Shown in pieces: positions 1 through 64,000 of a stretch of 64,000 nt of DNA; positions within the stretch are counted from its first letter, which is position 1, and each line of letters opens with the position of its first letter. This stretch comes from an uncultured Planctomycetota bacterium. GTDB lineage: Bacteria > Planctomycetota > Phycisphaerae > Sedimentisphaerales > UBA12454. Position numbers and translations under genes: made by a program. The notes below the pieces were generated by a model, which had not been told where the DNA came from, made no database searches, and saw nothing but the letters and a program-made list of their open reading frames with translations. The stretch spans positions 30,285-94,284 of the forward strand of contig CAINDG010000041.1 of assembly GCA_903847315.1 (NCBI GenBank), written 5' to 3'.

Positions 1-1055
1 TATGCGAAACTAAGCAGGACCGACATAGCGTCTTCATATCTGCCGCAGGACAGCAAAAGTCCTTCAAGCGAGATTAAGGCGTCTCTGCCCCAGTCCATAA
101 ACCACGGGAAGCCCGCGATGATTGATTTTGTTTTCAGTTTTTCGATTCGCCGGTCAATAATAAACTGGTCGGCCGCGATAGCAAACGACAGGGCGACAGG
201 GTCTTTGCTTTTCACGCTGCTTAGCACCTGTTTTTGCTGCAATGTAAGGTCGTCGATAATCACATCGACATCCAGCCCCGACATTTTCAGCGGCATATCG
301 TTATCGCCGAAACCCGCCCAGAGGACGATTTTAGTGCGTCCGTCGATAGTTCTCCTGAAAACTCCCGGCGACCAGAGGTCTTCGACATAATCATAGCCCC
401 GCGATTTCTCCTGACGATAGGAAAAATTACGCCACCATTGTGCATCTTCCATAAATGCCATCTCGTCGGTTGCGAGCAAAAGCTGCGCCTGCGCGAGATT
501 TTTATTTTTGACCGCCAAAAAGTCGTCCTGCCATTCGAGATAGAAGTTATCGCCCGCTTTCGCAAGACTATGGTAGTTTCTCATCGCCGCAAACGGCCTT
601 ACGGTAAATTCAAATTTCTGCTGGACGTCGCTGAACTCGTAAACAATTGCGATTATATCGAAATCCGACATCAAAAAGATGCTTTTGGTAAGGCTGCACA
701 GGTTTGTCGAATAATCGAAATGAACTCCGACATCTTTTCTAAAACCACTCGGCAGCGGAGCCGGTATTTCAGAAGAGGGAGGTTCGAATTCAAAATGGTT
801 AAGATTATACCGCTGTTTTTCCGCGGCGATTGTTTCGAGGCAGTTTGCAAGCGCGACGATTCTTTTAGCCGGGGGCCGGAGCGAGCCGGTGAGCAGTCCG
901 TGATAACGCCTCGTATTGCAGCAGCAGGATGTGCCGGAAGCAAAACTTCCCCGCTTGTTAGTCAGCAGCCATTCAGTCTCAATCAGTTTTTCAAATTCGT
1001 TTATCTGTATCTGCTGATATTTAGGTTTTAGAATTTTTTCGGCGAGCTCCGCCAT
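1..1055 (-). CDS. Glycogen debranching enzyme (amylo-alpha-1,6-glucosidase family), N-terminal part; the gene continues past the left edge
   Basis: The minus-strand frame is open from the ATG at 1055 to position 1. It is absent from the ORF track because it has no in-window stop. My translation is MAELAEKILKPKYQQIQINEFEKLIETEWLLTNKRGSFASGTSCCCNTRRYHGLLTG...IIAGFPWFMDWGRDALISLEGLLL. The TRRYHGLL and GFPWFMDWGRD motifs are typical of archaeal-type GDE proteins. The gene is co-directional with the GH57 and GT4 genes. Confidence 0.75.
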   Translation of the reverse strand, partial: MAELAEKILKPKYQQIQINEFEKLIETEWLLTNKRGSFASGTSCCCNTRRYHGLLTGSLRPPAKRIVALANCLETIAAEKQRYNLNHFEFEPPSSEIPAPLPSGFRKDVGVHFDYSTNLCSLTKSIFLMSDFDIIAIVYEFSDVQQKFEFTVRPFAAMRNYHSLAKAGDNFYLEWQDDFLAVKNKNLAQAQLLLATDEMAFMEDAQWWRNFSYRQEKSRGYDYVEDLWSPGVFRRTIDGRTKIVLWAGFGDNDMPLKMSGLDVDVIIDDLTLQQKQVLSSVKSKDPVALSFAIAADQFIIDRRIEKLKTKSIIAGFPWFMDWGRDALISLEGLLLSCGRYEDAMSVLLSFA

Positions 1056-1093
1056 CCCTGCGATTCCTTATTATGTCAAATCCCTGACCATGA

Positions 1094-2302
1094 TTACGTC
1101 GTAACCTTTTGACGGCTGCGCGAAGAATCTGTACATCTTTTTTCAAGATTACCCATTACATTCATAAAGTTGATATATGAATCGTAGGGCGAATCATACG
1201 GATTGAAATATTTGTGTACATCGCCGTCCGAGAAATATTTTGTGCACATATAATAGAAGTGGTCGGAACTCTGGAGTTTTCGCCAGTCCGACAAAATAAC
1301 CTTGTCGCCGGTCTTTTTTATATTGTGTTCCATACGATAGAGCTCATGCAGGGCGTTTGACTGCATCGCGTTTCCCAGCCAGGCGGAAAGGTCTCTTTCA
1401 GTATCAGCCCAGCTTATAAGTGCCGGCACGTTTACCGTGTCCGTTGCCGGATAGGCCGCAATCGCCTCTGTCGGCGTTTTGAAATTATTGTCGGGATGTT
1501 TCATAATCTCATCAGGCAGATGCCGCATAAAATCGAATATGCCGGTATCTTCCCACTGATGTTCGCCGAAAGTTTCATAATCCATAAAAAGATTAACCAC
1601 GTATCCGTTGCCGTTGACTCTATTTATCCATTCGCTGAATTTGTTCGACATAAGCGGCCATTCGCTCCAGCCCCGGTTTGAAAACCGAAACGCGATATCG
1701 TCGCTTAAGGCGTAATTTTTCAGCAGCAGTTTGACTTTTCCTTCTTTCGGCGGCTTGTAGAGGAAGTTGGGACTTCTGCCTGCCAGGATTCTGTCGGCGC
1801 CTTCGGTAATAATACCGTCGAATACGCCCATCTCATCAATCGCCGCGGCAAGTTCGTTGTTATAAATAAGTTCGGTATTACGGAAAACTTTCGGTCGCTG
1901 GCCGAAGAGGCGTTCGATGGTATCCATATGCTTGAAAATCTGCTCCTGGAATTCGCTTCGTGAGTACAGGAAGCTCAAGCTGTGATAATATGTTTCCGCA
2001 AGAAATTCCACGCAGCCGGTTCTCGCAAGCGCATCGAAAGTGCTCATTACCTCAGGAGCATACTCGGCCAGTTGTTCCAGCAGTACGCCGGTAATACTGT
2101 ACGCCACGCGGAACCGTCCATCGTGTCGTTTTATCAGGTCGAGAATAAGCTTGTTTGTCGGAAGATAGCATTTGTTGGCGACCTTCTGGCAGATTGCTTT
2201 GTTTTTGAAAGTGTCAAAATACCGGTGGTCTTCGTCAAAAACGGTATAGTGCCGAAGCCGATAAGGCTGATGAACCTGAAAATAAAAGCATACAGATGGC
2301 AT
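1094..2302 (-). CDS. Glycoside hydrolase family 57 protein (alpha-amylase / branching-enzyme-like)
   Basis: 402-aa ORF. The N-terminus MPSVCFYFQVHQPYRLRHY and the FMDYETFGEH motif are characteristic of GH57. Confidence 0.85.
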   Translation of the reverse strand: MPSVCFYFQVHQPYRLRHYTVFDEDHRYFDTFKNKAICQKVANKCYLPTNKLILDLIKRHDGRFRVAYSITGVLLEQLAEYAPEVMSTFDALARTGCVEFLAETYYHSLSFLYSRSEFQEQIFKHMDTIERLFGQRPKVFRNTELIYNNELAAAIDEMGVFDGIITEGADRILAGRSPNFLYKPPKEGKVKLLLKNYALSDDIAFRFSNRGWSEWPLMSNKFSEWINRVNGNGYVVNLFMDYETFGEHQWEDTGIFDFMRHLPDEIMKHPDNNFKTPTEAIAAYPATDTVNVPALISWADTERDLSAWLGNAMQSNALHELYRMEHNIKKTGDKVILSDWRKLQSSDHFYYMCTKYFSDGDVHKYFNPYDSPYDSYINFMNVMGNLEKRCTDSSRSRQKVTT

Positions 2303-2357
2303 AAGTCAATCCTTTGATAATATTTCCTGCCGGCCTTTTTTAGCCGACTCGGTAATT

Positions 2358-3665
2358 TCAAACACAAACCGGCTGGCTGACAAGCTGTTCATATATTTGT
2401 CTGCACTTTTCAGCGGCGTCTTCCCATTTGAGTTTTCTGACTTCGAAGTTTCCATGTTCCTTCAATGTCATCTGCAGAGGCGGATATTTCAATACAGCGA
2501 CAATCTTGTTGGCTATTTCGTTTACATCCCAGAAATCCGCTTTGAGCACGTGCGTCAGAACTTCCGATACGCCGCTTTGCTTGCTTATCAGCACCGGCAC
2601 ATCGTGGTTGAGCGCTTCGAGCGGAGCTATGCCGAACGGCTCCGATACGCTGGGCATAACATAAAGGTCCGCTCGTTCGTAAACTTTGCGGACTTCTTCG
2701 CCTCTTAAAAAGCCTGTGAACAGTATCTTGCTGCCGATACCGAGTTCGGCTGCAAGTTCAATTGTCTGTCGCATCATATCGCCGGAGCCTGCCATAACGA
2801 ATTTGACGTTGTCCATAACCTCAAGGACTTTTTTAGCGGCGGCGAGGAAATATTCCGGTCCTTTCTGCATCGTGATTCTGCCGAGGAACAGAACAATTTT
2901 TTCGTCTTTATTTATTCCTATTTTGCCGAAGTTGAAACCGTTGCCGTTTCTTTCGATTCCATTGTAAACAACATCCACTTTTTCACCGTCTATGCCGTAC
3001 CTGGCGAGAATTATATTTTTTGTCAGGTAGCTTACCGCGATTATTCTGTTGGCGGCGTGCATTCCGGCCCGCTCGATATCGTAAATCATCTGGTTGACGT
3101 TTTCGCCGCTGCGGTCGAATTCCGTCGAGTGCACATGTATGACAAGAGGCTTGCCGGTAACAGCGGCTACGGCAATTCCGGCTGGATATGTCATCCAGTC
3201 ATGGGCGTGAATAACGTCAAAATCCTCCTGCAGCGCCAGTTTTACAGCCGAGGCGGCGTACCTGTGAACTTCAGCGTACATATCGCCTGCATAATGAGCG
3301 TTGCAATCGAGCGATTCCGCTCCGATAGTCACTGTACTGGACCGTTTTTGTTTGGCCCGTATCATATCCTCGATTTCATGCCGGTAACTTTCGGCTGTGG
3401 CGTAGGGTTTCAGGGCGGAGTCTATTGTCTTGAATTTTATGTTTTTAAGTTCGTTTTCATCGAGGACGATCTGGCTGGTAGTTATATCGGCAGGGGTTCG
3501 CATATTGACGTGTGTTGAGAGTTTGTCTGTATGTATCGTCCGAGGCAGAACGAACGTTATTTCAAGTCCCAGCTTGCTCATTGCCTTGGTCAAGCCATAG
3601 CATGCCGTACCTAATCCGCCGCTGATAAAAGGCGGAAATTCCCAACCAAGCATAAATATCTTCAC
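2358..3665 (-). CDS. GT4/GT5-type glycosyltransferase (glycogen-synthase-like)
   Basis: The ORF contains KIFMLGWEFPPFISGGLGTACYGL and the C-terminal EPFGIAPLEA motif of retaining GT-B transferases. I prefer the GTG start at 3665, which is preceded by GAGGGG. The track start at 3707 is the alternative. Confidence 0.8.
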   Translation of the reverse strand: MKIFMLGWEFPPFISGGLGTACYGLTKAMSKLGLEITFVLPRTIHTDKLSTHVNMRTPADITTSQIVLDENELKNIKFKTIDSALKPYATAESYRHEIEDMIRAKQKRSSTVTIGAESLDCNAHYAGDMYAEVHRYAASAVKLALQEDFDVIHAHDWMTYPAGIAVAAVTGKPLVIHVHSTEFDRSGENVNQMIYDIERAGMHAANRIIAVSYLTKNIILARYGIDGEKVDVVYNGIERNGNGFNFGKIGINKDEKIVLFLGRITMQKGPEYFLAAAKKVLEVMDNVKFVMAGSGDMMRQTIELAAELGIGSKILFTGFLRGEEVRKVYERADLYVMPSVSEPFGIAPLEALNHDVPVLISKQSGVSEVLTHVLKADFWDVNEIANKIVAVLKYPPLQMTLKEHGNFEVRKLKWEDAAEKCRQIYEQLVSQPVCV

Positions 3666-3892
3666 GAGACCCCTCGGCTTAAAGATAAACAAAGGAATAT
3701 AATCCACTTAGACATAATCTATAATCGGTTTTTAAACACCGCAGGTTTAATAAATTGTTCCTATAAAATCAATTTCCAGTATCGCCAGTCACGTTTTTGC
3801 GAGTTATAGGACGTTGCGCGTAAAAAAATATAAAAAAGACAAAAGTACTACAGAAAAACGCTGTCAGGCAAAAATTTGGTTAAGTATGGGCG

Positions 3893-3932
3893 AAAAAAAA
3901 CCGACTTCTATAGTTTTTTTATAGAGGCCGGT
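3893..3932 (-). terminator. Rho-independent terminator downstream of the histone-fold gene
   Basis: On the minus strand a 13-bp stem (ACCGGCCUCUAUA / UAUAGAAGUCGGU, one mismatch and one G-U pair) is followed by a U8 run. Confidence 0.6.
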
Positions 3933-3960
3933 TTCGTTGTTTTTTCCCGCAAAGAATCTG

Positions 3961-4155
3961 TTACAGGTCCTGCGGTTTCAATGTGCTTCTTCTGTTAGCT
4001 TTTGTCCGCTCGCAGCCATGATCAAGCATGCAATAAACCTTGTCGCTCAGAGCGCCAAGTGCATCGGCCGATGTCATCATCTTTTTGCTCTTAACGTAGG
4101 CTTTTACCTTGCTCGCTACAATCAAAGACTCTTTGCCACCTTTTTTCTTTGCCAT
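3961..4155 (-). CDS. Bacterial histone-fold DNA-binding protein (singlet, Bd0055/HBb-like, DUF1931-type)
   Basis: 64 aa: MAKKKGGKESLIVASKVKAYVKSKKMMTSADALGALSDKVYCMLDHGCERTKANRRSTLKPQDL. It aligns by eye to my recollection of the Bdellovibrio histone (VVTSKVKKLIKEKGQMNTSAETIDVLSKAIEQLCLKGVESAKADGRKTVMARDI). It has its own terminator. Confidence 0.7.
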   Translation of the reverse strand: MAKKKGGKESLIVASKVKAYVKSKKMMTSADALGALSDKVYCMLDHGCERTKANRRSTLKPQDL

Positions 4156-4408
4156 GCTATAAAACCTCCATGCAAATAAAAAAACTATTCCTTTTTATCG
4201 ACCTTTTACGACAGGGTCGATTTATAGGGCCTATTCTGAACACTTATAAGACCCTTTGCAACAAAAAAATCACTCAAAACTGCAAAATTTTGCACTTATT
4301 AGGCTGTTTCCACCCTTTTTTAGATTATACGACAGGGATTTTATGTCGAAAACAGCTTAGGAAACCGTTTAAAGGGCTTATCTTAGCGATATCGGGGATG
4401 GGAAAATT

Positions 4409-4762
4409 ATGAATGCCAATGACAGGAAAAAAGACGACCAGAGAATGGCTTTGGAGGACTATGTGACGATTGCCATCGCCGAGGATATTGACCTTGCAAA
4501 CGAATACCGGGACATACTCGTAAAGCATGATATTCCCGCTGTAACCGCGACCCAGCGAAGCTATTCTTCAGCGGTACTCGGTACAGCGGTGATGGTTCCG
4601 GAAAATTATCTCGAACAGGCTCAGGAAATTATCGAGTCGCAGCAGAACTTTGACAATTTCCTCGATGACGCCTTCAATGACCCCGACAACTGGAATAACG
4701 AAGCTGACATTGATGAATTAGAAGACCGTGAAAGTTTTGATGATGACGACAATAATATTTGA
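4409..4762 (+). CDS. Hypothetical protein, DUF2007-like fold with a strongly acidic C-terminal tail
   Basis: 117-aa ORF. The core has a beta-alpha-beta-like pattern (YVTIAIAEDIDLANEYRDILVKHDIPAV...VMVPENYLEQAQEII). The tail is DELEDRESFDDDDNNI. Confidence 0.5.
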   Translation: MNANDRKKDDQRMALEDYVTIAIAEDIDLANEYRDILVKHDIPAVTATQRSYSSAVLGTAVMVPENYLEQAQEIIESQQNFDNFLDDAFNDPDNWNNEADIDELEDRESFDDDDNNI

Positions 4763-4782
4763 TTCGATTTTGAATTAATGAG

Positions 4783-5151
4783 GTGATGAAAGTGGAAGAA
4801 TATAAAACACATGTTGAAAATTGCTTTTCGGCAAGACGCCAGGCCGCTGCGGACAGACGCACACAAAGCAGGAGAGAATCCGTTGCCGACAGAAGAACTG
4901 ACCTTGATAGACGTCGCGGCCCCGGCAGGAGACGCTCCGAAGACCGCAAGGCCGCCGAAGAAGGCCAGATGACAGATGAACAGTTCGAGTTCGTTATGGC
5001 CGTCGACCAGTATAAGAAGCTCAACTCAAAACCTTTCCCGAGCTGGACGGAAATTCTTGAGGTTATAAAAGCGCTGGGCTATCGAAAAGTGGCTGAGCCC
5101 TGTTCCCTCAAACAGCTTGAAAATCATGAATCTTCAGAACAAAACGGCTGA
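4783..5151 (+). CDS. Hypothetical protein with an Arg-rich repeated N-terminal half
   Basis: 122-aa ORF with repeated ADRRT/DRRR motifs and a C-terminal QFEFVMAVDQYKKLNSKPFPSWTEILEVIKALGYRK segment. The exact start is uncertain (GTG 4783, ATG 4786 or GTG 4792) after a GAGG. Confidence 0.5.
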   Translation: MMKVEEYKTHVENCFSARRQAAADRRTQSRRESVADRRTDLDRRRGPGRRRSEDRKAAEEGQMTDEQFEFVMAVDQYKKLNSKPFPSWTEILEVIKALGYRKVAEPCSLKQLENHESSEQNG

Positions 5152-5233
5152 GAATTTCTACCGCATTTAACCACCATCAGCGCAGCGGCGAATTTGATTC
5201 AAATTTGCTGCCGGCTGTTTGCCATCTTCACTA

Positions 5234-5262
5234 TTGACAATTTCTAATATTTAGCTGATAAT
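5234..5262 (+). promoter_or_regulatory. Sigma70-like promoter for the PEGA lipoprotein gene
   Basis: TTGACA (5234-5239), 17-nt spacer, GATAAT (5257-5262), about 58 nt upstream of the ATG. Confidence 0.45.
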
Positions 5263-5320
5263 TCGGCGGTTCTCCCGGCGTTGCGTATCGCGGCAGGGAG
5301 GCTTAATTTAGGAGATTTTT

Positions 5321-5758
5321 ATGTTAGTACGGAAACTGCCGAATGTCGCATTAATTATCTTGTGCGGTATGATTTGCCTCTGCTCAGGATGCGTGGAAAG
5401 AAAGATTACCATAATAACCGAACCTGCCGGAGCTCTTGTATCGCTTAACGACGAGGAAATCGGTGCATCGCCTGTCACCGTCGGTTTTGAATGGTACGGC
5501 GACTACAGCGTCAGGATTACAAAGGAAGGTTTCCAAACCTTAAAGACTCATCAGGATTTAAAGCGGCCGCTGCGTGACAGAGCTCCGTTTGATTTGTTTG
5601 ACGATATTTTCAGCAAGAGGACCGACGAATATACCTGGAAATTCAAACTTGAGCCGTACAAACAGCTCTCAAAAGAGGAGATGATAGAAGACGCGAAAAA
5701 ACTGCAAAAACAGACTGCCGAAGAAATGGCGCAGCCGATTATGAAGAAGAAAAAATAA
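5321..5758 (+). CDS. PEGA-domain lipoprotein
   Basis: Signal peptide with lipobox LCSGC. The PEGA-like motif is TEPAGALVSLNDEEIGASPVTV followed by YSVRITKEGFQT. Confidence 0.7.
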   Translation: MLVRKLPNVALIILCGMICLCSGCVERKITIITEPAGALVSLNDEEIGASPVTVGFEWYGDYSVRITKEGFQTLKTHQDLKRPLRDRAPFDLFDDIFSKRTDEYTWKFKLEPYKQLSKEEMIEDAKKLQKQTAEEMAQPIMKKKK

Positions 5759-5782
5759 TAGTTTCAGGAACCATAACAAAAA

Positions 5783-5809
5783 AGCCCTGCATCAGCAGGG
5801 CTTTTTTTT
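5783..5809. terminator. Bidirectional rho-independent terminator between convergent genes
   Basis: AGCCCTGC-ATCA-GCAGGGCT hairpin with an A-run on the left and a T-run on the right. Confidence 0.7.
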
Positions 5810-5833
5810 GTCCTCCCGAAGAAGCGGCGAAAA

Positions 5834-8800
5834 TTATTGAGTAAAAATAGCGTTATTATTTGTGTCAGCCGCTCCGGCACCGGCCTGCACTGCCGCTGCA
5901 TCGATATTGGCCGGTACTGTAAGTACGAATGTAGAACCTTTGCCTTTTTCGCTGGTCAGGGTAATTTCACCGCCGAGAAGTTCGGCTATTCTTTTGCTTA
6001 TAGTAAGGCCGAGTCCCGCTCCGCCATATTTGCGGGATAAAGTCCCGTCTTCCTGAGTAAAGGATTCAAATATTTTTTCCTGACACTCAGAGGCGATGCC
6101 GACTCCGGTATCTGTCACCTCGAAACGAACGAATGACTCGCCGTTCCTGTCTTCCATTGAAATGTTCACATAAACATATCCCTGCTCTGTAAACTTTATG
6201 GCGTTATTTACAATATTGACCAGGCACTGTTCCAGGTGGTCGGCGTCTGTGACAATATTAGCCGGAACAACACCTTTTCTGCAGATTGCCAGCTCCAGTT
6301 TCTTTTTCGCCGCCAGAGGATGCATCATAGCTTCCACTCTGGCTATAATATCTTCAAGCGGACACGGCGCTATCTTGATATCCATCTTGTCGGCCTCAAT
6401 CTTGGAAAGGTCCAGAACATCGCCAAGCAGATGTAAAAGTTGCCTGCCGCTGCCGCAAACCGTCTCTATATATTTTTTCTGTTCTCCTGCAAGTTCGTCG
6501 GCCAGCAGGTCGCTGAACCCGATAATAGAATTCAGCGGTGTCCTGATTTCGTGGCTCATAGTGGCCAAAAACTCGCTCTTGGCATCATTGGCGGCAACCG
6601 CCTTTTTCGTCATCAGGTTGGCCCGTTCAACGGCGTCTTCCAAATGCTTCTCTGCCAGTTTGTGTTCGGTAATATCCAATCCGGCAAAAATAATTCCACG
6701 TGACACATCCCGCCCGTCTAAAGTTGCCCCTGTAAGATATATATTCAGGACTTTGCCGTCTTTGTGCTGCCAGTTAACCTCTATTTCGCTCCTGCCTTTT
6801 TCGCTTAATTCCCGGTAGTATTGTTTGCCGACAAGGTTATATCCCTCGTCATTCTCATAAAATATACGGGTGTCCTTTCCGACAACTTCTTCTCTTTGAT
6901 GCCCGAGAAGCTGCAGAAGATAATCGTTTACCCATTGTATCTTTCTGCCGGTGGCAAAGCCTAAGCCCACAGGCACTGCGGTAGCGATACTCTTGAATGT
7001 ATTTTCACTGTTTCTCAGCGATTCCTCTGCCTGTTTGCGGCCGGTGATATCACGGACAATTGCCTGAATTATTGGTCGCCCTTCAATCTCAACGCAGTTA
7101 AGCGAAACTTCCGTATCGAATAGCGCCCCGTCGAGCCGCTTATGTGTCCACTCAAAAAACTGGGGCTCGCCTGCAAGCGCTGCACTGATTTTCTCAAGTG
7201 CTTTTTCATTTGAACGTCGGCCATCAGGCTGGGTTTCCGGCGAAAAACGAATCGGTGTTTGACCGACAATCTGTTCTCGCGCCACGCCGAACATTTCAAG
7301 TGTGCGTTCGTTGCAGTCGGTGAAGTATTCTTTCTCCATCAAAAAAATGGCATCGTTCGCCTGCTCAAAGAGAGCATGGTATCGTTTGCTGCCGTTCAGC
7401 ATTGCCTGCTCTGCCTGTTTGCGTTCGGTAATATCGCGTATCGTGCCGATGACACCGATTATTTGACCGCTGCTGTTCCGGTGCGGTGTGTAAGTCTCGA
7501 CTGCCCAGCCCATTTTTCCGGTTCGAGGGCTTTTATGTTCTATATCAGGAGAAGATACCGTTTCGCCTGTCAGCGCACGCTCAAGAAGTTTATCGATACC
7601 GCTTTCATGAAGAAGCGGAAAGAGTTCTAACGCGCTTTTGCCTATCACATCTCCCTTCTTCTTTCCGGTCATATTTTCCATAAACGGATTCCATTCCATG
7701 TATCGTAATTGCAGGTCGTAAACAACCACGCCTACGCCGGCGTTTGAGATTATTTCCTGGTTGAACCGAGAAACGTCTCGCAATTGGGTATCAGCATTTC
7801 TGCGCCCTTCCTCCAGCAGCTTCCGCGAGGTAATGTCTCTTATAAAATGTACCGTTTCAACAATTTCCTTGTTATCACCGAATACAGGACAGGTGGATAT
7901 TTCCAAATGTTTTCTAAGAGCCTTATAATAAATTTCTACTTTAGCCGGCTCGCCGGTCAATAAAGTTTTTCTCATGGGACAATTCTCAGGAGGCTCTTTT
8001 GTCCCGTGCACCAACTCGCAGCATCGCATCCCAATAAGTTCCTCCGGCCGCTTTCCGAATATATCAGCGAAAGCCTTATTGACTGTCTTAAGTCTGTTAT
8101 CCCGGTCTACAACCGAAACCATATCGGTAATAGAATTGAATACCTTGTTCCATTCTTTAGTTTCACCATATTTTTGCCGGTAAAAGCTGGCGGTTCGTTG
8201 CTTCCAGAGAAAACCCACGCTGACCCCTGCTCCTGCCAGCAGAATGCCGATGAAAATTATAATCGCCAATAGTCTTTGCGTTAAAGGCGTATATATTTCG
8301 GAGGTATCCATTCGCGTAACCAGAAACCACGGCGAATCCGGCACGGCTCGGACATCCGCTATGACCGGTTTTCCTCGGTAATCTGTTCCTTCTGTGATGC
8401 CCTCATATCCCAAAACCGCTTTGACCGCAGGCAAAGTTTTATTCGTAAGGGAATACCTCAGCTTAAGAGCGGTACCGCTTTGGAACTTAAGTTCATTCAG
8501 AAATTGTACGTTATTTCCATCTTTGCGGACAAGCAGAGTTTCCGCTGAAAAACTCGGCATCGGCATGTTTTCGATAAATGGATACAAGTAAACCTTGGGG
8601 TCGATTCGCATCGCCAGAACGCCAATCGTCCTGCTCTCGTCTTTATCCAGAATGGGAACAAGAACTTTCAGATAGATTTTCTGATTTTGTTCATTCCAGT
8701 AAAAATCTTCAAAAACCATCTGGCCTGTTTGCAGAAGTTTGGATGTGTGTTCGGAAATATATGAAATAGGCCGCTCAGGACTGTCCGGAACCATAATTAT

Positions 8801-9208
8801 TATCTTGCGATACTGATTATCAAGCAGCATCAGTTTGTCATATTGGTAAGATGCTTGGGCGATGCTTAGCCACGCTTTAATCTGCTTTTGCGAATCTGCG
8901 TCATTGGGGTCGTTAAAATATTTGCCGACCAGGGCGGAGAAAGCGGCATTCTTGTAAAAAACTTTACCGTCTCCCAGACGCTCACTCCTCCAATTCGCCA
9001 GTTCATCTGCTTTCAGTTTGCCGATGGCCGACAGTTGTATTCCTATCTCAGCCTTGTATTGTGTTTTGTAATGTGAATAATACAGACCACCGGCGGTAAT
9101 TATACCGGCTGACATTATTACAAATATCGCGACAAGTATATACGATTGAAAATTGTTTTTTTTGCCAATTACACCCATAACCGGATACTCTTTTTTCGCC
9201 TTTATCAA
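5834..9208 (-). CDS. Multi-PAS sensor histidine kinase with a Cache-like periplasmic domain
   Basis: 1124 aa. It has two TM segments around a periplasmic domain and about four PAS/PAC modules (repeated RDITERK/RDITGRK/LDITEHK ends). The H-box is [13 protein letters not shown] and there is a HATPase_c domain ([13 protein letters not shown]). There is no receiver domain. Confidence 0.85.
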
Positions 9209-9583
9209 AAAAGTATTGCGTATTTGCCCGGCTCAAGTTGCTCCCCTGCAGATGCTGGCTCGTTAATCAGCTTTATCGGCGGTTTTTAATAAGCCTCTTA
9301 TCTCTTTTAGGAATATGCCTTTATAGCGGTTAAAACCCCATTTTTTTGTGCGTGTTATTTTGTTATAAGACCTTTTTTAACTGCTTTATGAATACATACC
9401 AAAAAAGCCCCGTTTTAGCAGGGCTTTTTTGTCGTGTGCTCAAAGACAGCAGGCATTCCTGCTGCTTTGATGTTGACGATAGTCGGGAAATTTTTTGTAA
9501 GCAGGCTTACTCGTTATTTTCCAAATTATTAAGACGGCTGGCGGGGAAATTTATTGCATAAAAATTTAAAAAATTGGGAAAAT

Positions 9584-9611
9584 AAAAAAGGCCGTCTCAT
9601 AACGGCCTTTT
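9584..9611 (-). terminator. Rho-independent terminator of csrA
   Basis: GGCCGT/ACGGCC stem extended by A:T pairs. A U6 run follows on the minus strand, 27 nt after the csrA stop. Confidence 0.6.
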
Positions 9612-9637
9612 CCTGTTCGCGTTTAGATCGGGAGATT

Positions 9638-9850
9638 TTAACTTGGTGACGGCTCAGGATGGTTTTTAACGGGCTTATTTCCCGCCTTTTCCTCTTGAAT
9701 CGCCAGGTAAACTTCTTTACGGTGAACGGATATGGTTCTTGGGGCTGTGATGCCAAGGCGAACCTTATCGCCTCGAACGTCAACGATGGTTATTTCTACA
9801 TCGTCGCCAATCATTATCGACTCATTTCTTTGTCTGCTAAGTACCAACAT
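9638..9850 (-). CDS. csrA: Carbon storage regulator CsrA
   Basis: [48 protein letters not shown] is a canonical CsrA sequence. The RBS AAAGGAG precedes the ATG. Confidence 0.9.
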
Positions 9851-10109
9851 TTTCCGGCACTCCTTTCTGCGGTTCCAGGGTATATTCCTGTCCTATATAC
9901 TACGAAAATCTCGGGGGTTCTGTTTCGCGATATCTTTTATTTAAAAGATCATTATCCAACTGTTGTAACCCTCCGAGAAGCCGTCCTTTGTATGTTTTCG
10001 GCGATTAATGCCGGTTAATTAACGTTAAAGATTGAAAATAGAGGATTTAAAATGTAAATATTTGCAAGTGCTTTATTTTAAAGGAGTTATGCTTCTAAGC
10101 GGGTGGTAA

Positions 10110-11012
10110 TCAGCTTTCGTATTTTTGCCACAAATGCTGCCTGACGGCCAGCCAATAGCCCCAAACAGCCCCCAGACAGGCAAACGCCACCATTTGAACC
10201 GGCAGTACCGCGGCGATGGAATTAGCGAAAAAAACGGCCGGCCAGGTATTGACGAGATGTTCAATGATAGGTTTCTTGATATACATTGTTATGGAATAAT
10301 AACTTAATAGCGCCGAAGTTGCCGCCGGCCATAAAAAATTTACGCCGATAAAATACTTCATAATAAATCCGCAAATCATAAAGCTAATCAGAACAGCAAA
10401 GGCAATCTGTAAATTAGCGGGCTGACCTACAACTCGGCCAAGTTTGGCGTCAGGATAACTTATGTCGCCTGCAATAAGATTTATGAGAAGGCCTCCGACA
10501 AAAATAGTTGCGATAACCGCGATTGGAATCGCCGCGAAATCAGGCAGCTTAAAAACGGCGCCAATATTATCCATCAGATTCGCCGGTTCTCTTTTGAAAA
10601 TTTTATCTGCCGCGATTGCGCCGAAACAGCAGCAGCCGACAATCGCCATCCACACAAATGCCTCCAGCCGGAGCGATGAATATACCGCTAATCTATCCTG
10701 TGCGGCCGGAGCAGCTTGAAAGACGGTTGACAATGCTGCGCTTCGCAATGCCCAGACAGCCATGCCTGCCGGGGCGGCAAGTATTCCGATTTGCATTCCG
10801 AAAGGTGTGCAAACTGCCGAGGCCAGAAAGCCGGCTGCAAATGAAAGGCCGGCGCAAATTAATAAATCGCCGATGCTGATAGTGCCGGACAAAATGGCGA
10901 AGATGCCGCCGGCGGGGGGACTGATAAGATGCCACGGCAAAAGACCAAGCAGCACAACGCCGATGGCAAATGCCGCTGCGATTCTAAATTTCATCGTCCA
11001 CGAAAGTTCCAT
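10110..11012 (-). CDS. Polytopic inner-membrane protein, function unknown
   Basis: 300-aa ORF with about 8 hydrophobic segments. I recognise no family motif. Confidence 0.55.
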   Translation of the reverse strand: MELSWTMKFRIAAAFAIGVVLLGLLPWHLISPPAGGIFAILSGTISIGDLLICAGLSFAAGFLASAVCTPFGMQIGILAAPAGMAVWALRSAALSTVFQAAPAAQDRLAVYSSLRLEAFVWMAIVGCCCFGAIAADKIFKREPANLMDNIGAVFKLPDFAAIPIAVIATIFVGGLLINLIAGDISYPDAKLGRVVGQPANLQIAFAVLISFMICGFIMKYFIGVNFLWPAATSALLSYYSITMYIKKPIIEHLVNTWPAVFFANSIAAVLPVQMVAFACLGAVWGYWLAVRQHLWQKYES

Positions 11013-11202
11013 ATACCCTTATTTTAGCCGCAAAGCTTCAAAGACACAAAGGGAATTTTCAACTTTTAACATCGAACTTCCAATAACCAATAAATGTAAC
11101 GGTTATCAGTATATTGCTATTAGAATAAAAGGCGGATACCATATTCGGATTGTAAGTAAAAAATATTAGCCAAAACATTTTTTTTATTTGGAGAAATGGA
11201 CA

Positions 11203-12261
11203 ATGAAAAAGCTGAAATTCAATAAAGGTATCGTGATTTTGGCTGCGGCTGTTATCCTGACAATGGCGTTTGGCTCTCTCGCCTGGGGCGCAGAAAAAAA
11301 GTCGTCATATAAGCTGATAAAGAAAATTCCCATCGGCGGTGATGGCGGATGGGATTATCTCACCGTTGACAACAGTACCAATCGTCTTTACATTTCACAC
11401 CAGAGCCATGTGGTTGTTTTTGACACCGTCGGCGAAAAGGTAATCGGCGATATTAACAATACGCCGGGCATCCACGGGATAGTACTTGCGCACGCATTTA
11501 ATAAAGGCTTCATAAGCAACGGCGGCGATAATTCAGTAACCGTTTTTGACCCGAACACATTGAAAGAGACAGGCCGAATCAAAGTTGGCGCCAAGCCGGA
11601 TGCCATTATGTTCGACCATTCGACAAATCACATTTTCGTATTTAACGGCGGGAGCAAAGATTGCAATGTTATCGATCCCAACACCAATAAAATCATCGGC
11701 TCTATATCGCTGGGAGGCAGGCCGGAATTTGCAGTCTCCGATAGAAACGGCCGGGTGTTCGTCAATATCGAGGATAAGAATGAAGTCGCCGTGATAGACG
11801 CCAGGAAAATGACCGTAACAAATAACTGGCCGCTGGCACCCGGTGAAAAGCCTACTGGACTGGCCATAGACCGCAAAAATATGCGGCTCTTTTCGACCTG
11901 CTCCAACGGCAAGATGTTAGTAGTCGATTGCAACAGCGGCAAAGTTGTCGCGACGCTGGAAATCGGCAAAGGTTCTGATGCCGCGGCGTTTGACTCAGAG
12001 GCAGGAGTTGCGTTTAGTTCCAACGGACAGGATGGTACGCTGACAATTGTCAAGGAAGAGACGCCGGAGAAGTTCAAGGTTATCCAGACCGTAGCGACTG
12101 CCCCGGGGGCAAGGACAATGGCCCTTAATTCGAAAACGCATATGATATATCTGGTGACGGCAAAACCCAAGCCACCTGCTCCGGGTCAGGAACAGGGCCG
12201 CCGCAGGAGCTATGAGCCTGGAACATTTGAATTGCTGATAGTCGGACCATCGGAAAAATAA
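11203..12261 (+). CDS. Secreted YVTN/YncE-like beta-propeller repeat protein
   Basis: The signal peptide is MKKLKFNKGIVILAAAVILTMAFGSLAWG. Repeated approximately 40-aa units fit this family (GIVLAH...NSVTVFD, PDAIMFD...DCNVID, PEFAVSD...VAVID, PTGLAID). I chose the ATG at 11203 after GGAGAA. Confidence 0.7.
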   Translation: MKKLKFNKGIVILAAAVILTMAFGSLAWGAEKKSSYKLIKKIPIGGDGGWDYLTVDNSTNRLYISHQSHVVVFDTVGEKVIGDINNTPGIHGIVLAHAFNKGFISNGGDNSVTVFDPNTLKETGRIKVGAKPDAIMFDHSTNHIFVFNGGSKDCNVIDPNTNKIIGSISLGGRPEFAVSDRNGRVFVNIEDKNEVAVIDARKMTVTNNWPLAPGEKPTGLAIDRKNMRLFSTCSNGKMLVVDCNSGKVVATLEIGKGSDAAAFDSEAGVAFSSNGQDGTLTIVKEETPEKFKVIQTVATAPGARTMALNSKTHMIYLVTAKPKPPAPGQEQGRRRSYEPGTFELLIVGPSEK

Positions 12262-12282
12262 CGACTCATACGAGTCGGGTGT

Positions 12283-12780
12283 TTAGCCCTGGAATCTGGC
12301 GATTAGGAATGCTCCGATGAAGTGGCTGGCTGCGACGACAAGAACTGCAATGATAGTATGAGTAAGAATTGCAGAATAAGGGCTTATTTTTCTCTGTCTT
12401 GATATTGCGTAGGACATAACGGTTAATATTAACAAACCCCAGATGACTGAACAGACGGCCGCAAATTTAATAGGCAGAAAGATTATCAGGGCAATAAAAG
12501 TCGATGAAACAAACAACCGGGCAAGGAAGTTAGTCAGCGTAGAAAGCCAGACCTCTTTTTTACTGAGGTTCTCTGACTCCTGATAGATATGGATGCCGAA
12601 AGAATCAGACATATTGTCGGCTAGCGCGATGACCAAAAGTGCGCCGATGATGCTTAATTTTGGATGCGTCAGCGTATCAAGGCCGACGATAATGCCAAGA
12701 TTAGTGATGATGGCCGAAGTGGCGCCGAAACTGAATCTGGTCTGAGTCGGCCTGACGGTATTTTTCGAATCGTTTTCCAT
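12283..12780 (-). CDS. VIT1/CCC1-family-like membrane protein (short form)
   Basis: 165 aa with FSFGATSAIITNLGIIVGL and ALADNMSDSFGIHIYQE motifs and 4-5 TM segments. The family assignment is from memory. Confidence 0.5.
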   Translation of the reverse strand: MENDSKNTVRPTQTRFSFGATSAIITNLGIIVGLDTLTHPKLSIIGALLVIALADNMSDSFGIHIYQESENLSKKEVWLSTLTNFLARLFVSSTFIALIIFLPIKFAAVCSVIWGLLILTVMSYAISRQRKISPYSAILTHTIIAVLVVAASHFIGAFLIARFQG

Positions 12781-12863
12781 ATCGCGTTATTCTATCGTAG
12801 AGCAAACTGTCCGTAAAGGATTAGCTTGCCCCAGGCTGGTAAATATGAAACAGCGGGCTAAAC

Positions 12864-13301
12864 TTATTTAGCAATTTTGATTTGGGCGGGATTTTCGAGA
12901 ACAATTTCCGGGCGGCCCTGATAGGCAGTTATAAAGCCGGTGATTTCCACATTCTTTCCCGTGTACTGGTCCGGATTAGGAAATTTAGAAGCGACAGACT
13001 CGAAAATTACCGCGCCAAAAGGACAGGATTTATAATCGGCGCAGAAATTTATAAATATAGTTCCTTTTTCAGATGTATAAACGTGATTGACTTTGCCCGT
13101 TACACAAACAGTTGTGCCGATGTAATCGGGAGCATCAGAAAACTTTATGCGTGTCGAAGCCGGCCGTACTGACTGGGCCGGTTGAGCGTTTTCGGAACCG
13201 GCCAAAGACTGTCTTTTCGACAGCCAGATTGCCGCGGCGATTATTAACGCCGCAGCGATAATGGTTATGGATATCTTATTTTTCTCAAGAAAAGCTTTCA
13301 T
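12864..13301 (-). CDS. Membrane-anchored OB-fold-like protein, function unknown
   Basis: 145 aa with an N-terminal TM anchor. The C-terminal region is VCVTGKVNHVYTSEKGTIFINF...GKNVEITGFITAYQGRPEIVLENPAQIKI, a pattern seen in OB-fold anchor proteins. Confidence 0.45.
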   Translation of the reverse strand: MKAFLEKNKISITIIAAALIIAAAIWLSKRQSLAGSENAQPAQSVRPASTRIKFSDAPDYIGTTVCVTGKVNHVYTSEKGTIFINFCADYKSCPFGAVIFESVASKFPNPDQYTGKNVEITGFITAYQGRPEIVLENPAQIKIAK

Positions 13302-13435
13302 ATAATATCCTTGTCTTTATATCCTGACAAATTATAGCGTTAAAAAGATGAAAAGGTAAAGGGGAAAGTGTATAATTCTATAGCTTATTGCAGCAGGAAG
13401 ACATTAAAACAGGCACAATCGGAAAGGAACCGAAA

Positions 13436-13696
13436 ATGAAAAAGATTCTAAAACGGCTTTTGCCGGTGCTGGCGGTATTGGCCGTACTGGCACTGGCTGG
13501 TTGCGATGATGACAAAGGCCCTATGCAGACAGCAGGCGAAAAGGTGGATAATGCCGCCGAGACGACCGGCCACGCCGTCAAAGGCGCCGCTAAGACGACC
13601 GGCAACGCTGTTAAAGGTGCCGCCCAGAAAACCGGCAGCGCTGTCAAAGGCGCCGCTGAAAAGACCGGCGAGGCAGTGGAAAACGTGGTCAAGTAG
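13436..13696 (+). CDS. Small lipoprotein with tandem 11-residue repeats
   Basis: I chose the start at MKKILK (RBS GGAAAGGAA). The lipobox is LAGC. Four repeats have the form TTGxAVKGAAxK. Confidence 0.65.
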   Translation: MKKILKRLLPVLAVLAVLALAGCDDDKGPMQTAGEKVDNAAETTGHAVKGAAKTTGNAVKGAAQKTGSAVKGAAEKTGEAVENVVK

Positions 13697-13780
13697 AACG
13701 ACGAACCCCGCACCTGTTTATTTTATCGTAGCGATATAGGAATAATCGAATAGCAAATTGGTACCGGACATAGCGCAAAA

Positions 13781-13807
13781 AAAGGCTCGCCTCCTGGGCG
13801 AGCCTTT
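13781..13807. terminator. Bidirectional terminator between the lipoprotein gene and csp
   Basis: AAAGGCTCGCC-TCCT-GGGCGAGCCTTT hairpin flanked by A-runs and T-runs. Confidence 0.65.
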
Positions 13808-13833
13808 CTATTTTTGCAAGTCTTGCTGATACG

Positions 13834-14127
13834 TTAGGCTTTGGTTAACTCTACATCTGTTACATCCGGGGCTATCTCTTCTAACGATGGGATTTCCACT
13901 GCGGCGACTGGGGCAACTTTTGCTGCGTACGGCGTTACGTTGTTGGCACATGGGCCTTTTTTACCCTGTCCGGTCTCGAAATTAACCTTCTGGTTTTCCT
14001 CGAGATTTGCGTAACCGACGGTCTTGACTTCCGAGTGGTGGACGAACAAATCATTGCCGCCGCCATCCGGAGTAATAAAACCATATCCCTTTTCTGAATT
14101 AAACCATTTTACTGTTCCTGTACTCAC
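13834..14127 (-). CDS. Cold-shock domain protein with a roughly 30-aa C-terminal extension
   Basis: GTG start at 14127, preceded by AAGGAGAG. The sequence (V)STGTVKWFNSEKGYGFITPDGGGNDLFVHHSEV contains the RNP1 and RNP2 motifs. The longer track ORF extending to 14313 is rejected. Confidence 0.85.
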   Translation of the reverse strand: MSTGTVKWFNSEKGYGFITPDGGGNDLFVHHSEVKTVGYANLEENQKVNFETGQGKKGPCANNVTPYAAKVAPVAAVEIPSLEEIAPDVTDVELTKA

Positions 14128-14233
14128 TTTACTCTCCTTAGCCTGTCTATAGGCCGTTAAACATAGTATCTCTCGATTTGTTTTATTGGAAGCATACACT
14201 TGAGAGATGGAAGGATACACACCAAAAAAACTT

Positions 14234-14261
14234 ATCATACAAACTGGATTTACAAAGTCAA
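14234..14261 (-). promoter_or_regulatory. Sigma70-like promoter for csp
   Basis: On the minus strand: TTGACT, 16-nt spacer, TATGAT. This gives a 5' UTR of about 100 nt, as is usual for csp genes. Confidence 0.4.
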
Positions 14262-14582
14262 CAAAAATATTAAATATCTTTAAATAACCTGTCCCTTTTT
14301 GCCAAACGCGCAATTAATTTCCTGCGCTTTTGGCTGAAATGAAAAAATTTGCATCCTTTATTGACAAGGGTTTATGAAAAAAATGCCAAAATTTTTGACG
14401 AATTTTCGCAAAAAACGCGCAAGTTTTTATGTAATACGGAGGCGCTAGTTATTGCGTCTTTCGGCTGCGGTTGTGATGCTCGTTTCGTCTAACGTCTTAC
14501 GTCTTACGTAATCCAATCGAGCCTCGCAACCGTTACCGTCCTACGTTTTTTATATTTTCTTCATTTTTCCCGGAGCCTTATT

Positions 14583-15338
14583 ATGTCATTACCAAAGCAA
14601 AAAATAGATTACCTGATGTTCAAAGTTCGAGGCCGAATTGTAAAAGTTGACCCCGATATCTATTATAAAATCTTCAGCGCCAAACACGAACCCCCTTACA
14701 GAAGATACAATGGTGATATTGTCGAAATGCGGCTTTCCGATGGCTATCCGATAATCATCCGCGGCACAAATCCGAGAAAGTACATTCAGCTTTCACGGTT
14801 TGTAATGAACGCCCCAAAAGGCCGGCTCGTTGACCATATAAATGGCGACCGGCTCGATAACCGCAGAAAAAATCTGCGAATCGTAACCGCAAGGCAAAAC
14901 GCCCTGAACAGAAAATCAAAACCCTCGACCGGTTTTTTTGGTGTTACAATTAACCGCGTCAAGGGAAGGATTTATTGCTCAGGACGATTCCAGTTAAGCA
15001 CCGGCAAAGCGCCGGCGTTTAATCTGCCCGATTGTCCTGAAAACCGAATCATCGCCGCCTTTGCCCACGATAAATTTGTTCTGCAGGCCGGAGAAGAGGA
15101 ATACGCGCCGCTGAATTTTCCCTGTTTCAAAAATGAACCGTTCAAAAGTTATCTTCTGGAACAGGATTTGAGGGCGCTGGCGACAAGGCCGCGGAAATTA
15201 CCAGAGGTTTGCGGCAGCAGGGACGTCAGCACGGTTGTGCAGATGAACAGCATTGGTCGGACAGAGCGACCGGCAGATGCCGCAGCCGTAGCAGCGGGTC
15301 TGGTCGATAACAATTTTTTTGTTGGCGGCGCTGTATGA
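14583..15338 (+). CDS. HNH endonuclease with a C-terminal AP2-type DNA-binding domain
   Basis: The HNH_3-like motif is LVDHINGDRLDNRRKNLRIVTARQNALN. The AP2-like segment is GFFGVTINRVKGRIYCSGRFQ...IIAAFAHDKFVLQAGEEEYAPLNF. The last approximately 47 codons overlap the convergent Fe-S gene and may be fortuitous read-through. Confidence 0.7.
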   Translation: MSLPKQKIDYLMFKVRGRIVKVDPDIYYKIFSAKHEPPYRRYNGDIVEMRLSDGYPIIIRGTNPRKYIQLSRFVMNAPKGRLVDHINGDRLDNRRKNLRIVTARQNALNRKSKPSTGFFGVTINRVKGRIYCSGRFQLSTGKAPAFNLPDCPENRIIAAFAHDKFVLQAGEEEYAPLNFPCFKNEPFKSYLLEQDLRALATRPRKLPEVCGSRDVSTVVQMNSIGRTERPADAAAVAAGLVDNNFFVGGAV

Positions 15339-16043
15339 TATTGCACCAAACTGGCAGAGGCGCATACATTGCCGACAGCCCGTGCACTTGTTGCTGTCAG
15401 CGTCGGCGACATACTCGCCGCGGAACATTACCGGCACACCGGCGGTTACGGTGCATCGCATTGCAAGGCAGTCGGCACGGTCGCAGTTGCATATTCCGGC
15501 GATGAACGGCGTGCCGAAAGTCCATACCGTATGGCATAGACCCTGCTTTTCATGGTCGCGGAAAGCGGTCAGGGCCTGTTCTTTTGTGAGTTTTTCCATA
15601 GCGGAGATGTCGGGTCCGCCCAGGAAACTGCTGTCGAGGCCGTCGATAATTTTGCCAAATGCCCCGCCATCTGGGTACAAAGATACGCCGTAACAGAATC
15701 GATGTTCTTTTCCGAGAATGGCGTGCCGGCACATGCAGGCGACTCGGACAATCGAGTTTACAAAATCAAAGATTCGCTCGATGTCCTCGATGGGTACTAC
15801 CTGGCCGAAATGATTTTTCTTCATTTTGCCGGTGACAAGCCGCCCGATGACGGCCTTTATGATTGCAGGGGTCTTGCTGAGAGAATCTATTTTGCGGATA
15901 CTTTTTTTGAGTTCGTCAGTTTGCGTAAAGAATTTTTTGATAAATTTGCGTCTGCGGACGTCATTGAGCAGGTCGTCAGAATAATTCGCGGCCTGAAGAT
16001 ACCATTTTTTCCCTTCGCCGTGCTTTAAGCAAAATTCACACAT
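15198..16043 (-). CDS. Cys-rich 4Fe-4S dicluster-domain protein, conserved hypothetical
   Basis: 281 aa. It has two ferredoxin-type motifs (CTGCRQCMRLC and CYGCGICRSLCP) plus N-terminal MCEFC, CMC and CNCDRADC cysteines. Confidence 0.7.
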   Translation of the reverse strand: MCEFCLKHGEGKKWYLQAANYSDDLLNDVRRRKFIKKFFTQTDELKKSIRKIDSLSKTPAIIKAVIGRLVTGKMKKNHFGQVVPIEDIERIFDFVNSIVRVACMCRHAILGKEHRFCYGVSLYPDGGAFGKIIDGLDSSFLGGPDISAMEKLTKEQALTAFRDHEKQGLCHTVWTFGTPFIAGICNCDRADCLAMRCTVTAGVPVMFRGEYVADADSNKCTGCRQCMRLCQFGAISYSAANKKIVIDQTRCYGCGICRSLCPTNAVHLHNRADVPAAANLW

Positions 16044-16104
16044 TTGACAGGTCTCCGGAATACAATTCTTCCCCCGTAATGAGGGTTATAGATAGCATTG
16101 TAGG

Positions 16105-17049
16105 TTAAAGGGTTACATAGTCATATAAATATTCATAAATTTCTCTATCAAAGAAATTTCTTTCAAAATATGTCGAATTGACGTTGGGTTTAAACCTTGC
16201 TATCTTATTCATGGCAGTGTTTTTGGCCGATAAAGACATTCCGAACGTAGTTCCCCCAATCTCCTTGTTGATGCGTGGACTCAAGTTGCCAATAAGTCGA
16301 GCTAAATTCGTTGGGTGATAACCAAATCCCAAAAAATAAATGCGTTCGGCTTCGTTTATCAATTGGTGAGCTTGATCAAACTCTTCATTTTTTTCAATAT
16401 TTTCGTGTATAATATTTATGTTCTTACTACCATTGCGAATCATTAAATCTTTTTGATCAGGATAATCATGCATATCATAGGGAATCTCTGAGTATTTAGA
16501 TTTTTCCCAAGGAAGCCGGCCAAGCTTGCCATGCACATGGACTATCGGAATCTTGTTAAGTTTTTCAGCACATTCTTCAATATTTTTTCCATAAGCAAAG
16601 CATAAAGCCGCAGAAAAATAATACTCAAGCGACCGGTCATAATTGAAAGTAATAATAGCAAGTTTATTTTGGTCGAACTCGTTGAATGAAATATTAAGTA
16701 GACTGAAAAGATGTTGATACCAATTATCTTTCATGGCTTTATCAAAAAGTTTAAGCGACTTTTCAAAATCTAACAAAGCAGCAACGATTACTTCCTTGCC
16801 TATATCGAGGAATTCTGTACGGTGTTCAAGAAACTCATCGACGGAAGAGCGCCCGGAATAAATTAAATGTTCTCTGAATTTTTGAATTAGCTCTTCATCA
16901 TAGCCATGCCTTTTTAAAAGCACACATGTTTCTGATTGAATATCAAAAAGCATATTATCAATCAGGGCAACAAGATCTTTGCCGGAGGGAAACCCAAAAG
17001 GCATGCTTGCCCCAGCTCCTAAAATTAAAACTGTTTTTTGATTTATCAT
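16105..17049 (-). CDS. Compact SIR2-like (SIR2_2 / defence-type) domain protein, putative NAD-binding or NADase effector
   Basis: 314 aa. The motifs are LILGAGASMPFGFPSGKDL, ITFNYDRSLE, VHVHGKLG and IYFLGFGYHPTN, in the order expected for SIR2_2. The gene is AT-rich. Confidence 0.75.
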   Translation of the reverse strand: MINQKTVLILGAGASMPFGFPSGKDLVALIDNMLFDIQSETCVLLKRHGYDEELIQKFREHLIYSGRSSVDEFLEHRTEFLDIGKEVIVAALLDFEKSLKLFDKAMKDNWYQHLFSLLNISFNEFDQNKLAIITFNYDRSLEYYFSAALCFAYGKNIEECAEKLNKIPIVHVHGKLGRLPWEKSKYSEIPYDMHDYPDQKDLMIRNGSKNINIIHENIEKNEEFDQAHQLINEAERIYFLGFGYHPTNLARLIGNLSPRINKEIGGTTFGMSLSAKNTAMNKIARFKPNVNSTYFERNFFDREIYEYLYDYVTL

Positions 17050-17100
17050 TTTAAGGAGGACCTTATTTCCTCATTTTTGTTATTGCGTAAATTATACAAA

Positions 17101-17427
17101 TCATCCTTCCTGTAATAATGCCGTAGATAAATCATTGAGGATATTTGCAATATTACTTTTATCTGTAAGGTGAGGATATTTGTGTTTTAATAATTCTATT
17201 ACCAGATATGGAACGGGCATGCCAAATACCTTAGCAATCGCTTCTAATGAATTCATAGAAATGGATAATTGGCCGTTTTCATAACGGCTTAATAAACTGC
17301 GGCTGATTTTAGTTTTGCTTTCAAGATCACGTAAACTAATTTTTTTCTCCTGCCTTAGACGTTTTATAACCTCTCCACTGGATTTGAGTTTAAATTTCGT
17401 TAAATCTTTCATCAATAATTTCCGCAT
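17101..17427 (-). CDS. XRE-family helix-turn-helix protein
   Basis: IKRLRQEKKISLRDLESKTKISRSLLSRYENGQLSISMNSLEAIAKVFG is a classic HTH_3 pattern. An alternative start lies at 17412. Confidence 0.75.
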   Translation of the reverse strand: MRKLLMKDLTKFKLKSSGEVIKRLRQEKKISLRDLESKTKISRSLLSRYENGQLSISMNSLEAIAKVFGMPVPYLVIELLKHKYPHLTDKSNIANILNDLSTALLQEG

Positions 17428-17623
17428 TATCAGCCAGGATTAATGCTCTGGCTATAAGATGATTAATTTCATTCCTGTCAGAATACGGGTCCTGCGATAA
17501 ATTTTCTGCTTTACTTAGTAAGCCAACGGCTTCCCTTGCTAAGCCTGTTTTATAAGTGTCAACAATTGCAGGAAGCGAATTTTTTAATTGTTCTTTAAGA
17601 TGTTTTATTGCGTCTGTGAGCAT
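17390..17623 (-). CDS. Small all-helical hypothetical protein, first gene of the cassette
   Basis: ATG at 17623 after GGAG; the track gives a TTG at 17638. The protein is 77-82 aa with no recognisable motif. Its 3' end overlaps the HTH gene by 23-38 nt. Confidence 0.45.
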   Translation of the reverse strand: MLTDAIKHLKEQLKNSLPAIVDTYKTGLAREAVGLLSKAENLSQDPYSDRNEINHLIARALILADNAEIIDERFNEI

Positions 17624-17984
17624 TGTTATGGTCTCCAAATAATATATATCCGGAGGCCATCCTACGTATCAGGCAACCTCCGGAATGGAATCGAAATCCT
17701 TCCGAAATTGCCTGATTAACGCAGGGCAAACAGCTACGAAAATCAGTGCTATTAATTTTCATTTTTTACTCTTTCAACCATTTGTTCGCCCATGCCACTT
17801 CTCTCACGACATTGCTGCTTTTTTCTCGGACCTATCTCGGTCCTGACAGCTAAAAGTTAATATAGTACTTGGTTCCGATTTTTGCAACCAAAAAATCGAT
17901 AGATTTTCCATAATTTTTTAAGTCATTGTAAATAAGCATGTTATAAAAGAAAAATTTTTGCTATTTTTAATTTTATTATGTTTA

Positions 17985-18248
17985 AACCTCAGAAAAAATC
18001 TGCGAATCGTAACTGCAAGGCAAAACGCCCTGAACAGAAAATCAAAAACCTCGACTGGTTTTATCGGCGTTACAATTAGCCGCATCAGGGGAAAGAATTA
18101 TTGCGTGGGATGGTTTCAAATCAGCAATGGCAGAGCCCCGTCATTCAGCATGCCCGATAGTCCCGAAAACAGAGTCATCGCCGCCTTTGTCCACGATAAA
18201 CTTGTTTTGCAGGCGAAAGAAGAGGAATACGCGCCGCTGAATAATTGA
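17985..18248 (+). pseudogene. 5'-truncated paralogue of the HNH-AP2 gene (AP2 part only)
   Basis: 17985-18242 aligns without indels to 14859-15116. The ends are near-identical and the middle is diverged. It encodes NLRIVTARQNALNRKSKTSTGFIGVTISRIRGK...EEEYAPLNN. The HNH N-terminal half and any credible start are missing. Confidence 0.65.
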
Positions 18249-18279
18249 CAACCCTTCTCAATCAGGTAAACTGCTAATA

Positions 18280-18519
18280 ATGAACGATGACATCGAAAGA
18301 AATCTCGGTCCGCAGCCTATTGCGGGCATTATGACAAGGCTCAATTTAAAGCCGCACGATCTCGTAGCGGCTTTGCCGCCGCAGCAGCTTACGCATAAAA
18401 TGGTTTCAAGGGCCTGTAAAGGCAGAAAGCTGACCGACAAAAGCAAATCCAAGGTTCTAAATGCCCTAAACCTTGCCGCCAAAAAGAACTACACACTAAG
18501 CGATCTTTTTAACTACTAA
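18280..18519 (+). CDS. Small hypothetical protein
   Basis: 79-aa ORF with host-like composition and no recognised motif. Confidence 0.4.
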   Translation: MNDDIERNLGPQPIAGIMTRLNLKPHDLVAALPPQQLTHKMVSRACKGRKLTDKSKSKVLNALNLAAKKNYTLSDLFNY

Positions 18520-18567
18520 CGACAGTCTCTTGCTAATCGGCTGTAATTACTGTATCCTAATCTGATT

Positions 18568-19191
18568 ATGATTAAGAATCTAAAAGGGCAATTCATAGTT
18601 CTCGACGGGCCGGACGGCTGCGGAAAAAGCTCACAAGTCAAACTATTGGCGCGATACATCACAAAAAATAAGATAAAGACCTCCTGTTTTCGCGACCCCG
18701 GCTCGACTGCCACTGGCGAGAAAATCCGAAAAATCCTGCTCGACCCCGCCAACCATATCGGCGACAGGACGGAACTGCTTCTTTATATGGCAAGCCGCGC
18801 CCAGCTCTGGCAGGAATGTATCGTGCCCGCGCTGAAAAAGAAAAATTGCGTATTGCTCGACCGCTGGCTGTCGAGCACCTGCGCCTATCAGGGCTTTGCC
18901 GGCGGTCTGGGAATCGCGAAAGTTCTGGATATTGCAGAGCATTCGCTTCAAAGAGTTTGGCCTGACCTTACGATTATTCTCGATGTTGACCTTAAAACGG
19001 CAAGACAAAGAATGAATCGGTCATTTGACAGGATGGAGCAGAAGACAATCGCATATCACAAAAAAGTGCGGGCAGGTTTTCTTGAGCTTGCCGAGTTCCG
19101 CGACGACATCGTTGTGATAGACGCAAGGGACGATATTAAAAAAGTACATAAAAAAATTGTTCAAATAATTGAAAAACATTTCAATTCTTAA
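18568..19191 (+). CDS. tmk: Thymidylate kinase
   Basis: P-loop FIVLDGPDGCGKSSQ, the DRW motif (LLDRWLSSTCAYQG), and a conserved position upstream of holB. Confidence 0.9.
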   Translation: MIKNLKGQFIVLDGPDGCGKSSQVKLLARYITKNKIKTSCFRDPGSTATGEKIRKILLDPANHIGDRTELLLYMASRAQLWQECIVPALKKKNCVLLDRWLSSTCAYQGFAGGLGIAKVLDIAEHSLQRVWPDLTIILDVDLKTARQRMNRSFDRMEQKTIAYHKKVRAGFLELAEFRDDIVVIDARDDIKKVHKKIVQIIEKHFNS

Positions 19192-19197
19192 AAATAT

Positions 19198-20292
19198 ATG
19201 AATCTTTCTGATATTTTTTGCCAAAACAAGGCTGTCAATACTCTTCAACGAGCATTTGCCGGCGGCAAATCGGCGCACGCTTATATATTCGAAGGTACCG
19301 ACGGCGTCGGCAAATATACTACGGCCATTGCGTTCGCCAAACTCTTACTCTGCAAATCGCCGGCAAATAATGACGGCTGCGGCAAATGCCCTTCGTGTCT
19401 CGCGCTCGATTCGGATACTCATCCGGACTTTCATCATATTTACAAAGAACTAATCCAGCTCAACAGTGACTCCCAAAAAAGGAAAAGACAGGCGATAGAC
19501 CTGCCGATAGATGTTATTCGCGATTTTCTTATTGCGAAGGTTCAATTAAAGCCGACACTTTCAGCCTCGAAAATTTTTATCGTAAGCGAAGCGGAAAAAC
19601 TCAATCCCGAAAGTCAGAACGCGCTTTTAAAAACGCTTGAAGAGCCGCCGAACGGAAGTTTCGTCATATTGCTCTGCACTAAACTCGATAATCTTTTGCC
19701 GACAACGAGGTCGCGGTGCCAGATAGTTCATTTTGGCCCGCTGAGTGATGAAAAAATAATCGAAAAACTTTCCGCCAGCGGCGTTAATAAACAGGAAGCG
19801 AAATTCTGGGCAAGACTTACAGGCGGAAGTTTAGGACAGGCTTTAATTTTTACAAAGCTTGAGCCGTCGTTTTATGAAATTAAAAAAGAATTTCTCGTTC
19901 GTTTCTGCAAATCTGAGCTTGCCGATGTCGTGGATTTTGCGCAGTGGATAAATTCAACCGCTTCTCAACTGACAGCATCATGGCAGAAGATAAAGCCCGA
20001 CTCGAGCAAGGCTGATTTGGGCAGGGGCGCAAAAAAAGTCTTTGCCGCGATAGCGATTTCCGCTTTTGCCGATGCGATGAAGGCTTCTGCAGGCAGTGAC
20101 GAGAAGATGACGAATTTCGACCAGCCCGGCCAGATAAAGACACTTGCCGCCAGGTTCAGTCCGCAGGATTGCGCAGAGATGGTTGAGAAGTGCTATGAAA
20201 CAATCCGGTTTATAGACGCTTCGGTCAATGAAAAGCTTGTTTTTGAGCATTTGTTGCTGAATTGCGCAGATTCTGGTATAATAAAGAATTAG
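19198..20292 (+). CDS. holB: DNA polymerase III delta' subunit
   Basis: AHAYIFEGTDGVGKYTTA, the zinc module CGKCPSCLALDSDTHPDF, and the SRC motif TTRSRCQ. Confidence 0.85.
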   Translation: MNLSDIFCQNKAVNTLQRAFAGGKSAHAYIFEGTDGVGKYTTAIAFAKLLLCKSPANNDGCGKCPSCLALDSDTHPDFHHIYKELIQLNSDSQKRKRQAIDLPIDVIRDFLIAKVQLKPTLSASKIFIVSEAEKLNPESQNALLKTLEEPPNGSFVILLCTKLDNLLPTTRSRCQIVHFGPLSDEKIIEKLSASGVNKQEAKFWARLTGGSLGQALIFTKLEPSFYEIKKEFLVRFCKSELADVVDFAQWINSTASQLTASWQKIKPDSSKADLGRGAKKVFAAIAISAFADAMKASAGSDEKMTNFDQPGQIKTLAARFSPQDCAEMVEKCYETIRFIDASVNEKLVFEHLLLNCADSGIIKN

Positions 20293-20319
20293 AAACTTAA
20301 AGTGCAGAGTTAAAAACTT

Positions 20320-21375
20320 ATGAACGATACAGAAGCAAAACCGAAACCCAGCCATCATCCCGCTGAGAAAAAGATGCTCGTCCGTTACGGCAAAACCAGC
20401 CTCCTCGGTTGGTTTACGCACGAAGAGAAGAATATGCCAAAGGCGTTGAGCAAAGTGATGATAAAGACTGACAGGGGCCTTGAAATCGGCGAGGTGGTCG
20501 GAAGGTTCTGCTACAAGGCGGGGGTTTTTAAGAAAAGTGAGGAAGCCGTCGTTGATTATTACGGTGCCGGGATTGAGGAATCTCCTGTAACGATTGGCGG
20601 CAGATTTGTCCGCTATGCGACGGACCAGGACCTCAGCGAAGAGCATCATATAAATATTGGCGCCAAAGAAGAGCTTAAAAGATGTGTGCAGTTCATAAAA
20701 GAATTGAATTTACCGATGAAGCTTGTCGATATCGAGCATATCTTTGGCGGCGAGAGGATAATTTTTTATTTTACATCTGAGACCAGGATCGACTTCCGCC
20801 AGCTTGTCAAAAGGCTTGCCAAGGAGTTTCAGACTCGAATCGAAATGAGGCAGGTCGGCTCCAGAGACGCCGCCAAAATCGCCGCCGATATCGAAGTCTG
20901 TGGAGAGCAATGTTGTTGCCAGAGGTTTTTGAAGATTTTGAAGCCGGTGAATATGAAGATGGCGAAACTTCAAAAAGCGACGCTGGACCCGTCGAAGATT
21001 TCCGGGTACTGCGGCAGGCTTAAATGCTGCCTGAGATACGAAGACCATACCTACAGAGACCTTGTCAGACGGCTGCCAAGGAAACGAACACGAGTGAAAA
21101 CGGCACATGGCGAAGGTATTGTAGTCGATGCACAAATCCTGACACAGCTTGTCTCCATAAAGAAGGATGACGGGACGGTTTTTGCCGTGCCGGTTGACGA
21201 AATAGAAATCCTTCAGCCTCCGCAAAATTATCCTACTCCCGAAGGACGGGACGAAGCCGACGAGACGGAACTCGAAGATTATGATGAAAAATCCGACCGA
21301 CGGCAGGATTCAGATAAAGATATCGACGAAGAGCCGCCACGAGAAGACAACCCTACTACACAGCCGGAGCAGTAA
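20320..21375 (+). CDS. PSP1 domain protein (YaaT/RicT-like) with an acidic C-terminal tail
   Basis: It has a PSP1 core (EHIFGGERIIFYFTSETRIDFRQLVKRLAKEFQTRIEMRQVG) and a Cys cluster (CGEQCCCQ, CGRLKCCLRYE). It sits in the canonical tmk-holB-yaaT-metG position. Confidence 0.8.
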   Translation: MNDTEAKPKPSHHPAEKKMLVRYGKTSLLGWFTHEEKNMPKALSKVMIKTDRGLEIGEVVGRFCYKAGVFKKSEEAVVDYYGAGIEESPVTIGGRFVRYATDQDLSEEHHINIGAKEELKRCVQFIKELNLPMKLVDIEHIFGGERIIFYFTSETRIDFRQLVKRLAKEFQTRIEMRQVGSRDAAKIAADIEVCGEQCCCQRFLKILKPVNMKMAKLQKATLDPSKISGYCGRLKCCLRYEDHTYRDLVRRLPRKRTRVKTAHGEGIVVDAQILTQLVSIKKDDGTVFAVPVDEIEILQPPQNYPTPEGRDEADETELEDYDEKSDRRQDSDKDIDEEPPREDNPTTQPEQ

Positions 21376-23409
21376 ATGAGCAGAAAAATTGTCGTTACCT
21401 CCGCACTTCCTTACGCAAACGGCCCAATTCATATAGGCCATCTTGTAGAATATCTGCAGACTGATATATGGGTCAGATTCCAAAAGGCCAACGGCAATCA
21501 GTGCCTGTACTTCTGCGCCGACGATACGCACGGTACGCCAATAATGATTAAGGCACGAGCCGAGGGCGTAGAGCCTGAAGAACTTATAAAAAAGGTTTAT
21601 GCCGAGCATACGAGAGATTTTAAAAAGTTTCATATCGAATTCGATAATTATTACTCCACACATTCGGAAGAAAATAAGCAGTTAAGCGCACTGATTTTCA
21701 ACCGGCTTGTGGAAAAAGGCTCAATAATAAAGGGCGAAATCGAGCAGGCATACTGCGACGGCTGCAAGATGTTTCTGCCGGACAGGTTTATTCGAGGCAT
21801 CTGTCCGAAATGCAAGGCGGAAAATCAGTACGGCGATTCATGCGATGCCTGCGGGGCGACGTATCAGCCGACGGATTTAATAAAGCCTGCCTGCGCGACC
21901 TGCGGCAAAGAGCCGGTGAGGAAAAAAAGCATTCATTACTTTTTCAGGCTTGCGGATTTTCAGCAGAAATTAAAAGAGCTTATGGCGGGCGGATATACCG
22001 GCAAAAGCGTTTCCAATAAACTCGATGAATGGTTCGCGGCAGGTTTGAAGGATTGGGATATTTCAAGGGACGGGCCTTACTTCGGGTTCAAAATACCCGG
22101 CGAAGAAAATAAATTTTTCTACGTCTGGCTCGATGCGCCGATAGGTTATATAGCAAGCTGCAAAAATTACTGTGATAAAAACGGTCTCGATTTTGAAAAG
22201 GTCTGGAATAGTAACGAATACGAACTTTATCATTTCATCGGCAAAGATATTATGTATTTTCACGCCCTGTTCTGGCCTGCGATGCTGATGGGCAGCGGCT
22301 TTAAAATCGCAAAAAGACTTTTCGTGCACGGATTTCTCACCGTCAACGGCGAAAAGATGAGCAAGTCCAAGGGTACTTTCATAAAAGCAGAGACTTATGC
22401 CAAATATCTCGACCCGGAATACCTGCGGTATTATTACGCAAGTAAACTTTCCGGCGGGGTGGAAGATATAGATTTGAGTCTCGATGATTTTGTTGCAAAA
22501 GTGAATTCCGACCTTATCGGCAAACTTGCTAATCTGGCCAGCAGGTCGGCGCCGATGCTGACGGGCAAACTCGACTCGATGCTCGGAACAATCGACCAGA
22601 CAGGCAAAAAATTAATACATCAACTTGTCGCGGCCAAAGAAGAAATAATAAGCGATTATGAAAATCTTGACTATGCCTCTGTTATCAGGCAGGTAACACT
22701 GCTCGCAGATGCGGCGAACCGATACGTTGAGACAAACAAGCCGTGGGATGCGATAAAAACCGACAAGGAAAAAACACGCACGATACTGACAACGATTTTA
22801 AACGCGGCGAAAATTCTTACGATATATTTGAAGCCGGTACTGCCGATATTTGCGGAAAAAATAGAAAAAATTCTCAATATCAAGCCTTTGTCGTTCGCTG
22901 ATGTCGAGGGCGTATTGGAAAATCATAAAATAAACGAATATATAAGACTTGCTGAAAGAGTTGATAAGGATAAGGTGCAAGCTATGATAGAAGAAAGCAA
23001 ACCCACACAACCCACACCACCCACAGAACCCACACAACCTATACAGTCCGCTCCAGTTGTTCAGCTTGATGAGCCGATAGCGCCGGAATGTACAATCGAT
23101 GATTTTACGAAAGTTGATCTTCGAGTCGCAAAGGTCGTAAAGGCTGAGGCGGTCGAAGGCGCAAATAAACTTCTACATCTGGAACTTGATATCGGCGGAG
23201 TTAAAAAAAGCGTCTTTGCCGGTATCGCAAAGGCCTATAACCCGGCCGACCTTGTCGGCAGATTAGTTATTTGTGTTGCAAATTTGCAGCCTCGAACGAT
23301 GAAGTTCGGCGTATCGGAAGGAATGATTTTAGCGGCAGGGGCCGGCGGAACGGATATATTTATACTCGGTATAGACAGTGGAGCGAAACCGGGACAAAGA
23401 GTGCACTAA
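21376..23409 (+). CDS. metG: Methionyl-tRNA synthetase with a C-terminal tRNA-binding (Trbp111-like) domain
   Basis: The HIGH motif is PYANGPIHIGHL and the KMSKS motif is present. It has zinc knuckles (CPKCKAENQYGDSCDACG). The C-terminal region is DFTKVDLRVAKVVKAEAVEGANKLL. Confidence 0.95.
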   Translation: MSRKIVVTSALPYANGPIHIGHLVEYLQTDIWVRFQKANGNQCLYFCADDTHGTPIMIKARAEGVEPEELIKKVYAEHTRDFKKFHIEFDNYYSTHSEENKQLSALIFNRLVEKGSIIKGEIEQAYCDGCKMFLPDRFIRGICPKCKAENQYGDSCDACGATYQPTDLIKPACATCGKEPVRKKSIHYFFRLADFQQKLKELMAGGYTGKSVSNKLDEWFAAGLKDWDISRDGPYFGFKIPGEENKFFYVWLDAPIGYIASCKNYCDKNGLDFEKVWNSNEYELYHFIGKDIMYFHALFWPAMLMGSGFKIAKRLFVHGFLTVNGEKMSKSKGTFIKAETYAKYLDPEYLRYYYASKLSGGVEDIDLSLDDFVAKVNSDLIGKLANLASRSAPMLTGKLDSMLGTIDQTGKKLIHQLVAAKEEIISDYENLDYASVIRQVTLLADAANRYVETNKPWDAIKTDKEKTRTILTTILNAAKILTIYLKPVLPIFAEKIEKILNIKPLSFADVEGVLENHKINEYIRLAERVDKDKVQAMIEESKPTQPTPPTEPTQPIQSAPVVQLDEPIAPECTIDDFTKVDLRVAKVVKAEAVEGANKLLHLELDIGGVKKSVFAGIAKAYNPADLVGRLVICVANLQPRTMKFGVSEGMILAAGAGGTDIFILGIDSGAKPGQRVH

Positions 23410-23534
23410 TTTAAAATTTAAGATTTAAAATTTTTGGAACGACCCTCCGACTTCGCACATTCGTGCTGCGACAGACAAGTCGACGCGACAGGCAGAGGAT
23501 ACAGAGATATAAATTTTTCAAAAGAGGATTTACA

Positions 23535-24479
23535 ATGACAGGAAAAAAGGCTTGTCCATTATGCGGAACTGAATGTGACATAAATAGTAGTAGTACTTTT
23601 AATTACAATACCATTGTCTGTCCCGTTTGTGGCGAATATAATCTTGCTGATAGAGCAAAACATTATCTGAACAATCGCAAAGACAATCTTTATATAATTT
23701 CCGGCGTAACACGGAATTTTTATGAAACACAAGACAAGGAAGGCGCCCTCTTTGGCATAACTAATAAAATGATTATGGACGATGCAACATTTCAGGCAGA
23801 ATTCATAAGCAAATCGCCAAAAAGTGTGCTTGAAAAAACATCATTACTTTTACAATACATTGCACGAAACTCAAAACATCCAGGTCATGAGATATTAGTT
23901 GCATTTAATGATTACCCTATATGTTTCTGTAAAAATGCGGAAGAATTGACCTTTCATCTCCGCGGTCTCGAAGATATTGGAGATATTATGAGGTTACACC
24001 GAGTTATAGAAGGATATACCCTTTTTTTGACAGCAAAAGGATGGCAAAGAGTTGAAAATCTTAACAAACCCAATATGGAGTCTAAACAGGCATTTGTGGC
24101 TATGTGGTTTAATGAACAGATGGATGAGCCGTTTGAAAAAGGCATTTTGCCGCTTGAAGACAAAAATGAAACGGGTTTTAAAATGCTCCGTATTGACCAA
24201 AAGCATTTCAATGATAAGATTTGTGATCACATCATTGCTGAAATAAAACAGAGTCGATTTATGATAGCAGATTGCACAGAATTAAGATCTGCTGTCTTTT
24301 TCGAAGCGGGATATGCAATGGGTATGGGATTGCCGGTTGTATTTACATGCAGAGAAGGCACAGATATCAAAAAATGTTTTGACACTGACCATTATAATCA
24401 TATTGTATGGAAAGATGCTGATGATTTGAAAAACAAGCTTAGAGATAGAATACTGGCTACGATAGGGAAAGCTCATTAA
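23535..24479 (+). CDS. Zinc-ribbon protein with a C-terminal nucleoside 2-deoxyribosyltransferase/TIR-like Rossmann domain
   Basis: ATG at 23535 after AGAGGA. The N-terminus carries CPLCG...CPVCG. The C-terminal region is QAFVAMWFNEQMDEPFEKGI...ICDHIIAEIKQSRFMIADCTELRSAVFFEAGYAMGMGLPVVFTC. This matches the FVxMxF...IADxT....NVxYExGyAxGxGxPV pattern as I remember it. The gene is visibly AT-rich. Confidence 0.6.
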   Translation: MTGKKACPLCGTECDINSSSTFNYNTIVCPVCGEYNLADRAKHYLNNRKDNLYIISGVTRNFYETQDKEGALFGITNKMIMDDATFQAEFISKSPKSVLEKTSLLLQYIARNSKHPGHEILVAFNDYPICFCKNAEELTFHLRGLEDIGDIMRLHRVIEGYTLFLTAKGWQRVENLNKPNMESKQAFVAMWFNEQMDEPFEKGILPLEDKNETGFKMLRIDQKHFNDKICDHIIAEIKQSRFMIADCTELRSAVFFEAGYAMGMGLPVVFTCREGTDIKKCFDTDHYNHIVWKDADDLKNKLRDRILATIGKAH

Positions 24480-24547
24480 TAGTTTTATCTCTGGGGGCTC
24501 TATGTTCTCTGTGGCTAAAAAATATATTATTTACTCGGTGGCAAAAA

Positions 24548-24934
24548 ATGAAAAAGAGTATAGAAGAGATTGCCAAACTTGACGGCAGGTATTCGCTGCG
24601 GGCATTTCAGTTTGTTCATGAGGGGCTGGGGTTCAGCGTAAAAAAATATTACGGCTCGGAGGCGGAAGATTCCGGACCTCATCATATAACAGGCAAACAA
24701 CTATGCCTGGGCCTTGCAGAATTTGCCGCTGAAAAGTGGGGCAGGATGGCGAAGGTCACTTTAAATCAGCTCGGCATAAAATCCACACAGGATTTCGGCA
24801 ATATCGTATATCTTATGGTCGAACATAAGTGGATGCACGCCCGGCCGGAAGATACTATCGAAGAGTTTGGTGACGTTTATAACTTCGAAGAGGTTTTTGA
24901 AAAAAATTATCAGTTTTCAAATTCTAAAAATTAA
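24548..24934 (+). CDS. Conserved hypothetical protein, Minf_1886-type (PVC-restricted family, from memory)
   Basis: 128 aa: YSLRAFQFVHEGLGFSVKK...HHITGKQLCLGLAEFAAEKWG...FGNIVYLMVEHKWM. Confidence 0.5.
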   Translation: MKKSIEEIAKLDGRYSLRAFQFVHEGLGFSVKKYYGSEAEDSGPHHITGKQLCLGLAEFAAEKWGRMAKVTLNQLGIKSTQDFGNIVYLMVEHKWMHARPEDTIEEFGDVYNFEEVFEKNYQFSNSKN

Positions 24935-24976
24935 GTATCAAAAAACAAGGTTTGGACTGTTAGGAGATTTGACACT

Positions 24977-25354
24977 ATGAACATCATTCGTATAAAAATT
25001 ATAGCCTTTTGGTTATCATTTCTGCTTTTCTGCCTTTTGCTCTGTTTTTCGTGGAGTTACAGACTTCTGTGGATAGCCATTTTTATTCCTGCAGTGGTGA
25101 TTATCGAACTCATCAAGCCACGGTTGCCAGTTCCACCTTCAAAGATCAGGCTACCTCCAAAGATCAGGCTACTACTTGGGCTGCTTTTGTTCGTATTTGT
25201 GTTTGCGGTGGTAGTTCACGGTTTCCTGTTTCCTCATTCGAGGACTCTATACCTTGTGGTGATAATGCTGCAAGTATTGCTCGCGGTTCCGGTGCTTTGC
25301 TACAAGGCGTATGCCGATTATGTTGCGTTTAGGTCGTCACGCAACGAAAGATAA
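24977..25354 (+). CDS. Small membrane protein, hypothetical
   Basis: 125 aa with about 4 TM segments. It contains a 15-nt tandem duplication encoding PSKIRLPPKIRL. Confidence 0.4.
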   Translation: MNIIRIKIIAFWLSFLLFCLLLCFSWSYRLLWIAIFIPAVVIIELIKPRLPVPPSKIRLPPKIRLLLGLLLFVFVFAVVVHGFLFPHSRTLYLVVIMLQVLLAVPVLCYKAYADYVAFRSSRNER

Positions 25355-25367
25355 TACCAGCGATAAA

Positions 25368-25994
25368 TTATTGTGTATCGTCGGGGTGTTCTTGTCCGAT
25401 TTTAATATCACAAAAACAATTTGGGGCGTGTTTTTTCAGGATTTTGAATATTTCCGTGCAAACAATCCTGATTTCCCACTGGGCCTTGTGACTTGTACGG
25501 ATATTTATAATATGCCGCCATTCTCTGAGATTTGCAGTGACGACAATTTCACTTGTGCAGGCATTCGGCAGGACGAATCTGGCATCCTCTTTTTTTAGTC
25601 CCTTGTCGCGCCATTTTTTGTACATCTGTCTGATAGTTTCCATATCGGCGCGGAATTCATCGACATCTTTTTTTGGTAAAGTTTCAGGAACAACAAAACT
25701 GAAGTTTTCCTCATCAACATATCTTTGAGACTGTTGGGAAACGCTCATTAGCCTGTGCCTGACGAGTTGATGCGTCATTGCGCGGGAGCAGTTTTCAATT
25801 CTGAATGTCGCGCAGGCGTGCTCAAGGGGCGAATCGTGACCCATTTTAATCAATCGCTGAATGAAATCGCTTGCGGAGTCTGCGCCGATTTTATCAAAGC
25901 TCAGGTAGCAGGTTCTGCCGGCCTCTTCAATGAGCTTCTCGGCGTCAGGCGTAATAGCCAGCAGTGTAACTTTCAATTGATGATTTTCATTCAT
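25368..25994 (-). CDS. thyX: FAD-dependent thymidylate synthase ThyX
   Basis: The ThyX signature is RHRLMSVSQQSQRY. I chose the start at MNENHQ (25994). The upstream part of the track ORF is repeat-derived. Confidence 0.9.
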   Translation of the reverse strand: MNENHQLKVTLLAITPDAEKLIEEAGRTCYLSFDKIGADSASDFIQRLIKMGHDSPLEHACATFRIENCSRAMTHQLVRHRLMSVSQQSQRYVDEENFSFVVPETLPKKDVDEFRADMETIRQMYKKWRDKGLKKEDARFVLPNACTSEIVVTANLREWRHIINIRTSHKAQWEIRIVCTEIFKILKKHAPNCFCDIKIGQEHPDDTQ

Positions 25995-26010
25995 ATTAAA
26001 TTTTTCAAAA

Positions 26011-26043
26011 ACAAGATTCTTCGCTGCGCTCAGAATGACAACA
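26011..26043 (+). repeat. Partial copy (3' module) of the local hairpin repeat family
   Basis: ACAAGATTCTTCGCTGCGCTCAGAATGACAACA shares both end modules (GATTCTTC and CGCTCAGAATGACA) with the full copies. Confidence 0.6.
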
Positions 26044-26067
26044 TACGTAAAGGGCGCCATAAAAAAC

Positions 26068-26146
26068 ACGAGACAAGATTCTTCACTGCGCTGCCCTGAT
26101 GCGTCGGGGTCTGCGCTGCAGCTCCGACGCTGCGCTCACAATGACA
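26068..26146 (+). repeat. Full copy of the approximately 75-nt hairpin repeat
   Basis: ACGAGACAAGATTCTTCACTGCGCTGCCCTGATGCGTCGGGGTCTGCGCTGCAGCTCCGACGCTGCGCTCACAATGACA is near-identical to 26597-26670. Confidence 0.7.
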
Positions 26147-26166
26147 AGTTAAAACATTTTCAAAAA

Positions 26167-26226
26167 ACGAGATTCTTCCCCTACAGGGGTCTGCGCTGCG
26201 CCTCCGACGCTTCGCTCAGAATGACA
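26167..26226 (+). repeat. Internally deleted copy of the hairpin repeat
   Basis: ACGAGATTCTTCCCCTACAGGGGTCTGCGCTGCGCCTCCGACGCTTCGCTCAGAATGACA. Confidence 0.65.
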
Positions 26227-26241
26227 AAAAGCTTCTTTAGG

Positions 26242-26257
26242 GTCATTCTGAACGAAG
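26242..26257 (-). repeat. Inverted copy of the repeat terminal module
   Basis: GTCATTCTGAACGAAG is the reverse complement of the CTTCGTTCAGAATGAC module. It can pair with 26211-26226 and it encodes the last codons and the stop of the GIY-YIG gene. Confidence 0.6.
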
Positions 26258-26590
26258 TCCCAATTTATCGGGACGCAGTAAAGAATCCGGGATCATATCA
26301 TACCAGTCCTGACTCAAATCATTCCATTCAGGATTTATACTATTAATTAATTCAATTTTCTTTTTTCTTAGCCATCCTTTTAAAACTTTTTCTCTGGCGA
26401 TAGCAGAAGATATATCATCAAAAGTTTCAAAATAAATTAAGTGCTGAATATTATATTTTTTTGTGAATCCATCAATCAATTTAGATTTATGCTGCCAAAC
26501 ACGCTTTTTAATATTATTTGTGACGCCAATATATAAGGTACCCGATTTATTTGTCATGATATAGACGTAATAATTTTTTGTTCGATTCAT
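26243..26590 (-). CDS. GIY-YIG nuclease family protein (small URI-domain type)
   Basis: NYYVYIMTNKSGTLYIGVTNNIKKRVWQHK...REKVLKGW are the canonical GIY-YIG motifs. Confidence 0.85.
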   Translation of the reverse strand: MNRTKNYYVYIMTNKSGTLYIGVTNNIKKRVWQHKSKLIDGFTKKYNIQHLIYFETFDDISSAIAREKVLKGWLRKKKIELINSINPEWNDLSQDWYDMIPDSLLRPDKLGLRSE

Positions 26591-26596
26591 AATAAA

Positions 26597-26670
26597 ACGA
26601 GATTTTTCACTTCGCTGCCCCGATGCGTCGGGGTCTGCGCTGCGGCTCCGACGCTTCGTTCAGAATGACA
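26597..26670 (+). repeat. Full copy of the approximately 75-nt hairpin repeat
   Basis: ACGAGATTTTTCACTTCGCTGCCCCGATGCGTCGGGGTCTGCGCTGCGGCTCCGACGCTTCGTTCAGAATGACA contains the CCCCGA-TGCG-TCGGGG hairpin. Its last 11 nt supply the final codons and the stop of the 26660-28558 gene. Confidence 0.7.
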
Positions 26671-28558
26671 GCGAAATGTCGATTTTTCCAGCAGCGGCAA
26701 GGGCCATATTTACGTTTCCAAACGGCGCGCTTATCGCAAAGCCAGCGACATTATCGCTTATTTTGTTCATTAATTCCATAGCAATTTCCACACCTGCTTT
26801 TCGGCCGTCCTGGCCGTCTTTGGTGCGGGACATTTTTTCGAGAAGTTTTTTGGGCACAACGACGCCGGGCACTTCATTGGCCATAAACTCGGCGTTTTTA
26901 TAATTTGTAAAGGGCCAAATGCCGGCGATTATCGGGATTTTGCAGTCGCGGGTCGATTCGAGGAATTTAAAGAAGCTATTTTCATCGAAAACCGGCTGGG
27001 TTATGGCGAATTCGGCGCCTGAATCGACTTTCTTTTTGAAACGGCTGATTTCCCTGTCCAAATCGGACGCGACGGGATTTGCGCCGACCCCGATAACGAG
27101 CGATGTCGGGATAGAAAGGCTGTTGCCTGCGATATCGACGCCGCAATTCAAATTGCTGACGACTTTTGTAAGGGCGATTGAGTCGAGGTCGAAAACCGCA
27201 GTCGCATCGGGATATTCGCCGAGTTTCGGCGGGTCGCCAGTGATTATCAGGACATTGCCGAGCCCTATCGCCTGTATGCCGAGCAGGTCGGACTGCATCG
27301 CTATGATGTTTCTGTCGCGGCAGCAGAAATGCAGGATTGTCTCAATATTGCAAAGCTGTTTTATTTTCACTGCCGTTATCATCGCGCTTAGTCTTGAGCT
27401 TGCGCGGGGGCCGTCGGGAATATTGACCGCATCAATTCCAAATTTTTCACAGAGTTTTACTTTTTCGATGAGGCCTGAAACGTCAGTTCCTTTCGGAGGA
27501 GAGATTTCAACCGTATAAATCTTCTGTCCTTTGGCGAGTTTCGCCCCCAGTTTCGATTTATTTTTCAGCTCCACCGGCTTTTGTTTTACGGCCTGTTTTT
27601 GCGAAGGTTTTATTTCAATTACGGCAGAGCTTAAATCCGCCCTGTGAAGCGACCTGACGGTTTTTACCATTTGTTTAATATGCTGGGGCGTAGTTCCGCA
27701 GCAGCCGCCCAAAATCTTGACGCCTTTTTCGTAAAATCTCTTGGCGTATTCAGCCATATATTCTGGCGTGCACATATAAACGGTTCTGCCGTCGATGTTC
27801 TGGGGCAGGCCGGCGTTAGGCTGAAGCGATATCGGTTTTGTCGTCGCTTTTTTTATGAGCGGCAGGGTTTCGAGCATCGCGGCAGGGCCGAGCGAGCAGT
27901 TTAATCCGACGGCGACGACCTGCGGAAACTCGGCAATCTTCGCGATGGCAAGGTCAATCCGATCACCGAAAAGGGTTTCGTTATTTTCGTTTATCGCCAT
28001 TTGCGCGACGATTTGAAGGCTGCTTGTTTTGATTGCACAGTTTATCGCTATGAGCAGTTCCTTTAGATTGTTGAATGTTTCAAACAAGAGAAAATCCGCA
28101 CCGGCCTGCGCGAGGGCATTTATCTGGTTTGTAAAAACATTTATTATTTCTTTTTCGCTTATGCGTCCGCCCTGTGCGATATCGACACCCAAGGGGCCGA
28201 TTGCGCCTGCGACAAGGGCTTTGCCGCCGGCGGATTGTTTGGCGATTTTGACGGCAGCGGTATTAATCTGTGCGGTTTTTTCAGCAAGGCCGAACCTCGC
28301 GAGCTTAAATTCGTTTGCGCCATAGGTGTTTGACTCTAAAAAGTCGCTGCCGGCAGAAATATACAGGTCGTGAACCTGGCCGACAAGCTGCGGTGCCGTG
28401 AGATTAAGCTCCTCAAAGCAGGTATTGATAAATACCCCCTTTGAATACAGCATTGTGCCCATCGCACCGTCGCCAAAGACGAGCTGTTTGTCCAAAAGTT
28501 CAGTTAATTTGTTTTTAGCCATTATAGTTCCTGTTTTTTCGGTTTGCTGATTATACAC
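26660..28558 (-). CDS. Bifunctional homocysteine S-methyltransferase / 5,10-methylenetetrahydrofolate reductase (YitJ-like)
   Basis: The N-terminal Hcy-binding domain carries FGDGAMGTMLY and GGCCGTTPQHI. The C-terminal MTHFR domain carries YTVEISPPKG and CCRDRN. An alternative start lies at 28522 (MAKNK). Confidence 0.85.
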   Translation of the reverse strand: MYNQQTEKTGTIMAKNKLTELLDKQLVFGDGAMGTMLYSKGVFINTCFEELNLTAPQLVGQVHDLYISAGSDFLESNTYGANEFKLARFGLAEKTAQINTAAVKIAKQSAGGKALVAGAIGPLGVDIAQGGRISEKEIINVFTNQINALAQAGADFLLFETFNNLKELLIAINCAIKTSSLQIVAQMAINENNETLFGDRIDLAIAKIAEFPQVVAVGLNCSLGPAAMLETLPLIKKATTKPISLQPNAGLPQNIDGRTVYMCTPEYMAEYAKRFYEKGVKILGGCCGTTPQHIKQMVKTVRSLHRADLSSAVIEIKPSQKQAVKQKPVELKNKSKLGAKLAKGQKIYTVEISPPKGTDVSGLIEKVKLCEKFGIDAVNIPDGPRASSRLSAMITAVKIKQLCNIETILHFCCRDRNIIAMQSDLLGIQAIGLGNVLIITGDPPKLGEYPDATAVFDLDSIALTKVVSNLNCGVDIAGNSLSIPTSLVIGVGANPVASDLDREISRFKKKVDSGAEFAITQPVFDENSFFKFLESTRDCKIPIIAGIWPFTNYKNAEFMANEVPGVVVPKKLLEKMSRTKDGQDGRKAGVEIAMELMNKISDNVAGFAISAPFGNVNMALAAAGKIDISLSF

Positions 28559-28680
28559 TCAAGGCGGGAAAGTTCAAATCAGAGTAAATTAATTTTCGGT
28601 TGCAAAAATTACCTTTTTTATTATACTTACCGGGAATTAAACCATTCCGCCGACGGCGGATAAATTTGAAGGACTCGATA

Positions 28681-29151
28681 ATGGGCGACGAAAAAAAGAA
28701 CGATTTGAAGAAAGTCAAGGAGCTCATTGAGCTTATGATTGAAAAAGACCTTGTGGAGGTGGAAATAGTCGATGGCGACAGTAAGATTCATCTCAAACGT
28801 CCCGGCTCATTTGTGCAGATGCCGATTGCGGCGCCAATGCCGATTATGGCACCTGCCGCAGCGCCGGCCGGCGATGCGGGAAGTTCTGCCGCTCCTGCCG
28901 CGGATGATAAACTTGCCGACATAAAATCGCCGATAGTCGGCACGTTCTATTCGGCGCCAAGTCCCGATTCGCCGCCTTATGTAAAAGTCGGCGACCACGT
29001 AACGCCTGATACGGTAGTCTGCATTGTCGAGGCGATGAAAGTAATGAACGAAATAAAAGCCGAGACTACCGGCACAATTGAAAAAATTTCAATCGCCAAC
29101 GGCCAGGCAGTCGAATTCGGCCAGGTATTATTTAAGGTCAGGCCGGATTAG
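28681..29151 (+). CDS. accB: Biotin carboxyl carrier protein
   Basis: Start at MGDEKK. There is an Ala/Pro linker and the biotinylation motif EAMKVMNEI. Confidence 0.9.
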   Translation: MGDEKKNDLKKVKELIELMIEKDLVEVEIVDGDSKIHLKRPGSFVQMPIAAPMPIMAPAAAPAGDAGSSAAPAADDKLADIKSPIVGTFYSAPSPDSPPYVKVGDHVTPDTVVCIVEAMKVMNEIKAETTGTIEKISIANGQAVEFGQVLFKVRPD

Positions 29152-29181
29152 TGCCGAGGCTGATTTTCCACAGGTAAATTA

Positions 29182-30522
29182 ATGTTCTCAAAAATTCTCA
29201 TAGCCAACAGAGGCGAAATAGCATTAAGAATAATTCGTGCCTGCCGTGAGCTGGGCATCGAAACGGTTGTCGTCTATTCCGAGGCCGATAGAAACGCTTC
29301 ATATATCGAGCTTGCCGACGAGGCAATCTGCATCGGCCCGGCAAGTCCTGCACAAAGTTATCTTAATATCCCGGCGATAATCAGCGCCGCTGAAGTTGCC
29401 GATGTCGATGCGATTCATCCCGGCTACGGATTTCTCGCGGAGAACGCGCATTTTGCCCAGATATGTCTGGACTGCGGGATAGCGTTTATCGGTCCGCGGC
29501 CGGAGTCGATGAGAATGCTCGGCGATAAAGTCGCGGCAAGAGAACTTGCGAAAAAAGCGCACGTTCCGGTTGTGCCCGGCTCGGACGGCCAGATAAAAGA
29601 TGAAAAAGAAGCAATCAAACTCGCCAACAAAATCGGATATCCGGTAATAGTAAAAGCGGCGGCGGGCGGCGGCGGCAGGGGAATGAGAGTTGCCCATAAC
29701 GATATAAGTCTGCGAAACGCATTTGCGACGGCAAGGGCTGAGGCGGAGTCTGCGTTTAAGGACGGCACGGTCTATCTGGAAAAATATATTATTGAACCGC
29801 GGCACGTTGAGGTGCAGATTATGGCCGACAAGTCCGGCAACGCATTGCATTTTTTTGAACGCGACTGCTCCATTCAGCGAAGACATCAGAAATTGATTGA
29901 AGAATCGCCCTGTCCGATACTTGACGAACGCACACGAGAAGAATTATGCAAGGCGGCACTGAAGGTGATAAAGGAAGCGAAGTACGAAAATGCCGCGACA
30001 GTCGAATTTCTGCTCGACCGCAATAAGAAATTTTATTTTATCGAGGTTAATACGCGAATTCAGGTTGAACATCCTGTTACGGAAATGGTTACGGGAATCG
30101 ACCTGATAAAGATGCAGCTTCGCGTGGCCGGCGGACAGAATATTAATTTAAAGCAGAGAGACATAACGCACAGCGGCGTTGCGATAGAATGCCGGATTAA
30201 TGCTGAGGACCCGGACCGTAACTTTGCGCCGTGTCCGGGGAAAGTTGATAAGTTTATCCTGCCCGGCGGAATGGGCGTAAGGGTCGATACGCATATTTAT
30301 CAGGGCGCAGTAGTCACGCCATATTACGATTCGATGATTGCGAAATTGATTGTTCATCGGCCGACAAGAGAAGAGGCGATAATAACGATGAAACGCGCTT
30401 TAAGCGAATTTAGAATCGGGCCAATCAAGACTACGATTCCAGCCTGCTTCAAAATCCTCTCGCACAATATGTATCTTCAGAATAAAGTCGATACAAGTTT
30501 TATAGAGCAGCATCTTTCCTAA
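29182..30522 (+). CDS. accC: Biotin carboxylase
   Basis: [21 protein letters not shown]..., an ATP-grasp domain, GGGGRGMRV, and [14 protein letters not shown]. Confidence 0.95.
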
Positions 30523-31313
30523 CGGCCTATAGCCTCTTTAAACTGCGTCAGAAACGTTTTTATTTTTGCCGGAATGGATTTTTTATCGTTAAGATTTTCC
30601 TCTATGATTTTTACAATTCTTGAGCCGATGATAACACCGTCTGCGCCGGCTTTTGCAAGCTCCGCGGCGTGCTGCGGTTTGCTTACGCCAAAACCAACAC
30701 AAACCGGTACGTCAGTAATGGATTTTAATCTGCTTATAAGCGGCTTTATCATATCGGACAGGGTTTCTCTACCACCGGTTACACCTAAAAGCGAAACGGT
30801 GTAAATAAAACCTGTGCATTTTTCGGCGATTTTTTTGGCGCGCTCGGTTTCAGTGTTAGGCGTTATCATAAAAACGGTATCGAGGCCAGCTTTTCGGGCA
30901 GGGGCGTAAATTTCGTCAACATCGTCAATGCTCAAATCCGCGATAAGGACGCTGTTTACGCCGGCTCTCGCGAAATCGACAAAGAATTTTTCAGTGCCGT
31001 ACTGATAAATAAGGTTGTAATACATCAAAAGACCAATGGGGATATCCTTGTACGCTTTTATTTTTTTGATGAAGTCTTTTGCCTTTTCGATGTCCATACC
31101 GGCGGCAAGCGCGCGGATGTCAGCCTTTTGAATTGTCGGGCCGTCGGCAATCGGGTCTGAAAACGCTATGCCCAGTTCAAGGATATCAGCGCCACCGTCA
31201 ATAGCGGCTTTTACAATTTCAAGACTTGTATCAAAATCAGGGTCGCCTATAACAAAAAAAGGTATTAAGGCGGCTCGCTTTAGTTCGGCAAATGTTTGTT
31301 TATATGTTTTCAT
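30519..31313 (-). CDS. trpA: Tryptophan synthase alpha chain
   Basis: [28 protein letters not shown], and GFGVS. The start overlaps the trpB stop by 4 nt. Confidence 0.9.
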
Positions 31314-32485
31314 AGGGGCTTCCTGTTTCTTTCGACTATGTCAACGTCTTTGTCGCCTCTGCCGGAAAGATTTACCACGACAGTTGTGTCGGCGGGCAGT
31401 TTTCCCTTCTGGCTGTAAACCCAGGCGAGAGAATGCGAGCTTTCTAGCGCGGGCAGGATGCCTTCGCATTTTGTAAAGATATCGAAAATGTCGAGAACGT
31501 CTTTATCCTCGACAGCGACGTATTGCGCTCTGCCTGTATCTTTTAAAAGGCAGTGTTCGGGGCCGACGCCGGGATAATCAAGGCCGGCGGAGATGGATTC
31601 GGTATCGAGAATCTGACCTTCTTTGTTCTGCATAAGATACATTTTAGTGCCGTGCAGGATGCCGACTTTGCCGGCGTTGAGCGGGGCGGCGTGTTTGCCT
31701 GTTTTAATGCCTTTACCGGCCGGTTCTACGCCGACGAGTTTGACATTTTTATCATCGATAAATGCACTGAAGATTCCTATCGCATTGCTTCCGCCGCCGA
31801 CGCAGGCGGTAACGATGTCCGGCAATTTGCCGATTTTTTCAAGGCACTGCGCACGTGCTTCTATTCCGATACAGGACTGGAAATGTTTTACGATAGTCGG
31901 ATACGGATGCGGGCCGCAGGCGGTTCCGAACAAATAAAAAGTATCGGCGACGTTGGCCGTCCAGTAGCGAAGGGCCTCGTTGATGGCGTCTTTTAATGTT
32001 TCCGTTCCGCCTTTGACGGAAATGACTTCCGCTCCGCAGAGTCTCATTTTGTGGACGTTTACGCTCTGTCGTTCAATGTCAATTGCGCCCATAAATATTT
32101 TTGTCTGCATTCCGAATAACGCGCCAATCATAGATGTCGCAAGGCCGTGCTGGCCGGCGCCGGTTTCGGCGATGAGTTTTGTCTTGCCCATATATTTAGC
32201 GAGCAAACCCTGGCCGAGACAATTATTGACTTTGTGCGCTCCGCCGTGCAGGAGGTCTTCGCGTTTTATATAAACTTTAAAGCCGACAAGTTCGCTGAAA
32301 CGCGTAGCGTAATACAAAGGTGTCGGTCTGCCAGCGTAGTCGTGAGAAAGAACATCAAGCTCTGCGGTAAATTTTTTGTCTTTATAATATTTATAGAATG
32401 CCTTTTCCATTTCCTCAAGAGCCGGTATAAGCACTTCAGGGACGTAAAAGCCGCCGAATTGTCCGAATCTTCCGTTATGTTTCAT
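31310..32485 (-). CDS. trpB: Tryptophan synthase beta chain
   Basis: GRFGQFGGFYVPE, the PLP-lysine region LLHGGAHKVNN, and GGGSNAIG. Confidence 0.95.
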   Translation of the reverse strand: MKHNGRFGQFGGFYVPEVLIPALEEMEKAFYKYYKDKKFTAELDVLSHDYAGRPTPLYYATRFSELVGFKVYIKREDLLHGGAHKVNNCLGQGLLAKYMGKTKLIAETGAGQHGLATSMIGALFGMQTKIFMGAIDIERQSVNVHKMRLCGAEVISVKGGTETLKDAINEALRYWTANVADTFYLFGTACGPHPYPTIVKHFQSCIGIEARAQCLEKIGKLPDIVTACVGGGSNAIGIFSAFIDDKNVKLVGVEPAGKGIKTGKHAAPLNAGKVGILHGTKMYLMQNKEGQILDTESISAGLDYPGVGPEHCLLKDTGRAQYVAVEDKDVLDIFDIFTKCEGILPALESSHSLAWVYSQKGKLPADTTVVVNLSGRGDKDVDIVERNRKPL

Positions 32486-32516
32486 CCCGCACCTTCTTTT
32501 TATTCAAATTTTACCT

Positions 32517-33152
32517 TTATACGGTAACGCTTTTTATATTTTTGAAAAGCCTTGTCATTTTTCTGCGGTCTTTTTTGCCGGGCGAACTTTCTATTCCGCT
32601 GCAGACGTCGATGCCGTAAAAGCCCTGACCGATGGCCTCGATTACATTTTCCGGATTTATTCCGCCCGCCAGAAAAGTTCTGCCGAATACGTGGCCTGTA
32701 AGCTGCGGCAGAGTTCTCCAGTCGAATCTTTCTCCCGTTCCGCCGTAAAGGACCGGATGGAAAGCGTCCAGCAGCAGGGCGTCAGTGGTAAAGTTTTTTG
32801 CGTACTCGATATCTTTACCGTCTTTTATTCTTATAGCTTTTATAATCTGCGCGGACATATTGCTAAGCGACTGGCAAAATCCCGGTGTTTCGTCGCCGTG
32901 AAGCTGCACCCAGTCGAGCATTAAATCGCCGACGGTTTTGCGGATGGTTTCCGCGTCGGCGTTTACAAATACTCCGACTATGTGAACAAACGCAGGCAGC
33001 TTTATGATAATTTTTTCGGCTTCCTTCGGTTCGATAAATCTGGGACTTTTCGGATAAAAGTTAAAGCCGAGCAGGTCTGCGCCGAGTTGTACCGCAGCCG
33101 CGGCGTCTTCGACGTTTGTTATTCCGCATATTTTAACTTTCAGCACAGCCAT
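32517..33152 (-). CDS. trpF: Phosphoribosylanthranilate isomerase
   Basis: KVKICGITNVEDAAAAVQLGADLLGFNFYPKSPRFI, and the position within the operon. Confidence 0.85.
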   Translation of the reverse strand: MAVLKVKICGITNVEDAAAAVQLGADLLGFNFYPKSPRFIEPKEAEKIIIKLPAFVHIVGVFVNADAETIRKTVGDLMLDWVQLHGDETPGFCQSLSNMSAQIIKAIRIKDGKDIEYAKNFTTDALLLDAFHPVLYGGTGERFDWRTLPQLTGHVFGRTFLAGGINPENVIEAIGQGFYGIDVCSGIESSPGKKDRRKMTRLFKNIKSVTV

Positions 33153-34175
33153 TTAATTTTTCCTGTTTGAAATCTCAACAAGTTTTTCAAGACACTGGGC
33201 CGCATTGCCCGTATCGACTGATACAGCGGCTTTTTGGAATCCCTGATGCAGATTTTCGGCGAGGTCTGCGACCATTATAGCCGCTGAGGCGTTCAAAAGC
33301 ACCATATCCCGCACAGGGCCTTTGTTTTTGCCGTACAGAACGTCCTTTATCATTTTCGCGTTGTACTCGGCGTTGCTGCCGACAAGCTCGGCCATTTTCG
33401 GCGATTGAATTTCAAAATCTTTCGGATGAATTTCATAGGAGATTTTTTTATTATCTTTTAATTCGATAACTTTCGTGACTGCTGTAATACTTATTTCGTC
33501 AAGGCCGCTGCCGTGGACAATCATCGCACGTTTTAAGCCGAGAATTTTAAATGTCTCAGCGATTCTGTCCAAAAGCGACTCCTCGGGCACACCCATAACC
33601 TGAGCCTGTGCACCGGCAGGATTTGCGAGCGGGCCTAAAATATTAAACGCGGTGCGGAAATCGAGACTCTTTCTTATGGGCTGAACAAATTTCATCGCCG
33701 GATGATACATCGGCGCGAACATAAAACCTATATGCGCGTTTTCGATGCACTCTGCAACAACTTCAGGGCCGCAGTCAACTTTAACGCCCATTGCCTCAAG
33801 TACATCGGCTGAGCCGCATTTACTTGTAATGCCGCGGTTGCCGTGTTTTGCGACGTAAGCGCCCGCGCCGGCGGCGACAATCGCCGAGGCGGAGGAGACG
33901 TTGAAAGTTTTCAGCGGAGCTCCGCCGGTGCCGCAAGTATCGATAAGATTAGTAATTTTTGTGTGGACCTTTACAGCGTGGTCCCGCAGCGATTGAGCAA
34001 GTCCCGCGAATTCGCTCGGCATTGCCTTTTTCATTCTCATCGCCGCCAGAAAGGCCGCAATCTGAACCTCAGCAACATCGCCTTTGAATATAGTATCCAG
34101 CAGGTCTTTGGCCTGGTCGTATTTCAGGTCGCCGCCTTCGAGAAGGATTTCGAGATATTGAGTTATTTTCGTCAT
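33153..34175 (-). CDS. trpD: Anthranilate phosphoribosyltransferase
   Basis: DTCGTGGAPLKTFNVSSASAIVAAGAG and KHGNRGITSKCGSADVLE. Confidence 0.9.
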   Translation of the reverse strand: MTKITQYLEILLEGGDLKYDQAKDLLDTIFKGDVAEVQIAAFLAAMRMKKAMPSEFAGLAQSLRDHAVKVHTKITNLIDTCGTGGAPLKTFNVSSASAIVAAGAGAYVAKHGNRGITSKCGSADVLEAMGVKVDCGPEVVAECIENAHIGFMFAPMYHPAMKFVQPIRKSLDFRTAFNILGPLANPAGAQAQVMGVPEESLLDRIAETFKILGLKRAMIVHGSGLDEISITAVTKVIELKDNKKISYEIHPKDFEIQSPKMAELVGSNAEYNAKMIKDVLYGKNKGPVRDMVLLNASAAIMVADLAENLHQGFQKAAVSVDTGNAAQCLEKLVEISNRKN

Positions 34176-34810
34176 AACGCCACTCTCCTGTTCTGTGATG
34201 AAATTTTTAAAAGGTTCTGTATTATTTTTCCGCCAGCCGGGGTAAGGATACTTTCCGGATGAAACTGCATACCGAAAATCGGTTTTTGCTTATGCTCTAT
34301 TGCCATTACAATGCCCTCGTATTCCGCGGTTACCGTCAGGCAGTCAGGCACCTTGACCGCGCAAAGGCTGTGATACCTGCCAGCCTGCAGAGGGTTTTCC
34401 ACTCCTTCGAAGATTCCTTTTTCATTGTGCGTTACCTTCGAGGCCTTGCCGTGCATCACCTTCGGCGCATGGCTGATTGTGCCGCCGAAATATTGAATGA
34501 TTGCCTGATGGCCGAGACATACGCCGAATATGGGAAGCTTGTTCTGGAAATAGCCGATTGCCTCCAGAGTAACGCCCGCACTGGATGGATTGCCGGGACC
34601 GGGTGAAATAACCAGCAGGTCAGGCTTAAAATCTTCCGCAATTTTTTTAAGGCTTTCCAGCGGCGTATCTGCGCGATAAACCTTTGCGACGCAGTCTCTT
34701 TTGCAAAAGTCATCCACAAGATTATATGTGAATGAGTCAAAATTATCTATGAAGAGGACTTTTGGTTCGGCCAGGCTCACCACAGGTGAATTTTGGTTCG
34801 TATCGTTCAT
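34172..34810 (-). CDS. trpG: Anthranilate synthase component II (glutamine amidotransferase)
   Basis: The class-I GATase motifs are FGVCLGHQAI and HPES. Confidence 0.85.
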   Translation of the reverse strand: MNDTNQNSPVVSLAEPKVLFIDNFDSFTYNLVDDFCKRDCVAKVYRADTPLESLKKIAEDFKPDLLVISPGPGNPSSAGVTLEAIGYFQNKLPIFGVCLGHQAIIQYFGGTISHAPKVMHGKASKVTHNEKGIFEGVENPLQAGRYHSLCAVKVPDCLTVTAEYEGIVMAIEHKQKPIFGMQFHPESILTPAGGKIIQNLLKISSQNRRVAL

Positions 34811-34812
34811 AG

Positions 34813-36417
34813 TTATCTCCCCCTTACTGCCCGCAGGCAGGAATTTGCTTTGTGCTGCGTTTCCTCGAACTCTGTTTTCGGTACGCTGTCATAGACGACG
34901 CCTCCGCCTGCACGGATATAGGCCGTATGGTCTTTTACCTGCAGCGAGCGTATAGTTATGCAACTGTCAAATTGGCCGTCAACGGTTAAATACATCACCG
35001 CGCCGCCGTAGTAACCGCGTTTGTTTTTTTCGAGCTGACGGATAATTTTCATCGCCTCAATTTTCGGCGCACCGGTAAGCGTGCCCATATTCATCGTGGC
35101 AAGATAAGCGTTTAAAGCGTCAAATTCATCGGCCAAAATTCCCTTTACGTTGCTGACAAGGTGCATTACCGATTCGTATTTTTCCACAATGAGAAGTTCA
35201 TTGACTATTCGCGAACCTTTTTGCGTAACTCTTGCGATATCGTTTCTGGCGAGGTCAACCAGCATCATATGCTCGGCAAGCTCTTTTCTGTCGAGTTTCA
35301 ATTCCGCCTCGTATCGAAAATCTGTGTCGGGGTCGATTTTGCCGTTGATTTTTCCTCGCGGCTTTGTTCCAGCGATAGGCCGGATTTCAACCTGACGGAT
35401 TTTTGTTCCGCTCACGCGCAGGTTAAGCTCAGGGCTTGCCCCCGTCAAAATGGTGCTGGGCGTATTAATGTAAAACATATAAGGCGATGGATTAAGCAGC
35501 CGAAGTCTTTTATAAACATCGAGCGGCTCATCGGGGCAGGGCTCTATAATAGTTCTGCTGGGAACGACCTGGAAAATATCGCCGTCAACGATATGTTTTT
35601 TGGCAATCTCTACCATTTTTATATATTCAGCCAGTTCGGTATCGGTGCCGGCTTTGGGCAGCGGACCGGTATATCTTACAGGCTTTGGCATTTCTGCTTT
35701 TAATGTCTCAAAGTAATAATCAAAACAGCTTTCGGCCTCCGTTATAATTTGATTTTTATCGTCGTTGGTAATAATTACATTGACAACAACGTAAGCCTTT
35801 TGCGTTTTATGGTCCATCAGGAAAATATTGTCGGCGAAATACATTTCATAATCGGGCACATCGAGCAGGGCATTTTTATTCGCGGGCAGTTTTTCAAACT
35901 GGTCGATAAAGTCATAACTTATCGCACCAAACAAACCGCAGGTAACGCGGAACGGTTTTCCCGAAAGTTCAAAAGCGAAATTGACCGCCCTGATTACGTC
36001 CATCTGATTAACCGCTTTTAACCTTGCCTGTTCGTCGATAACATCGTGGTCGAGACTGAGCCGGCCCGTGATGCGGTCTGTTTCAAATTTTATTTCTTTG
36101 CAGAAGTTAAATCTGTCGCGGCCGACGGTTGCGAAATATTTTATCATTCTTTTTCCGGTCGGACTTAGCGCAACGATTTGAAATTCCGCGCCTTTGCCGG
36201 CCAGATATAACGCCGGGTTTGCCGTACCGAAGGTTAATTCGCCTTCGTTTCCTTCGGCAAGGTGGTCTTTTGACTCGAGCAGGCAGCAATTCTGTTTTCT
36301 GCCGTAGTCGCTTAATTTCGCAAAGAAATCAACCGGCTCGATCGCGTCAATCTGCCTGACCAGCGGGACGATTTGGCCCACTTTCGCATCACTAATTTTC
36401 TGACTTAATTCTGTCAT
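34813..36417 (-). CDS. trpE: Anthranilate synthase component I
   Basis: Chorismate-binding motifs are present (GTLTGAPK, GYYGGAV). I chose the ATG at 36417 (MTELSQ) because the longer track ORF would run through the attenuator terminator. Confidence 0.9.
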   Translation of the reverse strand: MTELSQKISDAKVGQIVPLVRQIDAIEPVDFFAKLSDYGRKQNCCLLESKDHLAEGNEGELTFGTANPALYLAGKGAEFQIVALSPTGKRMIKYFATVGRDRFNFCKEIKFETDRITGRLSLDHDVIDEQARLKAVNQMDVIRAVNFAFELSGKPFRVTCGLFGAISYDFIDQFEKLPANKNALLDVPDYEMYFADNIFLMDHKTQKAYVVVNVIITNDDKNQIITEAESCFDYYFETLKAEMPKPVRYTGPLPKAGTDTELAEYIKMVEIAKKHIVDGDIFQVVPSRTIIEPCPDEPLDVYKRLRLLNPSPYMFYINTPSTILTGASPELNLRVSGTKIRQVEIRPIAGTKPRGKINGKIDPDTDFRYEAELKLDRKELAEHMMLVDLARNDIARVTQKGSRIVNELLIVEKYESVMHLVSNVKGILADEFDALNAYLATMNMGTLTGAPKIEAMKIIRQLEKNKRGYYGGAVMYLTVDGQFDSCITIRSLQVKDHTAYIRAGGGVVYDSVPKTEFEETQHKANSCLRAVRGR

Positions 36418-36445
36418 CGTTTCTTCTCGCAATATAATAGTATAC

Positions 36446-36479
36446 ATAAAAAAACGGCCTGTCGCTACCGACAGGCCGT
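36446..36479 (-). terminator. Intrinsic terminator (segments 3:4) of the trp attenuator
   Basis: On the minus strand the sequence is ACGGCCUGUCG-GUAG-CGACAGGCCGU followed by a U-run. It ends about 30 nt upstream of the trpE ATG. Confidence 0.7.
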
Positions 36480-36521
36480 GAAAGTTCATTTTATATAGTT
36501 TTTGGGCAAAAAGGGCTCACA

Positions 36522-36543
36522 GCCTGTCAGTTATTTGACAAGC
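36522..36543 (-). promoter_or_regulatory. Attenuator segments 1 and 2 (pause hairpin and antiterminator arm)
   Basis: Segment 1, GCUUGUCA (36536-36543), pairs with segment 2, UGACAGGC (36522-36529). Segment 2 (GACAGGCUG) can alternatively pair with the terminator 5' arm CGGCCUGUC. Confidence 0.6.
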
Positions 36544-36584
36544 CACCACCAACCAAAATAATAGTTAGAATGATTGTGAACCAT
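36531..36584 (-). CDS. trp leader peptide MVHNHSNYYFGWWWLVK
   Basis: 17 codons with three consecutive TGG codons immediately before segment 1. The stop lies in the 1:2 loop. This is my own translation; the ORF is too short for the track. Confidence 0.6.
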   Translation of the reverse strand: MVHNHSNYYFGWWWLVK

Positions 36585-36594
36585 AATTAACTAA

Positions 36595-36623
36595 ATAATA
36601 CCAAAAGAACGCGTTTTTGTCAA
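36595..36623 (-). promoter_or_regulatory. Sigma70-like promoter of the trp operon
   Basis: On the minus strand: TTGACA (36623-36618), 17-nt spacer, TATTAT (36600-36595). The -10 element ends only 10 nt before the leader ATG. Confidence 0.55.
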
Positions 36624-36650
36624 GCGATTTGTTTCGGCAAATTTCAATAC

Positions 36651-36679
36651 TTGCAAAAAAGCCGATTTATGCGTATATT
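36651..36679 (+). promoter_or_regulatory. Sigma70-like promoter of ahcY
   Basis: TTGCAA, 17-nt spacer, TATATT. This leaves a 5' UTR of about 110 nt. Confidence 0.5.
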
Positions 36680-36797
36680 GTTGCAAATTACCCGTTCTTC
36701 GCCTCGATTTTATCGGGGCTACGAAGGACAGGTCGGAAATTAGAGAAAAGCGTTAAGATAGTTAAAAAACAGGTCTTTGCGGCAACTGGAGAAAAAA

Positions 36798-38222
36798 ATG
36801 AATACATCTAAATATGACCCGTATCTGCCTTACCAGGTAGCTGATATTTCGCTTGCCGATTGGGGCAGAAAGGAAATGGCGCTGGCTCGCAATGAAATGC
36901 CCGGCCTTATGGCTATACGCGAAAAGTACGGCAAACAAAAACCGCTGAAGGGTTTGAAAATTACCGGCTCTCTGCATATGACGATTCAGACGGCGATGCT
37001 GATAGAAACTCTTGTCGAACTCGGCGCAAAAGTCAGATGGGCATCGTGCAATATTTTCAGCACACAGGACCACGCCGCCGCTGCGATAGCGAAAGATAAA
37101 CTTGCCGCTGTCTTTGCGTGGAAGGGCGAGTCGCTTGAGGAATACTGGTGGTGCACTGAGCAGGCACTTTTATGGCCGGACGAAGGCGGGCCAGACTTGA
37201 TTGTCGATGACGGCGGAGACGCGACGCTTTATATTCATCAGGGAGTAAAAATTGAAAAAGACCCGTCGATTCTGAAAAAGACCTGCGATAATGATGAAAT
37301 GAAAATAATTATAAAACGTCTCGGTGCAGGCCTTGCCGATGACCCGCAAAAATGGACAAAAATCGCAAAGGCAATCAAAGGCGTTTCAGAAGAGACAACG
37401 ACAGGCGTAGGCAGGCTCTATCAAATGCAAAAAGAAGGCGCTTTGTTATTCCCTGCGATTAATGTCAACGATTCAGTTACCAAATCTAAATTCGATAATC
37501 TCTACGGTTGCCGTGAATCGCTCGCTGACGGATTAAAAAGAGCGACCGGAATAATGGTTGCCGGCAAATGCGTTATCGTCTGCGGTTACGGCGATGTCGG
37601 CAAAGGCTGCGCTCAATCTATGCGGGGCTTTGGCGCACGGGTAATCATCACGGAAATCGACCCAATTTGCGCCCTGCAGGCCGCGATGGAAGGTTACGAA
37701 GTTAAAAAACTCGAAGAAGTCATCGAAGAGGGCGATATATTCGTAACCGCTACCGGATGCTGCGATGTTATCCGCGGCGAACATATGGAAAAAATGAAGA
37801 ATGAAGCGATTGTCTGCAACATCGGCCACTTCGACCATGAAATACAGGTGAGCTATCTTGAAAAAAATCCAAAATGCAAAAAGCAGAATATAAAACCTCA
37901 GGTCGATAAATGGACTCTTGTTTCAGGCAGAAGCATTATCGTTCTTGCCGAGGGCAGGCTTGTAAATCTTGGCTGCGCCAACGGCCACCCGAGTTTCGTT
38001 ATGAGCAACAGCTTTACAAACCAGTGCCTTGCCCAAATAATGCTCGCAAAAGGCGGCCTTGAGAAGAAAGTTTATACGCTGCCCAAAAAACTCGACGAGG
38101 AAGTCGCAAGACTTCATCTTGGCAGGTTGTGTGCATCTCTATCTACTCTGACAAAGGAGCAGGCAAAATATATCGGTGTTCCAGTCGAAGGACCATTTAA
38201 GCCGGACCATTACAGATACTAA
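36798..38222 (+). CDS. ahcY: Adenosylhomocysteinase
   Basis: [27 protein letters not shown], the NAD-binding site [10 protein letters not shown], and the C-terminal tail PFKPDHYRY. Confidence 0.95.
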
Positions 38223-38223
38223 T

Positions 38224-38631
38224 ATGTGGGAACATTTCGCCCATCAGGCTGATATCGGCGTAAGAGCGACTGCCGAGGATTTAAGCAGTGCGTTCGAAGA
38301 GACTGCATTGGCTCTTACGGCAATTGTTACAGAACCTAAAAAAGTTGAAGCGGCTGAATCTGTAAAAATAGAATGCTCCGGCAAAAATGAAGAACTTTTG
38401 CTGGTTAACTGGCTCAGTTCAGTTATTTACGAGATGGACGTAAGAAAAATGCTTTTTGGCAGATTTGAGGTTAAAATCGAAAATTTAAAATTGTCTGCGA
38501 AAATGTGGGGCGAAAAGATTAATCAAAACAGGCATTGTCCCGCTGTCGAACCAAAAGCGGTAACATATAATCAATTGAGCGTAAAAAACGAAAACGGCAA
38601 ATGGACGATTCAATGCGTAATTGACGTGTAA
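38224..38631 (+). CDS. Archease
   Basis: MWEHFAHQADIGVRA... and KAVTYNQLSV. The ATG lies 1 nt after the ahcY stop and the gene is immediately upstream of rtcB. Confidence 0.85.
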   Translation: MWEHFAHQADIGVRATAEDLSSAFEETALALTAIVTEPKKVEAAESVKIECSGKNEELLLVNWLSSVIYEMDVRKMLFGRFEVKIENLKLSAKMWGEKINQNRHCPAVEPKAVTYNQLSVKNENGKWTIQCVIDV

Positions 38632-40061
38632 TGGCAAGACCTCAATTAAAACAGATTGGCGAATATTGCTGGCAAATCGAGCCTTTCGGCAAAATGCGCG
38701 TGCCCGGCATAATTTTTGCCGACCACAATTTAATAAACGATATTGACGAAAAAACTATGTCGCAGGTTTGCAACGTCGCGGCATTGCCGGGCATAGTCAA
38801 GGCGTCGTTCGCGATGCCCGATGCCCATATGGGTTATGGTTTTCCAATCGGCGGTGTTGCAGCTTTTGACCCAGACGACGGCGGCGTAATATCCGGCGGA
38901 GGCGTCGGCTTCGATATCGCCTGCGGAGTAAGAACTCTTCATACAGGTCTGTCCGAAGAAGAAATATCCGGCTTGAGAGAAAGACTTGCCGAATCTCTTT
39001 TCCGCGATATTCCCGCGGGCGTAGGCAGTACAGGAAATATTACTTTAAGCACCGTCCAACTCGATAATATGCTCGCAGGCGGCGCGGTTTGGGCGGTCGA
39101 AAAAGGATTCGGCACAAAAGAGGATTTGAGCTTTATCGAAGAAGGCGGCTTCGCGAAAGGCGCTAACCCGGCAAAAGTTTCGCCTCAGGCCAAAAAACGC
39201 CAGCAGGAGCAAATGGGCACACTCGGAAGCGGCAATCATTATCTTGAAGTTCAGAAAGTTGTTGAGATTTACGACAATGCCGTTGCCGAAGGCTTTGGCC
39301 TCAAAAAGGGCGACATAATGGTAAGCATCCATTGCGGCTCGCGAGGCCTGGGACATCAAATCGGTACCGATTATCTTAGAGAAATGGCTTCTCAGGCGGC
39401 GAGTTTCGGTATTGACCTGCCCGATAGAGAACTTGCCTCGGTGCCTGTAAATAGTCCCCTGGGTCAAGATTATCTCGGTGCGATGCGGTCGGGGATAAAT
39501 TGCGCTCTTGCCAACAGACAAATTTTGACCGAACTTGTCAGACGCGTATTTGCGGAGATTTTTTCAAAGGCACATTTGACAATGCTCTACGATGTCAGCC
39601 ATAACACCGCAAAGGTTGAAGAGCATAAGGTTGAAGGCAAAAGTAAAAATTTACTTATTCATCGCAAAGGCGCGACGCGCTCTTTCGGCCCCGGCTCTAA
39701 TGATTTGCCGCCCCGTTATAAATCATTTGGTCAGCCTGTTTTGATTGGCGGAACTATGGGAACATCTTCATATATCCTTGCGGGAACGAACCAGAGTGAA
39801 TCTCTTGCGTTCAGTTCGGCCTGTCACGGGGCAGGCCGGAGTATGAGCAGAACCGCTGCGACGAAAAAATGGCAGGGCAGTCAGATTGTCAAAGAACTTG
39901 CACAGCGAAAGATAATTATCAAATCGAGGTCAATGCGGGGCCTGGCGGAAGAAGCCCCTGATGCGTATAAAAATGTCAGTGCCGTTGTCGAGGCGACGGC
40001 AAACGCCGGCCTTGCCAAAAAAGTCGCGAAATTATTGCCCATGATTTGCGTCAAAGGCTGA
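38631..40061 (+). CDS. rtcB: RNA 3'-phosphate ligase RtcB
   Basis: MPDAHMGYGFPIGG, GVGFDIACG, SGNHYLEVQ, HCGSRGLGHQ, and SACHGAGR. Confidence 0.95.
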   Translation: MARPQLKQIGEYCWQIEPFGKMRVPGIIFADHNLINDIDEKTMSQVCNVAALPGIVKASFAMPDAHMGYGFPIGGVAAFDPDDGGVISGGGVGFDIACGVRTLHTGLSEEEISGLRERLAESLFRDIPAGVGSTGNITLSTVQLDNMLAGGAVWAVEKGFGTKEDLSFIEEGGFAKGANPAKVSPQAKKRQQEQMGTLGSGNHYLEVQKVVEIYDNAVAEGFGLKKGDIMVSIHCGSRGLGHQIGTDYLREMASQAASFGIDLPDRELASVPVNSPLGQDYLGAMRSGINCALANRQILTELVRRVFAEIFSKAHLTMLYDVSHNTAKVEEHKVEGKSKNLLIHRKGATRSFGPGSNDLPPRYKSFGQPVLIGGTMGTSSYILAGTNQSESLAFSSACHGAGRSMSRTAATKKWQGSQIVKELAQRKIIIKSRSMRGLAEEAPDAYKNVSAVVEATANAGLAKKVAKLLPMICVKG

Positions 40062-40541
40062 TTTATCTGCGGATAAGGCCTTATCAGCTTTTCGCTGCAG
40101 GATGCCGCGAATAACTCCGGCGATGCCAATTGCGATAAGCACCACCGAGATAATTGATAATCCGAAGCCGGCATCTTTATCGGGATAAGCTGACAATACA
40201 GAAACTAATGAAATAATTGCCATGCCCAGACCGATTAGCAAAAAAGCAATTCCTGTCGTCAGGCTTCTTATCCAATCGTTCCATTTCCAGCCGGCTCCTT
40301 TTGTTGTTATAATAGGTCTTAATTCAGAAAAAGGAGTGCCTTTTTCAATTGCTGCCATAATCTGCAGGTGCTCAAGACGCTTTTTGGTTACTTTAGCCCA
40401 TATTACCAGCGAAACAAGCACAATCAGGAATATGAACGGCATAGCGCCGACTATAAAAGGCCCGGAACCTATATCGACCGTGCCGCCATCCGGACCGCCC
40501 TTGATTACTAACGCTAAAATTTGAGGGAACATATTAACCAT
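40032..40541 (-). CDS. Membrane protein, hypothetical
   Basis: 169 aa with 3-4 TM segments. It overlaps the rtcB 3' end by 30 nt in convergent orientation. Confidence 0.5.
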   Translation of the reverse strand: MVNMFPQILALVIKGGPDGGTVDIGSGPFIVGAMPFIFLIVLVSLVIWAKVTKKRLEHLQIMAAIEKGTPFSELRPIITTKGAGWKWNDWIRSLTTGIAFLLIGLGMAIISLVSVLSAYPDKDAGFGLSIISVVLIAIGIAGVIRGILQRKADKALSADKSAFDANHGQ

Positions 40542-40555
40542 CCTTTCGTTCAGAA

Positions 40556-41311
40556 TTATTTTATTTCTATTAAACCATTATGAGTTTTTAAGAACAATTT
40601 ATCTCTGCCGTCGCCGATTGTGCCTTTTAGGGTTTTATCAATTTTACCGGTTACAGTGACGGGCAAATTGCTGTGGATTGAGCCGTTATGCGTTGAGGCA
40701 TCTACCGATGCGGAGAAATTTTCAGGAGCGGTAAAAACGATATTGCCGTTGTGAGTTTCGGCGTTTATTTCGCAGGGCTTTGCGGATTGTCCGGTGCAGT
40801 TTATAACTATATTGCCGTTATGGGATTCGAATTTTAAATCCGCCGACGCACCCTTATGGCTGATGTTGCCGTTGTGCGTTGACGCTTTTACGCCGCCTGA
40901 TGTATCGGTGGTTGTGACATTGCCGTTGTGAGATGCAAGCGATAAGTTCATTCCGGCCGGCAGAGTTACATCCAAATCTATATCGATTTGAGCCCCTGTT
41001 GGAGTATCCGGTTTTTCAATTTTGACCTTTATACTGTTACCTTCCGTCAGCAGGGATATTTTTATTTCTTCAGCGATTTTTTTAGCGGTTTCTTCAGTAA
41101 AGGCCTTGACAGAGATTACGGCCGTAAGATTGCAATCTGTTGTCTGACAACCTGTTATAGTTATCTTGCCGTTGTGGGTTTCGGCGGCGAAAGTTCCCGC
41201 CTGCCCGGCTGGGACTTTCACGTTTACCTGTTTTGTGTACTTGACATCGGCTATGCAGCCGGTCGTAAAGACTATCAGCACAAAAAAGGCTATTAAGGCT
41301 TCCCTGTTCAT
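40556..41311 (-). CDS. DUF4097-like (putative adhesin) beta-helix lipoprotein
   Basis: Repeated xTHNGNI/V units are present (AETHNGKITI, ASHNGNVTT, STHNGNISH, ESHNGNIVI, ETHNGNIVF, STHNGSIHS, KTHNGLIEI). The signal peptide has the lipobox TTGC. I chose the start at MNREAL after AAGGA. Confidence 0.65.
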   Translation of the reverse strand: MNREALIAFFVLIVFTTGCIADVKYTKQVNVKVPAGQAGTFAAETHNGKITITGCQTTDCNLTAVISVKAFTEETAKKIAEEIKISLLTEGNSIKVKIEKPDTPTGAQIDIDLDVTLPAGMNLSLASHNGNVTTTDTSGGVKASTHNGNISHKGASADLKFESHNGNIVINCTGQSAKPCEINAETHNGNIVFTAPENFSASVDASTHNGSIHSNLPVTVTGKIDKTLKGTIGDGRDKLFLKTHNGLIEIK

Positions 41312-41458
41312 TGCTTGTCCTTTCATATACGGATATATTCGATTTTCAATAATTATTGTTGCGATTTCAGTGATTAGTCGCAAGACTTATTATAGAAGTT
41401 TCAAAAAAATTGAAACTTTTTGATATTTTGTGCGACTAATAGGCAAAAGGAGCTATTT

Positions 41459-42007
41459 TTGGCTGATGATACCAGACAGGCAGGCTTAATACACCGGCTG
41501 CGCGACGGCGACAGTGCGGCGTTTGCCGATTTTATCGCCCGGTATCAGCAGCAGGTTTTTATGTGCTGCCGCCTGCTGGGGCTTGGCGCCGACGAGATAG
41601 AAGATGTGGCGAGCGAAACATTTCTGGCGGCATATCAGGGAATCGGCAGATATACGGGCAGGGCAAAATTAAGCACATGGCTTTGGAAAATCTCGTATAA
41701 CAAAGCGATAAATTATCTCAGGGGGAAAATTCGTCATCAGAAGCTGCAGGAAAAACTCCAAAATCAATATACAGACGTGCAAGAGGCTGCGGCTTTAGAG
41801 CCATCGGCTGAAATTGTATGGGATGCCGTAAAAAAACTGCCGCAGGATAGTGCGATGGCAATAGTTTTATATTATCGGCAGGAAAAAAGCATTAAAGAGA
41901 TTGCGGATATTATGGGAAAAAATAAAAATACCGTTAAGATATATTTATTCAGAGGCAGGGAAAAACTTAAAGAATTGCTCGGCGACAAAATTGAAAGGCT
42001 TTACTAA
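41459..42007 (+). CDS. ECF-type RNA polymerase sigma factor
   Basis: Region 2 is FADFIARYQQQVFMCC...ETFLAAYQGIGRY...STWLWKISYNKAINYLR. Region 4 is SIKEIADIMGKNKNTVKIYLFRGREKL. I prefer the TTG start at 41459 after AAAGGAG. Confidence 0.85.
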   Translation: MADDTRQAGLIHRLRDGDSAAFADFIARYQQQVFMCCRLLGLGADEIEDVASETFLAAYQGIGRYTGRAKLSTWLWKISYNKAINYLRGKIRHQKLQEKLQNQYTDVQEAAALEPSAEIVWDAVKKLPQDSAMAIVLYYRQEKSIKEIADIMGKNKNTVKIYLFRGREKLKELLGDKIERLY

Positions 42008-42399
42008 TGCTGCCTGAAAATAATAAAAACGAATACAAATTCGATGAAATGCTGAAAAAATCATTAAAGAAACACCGCGAACCGGTTCGGCAGGATTTCG
42101 CACAGGAACTTCTGGCTAAAATTCAGAAACTTGAGCAGCAGAAAGCGATTGAAAAAATCGTCCGGGAGGAAAGATTCCTGTCGGCGGCATATATATTGCT
42201 GCCCATAGCAGCGATAGTGGTTATATTTGCATTTCCAAACCTGGCCATTGAATCGGCACGACTGCTGACAAAACTATATTCGCTGATTATTCTGTCCGCT
42301 AAAATTTTTATGAATCACTGGCAATTGTGGATTTGCTATATTCTCACCGCCGCAGCCTGCCTCTACGCTTTCTATGAGTCGCTTTTGCGGGGAAATTAG
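42007..42399 (+). CDS. Putative membrane anti-sigma factor
   Basis: 130 aa. It is translationally coupled to the sigma gene and has a cytoplasmic N-terminus followed by TM segments. The call rests on position only. Confidence 0.45.
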   Translation: MLPENNKNEYKFDEMLKKSLKKHREPVRQDFAQELLAKIQKLEQQKAIEKIVREERFLSAAYILLPIAAIVVIFAFPNLAIESARLLTKLYSLIILSAKIFMNHWQLWICYILTAAACLYAFYESLLRGN

Positions 42400-43679
42400 C
42401 GCAGCCTCTCCGGTGCAACCATTTCTTCGTAGTTCTGCCGTTTGCGGATAACCTTGAAGTTTTTGCCGTCAACAAGCACCTCGGCAGGCAGCAGTCTTGC
42501 GTTATAGTTGCTGGCCATAGTAAAGCCGTAAGCACCCGCGGTAAAAATCGAAATTAAATCACCGCGTTTTACAGGCGGAATAGCCCTGTCCTTTGCGAAG
42601 AAGTCTGTCCCTTCGCAAATCGGCCCGACGATGTCAACAAATTCAAGCCCTTTAATATCGAGCTTATCGGTTCTTTTCAGAAATGAAAATCTTTCTTCAA
42701 CTCTGGCCGGCCAGATAAAGTGGAAAGCGTCATAGAGCCATGGTCTGATTAAATCGTTCATTCCCGCATCGACGATAACGAATTTTTTGCTGCCGCCTTG
42801 TTTGAGATATAAAACTTTCGTAAGCAAAATTCCCGCATTAGCCATAATGCTTTTGCCGGGTTCGAGGACGAGTTTTAAGTTTTTATCTTTCAGCAGCGGC
42901 ACAATTCCATTGGCGTAGTCCGCGGCTGTCGGCACGGTACCGGTCTGGTAATCTGCGCCGTATCCGCCGCCCAAATCAATCATTTCAATTTTGAATCCTT
43001 TGCCGCGGAGCGTGTCGATAAGCGGCAGGACTTTTTTTATCGCTTCGCAATATGGGTCGATAGTTTTTCCGCCTGAGCCGAGATGAACATGAATTGCGCA
43101 CAGGTTTACGTAATCGTTTTTGCCGTATTGTTCAAAAACTTTTTCCGCACGCTCAATATCAACACCGAACTTAGTCTCTTTTGTGCCGGTAGTGATATGT
43201 TTATGTGTTTTCGGGTCAACATCCGGATTAACTCTCAATGCGGCTTTCGTTTTTTTACCGGCTTGTTTGGCGAGGTTGATAAGATTTTCAAGTTCCGCCT
43301 CAGATTCGATATTGAAATAGCCGATTTCCGCTTTAAGAGCGGCGAGAATTTCCTCATCGGTTTTGCCGACACCCGCAAAGACTGTTTTTTTCATATCGGC
43401 GCCGGCCTGCTGGGCGCGGTAGAGCTCGCCGCCGCTGACAATATCAAAGCCGCTGCCTGCATCGGCGAGAATTTTGAGAATATTAATATTGCCGCAGGCT
43501 TTGATGGAATAGCAGATAGTCGTATCAAGTTTGGCAAAGGCTTTTTTGAGTTTTTCAAAATGGTCGAGCATCGTCGCCTTGCTGTAAATATAAACAGGCG
43601 TTCCTGCGCCGACTGCGATTTTCTCAACGCTGACGTCTTCGGCGAACAGTTCGCCCTTGTTGTATTTGAAATAATCCAT
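42396..43679 (-). CDS. lysA: Diaminopimelate decarboxylase
   Basis: The PLP-lysine region is CYSIKACGN. Also present are HVHLGSG, the IDLGGGYG motif, EPGKS, and CEGTD. Confidence 0.9.
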   Translation of the reverse strand: MDYFKYNKGELFAEDVSVEKIAVGAGTPVYIYSKATMLDHFEKLKKAFAKLDTTICYSIKACGNINILKILADAGSGFDIVSGGELYRAQQAGADMKKTVFAGVGKTDEEILAALKAEIGYFNIESEAELENLINLAKQAGKKTKAALRVNPDVDPKTHKHITTGTKETKFGVDIERAEKVFEQYGKNDYVNLCAIHVHLGSGGKTIDPYCEAIKKVLPLIDTLRGKGFKIEMIDLGGGYGADYQTGTVPTAADYANGIVPLLKDKNLKLVLEPGKSIMANAGILLTKVLYLKQGGSKKFVIVDAGMNDLIRPWLYDAFHFIWPARVEERFSFLKRTDKLDIKGLEFVDIVGPICEGTDFFAKDRAIPPVKRGDLISIFTAGAYGFTMASNYNARLLPAEVLVDGKNFKVIRKRQNYEEMVAPERLR

Positions 43680-43683
43680 ATTT

Positions 43684-44331
43684 TTACCTTATCGCTTTCT
43701 TAAGCCATTTAAACCATTTTTCCATACCTGCAGTTGTTTTAGCAGATATTTCAAAGATTTTCAAATCTTTATTCAGCTTCAAGACGTCTTTCCTGACCAT
43801 TTTAACATTAAAATCCAGATATCTCGCGAGGTCTGTTTTATTTATTAATAGCACATCGGCCTGCGCAAAGGAATTAGGGTATTTTTTGCATTTGTCGTCT
43901 CCCTCGGCGACGGACAATACAACCACCCGCACCGTTTCGCCAAGGTCAAAATCAGAAGGACAAACAAGGTTGCCAATGTTTTCTATCACAATAATATCAA
44001 GGTTATCAGTATCAAATTTATGCAGTGAATTGGTGATTTGCTCCGCGGTCAGGTGGCAGGCACCTTTAGTCTCGATTTGCACCGCCTCCAGGCCGGTCGC
44101 CCTGATTCTTTCGGCGTCGAGTTTCGTATAAAGGTCGCCTTCAATCACAGCGATATTGATTTTATTTTTTAGCGCCTTTGCGGTTTTTTCAAGTATGGTT
44201 GTTTTTCCGCTTCCGGGCGAGGAAATCATATTTATACAGAGAATATTTTTCTTTTTGAAAAATTTCTGGTTCGCCGCTGCGAAATCCTCGTTTTTCGCCA
44301 GAATTTTTTTCTTAACCTTTATTTTCATCAT
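43684..44331 (-). CDS. hypB: Hydrogenase nickel-incorporation GTPase HypB
   Basis: P-loop ISSPGSGKTT, ENIGNLVCP, and NKTDL. The ATG at 44331 overlaps the hypA stop (ATGA). Confidence 0.85.
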   Translation of the reverse strand: MMKIKVKKKILAKNEDFAAANQKFFKKKNILCINMISSPGSGKTTILEKTAKALKNKINIAVIEGDLYTKLDAERIRATGLEAVQIETKGACHLTAEQITNSLHKFDTDNLDIIVIENIGNLVCPSDFDLGETVRVVVLSVAEGDDKCKKYPNSFAQADVLLINKTDLARYLDFNVKMVRKDVLKLNKDLKIFEISAKTTAGMEKWFKWLKKAIR

Positions 44332-44672
44332 TTCTTCTCGAATTCTATTTCTTCCAGAATCAACGGAACATCGTCGCCGATTAAAAAATCGCTTTTGCCG
44401 CATTTGGGGCACTGCGGTTCATACAAATCAAAATTAAATTTTTTATGACAACTGTTGCAAACGGCTTTAAGCGGAATATGTTTTATCTTAAGTTTTGCGC
44501 CCTGACATATTGTCCCTGCCGCTATCGCCTCGAATGCGAATTTCAGTGCCTCATCGTTAATGGCGTTTATCTGGCCGCAGCTTATCACGACGCGGGTAAC
44601 TTTGCCGGACTTTTTTTGCACCTGGGCAAGAATTGTCTCGACAATATTCTCGGCTACCATCATTTCGTGCAT
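44328..44672 (-). CDS. hypA: Hydrogenase nickel-insertion protein HypA
   Basis: The N-terminus is MHEMMVAENI and the zinc site is CNSCHKKF...CPKCG. Confidence 0.85.
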   Translation of the reverse strand: MHEMMVAENIVETILAQVQKKSGKVTRVVISCGQINAINDEALKFAFEAIAAGTICQGAKLKIKHIPLKAVCNSCHKKFNFDLYEPQCPKCGKSDFLIGDDVPLILEEIEFEKK

Positions 44673-45688
44673 CAGCAAATCCTCGGCAATTCTCTGCCGT
44701 AAGGCATCTGTACAATCCGCCTGCCTTTTATCGTTGTGATAAGTTCCACCAGCGGTTCGTCACTTCTGATAACCTGTCCTATTATAGCGGCTTTTTTGCC
44801 GTTTTCGCAGCCTCGGCAGATTTCAAGGCACTTGTCCGCTTTTTGGGCGGAGACCGCGATTACAACTTTTCCTTCGTTTGCGATATTTAGAATATCAAAG
44901 CCCAGCATATCCGCCGCTGCTTTCGTTGTCGGATTTATCGGGATTTGACTTTCCTGGATTTCAATGCCTAAGCCTGTCTGATTGACAATCTCGTTTAAAG
45001 TCGCAGCCAATCCTCCGCGAGTCGGGTCGCGCATAAATTTTATATCGTTGCCCAGAGTTTCAACTGCTTTGGCGCAGATTTGAGCGACAGAGGCGCAATC
45101 GCTTTCGATGTCGGACTGGAATTTCATTCCTTCCCTTTGCGACATAATCGTCATACCGTGGTCGCCGATAGTGCCGGTTATAATAATTTTATCGCCGGCC
45201 GCAATTCTTTCGAAACCCACATTAGCGCCGGGCAGTTTCAATCCTATTCCGGAGGTGTTTATGAAAATTTTGTCAGCGGAACCTGCCTCGACGACTTTTG
45301 TATCGCCGCATACGATTGGGACGTTTTCTTTTTTTGCTGTGATTGCCGCGCTTTCGAGAATTTTTTTCAGGATGCCTATTTCAAGTCCTTCTTCTATTAT
45401 AAGCGCCAGGCTCAATGCAAGCGGTTTAGCTCCGCTTACGGAAAGATCGTTTATTGTTCCGCATACGGCGAGTTTGCCAATGTCGCCGCCGTTAAAGAAC
45501 AATGGCCTTACAACGTAGCTATCGGTGGTAAAGCAGATACTGTTTTTGCCGAATTGTATTTCCGCCGAATCGGTGAGTTTATCGAGAGTTTCGTTTTTAA
45601 AGGCAGGAAGAATTATGCTTCGGATAAGTTCATCTGTTAATCTGCCGCCTCCTCCGTGCGCAAGTAAAACCTTATCGCCGTCGGTCAT
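44672..45688 (-). CDS. hypE: Hydrogenase maturation protein HypE
   Basis: It has a PurM-like fold (LAHGGGG, CGDTKV) and the C-terminal PRIC motif. Confidence 0.9.
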   Translation of the reverse strand: MTDGDKVLLAHGGGGRLTDELIRSIILPAFKNETLDKLTDSAEIQFGKNSICFTTDSYVVRPLFFNGGDIGKLAVCGTINDLSVSGAKPLALSLALIIEEGLEIGILKKILESAAITAKKENVPIVCGDTKVVEAGSADKIFINTSGIGLKLPGANVGFERIAAGDKIIITGTIGDHGMTIMSQREGMKFQSDIESDCASVAQICAKAVETLGNDIKFMRDPTRGGLAATLNEIVNQTGLGIEIQESQIPINPTTKAAADMLGFDILNIANEGKVVIAVSAQKADKCLEICRGCENGKKAAIIGQVIRSDEPLVELITTIKGRRIVQMPYGRELPRIC

Positions 45689-46767
45689 TTGTTACGCCTT
45701 TTTTTTCTGGCGTATTTGAACCACGCCGCGCAGGCTCCTTCGCTGCTGACCATACAGGGTCCGACAGGCGTATCGGGCGTGCAGCTTTTTGCGAACAGTT
45801 CGCAATCGGGTGGGTCTATCAGGCCGCAAAGCACTTCTCCGCATCGGCAGCCGGTAAGGTCTTCTTCGGGTATGAATTGAACGCCAAGCTGTTTTTCGGC
45901 GTCAAAGCCGCTGAATTTTTCCTTGAGTTTCAATGTGCTTTTTGGAATTTTTCCCAGTCCCCGCCAGTATCCGTCAACGGCATCGAAAGTTTCATCTATT
46001 ATTTTTTGCGCCGTCCTGTTGCCGGCAGGTGTGACAGCGGCAGGATAAACAGAAGCCACTGCCGGTGTACCATCGGCGAGCTGTTTGCATATTTCGGCGA
46101 TTGCGTCGATTATCTGCATCGGCTCAAAACCCGCTACGACACAGGGTTTTTTAAATTGCTCAACGATGGGTTTATAAGCGTCCGAACCGATTATTACGCT
46201 CACGTGGCCGGGGCACATAAACGCGTCTATTTTATGATTTTTTTCGCTCAGCAGCGCCTTCATCGCGGGCACAACCATTTTATGATTACTGAAAATGAAA
46301 AGATTTTTGATGTTTTGCCTGATTGCCTCGTTGACAACTACAGCGGTCGCTGGAGCCGTCGTTTCAAAGCCCACAGCGACAAACACGATTTTTTTATCAG
46401 GATTTTGTTTTGCGAGATTTAAAGTATCTTCTGCGCTTAAAATTATTTTTATATTTGCCCTGTTTGTTTTTCGTTCGAGCGAGCCTTTTCTGCCGGGCAC
46501 GCGAATCATATCGCCATAGGTTGCAATTATACAATCGTCTCTGTCGGCCATCGCAAGAACGGCATCGATATATCCCTGGTCGGTAATGCAAACCGGACAG
46601 CCGGGTCCGCTTAATAGTTTCAATCCTTCCGGAAAAGCGTCTCTCAGTCCTGTGCGGAAAATGCTTACGGTATGAGTGCCGCAAACCTCCATAATATCTA
46701 TTTTTCGCCCGAGAACCTTTTTGGCCCTTGCTATCTGTGTATATGTTATGTTGATTCTATCGAGCAT
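45685..46767 (-). CDS. hypD: Hydrogenase maturation protein HypD
   Basis: EVCGTHT, GPGCPVC, and FETTAP motifs, plus PGHVS. Confidence 0.9.
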   Translation of the reverse strand: MLDRINITYTQIARAKKVLGRKIDIMEVCGTHTVSIFRTGLRDAFPEGLKLLSGPGCPVCITDQGYIDAVLAMADRDDCIIATYGDMIRVPGRKGSLERKTNRANIKIILSAEDTLNLAKQNPDKKIVFVAVGFETTAPATAVVVNEAIRQNIKNLFIFSNHKMVVPAMKALLSEKNHKIDAFMCPGHVSVIIGSDAYKPIVEQFKKPCVVAGFEPMQIIDAIAEICKQLADGTPAVASVYPAAVTPAGNRTAQKIIDETFDAVDGYWRGLGKIPKSTLKLKEKFSGFDAEKQLGVQFIPEEDLTGCRCGEVLCGLIDPPDCELFAKSCTPDTPVGPCMVSSEGACAAWFKYARKKRRNK

Positions 46768-46771
46768 TTTT

Positions 46772-47962
46772 TCAGTTTGCTTTGTATTCCATGTGTTTAT
46801 TCGCTATTTTTTCAGCCAGTTCATTGAGCTTTTTAAAATCTTCTTCTTTAGGTTCGCCTTTAGCAAGCACCGGCTCAAGTATTTCAGCCTTGCTGTTGGT
46901 CAGCAATCCTTTTAATTGCTCGACCATTCTGCCGCCCCAGCCGAACGAGCCTATAACCGCAAGATATTTGGCTTTGGGCCTTAACGCGTTTACTAAGACT
47001 GCCGCATACGCCGCCGCGGGATGCGCGCCGGCAAGAACAGTCGGACTCGCCAGAACCACCCCGGCCGCATCAACCAGCTCGATAGCAAGTTTGCCGATAT
47101 CGGCTCCGATGAGATTAAATTGCTGCACGCCGATATTTTTTGCCATAAGTGCGCCGACAAGATGTTCAACCATCTTTTTTGTGCTGCCGTGCATCGAGAC
47201 ATAAGCGACGATTACCTTGTTTTCAACCTCGTCGCTTATCCATTTTTTATAGGCATCTATGATAAACGCCGGCTCATTATACAAGGGCCCGTGACTTGGC
47301 GCGATAATTTTTATATCGAAATTTTTTATTTTTTCAAGATTTTTTTCAATTTGACTCCTGAACGGCATCATTATTTCGGCGTAATATTGTTTTGCCGATT
47401 CATAAACTCTCGATTTGTCGGTGACAAACAAATCGCTTGTGGCAAGATGTGAGCCGAAAAAGTCGCACGAGAACAGGATTTTGTCTTCGACAAGATACGT
47501 TGACATTGTTTCCGGCCAATGTACCCAAGGCGTAAAAATAAATTTTAATGTTTTATTGCCCAGCGAAAGTTCCTGGCCGTCTTCGACGACGATAAATTTC
47601 TGCTCGTCGATTCCCATCAGGTCGATAAGCATATTTTTACATTTTTCATTTGTAACGACTTTCGCATCGGGAAATATCTCGAGAATATCCGGTATCGAGC
47701 CGCTGTGGTCCTGTTCGGCGTGGTGCGAGATTAAATAATCGATTCTTTCAATTCCCGCCTCGGCGAGGTTTGTTATAAGCATATCCGTTTTCGGCGGGTC
47801 AACGGTGTCTATTAAAGCAGTCTTTTTACTGCCCCTGACGATATAAGCGTTATAACTTGTGCCGTCCGGCAGCGGAATAAGCTCGTCGAAAAGACGTCTG
47901 TCCCAGTCAATCGCTCCGACCTCGAGTATATCAGGTTTAATCTGTCGCATAATCAATCTCAC
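46772..47962 (-). CDS. Flavodiiron protein (metallo-beta-lactamase plus flavodoxin; O2/NO reductase)
   Basis: The diiron motif is SHHAEQDHSG. The C-terminal flavodoxin-like domain is VAYVSMHGSTKKM. Confidence 0.85.
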   Translation of the reverse strand: MRLIMRQIKPDILEVGAIDWDRRLFDELIPLPDGTSYNAYIVRGSKKTALIDTVDPPKTDMLITNLAEAGIERIDYLISHHAEQDHSGSIPDILEIFPDAKVVTNEKCKNMLIDLMGIDEQKFIVVEDGQELSLGNKTLKFIFTPWVHWPETMSTYLVEDKILFSCDFFGSHLATSDLFVTDKSRVYESAKQYYAEIMMPFRSQIEKNLEKIKNFDIKIIAPSHGPLYNEPAFIIDAYKKWISDEVENKVIVAYVSMHGSTKKMVEHLVGALMAKNIGVQQFNLIGADIGKLAIELVDAAGVVLASPTVLAGAHPAAAYAAVLVNALRPKAKYLAVIGSFGWGGRMVEQLKGLLTNSKAEILEPVLAKGEPKEEDFKKLNELAEKIANKHMEYKAN

Positions 47963-47975
47963 TGAAAGTCAAAAA

Positions 47976-48491
47976 TTAAAGAAGTTTTTTTACCGCTTCG
48001 AGCGCTTCATCGTAATCCGGCTCGTGACTTATTTCCGGTACGATATTTGCGTAACGGACGATGCCTTTTTTGTCAACCACAAAAACCGCTCTCGCCAGCA
48101 GCCTGAGGTCTTTTATCAGAACTCCATAGGCCTGGCCGAACGAAGCTGTCCTGTGGTCGCTGAGGACGTAAACATTTTTCACGCCCGCGGCGATGCACCA
48201 TCTGTTTTGTCCGAACGGCAAATCCATACTTATCGCCAGCACCACGACATCGTCGCCGAGTTTAACCGCTTCCTCGTTAAATTTTCGCGTCATTATATCG
48301 CAGACGCTCGTATCGAGCGAAGGCACGCAGGATATAATACATATTTTCCCCGCGAACGACGAAAATTTCACGATTGAAAGGTCTTTTGCGACAACATCGA
48401 AATCCGGCGACTTATCGCCGACCTTTACTTCGTTGCCGATGAGAGTAATGGGATTGCCCTTCATAGTTACAAGATTTTTTCTCTCGTTCAT
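47976..48491 (-). CDS. tpx: Thiol peroxidase (atypical 2-Cys peroxiredoxin)
   Basis: VPSLDTSVCD and a second Cys in the FGQNRWCIAAG region are typical of Tpx. Confidence 0.9.
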   Translation of the reverse strand: MNERKNLVTMKGNPITLIGNEVKVGDKSPDFDVVAKDLSIVKFSSFAGKICIISCVPSLDTSVCDIMTRKFNEEAVKLGDDVVVLAISMDLPFGQNRWCIAAGVKNVYVLSDHRTASFGQAYGVLIKDLRLLARAVFVVDKKGIVRYANIVPEISHEPDYDEALEAVKKLL

Positions 48492-48510
48492 ATTACACCT
48501 CTATTCTTTT

Positions 48511-49083
48511 TTAGAAATTTGCCGCTTCTATTTCCGCATAAGCCATCGGATGAGCGCATGCCGGGCATTGGTCAAGAGCTTCTTTGCCTTCAGAAACATA
48601 GCCGCAGTTTCTGCAGACCCAGCGAACCGGTTTTTCGCGTTTGAATACCCTGTTCTTTTCGATATTTGCCGCAAGAGCGAGATATCTGTCGCGATGGCGT
48701 TTTTCTGCGACAGCGATACTGCGGAAGACTTTTGCAATCTCAGCAAAACCTTCCTTTTCCGCGACCTTTGCAAAATCAGGATACATCTGTGTAGTTTCGT
48801 AATTTTCGCCTGCCGCCGCTGCCTTTAAATTTTCAACCGTTGTACCGATTACGCCCGCCGGAAAAGAGGCCTGAATTTCCAACTCTCCGCCCTGGAGAAA
48901 CTTGAATTCTCTTTTGGCGTGTTCTTTTTCCTGCTCGGCAGTCTCGGTAAAAATCGCCGATATTTGTTCGAAGCCTTCCTTCTTTGCAGCCGAGGCGAAA
49001 TATGTATATCTGTTTCTTGCCTGTGATTCGCCTGCAAATGCGGTGAGCAGATTCTTTTCTGTTTGTGAGCCTTTCAGGTTCAT
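48511..49083 (-). CDS. rbr: Rubrerythrin
   Basis: [27 protein letters not shown], two EXXH motifs, and a C-terminal rubredoxin domain (CRNCGY...CPACAHP). Confidence 0.9.
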
Positions 49084-49106
49084 AGTATTATCTCCATAAA
49101 AAATGT

Positions 49107-49568
49107 TTATTTATTTTTATTTTCTTGTTCAAGACACGTCTGGCAATGCCCCTCAACATAGACGGTTGTTTTTAAAATCTTGAAGGAGTGCCCTAAATTT
49201 TCAGGTACTTTGATAGTCTCAAAGCTCTCATAGTAAAAGTCAAAAATTTTCTTACATCTTACACACCTGAGGTGCTGATGGCTTTCGAGATTGCCGTCAA
49301 ATCGTTTTACGTCTCCGCTGCCCTCAACCACAAAAGCGGCACCGATAAGACTTAGGGTGTTCAATGTCCTATTAACGGTATCCAGCGAAATATTTGGCAG
49401 ATTTTTTTTAACTTTTTTATAAACCATTTCTGCCGAAGGATGGTCGCTGCAGGCTATCAGCGCCTTATAGACCTCAACACGCTGGGGGGTTATCTTTAAC
49501 TGCTTCTGGCGACAGCAGTTATTAAAAGTACTGAGCTTGTTTTCCAATTCCTTTTCTTTCAATTCCAA
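49107..49568 (-). CDS. Fur-family regulator, PerR-like
   Basis: It has a winged helix ([12 protein letters not shown]...[11 protein letters not shown]), HQHLRCVRC, and a terminal CQTC. It heads the oxidative-stress gene block. Confidence 0.8.
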
Positions 49569-49649
49569 AGGTTGCCCTCTTTTATACAGTCAAATATCCG
49601 CATAAAACAACAATCTTGCTAAAAAACTACGAACAAAACAAGAGCAAGT

Positions 49650-49678
49650 ACTATATAGGAGTTGTAACTACTTGTCAA
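49650..49678 (-). promoter_or_regulatory. Sigma70-like promoter with an overlapping palindrome (candidate PerR operator)
   Basis: On the minus strand: TTGACA, 17-nt spacer, TATAGT. The inverted repeat CAAGTA-N17-TACTTG spans the -35 to -10 region. Confidence 0.5.
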
Positions 49679-50069
49679 TATGTTCTGTAAAAATTTTATC
49701 CGTCCTGACAGTTCGTACTATCGAAGAAGGTTATTACGCAAAATAACAGAGTTAATGACTTAAATCTATGTTCTTTTTCAAACTGCCGCAGGGGGGACTA
49801 AAAGCGTCAAAGGAATAAAGCTTTTTTACCGCGGGAGTAGGAAGGTGATGTGTTTTCGGCAGTTTCCGTCGAAAACAGGCGAAGGCTCTACGGTTACAAA
49901 ACCGTGGAGCCTCGCAATTTTGGGCATGTCAAAGGCGATAAAATTATCGGACTTTGTTTGGCAGGGGCCTTCTCTGTGCTGTTTTAAACCGGCTAAAAAT
50001 AAGTTCCTGGTTAAACCGGGCCATTTTTAAGTCGAAAAGACGCATAGGGTTAAGTCTCTCAGAATATTT

Positions 50070-50648
50070 ATGAACAACAAAAGAAAAGATATATTAACAA
50101 CAGGGCAAGTCGCACAGATTTGCAAGGTCGCTCCGCGGACTGTTACCAAATGGTTCGATACCGGCCAGCTCAAAGGCTATCGCATCCCCGGCGGCAGAGA
50201 CAGGCGAATACCGGCAGCGGAACTTATGCGTTTTATGAAGACACATAATATGCCGACCGACCAGCTGGAACACGACAAAATCAGAATCCTTATAATTGAC
50301 AGTGATTGGCAATTAGCGGACACCCTTGCGCAAACCTTACGCAAAAATCCATCATTCAGTATTGAAACGGCCGGCAGCGGATTCGACGCAGGCCTGATAG
50401 CGCAGAAATTCGAGCCGCACGTAATTTTGATTAATTTAATGGCTTCGGATATCGACGCCGACCATATCTGCAAAAACGTCAGAAAAAATCCTGACCTTGG
50501 GGTTACAAAAGTAGTCGCTTTCGCCGAGGGTTTAAAAGCAAATGAAATTGGGGCGGTTCTAAATAAGGGCTACGATTTCTGTATAACAGACCCATCTGAT
50601 ATCTCTGAAATCACAAGAGTGATTAACCAGGCAACATCCATCCTCTAA
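50070..50648 (+). CDS. Excisionase/MerR-type HTH fused to a degenerate receiver (pseudo-receiver) domain
   Basis: The HTH is ILTTGQVAQICKVAPRTVTKWFDTGQLKGYRIPGGRDRRI. The REC-like domain begins IRILIIDSD. It has N at the phospho-acceptor position (VILINLM) and lacks the conserved T and K residues. Confidence 0.7.
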   Translation: MNNKRKDILTTGQVAQICKVAPRTVTKWFDTGQLKGYRIPGGRDRRIPAAELMRFMKTHNMPTDQLEHDKIRILIIDSDWQLADTLAQTLRKNPSFSIETAGSGFDAGLIAQKFEPHVILINLMASDIDADHICKNVRKNPDLGVTKVVAFAEGLKANEIGAVLNKGYDFCITDPSDISEITRVINQATSIL

Positions 50649-50668
50649 CTTCTTCTCGTTTTTCACTT

Positions 50669-51376
50669 TTACTTTTCTCTTTCTTTTTGCATCACAATCT
50701 TTGACCAGTCCTCTCGACGAAACGCCACCAAAATCCATATAAATATTGCTACCACGAACCCAAAAGTAATATTTACTACAAACTGCTGATAGGCCTTATA
50801 GAACCAGCCATCCCAAAACGAGCTAATCGCAAACAGACGAAGCGGCTCTCTGCTGAAGATCTCAATAATGTGTACAGCCAGTCTCAGGGCTATAAAACAG
50901 TGTATCAATATCAGCCCCCATAGTAGTGCCCACAGCTTTCGCTTCACTGACATCGGAGTGGCTGCAACTAACGCAGCCAGAAACACCGGATACATATACC
51001 CATCGCACCGACTACTGTGAGACAACCCGACACTGCTTATTGCCCCACTCTGAACCCTATGCCCAACATTGTAAAGCCGGACCATAATATCGTACCTCGC
51101 ATCCTCCAAATTGCTGAACTGAACAATACCCTTCGAGCCAAACGACCCGAATAGAAAATTCGCACCTGCACAGTAAAACTTTGCATAAGCCTTTCCTAAC
51201 ACGGGCCAGCAAGCCATAAGCATCCCGTAGGTAAGTAGAAACAGGCAAATAAATTTTATAACCTGTCTTGTTAGCGCCGGATTAAGACGCCTCGTGTCTG
51301 TGATTGATTTTGTATCGCCCATAGGAGCCAGAAAACCCAAAATATAAGAGCAGAAAATATGAACAGAACCTGCCAA
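50669..51376 (-). CDS. Polytopic membrane protein downstream of the exosortase gene
   Basis: 235-aa ORF with about 5 TM segments. Its 5' end overlaps the exosortase gene by 52 nt (ATG 51322) or 106 nt (51376). Confidence 0.45.
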   Translation of the reverse strand: MAGSVHIFCSYILGFLAPMGDTKSITDTRRLNPALTRQVIKFICLFLLTYGMLMACWPVLGKAYAKFYCAGANFLFGSFGSKGIVQFSNLEDARYDIMVRLYNVGHRVQSGAISSVGLSHSSRCDGYMYPVFLAALVAATPMSVKRKLWALLWGLILIHCFIALRLAVHIIEIFSREPLRLFAISSFWDGWFYKAYQQFVVNITFGFVVAIFIWILVAFRREDWSKIVMQKEREK

Positions 51377-51990
51377 ACTTCAATATGCATCACGTCAACT
51401 ATACGGGGCAAATAAACCCCAATAAGAAATAAGCTAACAATCCTCACAAGGTTGAGAATCATCAGAAGCAGCGTTCCAACGATAATGCCTGAAATCTTTT
51501 TTGAAAAAGATGCCGGAAATGCCAGGACAGCACAGATAAATAGAGCAACCGGTTCGATTGCATCGCAACCCCGTATTATCTGCACCGAAAATCGAGGCGA
51601 AAAAATTGATGCACCCCTGACCGTTATATCCTGGCCGAGAAAGTCCAATATGGTACCTGAGAAAAAGGCAATATAGCAATGATACCACGGTATAAACCTA
51701 TTATTGTAGAATGATGTAACTGTAGTGAAAAAATAAAATAGGCCCATCAAGGCTGCGAAAACAACAAGAAACAAAAAAATCGGATGTCGTCTGGGCCATC
51801 CCTTTATTATTCCAACAGTGGATTTGGTTGGCCCCCGCTCCGCTCTTTTTGGAGAACCAGCAATCACTGTTTTTTTATTCAACTGTTTTTTTCTTCGGTT
51901 CGCATCCATATTCGTTTTTTTGCGACTTTCCGTTATTAATCGATAAACCCCCCCCGTGGCCGTTCCTATCCGGCCAATATCTTCCAACAA
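51271..51990 (-). CDS. Exosortase/archaeosortase-family transpeptidase
   Basis: It is multi-TM with the family Cys/Arg/His signature: IIRGCDAIEP, NLVRIVSLF, and MHIEVWQ. The basic cytoplasmic N-terminus makes the start uncertain. Confidence 0.65.
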   Translation of the reverse strand: MLEDIGRIGTATGGVYRLITESRKKTNMDANRRKKQLNKKTVIAGSPKRAERGPTKSTVGIIKGWPRRHPIFLFLVVFAALMGLFYFFTTVTSFYNNRFIPWYHCYIAFFSGTILDFLGQDITVRGASIFSPRFSVQIIRGCDAIEPVALFICAVLAFPASFSKKISGIIVGTLLLMILNLVRIVSLFLIGVYLPRIVDVMHIEVWQVLFIFSALIFWVFWLLWAIQNQSQTRGVLIRR

Positions 51991-52009
51991 TATAACGGCT
52001 CGTGCCTGA

Positions 52010-52822
52010 CTATGCCGATACCGCTTTAAATCTGCGCCAAATCACGACCGTCCCGACCGTCAACAGAAGCCCCGCCATAATAATAAGACCCCATTCAGAA
52101 ACTGTGGGGATGATGGTGGGATAAATCTCGGTCTGAGAAGCCGTAATTGTGAGGCCTGGGTCGTTCACTTCGGAAGCGAAATTAGGCTCTGCCGTATGCC
52201 GTTCCGGAAACTGAAACCCATCAAAAGTTACAGTTCCTTTCCCGAACGATAATCGCCACGCCTCATAAATCTGCGGAATTGTCTTTCCGGCAGTCATCAC
52301 GGTGTTGCAGACGCCGTCTTCACAGATGGTTGCCTCGCCGCCGCTGACGACACCCGCGAGATGCACTGTATCCTGAAATTTGGGAACGCAAGTAATGATT
52401 AAACTTACTCTCTTGAAATTCTCCCTGGTATTGTCTGTGTGAGACCATAACTCAACATTTGAGTTGGCATTATGGATGGTCACCTTTGTTCCTATCCGCG
52501 CAATCGTCCAGTCTGCGCCTGGGTGATCCAACTGAAGTTGGTTCTTAAGCTTTTCGGCTTTCTGTTCGGCCGTTATCCCTGCAGCGATTTCTGCTGGAGT
52601 AATTGTTATTGTTGTATTCTTGACACCCCAGGTGGAATGTGGATTCCCCGCTTCCCCCCCCACAGCAACAGCCACGGTTAAGGTGCCAGCCTGTATGGGT
52701 CGTCCACAGGTTGCTAGTGCGGAATCATGATCTTCACCCCAAGCGGAACTTGCCAGTTCGGTCAACATCAGAAAACTCACAATCATAATCGCTGTAAACA
52801 TAAATATTTTTGATTTAACCAT
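52010..52822 (-). CDS. Secreted protein with an IPTL-CTERM-type sorting signal
   Basis: It has an N-terminal signal peptide. The C-terminus is IPTVSEWGLIIMAGLLLTVGTVVIWRRFK, giving an IPT(L/V)SEWG motif, a TM helix and a basic cluster. Confidence 0.7.
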   Translation of the reverse strand: MVKSKIFMFTAIMIVSFLMLTELASSAWGEDHDSALATCGRPIQAGTLTVAVAVGGEAGNPHSTWGVKNTTITITPAEIAAGITAEQKAEKLKNQLQLDHPGADWTIARIGTKVTIHNANSNVELWSHTDNTRENFKRVSLIITCVPKFQDTVHLAGVVSGGEATICEDGVCNTVMTAGKTIPQIYEAWRLSFGKGTVTFDGFQFPERHTAEPNFASEVNDPGLTITASQTEIYPTIIPTVSEWGLIIMAGLLLTVGTVVIWRRFKAVSA

Positions 52823-53413
52823 TTCAATATTCCTTCAAAATTAGAAAATTAGTGATAGTCCCTTATTTTGCGATTTTTCTCACTTCATCTAACAATCTTA
52901 TAAGCCGGATATTCTCTCTCTGCACAAAGTGCCCTGTTTATTTTTTCTTACATTATTTGATGTCCCCATTTTTAAGGCGGTTCTGGTTCGCTCATATCTT
53001 CCTCCTTTCCGGACCAAAATTTACATACCCCAACTCTTACCGCGGCAGTTTGAGCGCGCGCAGCCTAACATATAGCCTATAGAACTGTGTTCAAAGACAA
53101 CTTATCTTTCTTTGGTGGGGGTGATTATTAGAATAGTTCCGCCCAGGTGGTATCATCCTCGTCAAATCTTATTAACTTATTCCTTATGCTGTGAGTCGCC
53201 TCTGATGTCCAACTTTGAGATATTGCCGTTATTCCCGCGGAAGTCAAGAACTTTTTTAGTCTTTTTTTAAAGGCAAAGTGCTGATGAGAACTAAATGTTG
53301 GTTTCAAATGCAGTTACAGACTTTATAACTGGGAGTTTTTTTCTTTCCACCTGCTGCTTTTTACTATAATCTATTTGATTGCATAAAAAGTTATTTTTCA
53401 ATGGGAGACTGTT

Positions 53414-53857
53414 ATGGAATACGCGATTGGCAGAACGGGCAGAGTTATAGCGGCAAGGCTTTTTGAGGGCGAGGAGCTTTATGAATCCATCGAATCGATT
53501 GCCGAAAAAGAAAAAATAAAATCAGCGGCGGTTCTGATAACCGGCGGAATCAGAAAGGCCGATGTGGTTGTCGGGCCGAAGACTGAAAAACCGAAAATAG
53601 AAGCGAACTTTGTCAGTTTCGCCGGTCCGGGCGAGACATTTGGAGTCGGTACACTTTATTGCGACGAGGCGGACAAACCCAAATTGCATTTGCACGCAGG
53701 CCTCGGCAGGGGAGATACTCATATAGTCGGTTGTCCTCGCGGCGGGGCGAAAATATTTTTGGTGCTTGAGGTGACGATTATCGAAATAACAGGCATCGAC
53801 GCGAAGAGAATAACCGACCCGGCAACGGGGTTTAAACTTTTGCGGATTAAAAATTAG
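53414..53857 (+). CDS. PPC (DUF296) domain protein
   Basis: RVIAARLFEGEELYESIESIAEKEKIKSAAVLITGGIRKADV...HLHAGLG fits the PPC/DUF296 pattern. Confidence 0.65.
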   Translation: MEYAIGRTGRVIAARLFEGEELYESIESIAEKEKIKSAAVLITGGIRKADVVVGPKTEKPKIEANFVSFAGPGETFGVGTLYCDEADKPKLHLHAGLGRGDTHIVGCPRGGAKIFLVLEVTIIEITGIDAKRITDPATGFKLLRIKN

Positions 53858-53869
53858 TTTACGTGCGGT

Positions 53870-55378
53870 TTATGGTTTCCAGAGTACACGGTAAAGCACG
53901 CCGCTGCGAGCGAGAATAGCTTCGAATCCGTTTTCGCCGGATGTTGCGGGGCCGCATACGATACCATCCCATTCCGGCCCTGCATTATCATTAACGACGA
54001 TATACGATTTACTATTGTCGCGAGAGCCATAAGCAGTGTTTTTGCTGTCCATGCTGAAAATAGGAGCGCTGATGTCATCATACTCCGGCCCTAATGCGCC
54101 ATCAACGACAACGACCCGCTTCATGCCTTTCTGGACTACATAAGCGATTCGTTTGCTATCTGGGCTGAATGCAATGCCGCCAAGTCCATAGTATTCTGTT
54201 CCTGCTTGGCCATCGATGACAGCGGTCCATTTACCGCCGTTTTGCGCCACATACGCCAGACGTTTGCTGTCGGGACTGAAAATAATAACACCGTCTCTGA
54301 TGTTGTCATATTCTGCTTGTGCCTGACCATCTACGACCGCCACCCATTTGCCTCCCTTGCCGGCCGCATACGCGACTCGTTTGCTGTCGGGACTGAAAAC
54401 AATAGAACCTGCCCAAATGTCGGTGTATTCCGGTTGTGCATTACCGTCGATGACAACGAGCCATTTATAGTCTTTTCTCGCTACGTACGCAATTCTTGTC
54501 CCGTCGGGACTGAATACCGGCGGAAGACCTTTTCCGATGCCGTCATATTCCGGCCCGGTATTGACGTCAACGACGGTCTGCCACTTGTAGCCTTTTTTGA
54601 TGACGTATGTTATATGTCTGCTGTTTGGGCTGAAGATAGGAGTTCCTTCCGCGATGCCGTCATATCCCGCCCCTGCGATGCCGTCAACGACAACCACCTG
54701 CTTTTTGTTTTTTTGGGCTGAGTATGCGACGCGTTTACCATCCGGACTGAAAACAATGGCGGCGATGCTGTCGTATTCCTGCTGGGCATTACCGTCGATA
54801 ACGACCAACAGTTTGTTGTTTCTGTGGGCCGCGTATGCCGTGCGTTTACTATTGGGACTGAACAAAGAACCTTTCGTTACAATGCTGTCATATTGTTGGC
54901 CAACCCGGCCGTCTGTAACAACCATCCAGTAGATTCCTTTACTGGCCGCGTACGCAAGACGTTTGCTGTCCGGGCTGAAAATAATAGTGTCTTTTCCAAT
55001 AGTGTCATATTCCGGCCCGGCTTTTCCATCGGCGACGACAAACCACTTGCCGTTATTTTTTGCCGAATACGCCAGGTGATTGCCGTCCGGACTGAAGATA
55101 ATACTTCCTTGTCCGATTTCATCGTATTCCAGTTCCGCTCTGCCATCGATAAAAGCCTGCATTTTATTAGTGCCTTTAGCGGCGACGATAACTATGTGCC
55201 GATTGTCCGTGCTGCGGATGACGCCAAGTACCTGGTCGGGCACCGGCCCAAGAGCCGCTGCGGAAAAATGATTTGGTTCGTTCGGTTTGTTCGGTTCGTT
55301 TTGGCCGTAAGATGCCGCCGCCAGGAGCGAGGATATTATAACAACAGCCGCCAATATAGTGTACGCACGATTACTCAT
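53870..55378 (-). CDS. Secreted PD40/TolB-like beta-propeller repeat protein
   Basis: It has a signal peptide and then at least 11 tandem approximately 38-40-aa units of the form FSPD(G/S)KR(V/L/I)AY.A.K..KW..V(V/I)DG....EYD.I. Confidence 0.75.
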   Translation of the reverse strand: MSNRAYTILAAVVIISSLLAAASYGQNEPNKPNEPNHFSAAALGPVPDQVLGVIRSTDNRHIVIVAAKGTNKMQAFIDGRAELEYDEIGQGSIIFSPDGNHLAYSAKNNGKWFVVADGKAGPEYDTIGKDTIIFSPDSKRLAYAASKGIYWMVVTDGRVGQQYDSIVTKGSLFSPNSKRTAYAAHRNNKLLVVIDGNAQQEYDSIAAIVFSPDGKRVAYSAQKNKKQVVVVDGIAGAGYDGIAEGTPIFSPNSRHITYVIKKGYKWQTVVDVNTGPEYDGIGKGLPPVFSPDGTRIAYVARKDYKWLVVIDGNAQPEYTDIWAGSIVFSPDSKRVAYAAGKGGKWVAVVDGQAQAEYDNIRDGVIIFSPDSKRLAYVAQNGGKWTAVIDGQAGTEYYGLGGIAFSPDSKRIAYVVQKGMKRVVVVDGALGPEYDDISAPIFSMDSKNTAYGSRDNSKSYIVVNDNAGPEWDGIVCGPATSGENGFEAILARSGVLYRVLWKP

Positions 55379-55607
55379 ACCATACTCCTTTTTTCCGCAT
55401 TTTTAAAAAGACCCAAGCCCGGCGCCGCGGCAGGGCAGGGCAGTCTGTATTTTACTATCCCTGCCGCTGTTTTACAATTATTTTCGGTCGCAGGAAAATC
55501 GAAACGGCGCCGGTTTTTCCGGCAATTTTACCCCTTGCATGGGAAATTTGTTCGCGATAGAATAAATACCGTTTCATAAGTCAGTTTGAATTGAAAGGAG
55601 GCATAAA

Positions 55608-55862
55608 ATGACTGAAGAGATTATAGGAAAAGTTTCGGACTTTTTTGCGCGTCCCGTTGTTGCAGGCATTGAATTGACCGCTCCTTTAAAAGTCGGCGAC
55701 AAAATCAAAATCAAAGGCCATACTACCGACGTTGAAGCGACAGTCGAATCGCTGCAGGTGAACAATGTAAATGTCACGGAGGCAAAAGCAGGGGACCCAA
55801 TCGGCATAAAAGTTCCCGACCGTGTCCGCAAAGGCGACGTAGTTTACAAAATTACTGGATGA
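55608..55862 (+). CDS. Small EF-Tu-domain-2-like beta-barrel protein
   Basis: 84 aa with LKVGDKIKIKGHTTDVEATVESLQVNNVNVTEAKAGDPIGIKV. The RBS is GGAGG. Confidence 0.55.
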   Translation: MTEEIIGKVSDFFARPVVAGIELTAPLKVGDKIKIKGHTTDVEATVESLQVNNVNVTEAKAGDPIGIKVPDRVRKGDVVYKITG

Positions 55863-56115
55863 CCCCACAGAAGTTTTTTGAGACATAGTCCGATATTTAT
55901 TTGTTTTGAATACAGCCGAGGGGGCAAGTGCGCTTACGGTTAAAATTTTTTTCCGGATGATAATATTATTTTGAGATAATTATGCGTTTTCATAATATTC
56001 TCATAATTGTCTTTATAAGATATGCCGGTGTTTTTGACACAAGTCTGTCAACTCCGGCTGTCGCGGCGGCAGATGGAGTATCTGCGAAAATGTTTTGATA
56101 ATAAGGAGAACTACG

Positions 56116-56676
56116 ATGGTTAGAAAAACCTGGATTACAATTGGATGTTGTGTTGCCCTGATTGCGGTACTGTGCGCAGTAACGTATGCCGAAAAGGACA
56201 AAAAGGAATGTTCGCTCACGGCAGCGGTTCAAGCGGCAGTAAAGGCTCTTTTTCCAAATGCTGTGATTGACAAGTGCAAGATGGATGAAGAAGAGATGAA
56301 AATGTGTGAAGTTAAAGTAAAAGACGGCAACAATGAGTCAGAGGTAAAACTTTCAGCCGATGGTATGGTTGCAGAAGTTGAAACAGTTGAGACCCTGGAT
56401 AGTTTGCCGGCAGCAGTCGCGCAGACTTTCAAGTCGCAGGGCACAGAAGTGACCAAGATTAAAAAGGGTGTTGAGTATGCCCAGTTAAAACTGGTAAAAC
56501 TTGATACGCCTATAACCACTTACGAAGGAAAAATCAGCAAAGACGGCAAAACAATAGAGATTAAGGTTGCCGCCGATGGCACAATTATAAAACAGGAAAC
56601 CGAGAAAAAGGGTCACGACAAAGACGATGATAATGGAAAAGATGACGATGACAAGGGCGAACACGAAAAAGATTAA
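56116..56676 (+). CDS. Secreted PepSY-like protein with an Asp/Lys-rich tail
   Basis: ATG at 56116 after AAGGAG. It has a signal peptide and two repeats of a beta-rich module. The tail is GHDKDDDNGKDDDDKGEHEKD. Confidence 0.5.
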   Translation: MVRKTWITIGCCVALIAVLCAVTYAEKDKKECSLTAAVQAAVKALFPNAVIDKCKMDEEEMKMCEVKVKDGNNESEVKLSADGMVAEVETVETLDSLPAAVAQTFKSQGTEVTKIKKGVEYAQLKLVKLDTPITTYEGKISKDGKTIEIKVAADGTIIKQETEKKGHDKDDDNGKDDDDKGEHEKD

Positions 56677-56698
56677 GTTTACTTTTGTTTAACTATTC

Positions 56699-56737
56699 AG
56701 ACGCTGCCGAGATATAATCGGCAGCGTCTTTATTTTG
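56699..56737 (+). terminator. Rho-independent terminator
   Basis: AGACGCTGCCGA-GATATAA-TCGGCAGCGTCT followed by TTATTTT. Confidence 0.65.
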
Positions 56738-56747
56738 GATTATCATA

Positions 56748-57422
56748 ATGCGAATATTGCTTATAGAAGATTATATGCCTTTGCAAAAGTCTCTGGCGAA
56801 AGGATTGCGGGAGGCTGATTTTGCCGTAGATGTCAGCGGCGACGGCAAAGAAGGCCTGTGGTATGCGATGTCGAACGATTATGATGTGATAATCCTCGAT
56901 TTGATGATTCCGAAACTTGACGGGCTGAGCGTTCTTAAGCAGCTCAGAGAGAAAAATAAAAACAATCACGTATTGATACTTACCGCCAAAGACACTGTCG
57001 AAGACCGCATAAAAGGGCTGGATTTGGGCGCTGATGATTATCTTGTCAAGCCGTTTGCGTTCGACGAGCTTCTGGCAAGATTGAGAGCGCTGACTCGCCG
57101 CAGATATGAACATAAATGCCCGGATATAAAAGTAAACGACCTGTGTATAGATACAGTTGCGCACAGGGTATGGCTGAAGGACGAAGAAATTATTCTTACG
57201 TCGCGCGAATATATGCTTCTTGAATATCTCGCAAGACGCGCCGGCGAGGTTGTTTCGCGTTCGGATATATGGGAACACATTTACGAATTTAACTCGGAAG
57301 CGTCGAGCAACGTCGTGGACGTTTATATCGGGTATCTGCGGAAGAAAATCGACAAAGACTTTAAATCGCCGATGCTGCGCACGGTGCGCGGACAGGGATA
57401 TATTCTCGGAGGGCAGCCTTGA
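56748..57422 (+). CDS. OmpR-family response regulator
   Basis: MRILLIEDY, DVIILDLMIPKLDG, a winged-helix C-terminus, and RTVRGQGY. Confidence 0.9.
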   Translation: MRILLIEDYMPLQKSLAKGLREADFAVDVSGDGKEGLWYAMSNDYDVIILDLMIPKLDGLSVLKQLREKNKNNHVLILTAKDTVEDRIKGLDLGADDYLVKPFAFDELLARLRALTRRRYEHKCPDIKVNDLCIDTVAHRVWLKDEEIILTSREYMLLEYLARRAGEVVSRSDIWEHIYEFNSEASSNVVDVYIGYLRKKIDKDFKSPMLRTVRGQGYILGGQP

Positions 57423-58831
57423 CGCAGTCGCTTAAATCACGATTGATGTACGGTATGATTACCGGTATGACGGTGCTGCTGATGGGTTTCGACCTCATTA
57501 TTTATCATTCAATTAGTCGTGAACTGTTTAATCAATTCGACTCATCGCTCGAATCAGCGGCAAACCTGCTGTCCGCATCGGTTGAACAGGACGATAAAGA
57601 TAATAAATTTGATTTCGAATTTAATATTGAAAGAATACCCACATTTACCGACGGCAAAAAACCGGCCTACTACGAACTCCGGAGCGGCGACGGGACTGTA
57701 ATTAAAAAATCTCCATCTCTCGACGGCGATGACCTTATAATGTTTGAGGCCGCGAATAAATCTCATACTTTCAAATCATTCGTGATGAAAAACGGCCGTC
57801 CTGTTCGTGCTGTTGCAATAAATTTTCTGCCGCACTTTGAAGACGACCCGAACGCAGCGAGCCTTTCACAGCCGCTCATTCTGACAGTGGCTTATGACGC
57901 CGGTCATTTACTGTCGCATCTGCGATTTTTGAAATATCTTTTATCTATCACCTCGGCAGGCATTCTCATTCTTGCTTATGCTGTTGCGCAGGTTGTAGTA
58001 AGCCGCGGTCTTTTGCCGCTTTGCGCAATCGCCGCACAAATCGACGGCATTAACGAAGACAACCTTAAAAACCGCATCGCCGGCGAAAATCTGCCTGCTG
58101 AAATCGTACCAATACAAAGACAGCTTAATAATTTGCTGGCAAAACTGGAAGCTTCGCTCGAACGTGAAAGAGCGTTCAATACAAATGTGGCGCATGAACT
58201 CCGTACGCCTCTGGCGGGCATACGGTCAATAATTGATGTAACGCTCACTCGCGACCGTAATGCCGCCGAGTATCGCTCCGCGTTATCCGAGACTCTTGCG
58301 GTAATTAATGACATCCAGACAATGGTCACCAAACTGCTCGAGCTGGCAAGAACTGCAAACGGACGAATGGTATTCAATGCCGAGCAGATAAAACCGGCTG
58401 AACTGGCCGATAAATGCTGGCAGCCGTTTTCCGGCAAAGCCGCCGAAGCCAAAATTGTTTTTGAGAATCGCATCAACAAAAATCTTGTATGGAAATCGGA
58501 TGCGACTGCACTATCGATAATATTTTCAAATCTTCTTAATAATGCCGCTGAATATACGAACCCCGGCGGGAAAATACAGATAACTTCTCAAAAAATCAAT
58601 ACCGGTATTGAGATAATTTTCAAAAATACCAGCAGTCAGCTTACCGAACAGCAGGCCGAAACAGTGTTTGACTGCTACTGGCGGGCTGATGCGTCGCGGA
58701 GCGGTACAGGCACTCATTTTGGTCTTGGCCTGGCACTGGTTAAGCAGCTTACCGAACTGCTGGGCGGGAAAATTCGAGCGGCTGTTTCAGATGATTTATT
58801 CAGCATTCATATCTGTCTGCCGCTCGCATAA
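57419..58831 (+). CDS. Sensor histidine kinase (two TM segments, HAMP, HisKA, HATPase)
   Basis: The H-box is AHELRTPLAGI and the N-box is LLNNAAEYT. The G-box is GLGLALVKQL. It overlaps the regulator gene by 4 nt. Confidence 0.85.
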   Translation: MTQSLKSRLMYGMITGMTVLLMGFDLIIYHSISRELFNQFDSSLESAANLLSASVEQDDKDNKFDFEFNIERIPTFTDGKKPAYYELRSGDGTVIKKSPSLDGDDLIMFEAANKSHTFKSFVMKNGRPVRAVAINFLPHFEDDPNAASLSQPLILTVAYDAGHLLSHLRFLKYLLSITSAGILILAYAVAQVVVSRGLLPLCAIAAQIDGINEDNLKNRIAGENLPAEIVPIQRQLNNLLAKLEASLERERAFNTNVAHELRTPLAGIRSIIDVTLTRDRNAAEYRSALSETLAVINDIQTMVTKLLELARTANGRMVFNAEQIKPAELADKCWQPFSGKAAEAKIVFENRINKNLVWKSDATALSIIFSNLLNNAAEYTNPGGKIQITSQKINTGIEIIFKNTSSQLTEQQAETVFDCYWRADASRSGTGTHFGLGLALVKQLTELLGGKIRAAVSDDLFSIHICLPLA

Positions 58832-58935
58832 AGCGGCTGCGAGAATCCCCATATTTTTTTCTACCATTACCAGTTTCTCAAAGTACACTATTATATAAGC
58901 AAAACGGCTTACTTCAAAATGAAAGGGATTTTATA

Positions 58936-59589
58936 ATGCTCTCATTTCTGAAACGTATTCATCCCGAGTCGATTCCCTGGCCGGGTTCGGTGTTCTATAA
59001 CGCGTTAAGCTCAACCGTGATATTCCAGCGTCATTACGAAATGGCCGCCGATGATATATTAAGCTATTGTAAACAGGGCTCTCTTTTAGATGTAGGCACG
59101 GGACCAGCCAGATTATTATTGAAACTTCATCAGAAAGTTCCGCAGATGAAATTAGTCGGCATCGATTCTTCGCCTGCGATGGTAGTCAAGGCAAAAGAAA
59201 ATACAGCCGGCGTAGAATCTATCGAGATTAAAGAAGGCAACGCCGACAAGATTCCGTTTGACGATAATTGTTTCGATATAGTCGTCAGCACCGTTTCGAT
59301 GCATCACTGGAAACATCCGGTTGCCGGCTTAAATGAAGTTTACCGGGTTCTCAAAACAGGCGGCTTTGCCCTGGTTTACGACCTTGTAAGCGATACGCCA
59401 CAGTCCATACTTGCAGATTGCAGACGCGAATTTGGAAAGTTTAAAACAACGTTGTTTTGGCTGCATAGTTTTGAGGAGCCGTTTTACAGCCAGAAAAGTT
59501 TTCAAGCACTGATTCAATCTACATTGTTTGGGAATTGTCAGACTAAATTTCTGGGACTTATGTATTGTTTGATATTAAAAAAAGGATAA
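58936..59589 (+). CDS. Class I SAM-dependent methyltransferase
   Basis: Motif I is LLDVGTGPA and the post-I motif is LVGIDSS. Also present are FDIVVSTVSMHHW and VLKTGG. Confidence 0.8.
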   Translation: MLSFLKRIHPESIPWPGSVFYNALSSTVIFQRHYEMAADDILSYCKQGSLLDVGTGPARLLLKLHQKVPQMKLVGIDSSPAMVVKAKENTAGVESIEIKEGNADKIPFDDNCFDIVVSTVSMHHWKHPVAGLNEVYRVLKTGGFALVYDLVSDTPQSILADCRREFGKFKTTLFWLHSFEEPFYSQKSFQALIQSTLFGNCQTKFLGLMYCLILKKG

Positions 59590-59592
59590 TGT

Positions 59593-61236
59593 TTACTGTG
59601 CCTGTTGCGGTTTGAGTGTAAAAATATAATATTGTTCCGGTTCGACTCCTCCGGCGGCGTAAGGAAGCGGCCCCCATATATTCGCGTAAAATCCGGCGCC
59701 CAGAACATTATTCATAGTCGCCAGTTGCCGACAGGGAGCGAACTGTAAAACCTTGCCGAGAGACACTGATTCTTTCGGGAAAAACCTTGTATTGGTATTA
59801 TTCGATGGAATGACAATAATATCTTCCAGCCCGAATTTCACATCTTTAAAATCGATAGCTTTACCGCCCGCGGCCTCCATATAATATTGAAATCCCCAAT
59901 GTCCCTCAAACCATACAGTTCGGCTGGTGCGCTCGAATGATTTACAAATATCCGCTGCCGCACAGCGCGCGGTATCGGCCCAGGAGTAATCCGCCCAGCA
60001 AACCAGCAGGGACACAATTGCCGCCGGAATCAGCGGCCAGACTGCCAGCCGAACTTTAGATTGTTTGACTTGTTTGGCGGTTTTATCTTTATATCGTTCA
60101 ATTCGCCGCATCAGTATAATTCCCACCGCCGGTGTCATAGGAAGAATGCTGCGGGCGTTAATCGTCCAGTTTATAAAACTGGCAAAGATAAAAGTTCCAA
60201 ACACCCAAAGTAGCAGAAGCAGCGACTCGGCGTTTCTGCTTTTCCAGAAATCTTCGCCGGCCAGCCAAAGGATACTAACCCCTGTCGCAGCCATTAAACC
60301 GGCCTGGACAAGAGAAGCCCATTTGATTCCGTCGGTGTCAGGTACTATTTTTGCCGCAAAGCCGATGAATACGAATAAAATCGCCAGACCGATACCGCCA
60401 ATCAGGACCCGTCTCGACCAGAGCAGCGGACTGTAGAATAACGCCGTTATTATGCACCCGCCGGTGAAAGACAAACCGATTAACCCTTTAAGGAATAATG
60501 TTGAAATTCGTGTTCCGCCGTTCTCGATGGCATAGGCAGCCACATCCATCGCCCATCCGCGTCCGTAAAGACTGTGCGTTACCCATTGATACCACGCCAG
60601 AATCGCTATCGGCACCAGCAACAGCAGCGTCCAGACTCCGGGTCTGCGTTTTTGCATAATGGCGTAGGCCAGCAATAAAGGCAGCAGGGTTATTCCGAAA
60701 TATTTTGTCAGGGCGCAAAACGCAGCCAGCACAGCCGCGAAAAATAAACTGGAATTTTTATTTTTCTCAATTCCTTCCATCCACAGGAATACCGCCCACA
60801 CCCAAAACGCCAGCGTCATCGTATCGCACATTATATTAGTGCTCGAAACGAGAAAGCCCGGCGTCAGCACTGCCGCAAGCGAGGCTTGTATTGGTCTTGA
60901 GCAAAACTTTCCCGCCAGATAATAAACGCCTAAAGCCGCTAAAGCGGCAGGAATAAGAAATGCGATATGCAGGGCAATTTCGCTCCAGCCGAATAGCGCC
61001 GCCGCCAGGGCGATATAATAACAGGCAAGCGGCGGATTTTTGGTAACTTCAGCCATCGGCATATTAATGCCGTACCAGTTAACGGAAAAACCGTAGAAGT
61101 CTGCCGGATGGGCTTGTATTTGTTTTGCCGCCCAGATGAATAAAGTGTCGTCAATATGAAACGCCTTATTGGCGAATGGAATCAGACAGAGGATAGTAAC
61201 AGCCGCGGGAATTATCGCCGCTTTATAATTACGCAT
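59593..61236 (-). CDS. GT-C fold glycosyltransferase (ArnT/PMT-like, GT39/GT83-type)
   Basis: 547 aa with about 12 TM segments. An early FHIDDTLF (DxD-like) loop motif is typical of the family. Confidence 0.7.
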   Translation of the reverse strand: MRNYKAAIIPAAVTILCLIPFANKAFHIDDTLFIWAAKQIQAHPADFYGFSVNWYGINMPMAEVTKNPPLACYYIALAAALFGWSEIALHIAFLIPAALAALGVYYLAGKFCSRPIQASLAAVLTPGFLVSSTNIMCDTMTLAFWVWAVFLWMEGIEKNKNSSLFFAAVLAAFCALTKYFGITLLPLLLAYAIMQKRRPGVWTLLLLVPIAILAWYQWVTHSLYGRGWAMDVAAYAIENGGTRISTLFLKGLIGLSFTGGCIITALFYSPLLWSRRVLIGGIGLAILFVFIGFAAKIVPDTDGIKWASLVQAGLMAATGVSILWLAGEDFWKSRNAESLLLLLWVFGTFIFASFINWTINARSILPMTPAVGIILMRRIERYKDKTAKQVKQSKVRLAVWPLIPAAIVSLLVCWADYSWADTARCAAADICKSFERTSRTVWFEGHWGFQYYMEAAGGKAIDFKDVKFGLEDIIVIPSNNTNTRFFPKESVSLGKVLQFAPCRQLATMNNVLGAGFYANIWGPLPYAAGGVEPEQYYIFTLKPQQAQ

Positions 61237-61350
61237 TATCGTACCAGCCTTTTCGTTTTCAATTGCCTCAACATCCTAAGCAGCAGTATAGGCGATTATT
61301 AGTCAAAAGCAAGGATTTTCGGCTGTTGTCGCCGTAGGAAAACGCAAAAA

Positions 61351-63423
61351 TTATTTTTTTGTATTTTCGGCGCCCTGCGGTTTTTGTTTTTCCGCCAGAA
61401 CTGCTTTAAGATTGTTTTTCGCGTTTGTGTAATTAGGGTCGATTTGAATGGCTTTGTTAAAATGCGAGATGGCATCGTCTAATTTTTTCTGCTGGAAAAG
61501 TACAACGCCGAAATCGTTGTGAGCGACGGCGTTTTGCGGCTGGATGCGCAGGATTGCCTCATATTCTTTTACCGCCTGCGCGAGTTTGCCGCTGCTTGTC
61601 AGGGCCAGTCCAAGATTAAGACGTACCTCGACAAGGTCGGGAGCTATTTGCAGGGCTTTATTGTAAAGCGAAATTGCCTCGTCGTTTTTCCCGGCATGCG
61701 CCAGGGCGTAGCCAAGCCCGTTCAGAACGACGGGCTCGTTTGGCATCCCCGAAAGGGCTTTGCGATACTCCATAATGGCCTCATCGAACCGGCCGAGATT
61801 TAACAGCGAATAGCCGAAATCCTTGTGTATGCGCGGGGTATCCATTTTTTGAATTGCGACTTTGTAATATTCAACGGCCCGTGCGAAATCGCCTCTTGTC
61901 GCCATAATGACGCCGAGATTGGCATTGGTCTCAGCGGCACGCGGATTTATTTCGAGCGCCTTTTTATACCAAACGACAGCCTCGTCGATTTTTCCCGCTC
62001 CGCACAGTGCGACTCCGAGACTGTTGATAGCGTTAATGTAATCGGGTTTGATTCGAATAGCATCGAGGTTATGCTCAATCGCCTCGTCTATGCGGCCCTG
62101 CTCCATCAGCTCTTCGGTCATACAGAAATGAGCGTGGTAATTATTTTCCGTTACTTTTATAGCATGCTCGCCGAGCGTTATACTGTCTTTCCAGCTTTGC
62201 GTCTGGCGATATGTACATACAGCCAGCGCGGCCAAAACTATCAGCGAAGATATCCAAAGCACATTCTTTCGTTGAGGCGCCGCCGAAAGCCATTTTGCCA
62301 GCAAGTCCGGCAATCCCCATGCGATAATAATAAATAAACCCGTCAGAGTAATATAACTGTAACGGTCAGCCATAGACTGTTCGCCGACCTGAACCAAACC
62401 GATGACAGGCACAAGCGTTCCGAGATACCAGAGCCAGCCCGTAACGAGATATTTGCGGTTCCTGGCGAATCGAAATATAACAATTGTTACAATCAGCAGC
62501 AAAACGGCTGATATTACTGCATAAGGAACTGATACACTGCTGCCGGGGTGCGGATAAAACATCGCCAGTTTGGCCGGCCAAACCATTTTGACAATATATT
62601 GTATATAAGAAATAAGGGCATTGGCCAGCCGAATAGAAAAATCATACCTGTCGCCTATCCGCATCGTTCCGCCTTTTTTCTGAACGATGTAAGTAACTAT
62701 GCTCGATATCAGTACCATCGCAAACAGCGGAATCTTCTCGATGAATAAATAGGCAAATGAATATTTTGCACCTGCCTTTTTATTTTTCGCAATATTTGGG
62801 TTGCCCAATCTGTCCAAAGGCCAATAATCCAAAAGCAAAAGCACAAAAGGCAAAGTAACCAGCATAGGTTTCGACATCAGACCCAATGCGAAAAATACGA
62901 CTACTAATAAATAACTGGAAATTTTCTGACGACTGACGAAACGAACATAAGCCCACATCGTAAGGAGCCAGAAAAAAGTGCTTAACACGTCTTTGCGTTC
63001 AGCGACCCAGGCAACTGAATCGACGTGCAGCGGATGAAGGGCAAACAAAGCGGCTACAAATGCGCTTGGCCAAATCGCATTTGTCATTTTCCTGAAAACA
63101 AAAAACAGCAGAAGTATATTTGCTATGTGAAAGGCCAGACTGACCAAATGATGGCCGCCCGCATTGGAGCCGAACATCTGCCAGTCGAGCGTATGTGAAA
63201 GCCATGTTACAGGATGCCAGTTGGCCGCGTAACCGGTAGTAAGAGCCCATTTGATAGTTTCAGGCGTAATGCCGGCCTGGATGTGCGGATTTTTATAGAC
63301 GTAATCCGGGTCGTCGTAATTAACAAACGCAAAACCGTGTACCTGGTAAAAAACGGCAAAAGTAATCAGTGCCAGAGCCAGGCATATCAAAAAACCACGA
63401 TATTTGGTTATCAGGTTATTCAT
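61351..63423 (-). CDS. TMTC-like membrane glycosyltransferase (DUF1736-type N-terminal domain plus about 8 TPR repeats)
   Basis: 690 aa. The N-terminal polytopic domain carries FVNYDDPDYV and HLVSLAFH motifs. The C-terminal half consists of canonical TPR units. Confidence 0.7.
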   Translation of the reverse strand: MNNLITKYRGFLICLALALITFAVFYQVHGFAFVNYDDPDYVYKNPHIQAGITPETIKWALTTGYAANWHPVTWLSHTLDWQMFGSNAGGHHLVSLAFHIANILLLFFVFRKMTNAIWPSAFVAALFALHPLHVDSVAWVAERKDVLSTFFWLLTMWAYVRFVSRQKISSYLLVVVFFALGLMSKPMLVTLPFVLLLLDYWPLDRLGNPNIAKNKKAGAKYSFAYLFIEKIPLFAMVLISSIVTYIVQKKGGTMRIGDRYDFSIRLANALISYIQYIVKMVWPAKLAMFYPHPGSSVSVPYAVISAVLLLIVTIVIFRFARNRKYLVTGWLWYLGTLVPVIGLVQVGEQSMADRYSYITLTGLFIIIAWGLPDLLAKWLSAAPQRKNVLWISSLIVLAALAVCTYRQTQSWKDSITLGEHAIKVTENNYHAHFCMTEELMEQGRIDEAIEHNLDAIRIKPDYINAINSLGVALCGAGKIDEAVVWYKKALEINPRAAETNANLGVIMATRGDFARAVEYYKVAIQKMDTPRIHKDFGYSLLNLGRFDEAIMEYRKALSGMPNEPVVLNGLGYALAHAGKNDEAISLYNKALQIAPDLVEVRLNLGLALTSSGKLAQAVKEYEAILRIQPQNAVAHNDFGVVLFQQKKLDDAISHFNKAIQIDPNYTNAKNNLKAVLAEKQKPQGAENTKK

Positions 63424-63479
63424 TATTGGTAAAATTTAGTTTATTATCATTCGTATTGTCAAGAATGAACTAAAAAGGT

Positions 63480-64000
63480 TTATTTCGTTTCGATATAGGG
63501 TTTGCCCGCCTTGAACAAAACCACCCGGCTTTCAATTTCCTTTTTAAGCGTCTCTTGTTTGCCGGATTGGCACAACTCAATCGCTTTTTCAGTGGTTTCT
63601 ATGGCCTTGCCGAAGTCGCCCGCCGCGGCATAAGAGACAGCCAGTGTATCCAGCAGCTCCGGGCTATTATAATCGGTAAGTTCGCAGGCCCGCAAAGCAA
63701 GTTTGATTGCCTTGCCAGGATTGCCGGCGGCAGTTTTACCGCTTGTTGCCAGAAGCCATGCCAAACTGTTCATAGGGTCAATCCAGTCAGGCTCCAGTCG
63801 CAGCGCCTCCTCGAAATGCTGAATGGCCCGGTCAGTATTGCCTTGGCGGGCCAGGGCTCGGCCCATATTTGCGTGGGCTTCGGCAGAATCCGGTTTTATA
63901 CGTAAAGCTTCGTCGAGACATTTGACGGCCTCGTTGTCCCTGCCGAGGCTAAGCAAAACAATGGCCAGTCCGATCCTTGCCTTAATATAAGTAGGTTTGA
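63480..64000 (-). CDS. TPR repeat protein, C-terminal part; the gene continues past the right edge
   Basis: The frame stays open upstream of the track TTG at 63956 through position 64000 (…KPTYIKARIGLAIVLLSLGRDNEAV…). TPR units are present throughout. Confidence 0.6.
   Translation of the reverse strand, partial: KPTYIKARIGLAIVLLSLGRDNEAVKCLDEALRIKPDSAEAHANMGRALARQGNTDRAIQHFEEALRLEPDWIDPMNSLAWLLATSGKTAAGNPGKAIKLALRACELTDYNSPELLDTLAVSYAAAGDFGKAIETTEKAIELCQSGKQETLKKEIESRVVLFKAGKPYIETK

Follow-up and report, generated by a model that had tools for sequence, protein, structure and literature searches.

A compact SIR2-like protein encoded behind a conserved HTH regulator module in an uncultured planctomycete: a candidate operon with an exchangeable effector gene

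The DNA analyzed here (the window) is a stretch of 64,000 nucleotides from a contig of an uncultured Planctomycetota bacterium. A block at positions 16044-17984 of the window carries three minus-strand genes, which encode a small helical protein, an XRE-family HTH protein and a 314-aa SIR2-like protein (Table 1). An earlier, sequence-only reading of this DNA had described these genes as co-directional and tightly arranged, and all three ORFs were confirmed in the ORF list, co-directional and closely spaced. The same reading had called the block strikingly AT-rich on the basis of hand counts of 19 G+C in a short segment of the block and 37 in a neighboring gene, both of which proved exact on recount. 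The G+C content of the block is 0.350 compared with a window mean of 0.455 (sd 0.024, windows of the same size), and the block ranks second lowest among 1242 windows.

Table 1. Features of the locus, with positions in the window
Feature	Position	Strand	Description and basis
Operator-like inverted repeat	17889-17871	-	GGTTGCA-N5-CGGAACC; overlaps the promoter-like site at its -35 element
Promoter-like site	17887-17859	-	TTGCAA-N17-TATATT; consensus scan
Leader with upstream ORF	17595-17762	-	55 codons (50-57 in relatives); 29-nt overlap with the start of the helical-protein gene
Hairpin A	17650-17683	-	CCGGAGG...CCTCCGG with an inner CCT/AGG stem; hairpin of the sequence-only reading
Hairpin B, alternative to A (predicted)	17628-17660	-	AUGGCCUCC paired with GGAGACCAU; RNAalifold prediction
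Helical-protein gene	17638/17623-17390	-	82 or 77 aa; ORF list
XRE-family HTH gene	17427-17101	-	108 aa, or 103 aa if the start is 17412; overlaps the helical-protein gene
Module-cargo junction	17052-17100	-	Unique to the window locus; extended -10-like TGTATAAT at 17098-17091 and GAGGA-N7-TCCTC hairpin at 17072-17056, just before the SIR2 start
SIR2 cargo gene	17049-16105	-	314 aa; compact SIR2_2-class protein (model-based)
HNH(-AP2) endonuclease pseudogene, 5'-truncated	17985-18242	+	Divergent from the regulator module

The presence of a truncated HNH copy at the right side of the block was confirmed by its match, at 84% nucleotide identity, to positions 14859-15116 of a full copy at 14583-15338. 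The suggestion that this truncation testifies to acquisition of the block by insertion fared differently. Compared with the syntenic locus L091 (L-numbers denote homologous loci in other genomes), the window lacks approximately 845 bp, comprising the 5' end of the HNH gene and part of the intergenic region, so that the truncation cannot serve as an insertion scar, and the exchange boundary is located at the HTH stop codon. Seven neighboring proteins were searched against profiles and matched only HNH_3, ferredoxin-type (Fer4) or, weakly, RuvB_C, or nothing. In line with the earlier claim that no HerA, TIR or pAgo partner is encoded nearby, no HerA, TIR/ThsB or pAgo gene was seen among the ORFs at approximately 9-21 kb, of which these seven were profile-searched and the rest read by eye; no methyltransferase was recognized among the same ORFs (seven proteins searched against Pfam), and no M78 peptidase gene was found in the window in the ORF list and profile search. 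At gathering thresholds, no part of the window matched an Rfam family. The Fe-S gene at 15198-16043 was considered as a further member of the cassette and dismissed, given its G+C content of 0.52 and the absence of any link with the SIR2 gene or the two small genes in other loci.

The first gene of the block has an ATG at 17623, preceded by a GGAG Shine-Dalgarno sequence, and this start is common to all relatives. The AlphaFold2 model of its product (pLDDT 88.6) consists of three helices and predicts a three-helix bundle, in agreement with the original description of the protein as all-helical. No Pfam or PADLOC match was found for this protein, and a fold search returned only generic three-helix bundles, all at E ~0.9 or higher, insignificant matches from which assigning a function by fold was given up. 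The family is small: out of 1.84 billion proteins, the matches fall into only 5 representative clusters. Its dN/dS is 0.2-0.5, and its variability by codon position is periodic (0.25/0.17/0.36). Wherever the helical gene was found, the same HTH gene comes next. The XRE HTH identity proposed for the product of this second gene was corroborated by a match of the 108-aa protein to HTH_3 (E=1.6e-13). Among the PADLOC models, it matches capH (5e-9) and controller-protein models (Control_protein, 2e-5), and there is weak similarity to models of PezA, MqsA and HipB-type antitoxins. The HTH gene evolves under strong purifying selection (dN/dS 0.06-0.19), and its start is more likely the ATG at 17412, which is common to the relatives, than that at 17427.

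The 314-aa protein scores 20 bits against the Pfam SIR2_2 profile (PF13289), for which the gathering score is 24.5; many relatives with 40-60% identity carry precomputed PF13289 hits, and the PADLOC 'SIR2' models match residues 2-250 (E=5.7e-14). In the AlphaFold2 model (pLDDT 91.6), the protein forms a single domain without a zinc-ribbon insert. The Foldseek search with this model retrieved SIR2-HerA first (E=8e-6, TM 0.47), followed by SPARSA, KomC, DSR2, ThsA and sirtuins; the top matches are all SIR2 proteins, with the defense SIR2s ahead and deacylases among the lower-ranked matches. The four SIR2_2 motifs quoted by the sequence-only reading are all present and conserved across 120 relatives: GAGAS (residues 11-15) is kept in 116-117 of the 120, T-[FY]-N-Y-D-R-S in 120/120 (with N136 and D138 both at 120/120), H171 in 119/120 and GFG (residues 241-243) in 120/120. 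The TFNYDR motif aligns to TTNYDR of the KomC NADase. H146 of KomC aligns, at low confidence, to H173, a position occupied by His or Tyr in the relatives (Tyr in 33/120), and the invariant His of the family, H171, is located two residues before the canonical 'HG' His. The proposed assignment is thus upheld by the conserved N136, D138 and H171 and by the alignment with KomC, with a Pfam score that stays below gathering. The SIR2_2, or SIRim, class is characterized by the SIR2 fold without the zinc module of the deacetylating sirtuins (PMC12700824). Judging by its structural model, the 314-aa protein is a compact member of this class with a SIR2 fold and a conserved NAD-site signature, and it is probably an NAD+-consuming enzyme.

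The fold and the NAD motifs (the GAGxS loop, (T)NYD(R) and a His on the next strand) are common to this protein and SIR2-HerA (Nezha / Gao_19), KomC, the SPARSA SIR2, DSR2, ThsA and FAM118B, and the lack of the zinc module is shared with the SIR2_2 ('SIRim') NADase effectors. The relationship with the defense SIR2s is remote, with TM of about 0.4-0.5 and 13-19% identity. Furthermore, SIR2-HerA, Thoeris, SPARSA and DSR1/DSR2 need a partner or a fused sensor, whereas the window SIR2 comes without HerA, pAgo, TIR, Macro/SLOG or a large sensor domain.

The protein search retrieved 2954 matches to the SIR2 protein, and 480 loci with relatives were confirmed among 185,579 species-representative genomes, in a patchy distribution over many phyla including archaea. 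The relatives form a large family of stand-alone proteins of ~310 aa. In the 85 loci examined, no recurrent neighbor was detected (the largest neighbor cluster accounts for 6/85), no HerA, TIR/ThsB, pAgo or similar partner recurs, and HTH_3 occurs in only 3/148 flanking genes. At the locus of the closest non-identical relative (68% identity), no HTH gene was found upstream. As far as these neighborhoods indicate, the SIR2 gene normally occurs alone, as part of this large family, and the surveys together with the locus of the nearest homologue rule out a conserved three-gene SIR2 system. The earlier view of the three genes as one such system, for which conserved neighborhoods of the 314-aa homologues had been proposed as the check, therefore does not stand; the helical and HTH genes, moreover, are found elsewhere with other downstream genes.

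The same survey bears on whether the protein could be an NAD-dependent enzyme with a housekeeping or regulatory role (a deacylase or an ADP-ribosyltransferase, for example) that is under ordinary transcriptional control and is not a conflict effector. SIR2 folds do include deacylases, as the lower-ranked Foldseek matches illustrate, and some homologues are located between housekeeping genes, for example in L005. We nevertheless regard this possibility as very unlikely: by its model, the protein belongs to the class that lacks the zinc module typical of sirtuin deacetylases, defense NADases are its best structural matches, the distribution is patchy across phyla, some relatives reside on viral or prophage contigs, and the flanking genes in the family include restriction-modification, TIR, AbiP, AriA and PDC-S15. 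Cultured phages gave no match, and the plasmid relatives, on Rhizobium and Agrobacterium plasmids, have only ~25% identity.

The helical and HTH genes, along with their promoter, operator and leader, recur in nine loci, apparently confined to Sedimentisphaerales/Anaerohalosphaeraceae-like Planctomycetota, and comparison of these loci indicates that they constitute a regulator module separate from SIR2. The DNA similarity of the window to L091, L092 and L096 (~76-86%) ends at 17104-17107, at the HTH stop codon, and similarity to L087, where the SIR2 gene stands solo, sets in at 17051. In 6 of the 9 module loci, a co-directional gene, hereafter the cargo, overlaps the HTH stop codon or is no more than 51 nt away. 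The identity of the gene after HTH varies: it is SIR2 in the window, and elsewhere it encodes a PDC-M36A-like nuclease (E=5e-23, split by an IS element), a CapP-like M78 peptidase (directly after HTH in L092; Peptidase_M78 7.8e-10, capP 1.3e-14), a DUF4145-like protein (a weak match), a two-TM protein or a 105-aa protein. These cargos are mutually unrelated and toxin- or defense-like. No co-directional cargo was found within 400 nt after the module in L128, and in L127, the module is followed by an IS200-type transposase gene on the opposite strand; since these two loci lack an obvious co-directional cargo, the module can exist alone.

This variability weighs on a toxin-antitoxin reading, whether type II or tripartite, according to which the SIR2 toxin would be neutralized by direct binding of one or both of the HTH and helical proteins, which would also autoregulate the operon. 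NAD+-degrading toxins of toxin-antitoxin modules, such as RES, are known. The order of the genes is antitoxin-like, with a small HTH gene and a larger enzyme 51 nt downstream, as in type II systems with XRE antitoxins (HigA, MqsA, PezA, Xre-RES), to some of which the HTH protein shows the weak similarity mentioned above; like those systems, the locus is AT-rich, patchy and apparently mobile, and low G+C content and patchiness suit a selfish module. However, one and the same pair of HTH and helical proteins stands ahead of at least 6 unrelated proteins (in the aligned L091, L092 and L096, whose cargo is different or unknown, the identity of the HTH protein to the window copy is 79-89%), and a single surface that neutralizes all of these cargos is therefore improbable. 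In addition, type II pairs are co-conserved, but the HTH and SIR2 genes of the window are not: the SIR2 homologues have no adjacent conserved partner in the 85 loci, and the gene downstream of the module varies. Altogether, we consider neutralization by a dedicated protein antitoxin unlikely.

Another way to account for the mosaic is coincidental adjacency, under which the leader, helical and HTH genes would be a self-contained regulatory or addiction unit, and the solo SIR2 gene would be an independent, functionally unlinked insertion into the same variable island. The module and SIR2 each occur without the other, and the sequence at window positions 11014-17101 is entirely different from that of the syntenic L091, which fits a variable island; IS elements adjoin the module in L091 and L127. 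The -10-like TGTATAAT element in the junction is also compatible with this scenario, as SIR2 could, from this sequence, have its own promoter. Against it speak the six loci with a co-directional gene at or close to the HTH stop codon, the break of similarity to L091, L092 and L096 at precisely this codon, and the results of a terminator scan, in which no minus-strand terminator was found between the HTH and SIR2 genes and the only terminator-like match in the junction is on the plus strand. Functional independence of the two parts is accordingly a possible but doubtful explanation.

The putative regulatory region of the module is conserved upstream of the helical gene. The promoter/operator motif, with a sigma-70-like promoter, is present in 9/9 module loci. 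The operator has the form GGTTGCA-N5-yGsAACC, and in L092, L098 and L127, the palindrome is perfect (GGTTGCA-N5-TGCAACC). It is the sole such palindrome in the region, a palindrome search revealed no second operator near SIR2, and we infer that the HTH protein binds to this site. Downstream lies a conserved leader of roughly 230 nt (e.g., TCCGGAGRTTGCCTGA), with an upstream ORF that is open in 9/9 loci and in which the indels of L096 are multiples of three. Its product has no Pfam or PADLOC match. The dN/dS of the ORF is about 0.5-2, and the variability by codon position is flat (0.18/0.18/0.21); given a dN/dS of ~1 with low dS and the lack of codon periodicity, the constraint acts on the nucleotides and not on a protein. 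A zinc-ribbon protein, suggested by a CxxC...C pattern and the frame-preserving indels, was judged less likely on the same grounds and also because the Cys and His residues are not all conserved in the nine sequences.

Hairpin A, which the sequence-only reading had placed just upstream of the first gene, is indeed present, with 100% of the cells paired in six sequences and a closing pair that is G-C in four, G-U in one and A-U in one, although it is not simply upstream and lies inside the conserved upstream ORF and leader. Its interpretation as an intrinsic terminator was discarded: the U-tract that follows it contains interruptions and is missing from L097/L098, and the scan found no minus-strand terminator there. 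The alternative hairpin B, again with 100% of the cells paired, is predicted to sequester the Shine-Dalgarno sequence of the helical gene; in L097 and L098, two of its pairs are A-U in place of G-C, with both sides of the stem altered, a covariation that, coming from six related sequences, is suggestive.

Taken together, the locus is best read as an operon that its HTH protein autoregulates and whose effector slot is exchangeable, here holding a probable NADase; the HTH protein would most likely gate transcription and not serve as a dedicated antitoxin. We give this interpretation about an even chance. Under the exchangeable-slot interpretation, the locus would be a mosaic of the regulator module and a replaceable cargo gene located right after the HTH stop codon. 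An HTH dimer on the operator would repress the whole, presumably co-transcribed operon, and translation of the leader ORF, along with switching between the mutually exclusive hairpins, of which hairpin B is predicted to mask the ribosome-binding site of the helical gene, would couple, and also fine-tune, the synthesis of the helical and HTH proteins. Once expressed and triggered, the SIR2 protein would consume NAD+ and stop growth, by analogy with known SIR2_2 effectors, so that the module would gate a toxic effector at the level of transcription instead of supplying a protein antitoxin tailored to SIR2. Of the two possibilities raised from the sequence alone, toxin-antitoxin or repressor-controlled effector, the second thus remains as the best reading, and the first meets with an HTH-SIR2 pair that is not co-conserved. 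The statement that the locus could not be assigned to any named system still applies, as no named system fits this arrangement.

Regulator modules upstream of diverse immune operons have been described (bioRxiv 10.1101/2022.04.27.489752, PMC11662680, PMC13373217). With CapH+CapP, CapW/BrxR, CapK+CapS and C proteins, too, the small XRE HTH protein has its own promoter covered by a palindromic operator, and, like the immune-operon regulators, the window module is tied to several unrelated toxic effectors. In CapH/CapP, an M78 (ImmA/IrrE-like) peptidase cleaves the HTH repressor; the window lacks an M78 gene, whereas the sister locus L092 has one, and, unlike the regulators of the CapP/CapW/CapK+CapS type, the window module has no protease, WYL domain or kinase partner. 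The order found in C-protein operons, with the small XRE HTH gene upstream and co-directional, is seen in the window together with the palindromic operator; C-protein systems, however, have a methyltransferase, none of which was recognized here. The known immune regulators are usually divergent from the operon, in contrast to the window module, which directly precedes a single-gene cargo and reads in the same direction. Finally, a three-helix protein particular to the lineage and a structured leader with an upstream ORF distinguish the window module from the known layouts.

SIR2 effectors and HTH-regulated defense operons are already established, and the module apparently belongs to one narrow lineage of uncultured bacteria. 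Should the cargo-slot reading hold, the locus represents a compact natural case of effector swapping behind one conserved regulator, including a two-hairpin RNA leader. The analysis also brings to light a large family of minimal SIR2_2 proteins without a partner or sensor domain. For SIR2-based immunity, such proteins raise the question of what holds a bare SIR2 domain of ~310 aa in check and what sets it off, a question that the human FAM118 sirtuins pose as well.

A more far-reaching scenario, which we find improbable in its entirety, would treat the module as a portable chassis, in which the leader, three-helix and HTH components sense infection or stress via the helical protein or the RNA switch and turn any toxic single-gene effector placed after the HTH stop codon (a SIR2 NADase, nuclease, HEPN-like protein, peptidase or membrane protein) into inducible abortive infection, with HNH-AP2 homing endonucleases aiding its spread; in parallel, the solo SIR2 family would constitute a single-gene NADase defense that is widespread and needs no other component. 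A divergent HNH_3 gene is located upstream of the module also in L091, L092 and L129.

The locus is a mosaic: a rare regulator module has an exchangeable slot, and here that slot has captured a SIR2_2 gene of the solo type. The three minus-strand genes described in the sequence-only reading are present at the positions tabulated below, and its hand counts of 19 and 37 G+C, taken in the AT-rich block and in the neighbouring gene, were exact on recount. The 1.9-kb block has a G+C content of 0.350, whereas the whole window averages 0.455; this puts the block 4.3 sd under the mean of same-size windows and near the window minimum. The helical gene most likely starts at ATG 17623 (77 aa), since GGAG lies just 5' and this start is common to all relatives; for the HTH gene, alignment with relatives indicates that ATG 17412, not 17427, is probably the start. 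The XRE HTH identity of the 108-aa protein is clear (HTH_3, E=1.6e-13). The small protein had been read as all-helical, in agreement with its predicted three-helix bundle (pLDDT 88.6); family-model searches gave no family match for it, and a structure search with the model gave no informative match.

For the 314-aa protein, the proposed SIR2_2 assignment fell short with Pfam (20 bits, under the gathering score of 24.5); the PADLOC SIR2 models match residues 2-250 at E=5.7e-14. An AlphaFold2 model computed from 25 homologues is confident (pLDDT 91.6), and its Foldseek neighbours are SIR2 structures with defence NADases ranked first, namely E. coli SIR2-HerA (E=8e-6, TM 0.47), followed by SPARSA, KomC, DSR2, ThsA and then sirtuins. 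Judged by the PADLOC matches and predicted fold, the protein is of the SIR2_2 class and probably an NAD+-consuming enzyme. Among 120 relatives, T-[FY]-N-Y-D-R-S and GFG are kept in all, H171 in 119 and GAGAS in 116-117. In a low-scoring alignment from a profile search against PDB sequences, TFNYDR lies opposite TTNYDR of the KomC NADase, and the catalytic H146 of KomC falls opposite H173, the 'HG' histidine (window 16531-16539 encodes residues 171-173), which is Tyr in 33 of the 120 relatives. The invariant H171 precedes H173 by two residues in the same strand, and the position of the catalytic His may be shifted in this family.

The SIR2 family is large (2954 protein matches at E<=1e-3), with members nearly all of 290-330 aa and annotated as hypothetical, and it ranges over Planctomycetota, Zixibacteria, Bacteroidota, Acidobacteriota, CPR bacteria and archaea; 480 loci were confirmed among genomes of 185,579 species. 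Distant relatives occur on ten IMG/VR contigs and, at only about 25% identity, on plasmids of Rhizobium/Agrobacterium; none was found in cultured phages. Clustering of every ORF within 3 kb of the SIR2 gene in 85 loci revealed no recurrent neighbour, the biggest cluster comprising 6 loci, and among 148 directly flanking genes scanned against Pfam and PADLOC no family appeared more than three times (HTH_3, three). The nearest non-identical relative (68% identity) has no HTH gene upstream, and the gene normally stands alone. Scattered neighbour matches include restriction-modification methyltransferases, TIR, AbiP/putAbiC, AriA, PDC-S15, FRG and DUF4062; this scatter is consistent with an accessory, conflict-related gene. 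Some genomes carry two nearby solo copies (L037, 3470-4363 and 7697-8590; L055, 3243-5978; L060, 4005-5918, where the two are adjacent and in tandem), recalling FAM118A and FAM118B, which in combination process NAD more actively (PMC12700824).

The helical protein is rare: a 5.8-billion-protein index contains three homologues, and exhaustive HMMER searching of 1.84 billion proteins matched only five representative clusters. In every locus found, the helical gene is followed by the same HTH gene. Collection via helical homologues and close relatives of the HTH protein yielded nine distinct loci (the window, L091, L092-95, L096, L097, L098, L127, L128 and L129), with the identical copies L088-L090 counted together with the window; where a source is named, it is a Sedimentisphaerales or Anaerohalosphaeraceae MAG. 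The HTH proteins of L091, L092 and L096 share 79-89% identity with that of the window, dN/dS is 0.06-0.19 for the HTH gene across six loci and 0.2-0.5 for the helical gene, and module G+C is 0.34-0.38 in all loci vs 0.41-0.46 in the surroundings. On these comparisons, the two genes form a separate, rare module distinct from the SIR2 gene.

The exchange point is the HTH stop codon. Blastn similarity of the window to L091 (17104-17968, 86% identity), L092 (17107-17773, 86%) and L096 (17106-17746, 76%) breaks off there each time, and the window resembles the solo SIR2 gene of L087 over 17051-16101. What follows the stop varies: a SIR2-like gene after a 51-nt gap in the window; in L091, a PDC-M36A-like defence candidate overlapping the stop, whose halves (3074-5440; E=5e-23 and 1.5e-16, the C-terminal one with a weak Mrr_cat-like match) are separated by a DUF4096-family IS element; in L092, an HEFGH M78 peptidase (capP at 1.3e-14) at 51 nt; in L097, a 225-aa CxxC protein with weak DUF4145 similarity at 39 nt; in L098, a 105-aa protein with no assigned function at 2 nt; and in L129, a 240-aa two-TM protein at 9 nt. 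The HTH gene is followed in L127 by an IS200-type transposase on the opposite strand and then DUF5131, in L128 by nothing obvious within 400 nt, and in L096 by the contig end. Because SIR2 homologues have no recurrent neighbour in the 85 loci and the module precedes other cargos, the trio does not amount to a novel SIR2 system of three proteins. The earlier observation is thus confirmed and its interpretation supported in part; what stands of it is a SIR2_2-class gene that is probably regulator-gated. The L092 HTH-M78 pair (6209-7318) is CapH/CapP-like, and convergent ABC-transporter genes (ABC_tran/MlaE) after it leave no defence operon there. L091 also carries an MNT/HEPN pair (7397-8033), and 2435-5694 of L129, downstream of the cargo, has two genes between mlaE and an ABC-transporter ATPase gene: one encodes a Macro domain, the other a 314-aa membrane protein whose N-terminus is a zinc-ribbon.

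Features of the locus and its flanks (window coordinates)
Feature	Position	Strand	Remark
Palindrome GGTTGCA-N5-CGGAACC	17889-17871	-	over promoter; window version
Promoter-like TTGCAA-N17-TATATT	17887-17859	-	alignment and promoter scan
Upstream ORF	17762-17595	-	55 codons (50-57 across loci)
Hairpin	17683-17650	-	inside upstream ORF
Alternative helix	17660-17628	-	RNAalifold
Helical gene	17623-17390	-	
HTH gene	17427-17101	-	
Extended -10-like TGTATAAT	17098-17091	-	HTH-SIR2 junction, this locus only
GAGGA-N7-TCCTC hairpin	17072-17056	-	directly 5' of SIR2 start codon
SIR2-like gene	17049-16105	-	
Fe-S gene	15198-16043	-	G+C 0.52
Full HNH(-AP2) ORF	14583-15338	+	
HNH fragment	17985-18242		84% identity to part of full copy
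79-aa ORF	18280-18519	+	between HNH fragment and tmk

Leader elements were sought by aligning the regions upstream of the module loci. The palindrome motif is kept in 9/9 loci, is perfect (GGTTGCA-N5-TGCAACC) in L092, L098 and L127, and has no second copy in the region. The upstream ORF, which overlaps the helical-gene start by 29 nt, is also open in 9/9, with indels in L096 that keep the frame. Its variability by codon position is flat (0.18/0.18/0.21, vs 0.25/0.17/0.36 for the helical gene and 0.16/0.07/0.36 for the HTH gene) and, at an unusually low dS, dN/dS is about 0.5-2, which argues for constraint on nucleotides and not on protein. The hairpin noticed earlier just upstream of the helical gene is real, although the leader in which it lies had been overlooked; it is paired in 6/6 sequences, with G-C, G-U or A-U as closing pair. 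In the alternative helix, the helical gene's Shine-Dalgarno GGAG is paired with the 3' arm of this hairpin, CCUCC; L097 and L098 have A-U in place of G-C at two pairs, through compensatory changes on both sides (GG-to-AA, CC-to-UU) that alter upstream-ORF amino acids. Covariation among six related sequences is suggestive only, and no Rfam family matches the leader, which resembles a device for coupling or switching translation.

The anatomy of the locus, its mosaic origin, the patterns of conservation and the fold and motifs of the SIR2 protein are shown by these data. In the mechanism proposed from them, the HTH protein would repress its own promoter via the palindrome, the leader ORF and two hairpins would act on translation of the helical and HTH genes by coupling or tuning it, the cargo would be co-transcribed with the module, and the triggered SIR2 protein would consume NAD+. 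A scan found no minus-strand terminator in the 51-nt HTH-SIR2 junction, and TGTATAAT could be a separate SIR2 promoter. At least six unrelated cargos follow the one HTH protein, which makes a protein antitoxin less plausible than a transcriptional gate; such a gate would resemble restriction-modification controller proteins and the immune-operon regulators CapH/CapP, CapW and CapK/CapS. SIR2 homologues usually occur without such a regulator, so the enzyme must in addition have a way of its own to stay inactive. SIR2 effectors, and defence or toxin genes under the control of a regulator, are both known kinds. Two points lend themselves to testing: the swapping of effectors behind a single regulator that has an RNA switch, and the large family of minimal SIR2 proteins, so far uncharacterised.

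L091 and the window are syntenic (tmk, an HNH gene and window 10380-11014 match), and everything from the HTH stop to about 11014 differs, which makes this region a variable island. The HNH truncation point, earlier taken as an insertion boundary, is not one, because about 845 bp of L091 are missing there. In 4/9 loci the module has a divergent HNH_3 gene on its upstream side, and the Fe-S gene that follows SIR2 is linked to neither SIR2 nor the module in other loci. The 79-aa ORF has a weak RuvB_C-like winged-helix match (E=0.004) and is seen elsewhere only in the identical contig L088. About 140 nt of the full HNH(-AP2) ORF overlap the convergent Fe-S gene at its 3' end. Similarity of the HNH(-AP2) ORF to relatives stops near 15173-15197, and its C-terminal tail therefore appears to be read-through beyond a recombination junction.

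Follow-up and report, generated by a model that had tools for sequence, protein, structure and literature searches.

A probable ribosome-mediated trp attenuator with a near-leaderless leader ORF upstream of trpEGDFBA in a Sedimentisphaerales bacterium

In the four-segment scheme of the Yanofsky model, the trp leader of Escherichia coli (trpL) combines a short ORF carrying tandem Trp codons with a terminator placed before trpE and with three mutually exclusive pairings, 1:2, 2:3, and 3:4, the stop codon being close to segment 2; the corresponding family, Trp_leader (RF00513), is presumably part of Rfam release 15. A Trp-rich mini-ORF and a terminator are likewise found upstream of the trp genes in the Bacteroidetes (the Rfam motif Bacteroid-trp), in which organisms translation is largely initiated without the guidance of a Shine–Dalgarno (SD) sequence. 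Ribosome-mediated attenuation of trpE(G) through a short leader peptide, there of 14 aa, also occurs in Sinorhizobium meliloti, where the attenuator RNA begins with the ATG of trpL itself, the leader ORF thus being leaderless (PMC7298713). In the actinobacterial leaders (those of trp, ilvB, and leu in Corynebacterium and Streptomyces) the logic is again that of a terminator and an antiterminator, and the WWW motif is present in that of Corynebacterium diphtheriae, MTNMNAHNWWWRA; a leaderless start has been mapped for the ilvB leader peptide of the latter species, no transcription start being mapped in that work for its trp leader (PMC5784534).

The locus considered here lies within a window—by which term we mean the whole 64-kb stretch of DNA analysed—from a member of the Planctomycetota, Phycisphaerae, Sedimentisphaerales, so that the PVC-like affiliation surmised in the initial annotation was correct. 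From an analysis of the sequence, we assign a probability of roughly 85% to the interpretation that the region preceding the trp genes constitutes a classical ribosome-mediated transcription attenuator of trpEGDFBA (Table 1). All the features of E. coli trpL listed above have their counterpart in the window, whose leader differs from trpL in having three Trp codons instead of two, in the predicted lack of a 5' UTR, in the lack of an SD, in a 15-bp antiterminator, and in an extra helix, designated P0. With respect to S. meliloti, the differences reside in the lineage (Alphaproteobacteria), in the extent of the control, restricted there to trpE(G) versus a six-gene operon here, and in the roles in trans documented there for the RNA and the peptide, whereas the actinobacterial leaders belong to an unrelated lineage and are unrelated in sequence.

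Table 1. Position of the attenuator elements and of the trp genes within the window.
Feature	Position	Strand	Remarks
-35 hexamer TTGACA	36618-36623	-	sequence match; perfect in 87/96 unique related leaders
Extended -10, TGG + TATTAT	36595-36603	-	hexamer 36600-36595; TG before hexamer
Leader ORF (trpL-like) MVHNHSNYYFGWWWLVK + stop	36531-36584	-	17 codons, ATG at 36584
P0 5' strand GGUUCACA	36575-36582	-	includes G of AUG; MFE pairing with 36521-36514
Three tandem Trp codons TGG TGG TGG	36543-36551	-	sensing site (putative)
Segment 1 GCUUGUCA	36536-36543	-	begins in last Trp codon; pairs with segment 2
Segment 2 UGACAGGC	36529-36522	-	3' partner of segment 1
Segment 2 + start of 2' ACUGACAGGCUGUGA	36517-36531	-	antiterminator 5' strand; overlaps P0 3' strand 36514-36521
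Segment 3 + 5' flank UCACGGCCUGUCGGU	36467-36481	-	antiterminator 3' strand; holds terminator 5' arm 36479-36469
Segment 4 + U7	36447-36464	-	terminator 3' arm 36464-36454; U7 36453-36447
trpE	34813-36417	-	first regulated gene; NCBIfam match; 534 aa
trpG	34172-34810	-	operon member downstream of trpE
trpD	33153-34175	-	operon member downstream of trpE
trpF	32517-33152	-	operon member downstream of trpE
trpB	31310-32485	-	operon member downstream of trpE
trpA	30519-31313	-	operon member downstream of trpE

Directly 3' of the leader the genes, identified by NCBIfam hits, follow one another in the order trpE-G-D-F-B-A. The ATG of trpE occupies positions 36417-36415 of the minus strand, which assignment corrects the initial description, and the encoded TrpE belongs to the proteobacterial type, scoring above the cut-off of NF010079; in the six Trp enzymes taken together Trp itself is scarce (4 of 1952 residues, 0.2%). 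An alternative start of trpE at the in-frame upstream ATG at 36489, giving a protein of 558 aa, was rejected on two grounds: most homologues, at 531–534 aa, align over the whole of the 534-aa form, and the longer version would cross the terminator. The upstream gene, ahcY, is divergent from the trp operon; the leader terminator therefore ends no other gene. Among relatives, whose loci we selected by TrpE similarity alone, the same layout preceded trpE in 74 of 75 metagenome sequences, and an equivalent leader ORF was present in all ten close relatives and, upon a first scan, in 22 of the 24 genome loci from Phycisphaerae, the other two having the variants WRR or WTWRW.

The initial annotation had proposed a consensus promoter, TTGACA-17-TATTAT, on the minus strand, with the leader ATG only 10 nt past the -10 hexamer and no SD in between, all of which we could verify: the 17-nt spacer ends in TGG, as in promoters of the extended -10 type, and the 10-nt gap, TTAGTTAATT, is without a purine-rich SD. 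In the relatives, where promoters were located with the -35 hexamer as the anchor, either TGGTTTAAT, TGGTATTAT, or TGGTATAAT stands in the position of the extended -10, and the -10 hexamer of the main clade is TTTAAT, that is, without the A at position 2. The distance between the end of TTGACA and the leader ATG is 33 nt in the window and 29–35 nt (mode 32) over the 96 unique leaders, and that from the end of the -10 to the ATG ranges from 6 to 12 nt (mode 9) in the 96 relatives. SD-like 4-mers preceded the leader ORF in 3 of 96 instances (3%) versus 60 of 92 (65%) for the trpE starts, among the long ORFs of the window 19 of 30 had such a 4-mer, and among random 20-mers 15%. The host, then, uses the SD for its ordinary genes, which property distinguishes it from the Bacteroidetes, while the leader ORF has none, as would a leaderless mRNA; at the nearest gammaproteobacterial loci, unlike in the window, the SD motif AAGG is present and a TTGACA at constant spacing is missing. 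The constant promoter–ATG spacing and the missing SD across the relatives support a near-leaderless translation of the leader ORF, and would offer a natural system in which to test leaderless initiation beyond the Actinobacteria, Deinococcus, and the Alphaproteobacteria. Such a start is less unusual than the initial annotation supposed, leaderless trp and ilv leaders being known in Sinorhizobium and Corynebacterium.

The leader RNA folds with a z-score of -6.6 with respect to dinucleotide shuffles. Segments 1 and 2 do pair as had been indicated, with the UAA stop codon contained in a loop of 6 nt and an energy for this helix alone of -11.0 kcal/mol. Segment 2 can pair instead with the 5' arm of the terminator, also as anticipated; the length of 9 bp originally given for that antiterminator, however, has to be revised to 15 bp, the energy being -24.5 kcal/mol versus -13.6 for the 9-bp version. 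The terminator has a stem of 11 bp, 8 of them G-C, closed by the loop GUAG and followed by U7, with an energy of about -22 kcal/mol (-21.9 to -22.5), and its U-run ends 29 nt upstream of the trpE ATG, in agreement with the approximate 30 nt of the initial annotation. The helices of the E. coli trp attenuator have similar energies. P0, which helix that annotation did not contain, is an additional conserved pairing between the first leader codons and the stretch 3' of segment 2, and together with P1 amounts to -19.4 kcal/mol; we know of no P0-type helix described for trpL of S. meliloti.

Because a single MAFFT alignment of all the clades placed P0 in a different register for each clade, the clades were analysed separately. 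In the two independent clade alignments the 1:2, 2:3, and 3:4 helices were 91–99% paired, with compensatory changes. For the 1:2 helix the figure was about 95% in each clade, both bases having changed in 2 of 6 and 3 of 9 pairs; the 15-bp antiterminator (19 sequences) was 97.9% paired, as against 30–46% for slid partners, with three compensatory pairs, and its 10-bp core in the main clade was 95% paired with four; in the terminator, pairing reached 99% for the window clade, in which 5 of the 11 pairs had changed on both sides, and 91% for the main clade. In the evaluation of these figures it is safer to rely on the slid-partner controls, since the kinship of the sequences inflates the significance obtained from shuffle controls. 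As to P0, the window clade was 83% paired with one compensatory pair, and in the main clade an equivalent helix of 12 bp was 96% paired, a U-A pair having become G-C in seven sequences and C-G in two.

The behavior of P0 bears on a first alternative, namely that the attenuator functions as such but that its products act in trans as well, the terminated RNA, some 137 nt long, as an sRNA or the peptide as a micro-protein. The terminated RNA is predicted to be strongly folded and to have a paired 5' end (P0+P1+T, -41.9 kcal/mol), the peptides of the main clade share an N-terminal motif, MRQINRKN, and a precedent exists in the leaderless trpL of S. meliloti with its products rnTrpL and peTrpL (PMC7298713, PMC6614838). 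The P0 pairing with its compensatory changes, however, accounts for that N-terminal conservation, and the peptide of the window clade is different (MVHNHSNYYFG), so that we regard such an additional action as unlikely, although not to the degree of the two alternatives that follow.

The leader ORF, with its 17 codons and three consecutive TGG codons, is present as had been described, and is the only ATG ORF of 8–45 codons containing WW on either strand of the 64 kb, in shuffles of which 0.12 WWW ORFs are expected; a chance match is thereby discounted. Across 96 distinct leaders the ATG, the frame, the Trp cluster, and the stop beside segment 2 are all kept, even though the length ranges from 13 to 31 codons. 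WWW itself is found in 66 of the 96 unique leaders, and the remainder have WW, WWR, or interrupted variants. In about a quarter of the leaders CGG replaces one or two of the TGG codons, and two leaders retain a single Trp; in such leaders the sensing of Trp may be weaker or different. A terminator/antiterminator pair would suit any mechanism of attenuation, and part of the peptide conservation must be attributed to RNA structure rather than to coding because P0 constrains the 5' portion of the ORF; one could accordingly envisage a Trp-responsive hairpin switch not read by a translating ribosome—but, for instance, by a T-box that senses tRNA-Trp, by a TRAP-like protein, or by a riboswitch for a small molecule—in which the mini-ORF would be incidental. 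Against this possibility, the maintenance of start, frame, Trp cluster, and stop despite the variation in length, together with the location of the Trp codons immediately 5' of segment 1 and of the stop beside segment 2, a placement relevant to a ribosome only, can be adduced; furthermore, neither a T-box nor any other Rfam family was matched in the window region (E up to 10) or in nine relatives (at the gathering score), and no tandem array of GAG/UAG triplets was noticed by eye in the leader sequence of the window. We accordingly consider a switch of this kind highly improbable. Equally improbable is a purely translational control, in which the leader structures would modulate the access of ribosomes to trpE or a leader–trpE coupling and the hairpin with its U-tract would not terminate, since, although the gap between U-tract and trpE is long in some relatives (up to 213 nt), the hairpin conforms to the canonical form of an intrinsic terminator, with a loop of 4 nt, recurs with a T-run of 5–9 in all 108 extracted leaders, and ends 18–213 nt (median 52) before trpE without including the trpE SD.

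To model the switch, we folded the RNA existing before segment 4 is made, masking a ribosome either on the Trp codons or on the stop, with footprint sizes that were assumed. When the ribosome was masked on the Trp codons, segment 2 was free and the upstream sequence captured segment 3 in 96 of the 96 leaders. When the mask was placed on the stop codon instead, no nucleotide of segment 3 was captured in the window model, and segment 3 was still partnered in 34 of the 96 models. In the free truncated RNA at equilibrium the antiterminator formed also in 55 of the 96 leaders, which result implies that the default-off state depends on the order of co-transcriptional folding, as is the case likewise for the E. 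coli trp attenuator. An equilibrium fold of the full-length leader under the stall mask still yielded the terminator, but we discarded that calculation, the decision between the two structures being a kinetic one. The maintenance of the ORF, the covariation of 1:2, 2:3, and 3:4, and the geometry of the stalled ribosome thus support, at the level of sequence, the ribosome-mediated reading advanced in the initial annotation. Among RNA runs, none was found to contain the window; for one relative (L023) a single metatranscriptome contig, at a depth of 2.8, extends from the promoter into trpE; that contig could represent DNA or read-through.

The ribosome-mediated attenuator would operate as follows. 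A strong promoter of the sigma-70 type would start the transcript at the leader AUG or a few nucleotides before it, and translation of the 17-codon leader would be leaderless or nearly so. When charged tRNA-Trp is scarce, the ribosome should stall on the three UGG codons and cover segment 1, leaving segment 2 free to pair with segment 3 as soon as the latter is made; the resulting 15-bp antiterminator would preclude the terminator, and the polymerase would read into trpE. When Trp is plentiful, the ribosome should reach the UAA in the 1:2 loop and cover segment 2, thus permitting the 3:4 pairing, and the 11-bp hairpin with its U7 would terminate transcription before trpE. If no ribosome is loaded, a long closed hairpin is predicted to arise, in which the 1:2 helix is extended by P0 (codons 1–4, including the G of the AUG); segment 2 would then be locked away, with termination as the default, and further initiation at the 5' end would probably be barred as well.

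A more tentative and, in our estimation, rather doubtful extension of this scheme would assign to P0 the function of a gate: only a ribosome loading onto the 5'-terminal AUG before some 70–80 nt have been transcribed would translate the leader, the 5' end being sequestered thereafter. P0 joins the opening codons of the leader, in the window clade with the G of the AUG among them, to a stretch that is at the same time the base of the antiterminator. Should such a gate exist, each transcript would have one sensing ribosome, the switch would be off by default whenever transcription and translation are uncoupled, and the terminated RNA, with its 5' end protected, could persist as a small RNA; the gate would add a new element to the design of leaderless attenuators and would furnish direct genomic evidence of a tight transcription–translation coupling in a planctomycete lineage.

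Independently of the gate, attenuation by a leader peptide needs ribosomes close behind the RNA polymerase, so that the conservation of the attenuator argues for a coupling of transcription and translation in the Phycisphaerae, as far as can be judged from sequence conservation; for the Planctomycetota that coupling is a debated question. The Sedimentisphaerales are known mostly from metagenomes, and to our knowledge almost nothing has been documented about cis-regulatory RNAs in the Planctomycetota. No trp-leader family of Rfam, Bacteroid-trp included, was matched on the window region, even at E up to 10, and at the gathering score no relevant family was matched in nine relatives; since three gammaproteobacterial loci whose trp leaders are obvious likewise went unmatched at that score, the lack of a match does not exclude a distant common ancestry. 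The switch is well supported and of a well-known type; neither Rfam nor the literature searched contains it, and for this lineage no description of it is known. The leaders, about 100 in distinct sequence, make up a clean and widely conserved regulatory RNA family that is a candidate for inclusion in annotation pipelines. Gene callers, for their part, currently overlook the leader or stretch trpE across the terminator.

Conservation, covariation and folding of the alternative structures support the reading of the initial annotation, namely a ribosome-mediated trp attenuator upstream of trpE, whose mechanism, as predicted from sequence, is that of a classical Yanofsky attenuator: a putative new member, strongly conserved, of a class that is well known. 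Its modest twists are a predicted leaderless leader that carries three Trp codons, an antiterminator of 15 bp, and an additional helix (P0) in which the 5' end is paired. All the elements that had been claimed near trpE are present on the minus strand, as listed in the table, with 29 nt separating the U7 tract from the trpE ATG (36417). Neither strand of the 64-kb window has another ATG-started ORF of 8-45 codons with adjacent Trp codons (WW), shuffles yield 0.12 WWW ORFs, and the leader's fold has a z of -6.6 versus shuffled sequence. Since the upstream ahcY is divergent from the trp operon, the terminator ends no other gene.

Predicted attenuator elements in the window (segments 1-4 are the pairing strands)
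Feature	Position	Strand	Remarks
-35 TTGACA	36623-36618	minus	followed by a 17-nt spacer ending in TGG
-10 TATTAT	36600-36595	minus	followed by 10 nt without an SD-like purine run
Leader ORF, 17 codons, MVHNHSNYYFGWWWLVK	36584-36531	minus	
Trp codons TGG TGG TGG	36551-36543	minus	within the leader ORF
P0, GGUUCACA with UGUGAGCC	36582-36575 with 36521-36514	minus	G of AUG included
Segment 1, GCUUGUCA		minus	begins inside the last Trp codon; pairs with segment 2
Segment 2, UGACAGGC		minus	pairs with segment 1; UAA stop inside the 6-nt loop between them
Antiterminator (2:3), 15 bp, ACUGACAGGCUGUGA with UCACGGCCUGUCGGU	36531-36517 with 36481-36467	minus	
Terminator hairpin (3:4), 11 bp	36479-36454	minus	8 G-C pairs; followed by U7

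Relatives' loci were chosen by TrpE similarity alone, so that having a leader played no part in the sampling: species-representative genomes supplied 24 Phycisphaerae loci (65-72% TrpE identity), to which were added 10 contigs with closer homologues (73-91%) and 80 metagenome loci (69-90%), 75 of these with enough upstream sequence. The initial annotation had proposed looking in relatives for the mini-ORF and for compensatory changes, and both were found. A mini-ORF with a Trp cluster occurs in 22/24 genome loci on a first scan (the other two having WRR or WTWRW variants), in 10/10 close relatives, and in 74/75 metagenome loci, lying ~110-230 nt upstream of trpE in most and ~390 nt at the most; a hairpin plus T-run is present in every extracted leader. 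Among the 96 distinct leaders (108 pooled), whose ORFs span 13-31 codons, 66 carry WWW, the remainder being WWR, WW, or interrupted forms. Roughly one leader in four—L015-L018, L022, L083, L088, L089, L092, L094, L099, L100, L140, L163, and others, with tallies of WWR 13, WRR 2, and WTWRW 3—has CGG (Arg) in place of one or two TGG codons, the GG opening segment 1 being preserved; such leaders may sense Trp less sharply, or Arg too. The distant Phycisphaerae locus L034 (TrpE 41% identical) has a layout equal to the window's, which layout was absent in the Planctomycetia-labelled loci examined (35-48% TrpE identity).

The sole TrpE-selected metagenome locus without the leader, L136, has neither a Trp leader nor a terminator within the 330 nt that precede trpE (870-1200), the DNA there being unrelated, A+T-rich, and with short repeats. 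Several relatives carry what looks like a miniature inverted-repeat element: a ~100-nt insertion between U-tract and trpE (L082:1325-1470, L089:1343-1470) bounded by 14-bp inverted repeats, ATCC[C/G]GTTAGACCT ... AGGTCTAACGGGAT, exact in L089 and with one mismatch in L082; L100 and L102 also have long U-tract-to-trpE gaps.

The short -10-to-ATG gap and the lack of an SD, both claimed for the window, extend to the relatives. In 87/96 leaders the ATG follows the end of a perfect TTGACA by 29-35 nt (mode 32), which leaves 6-12 nt (mode 9) between the -10 hexamer and the start codon, the window having 10 nt. SD-like 4-mers precede only 3/96 leader ORFs but 60/92 trpE starts and 19/30 long window ORFs (and occur in 15% of random 20-mers), so that these organisms use SD and the leader specifically is without; the predicted leaderless layout is conserved. 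Leaderless leader peptides have precedent in S. meliloti trpL, which begins at its own ATG (PMC7298713), and in the leaderless transcript of the C. diphtheriae ilvB leader (PMC5784534). The nearest gammaproteobacterial trp leaders among the loci studied have AAGG SD motifs and no fixed-distance promoter, and hence the leaderless design was not simply inherited along with a proteobacterial-type TrpE. One locus, L037:3661-3960 (Pseudoalteromonas fenneropenaei), has two tandem WWW leader ORFs upstream of trpE, each with its own terminator hairpin and at least one with an AAGG motif, which arrangement looks like a double attenuator. In the window, two other ORFs, at 63423 (minus, 690 aa) and 18280 (plus, 79 aa), are preceded by a perfect TTGACA, which a 17-nt spacer separates from a -10-like hexamer only 7-10 nt before the ATG; transcripts of this organism may often be leaderless.

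The competing 1:2, 2:3, and 3:4 structures covary in the separate alignments of the window clade (n=19) and the main clade (n=34), where, the sequences being related, we place weight on slid-partner controls rather than on shuffle counts. In the window clade the terminator is 99% paired (double-sided changes at 5/11 pairs), the 1:2 helix ~95% (at 2 pairs), and the antiterminator 97.9%, versus 30-46% with partners slid 1-3 columns, with three compensatory pairs. The 9 bp first assigned to the 2:3 pairing are the core (-13.6 kcal/mol) of a 15-bp helix (-24.5 kcal/mol). Main-clade pairing is 94.8% for the 1:2 helix, 95% for the 10-bp core of the antiterminator (four compensatory pairs), and 90.6% for the terminator, which loses pairs next to the loop, where MAFFT misaligns.

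Absent from the initial annotation is P0, in which the first leader codons pair with the stretch directly 3' of segment 2 (GCAAAUUAACCGC with GCGGUAAUUUGC in the main clade). P0 and 1:2 form one long closed hairpin (-19.4 kcal/mol in the window); and since the antiterminator shares bases with the 3' strand of P0, this helix belongs to the anti-antiterminator. P0 is 83% paired in the window clade. In the main clade the figure is 96%, one U-A is G-C in seven sequences and the adjacent pair C-G in two, and this pairing explains why the N-terminus MRQINRKN looks conserved there. Just 3' of P0 in the window lies CUUUUUG (36507-36514, minus), resembling the E. coli trpL hairpin-dependent pause site that synchronises ribosome and polymerase; several window-clade relatives have U-rich tracts after the hairpin.

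The folding proposed at the outset was restricted to RNA present before segment 4 is transcribed, with ribosome masks whose footprint sizes are assumptions. With ~30 nt masked around the Trp codons, upstream sequence captures segment 3 (at least 6 nt) in 96/96 leaders; with a mask over the stop codon instead, none of segment 3 is captured in the window. Unmasked RNA at equilibrium also forms the antiterminator in 55/96 leaders, so that the untranslated off state must rest on the order of folding during transcription, P0 and 1:2 forming first, as the E. coli model has it.

The PVC-like lineage suspected initially is borne out, Sedimentisphaerales belonging to the Phycisphaerae, Planctomycetota, within the PVC group: the MAGs that encode TrpE homologues of 80-91% identity bear the names Sedimentisphaerales, Phycisphaerae, or Planctomycetes, some of these homologues being on contigs several hundred kb long, and pond metagenome assemblies are near-identical to the window. 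No Rfam family matches the region or, at gathering score, nine relatives; since Rfam also misses the gammaproteobacterial trp leaders, this absence shows only an uncurated family. The full-text literature, in which subscription-journal surveys are thinly covered so that an earlier mention is possible, yielded no paper on trp attenuation in Planctomycetes or Phycisphaerae. MAG contigs labelled Nanohalarchaeota, Woesearchaeota, or Nanoarchaeota (DPANN; L025-L028, L030, L036) carry TrpE 49-54% identical to the Phycisphaerae type, closer than any proteobacterial match, and no Trp leader; gene transfer or mis-binning could account for them.

The operon, trpE-G-D-F-B-A (30519-36417, minus), has a stand-alone trpF (211 aa) and no trpC, which gene must be sited elsewhere in the genome. 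An in-frame ATG at 36489 (36418-36489, minus) gives a 558-aa TrpE ORF crossing the terminator; the 534-aa form agrees with most homologues, and the database homologues of 543-572 aa (P0019, P0027, P0029, P0031, P0041) probably have a similarly miscalled start.
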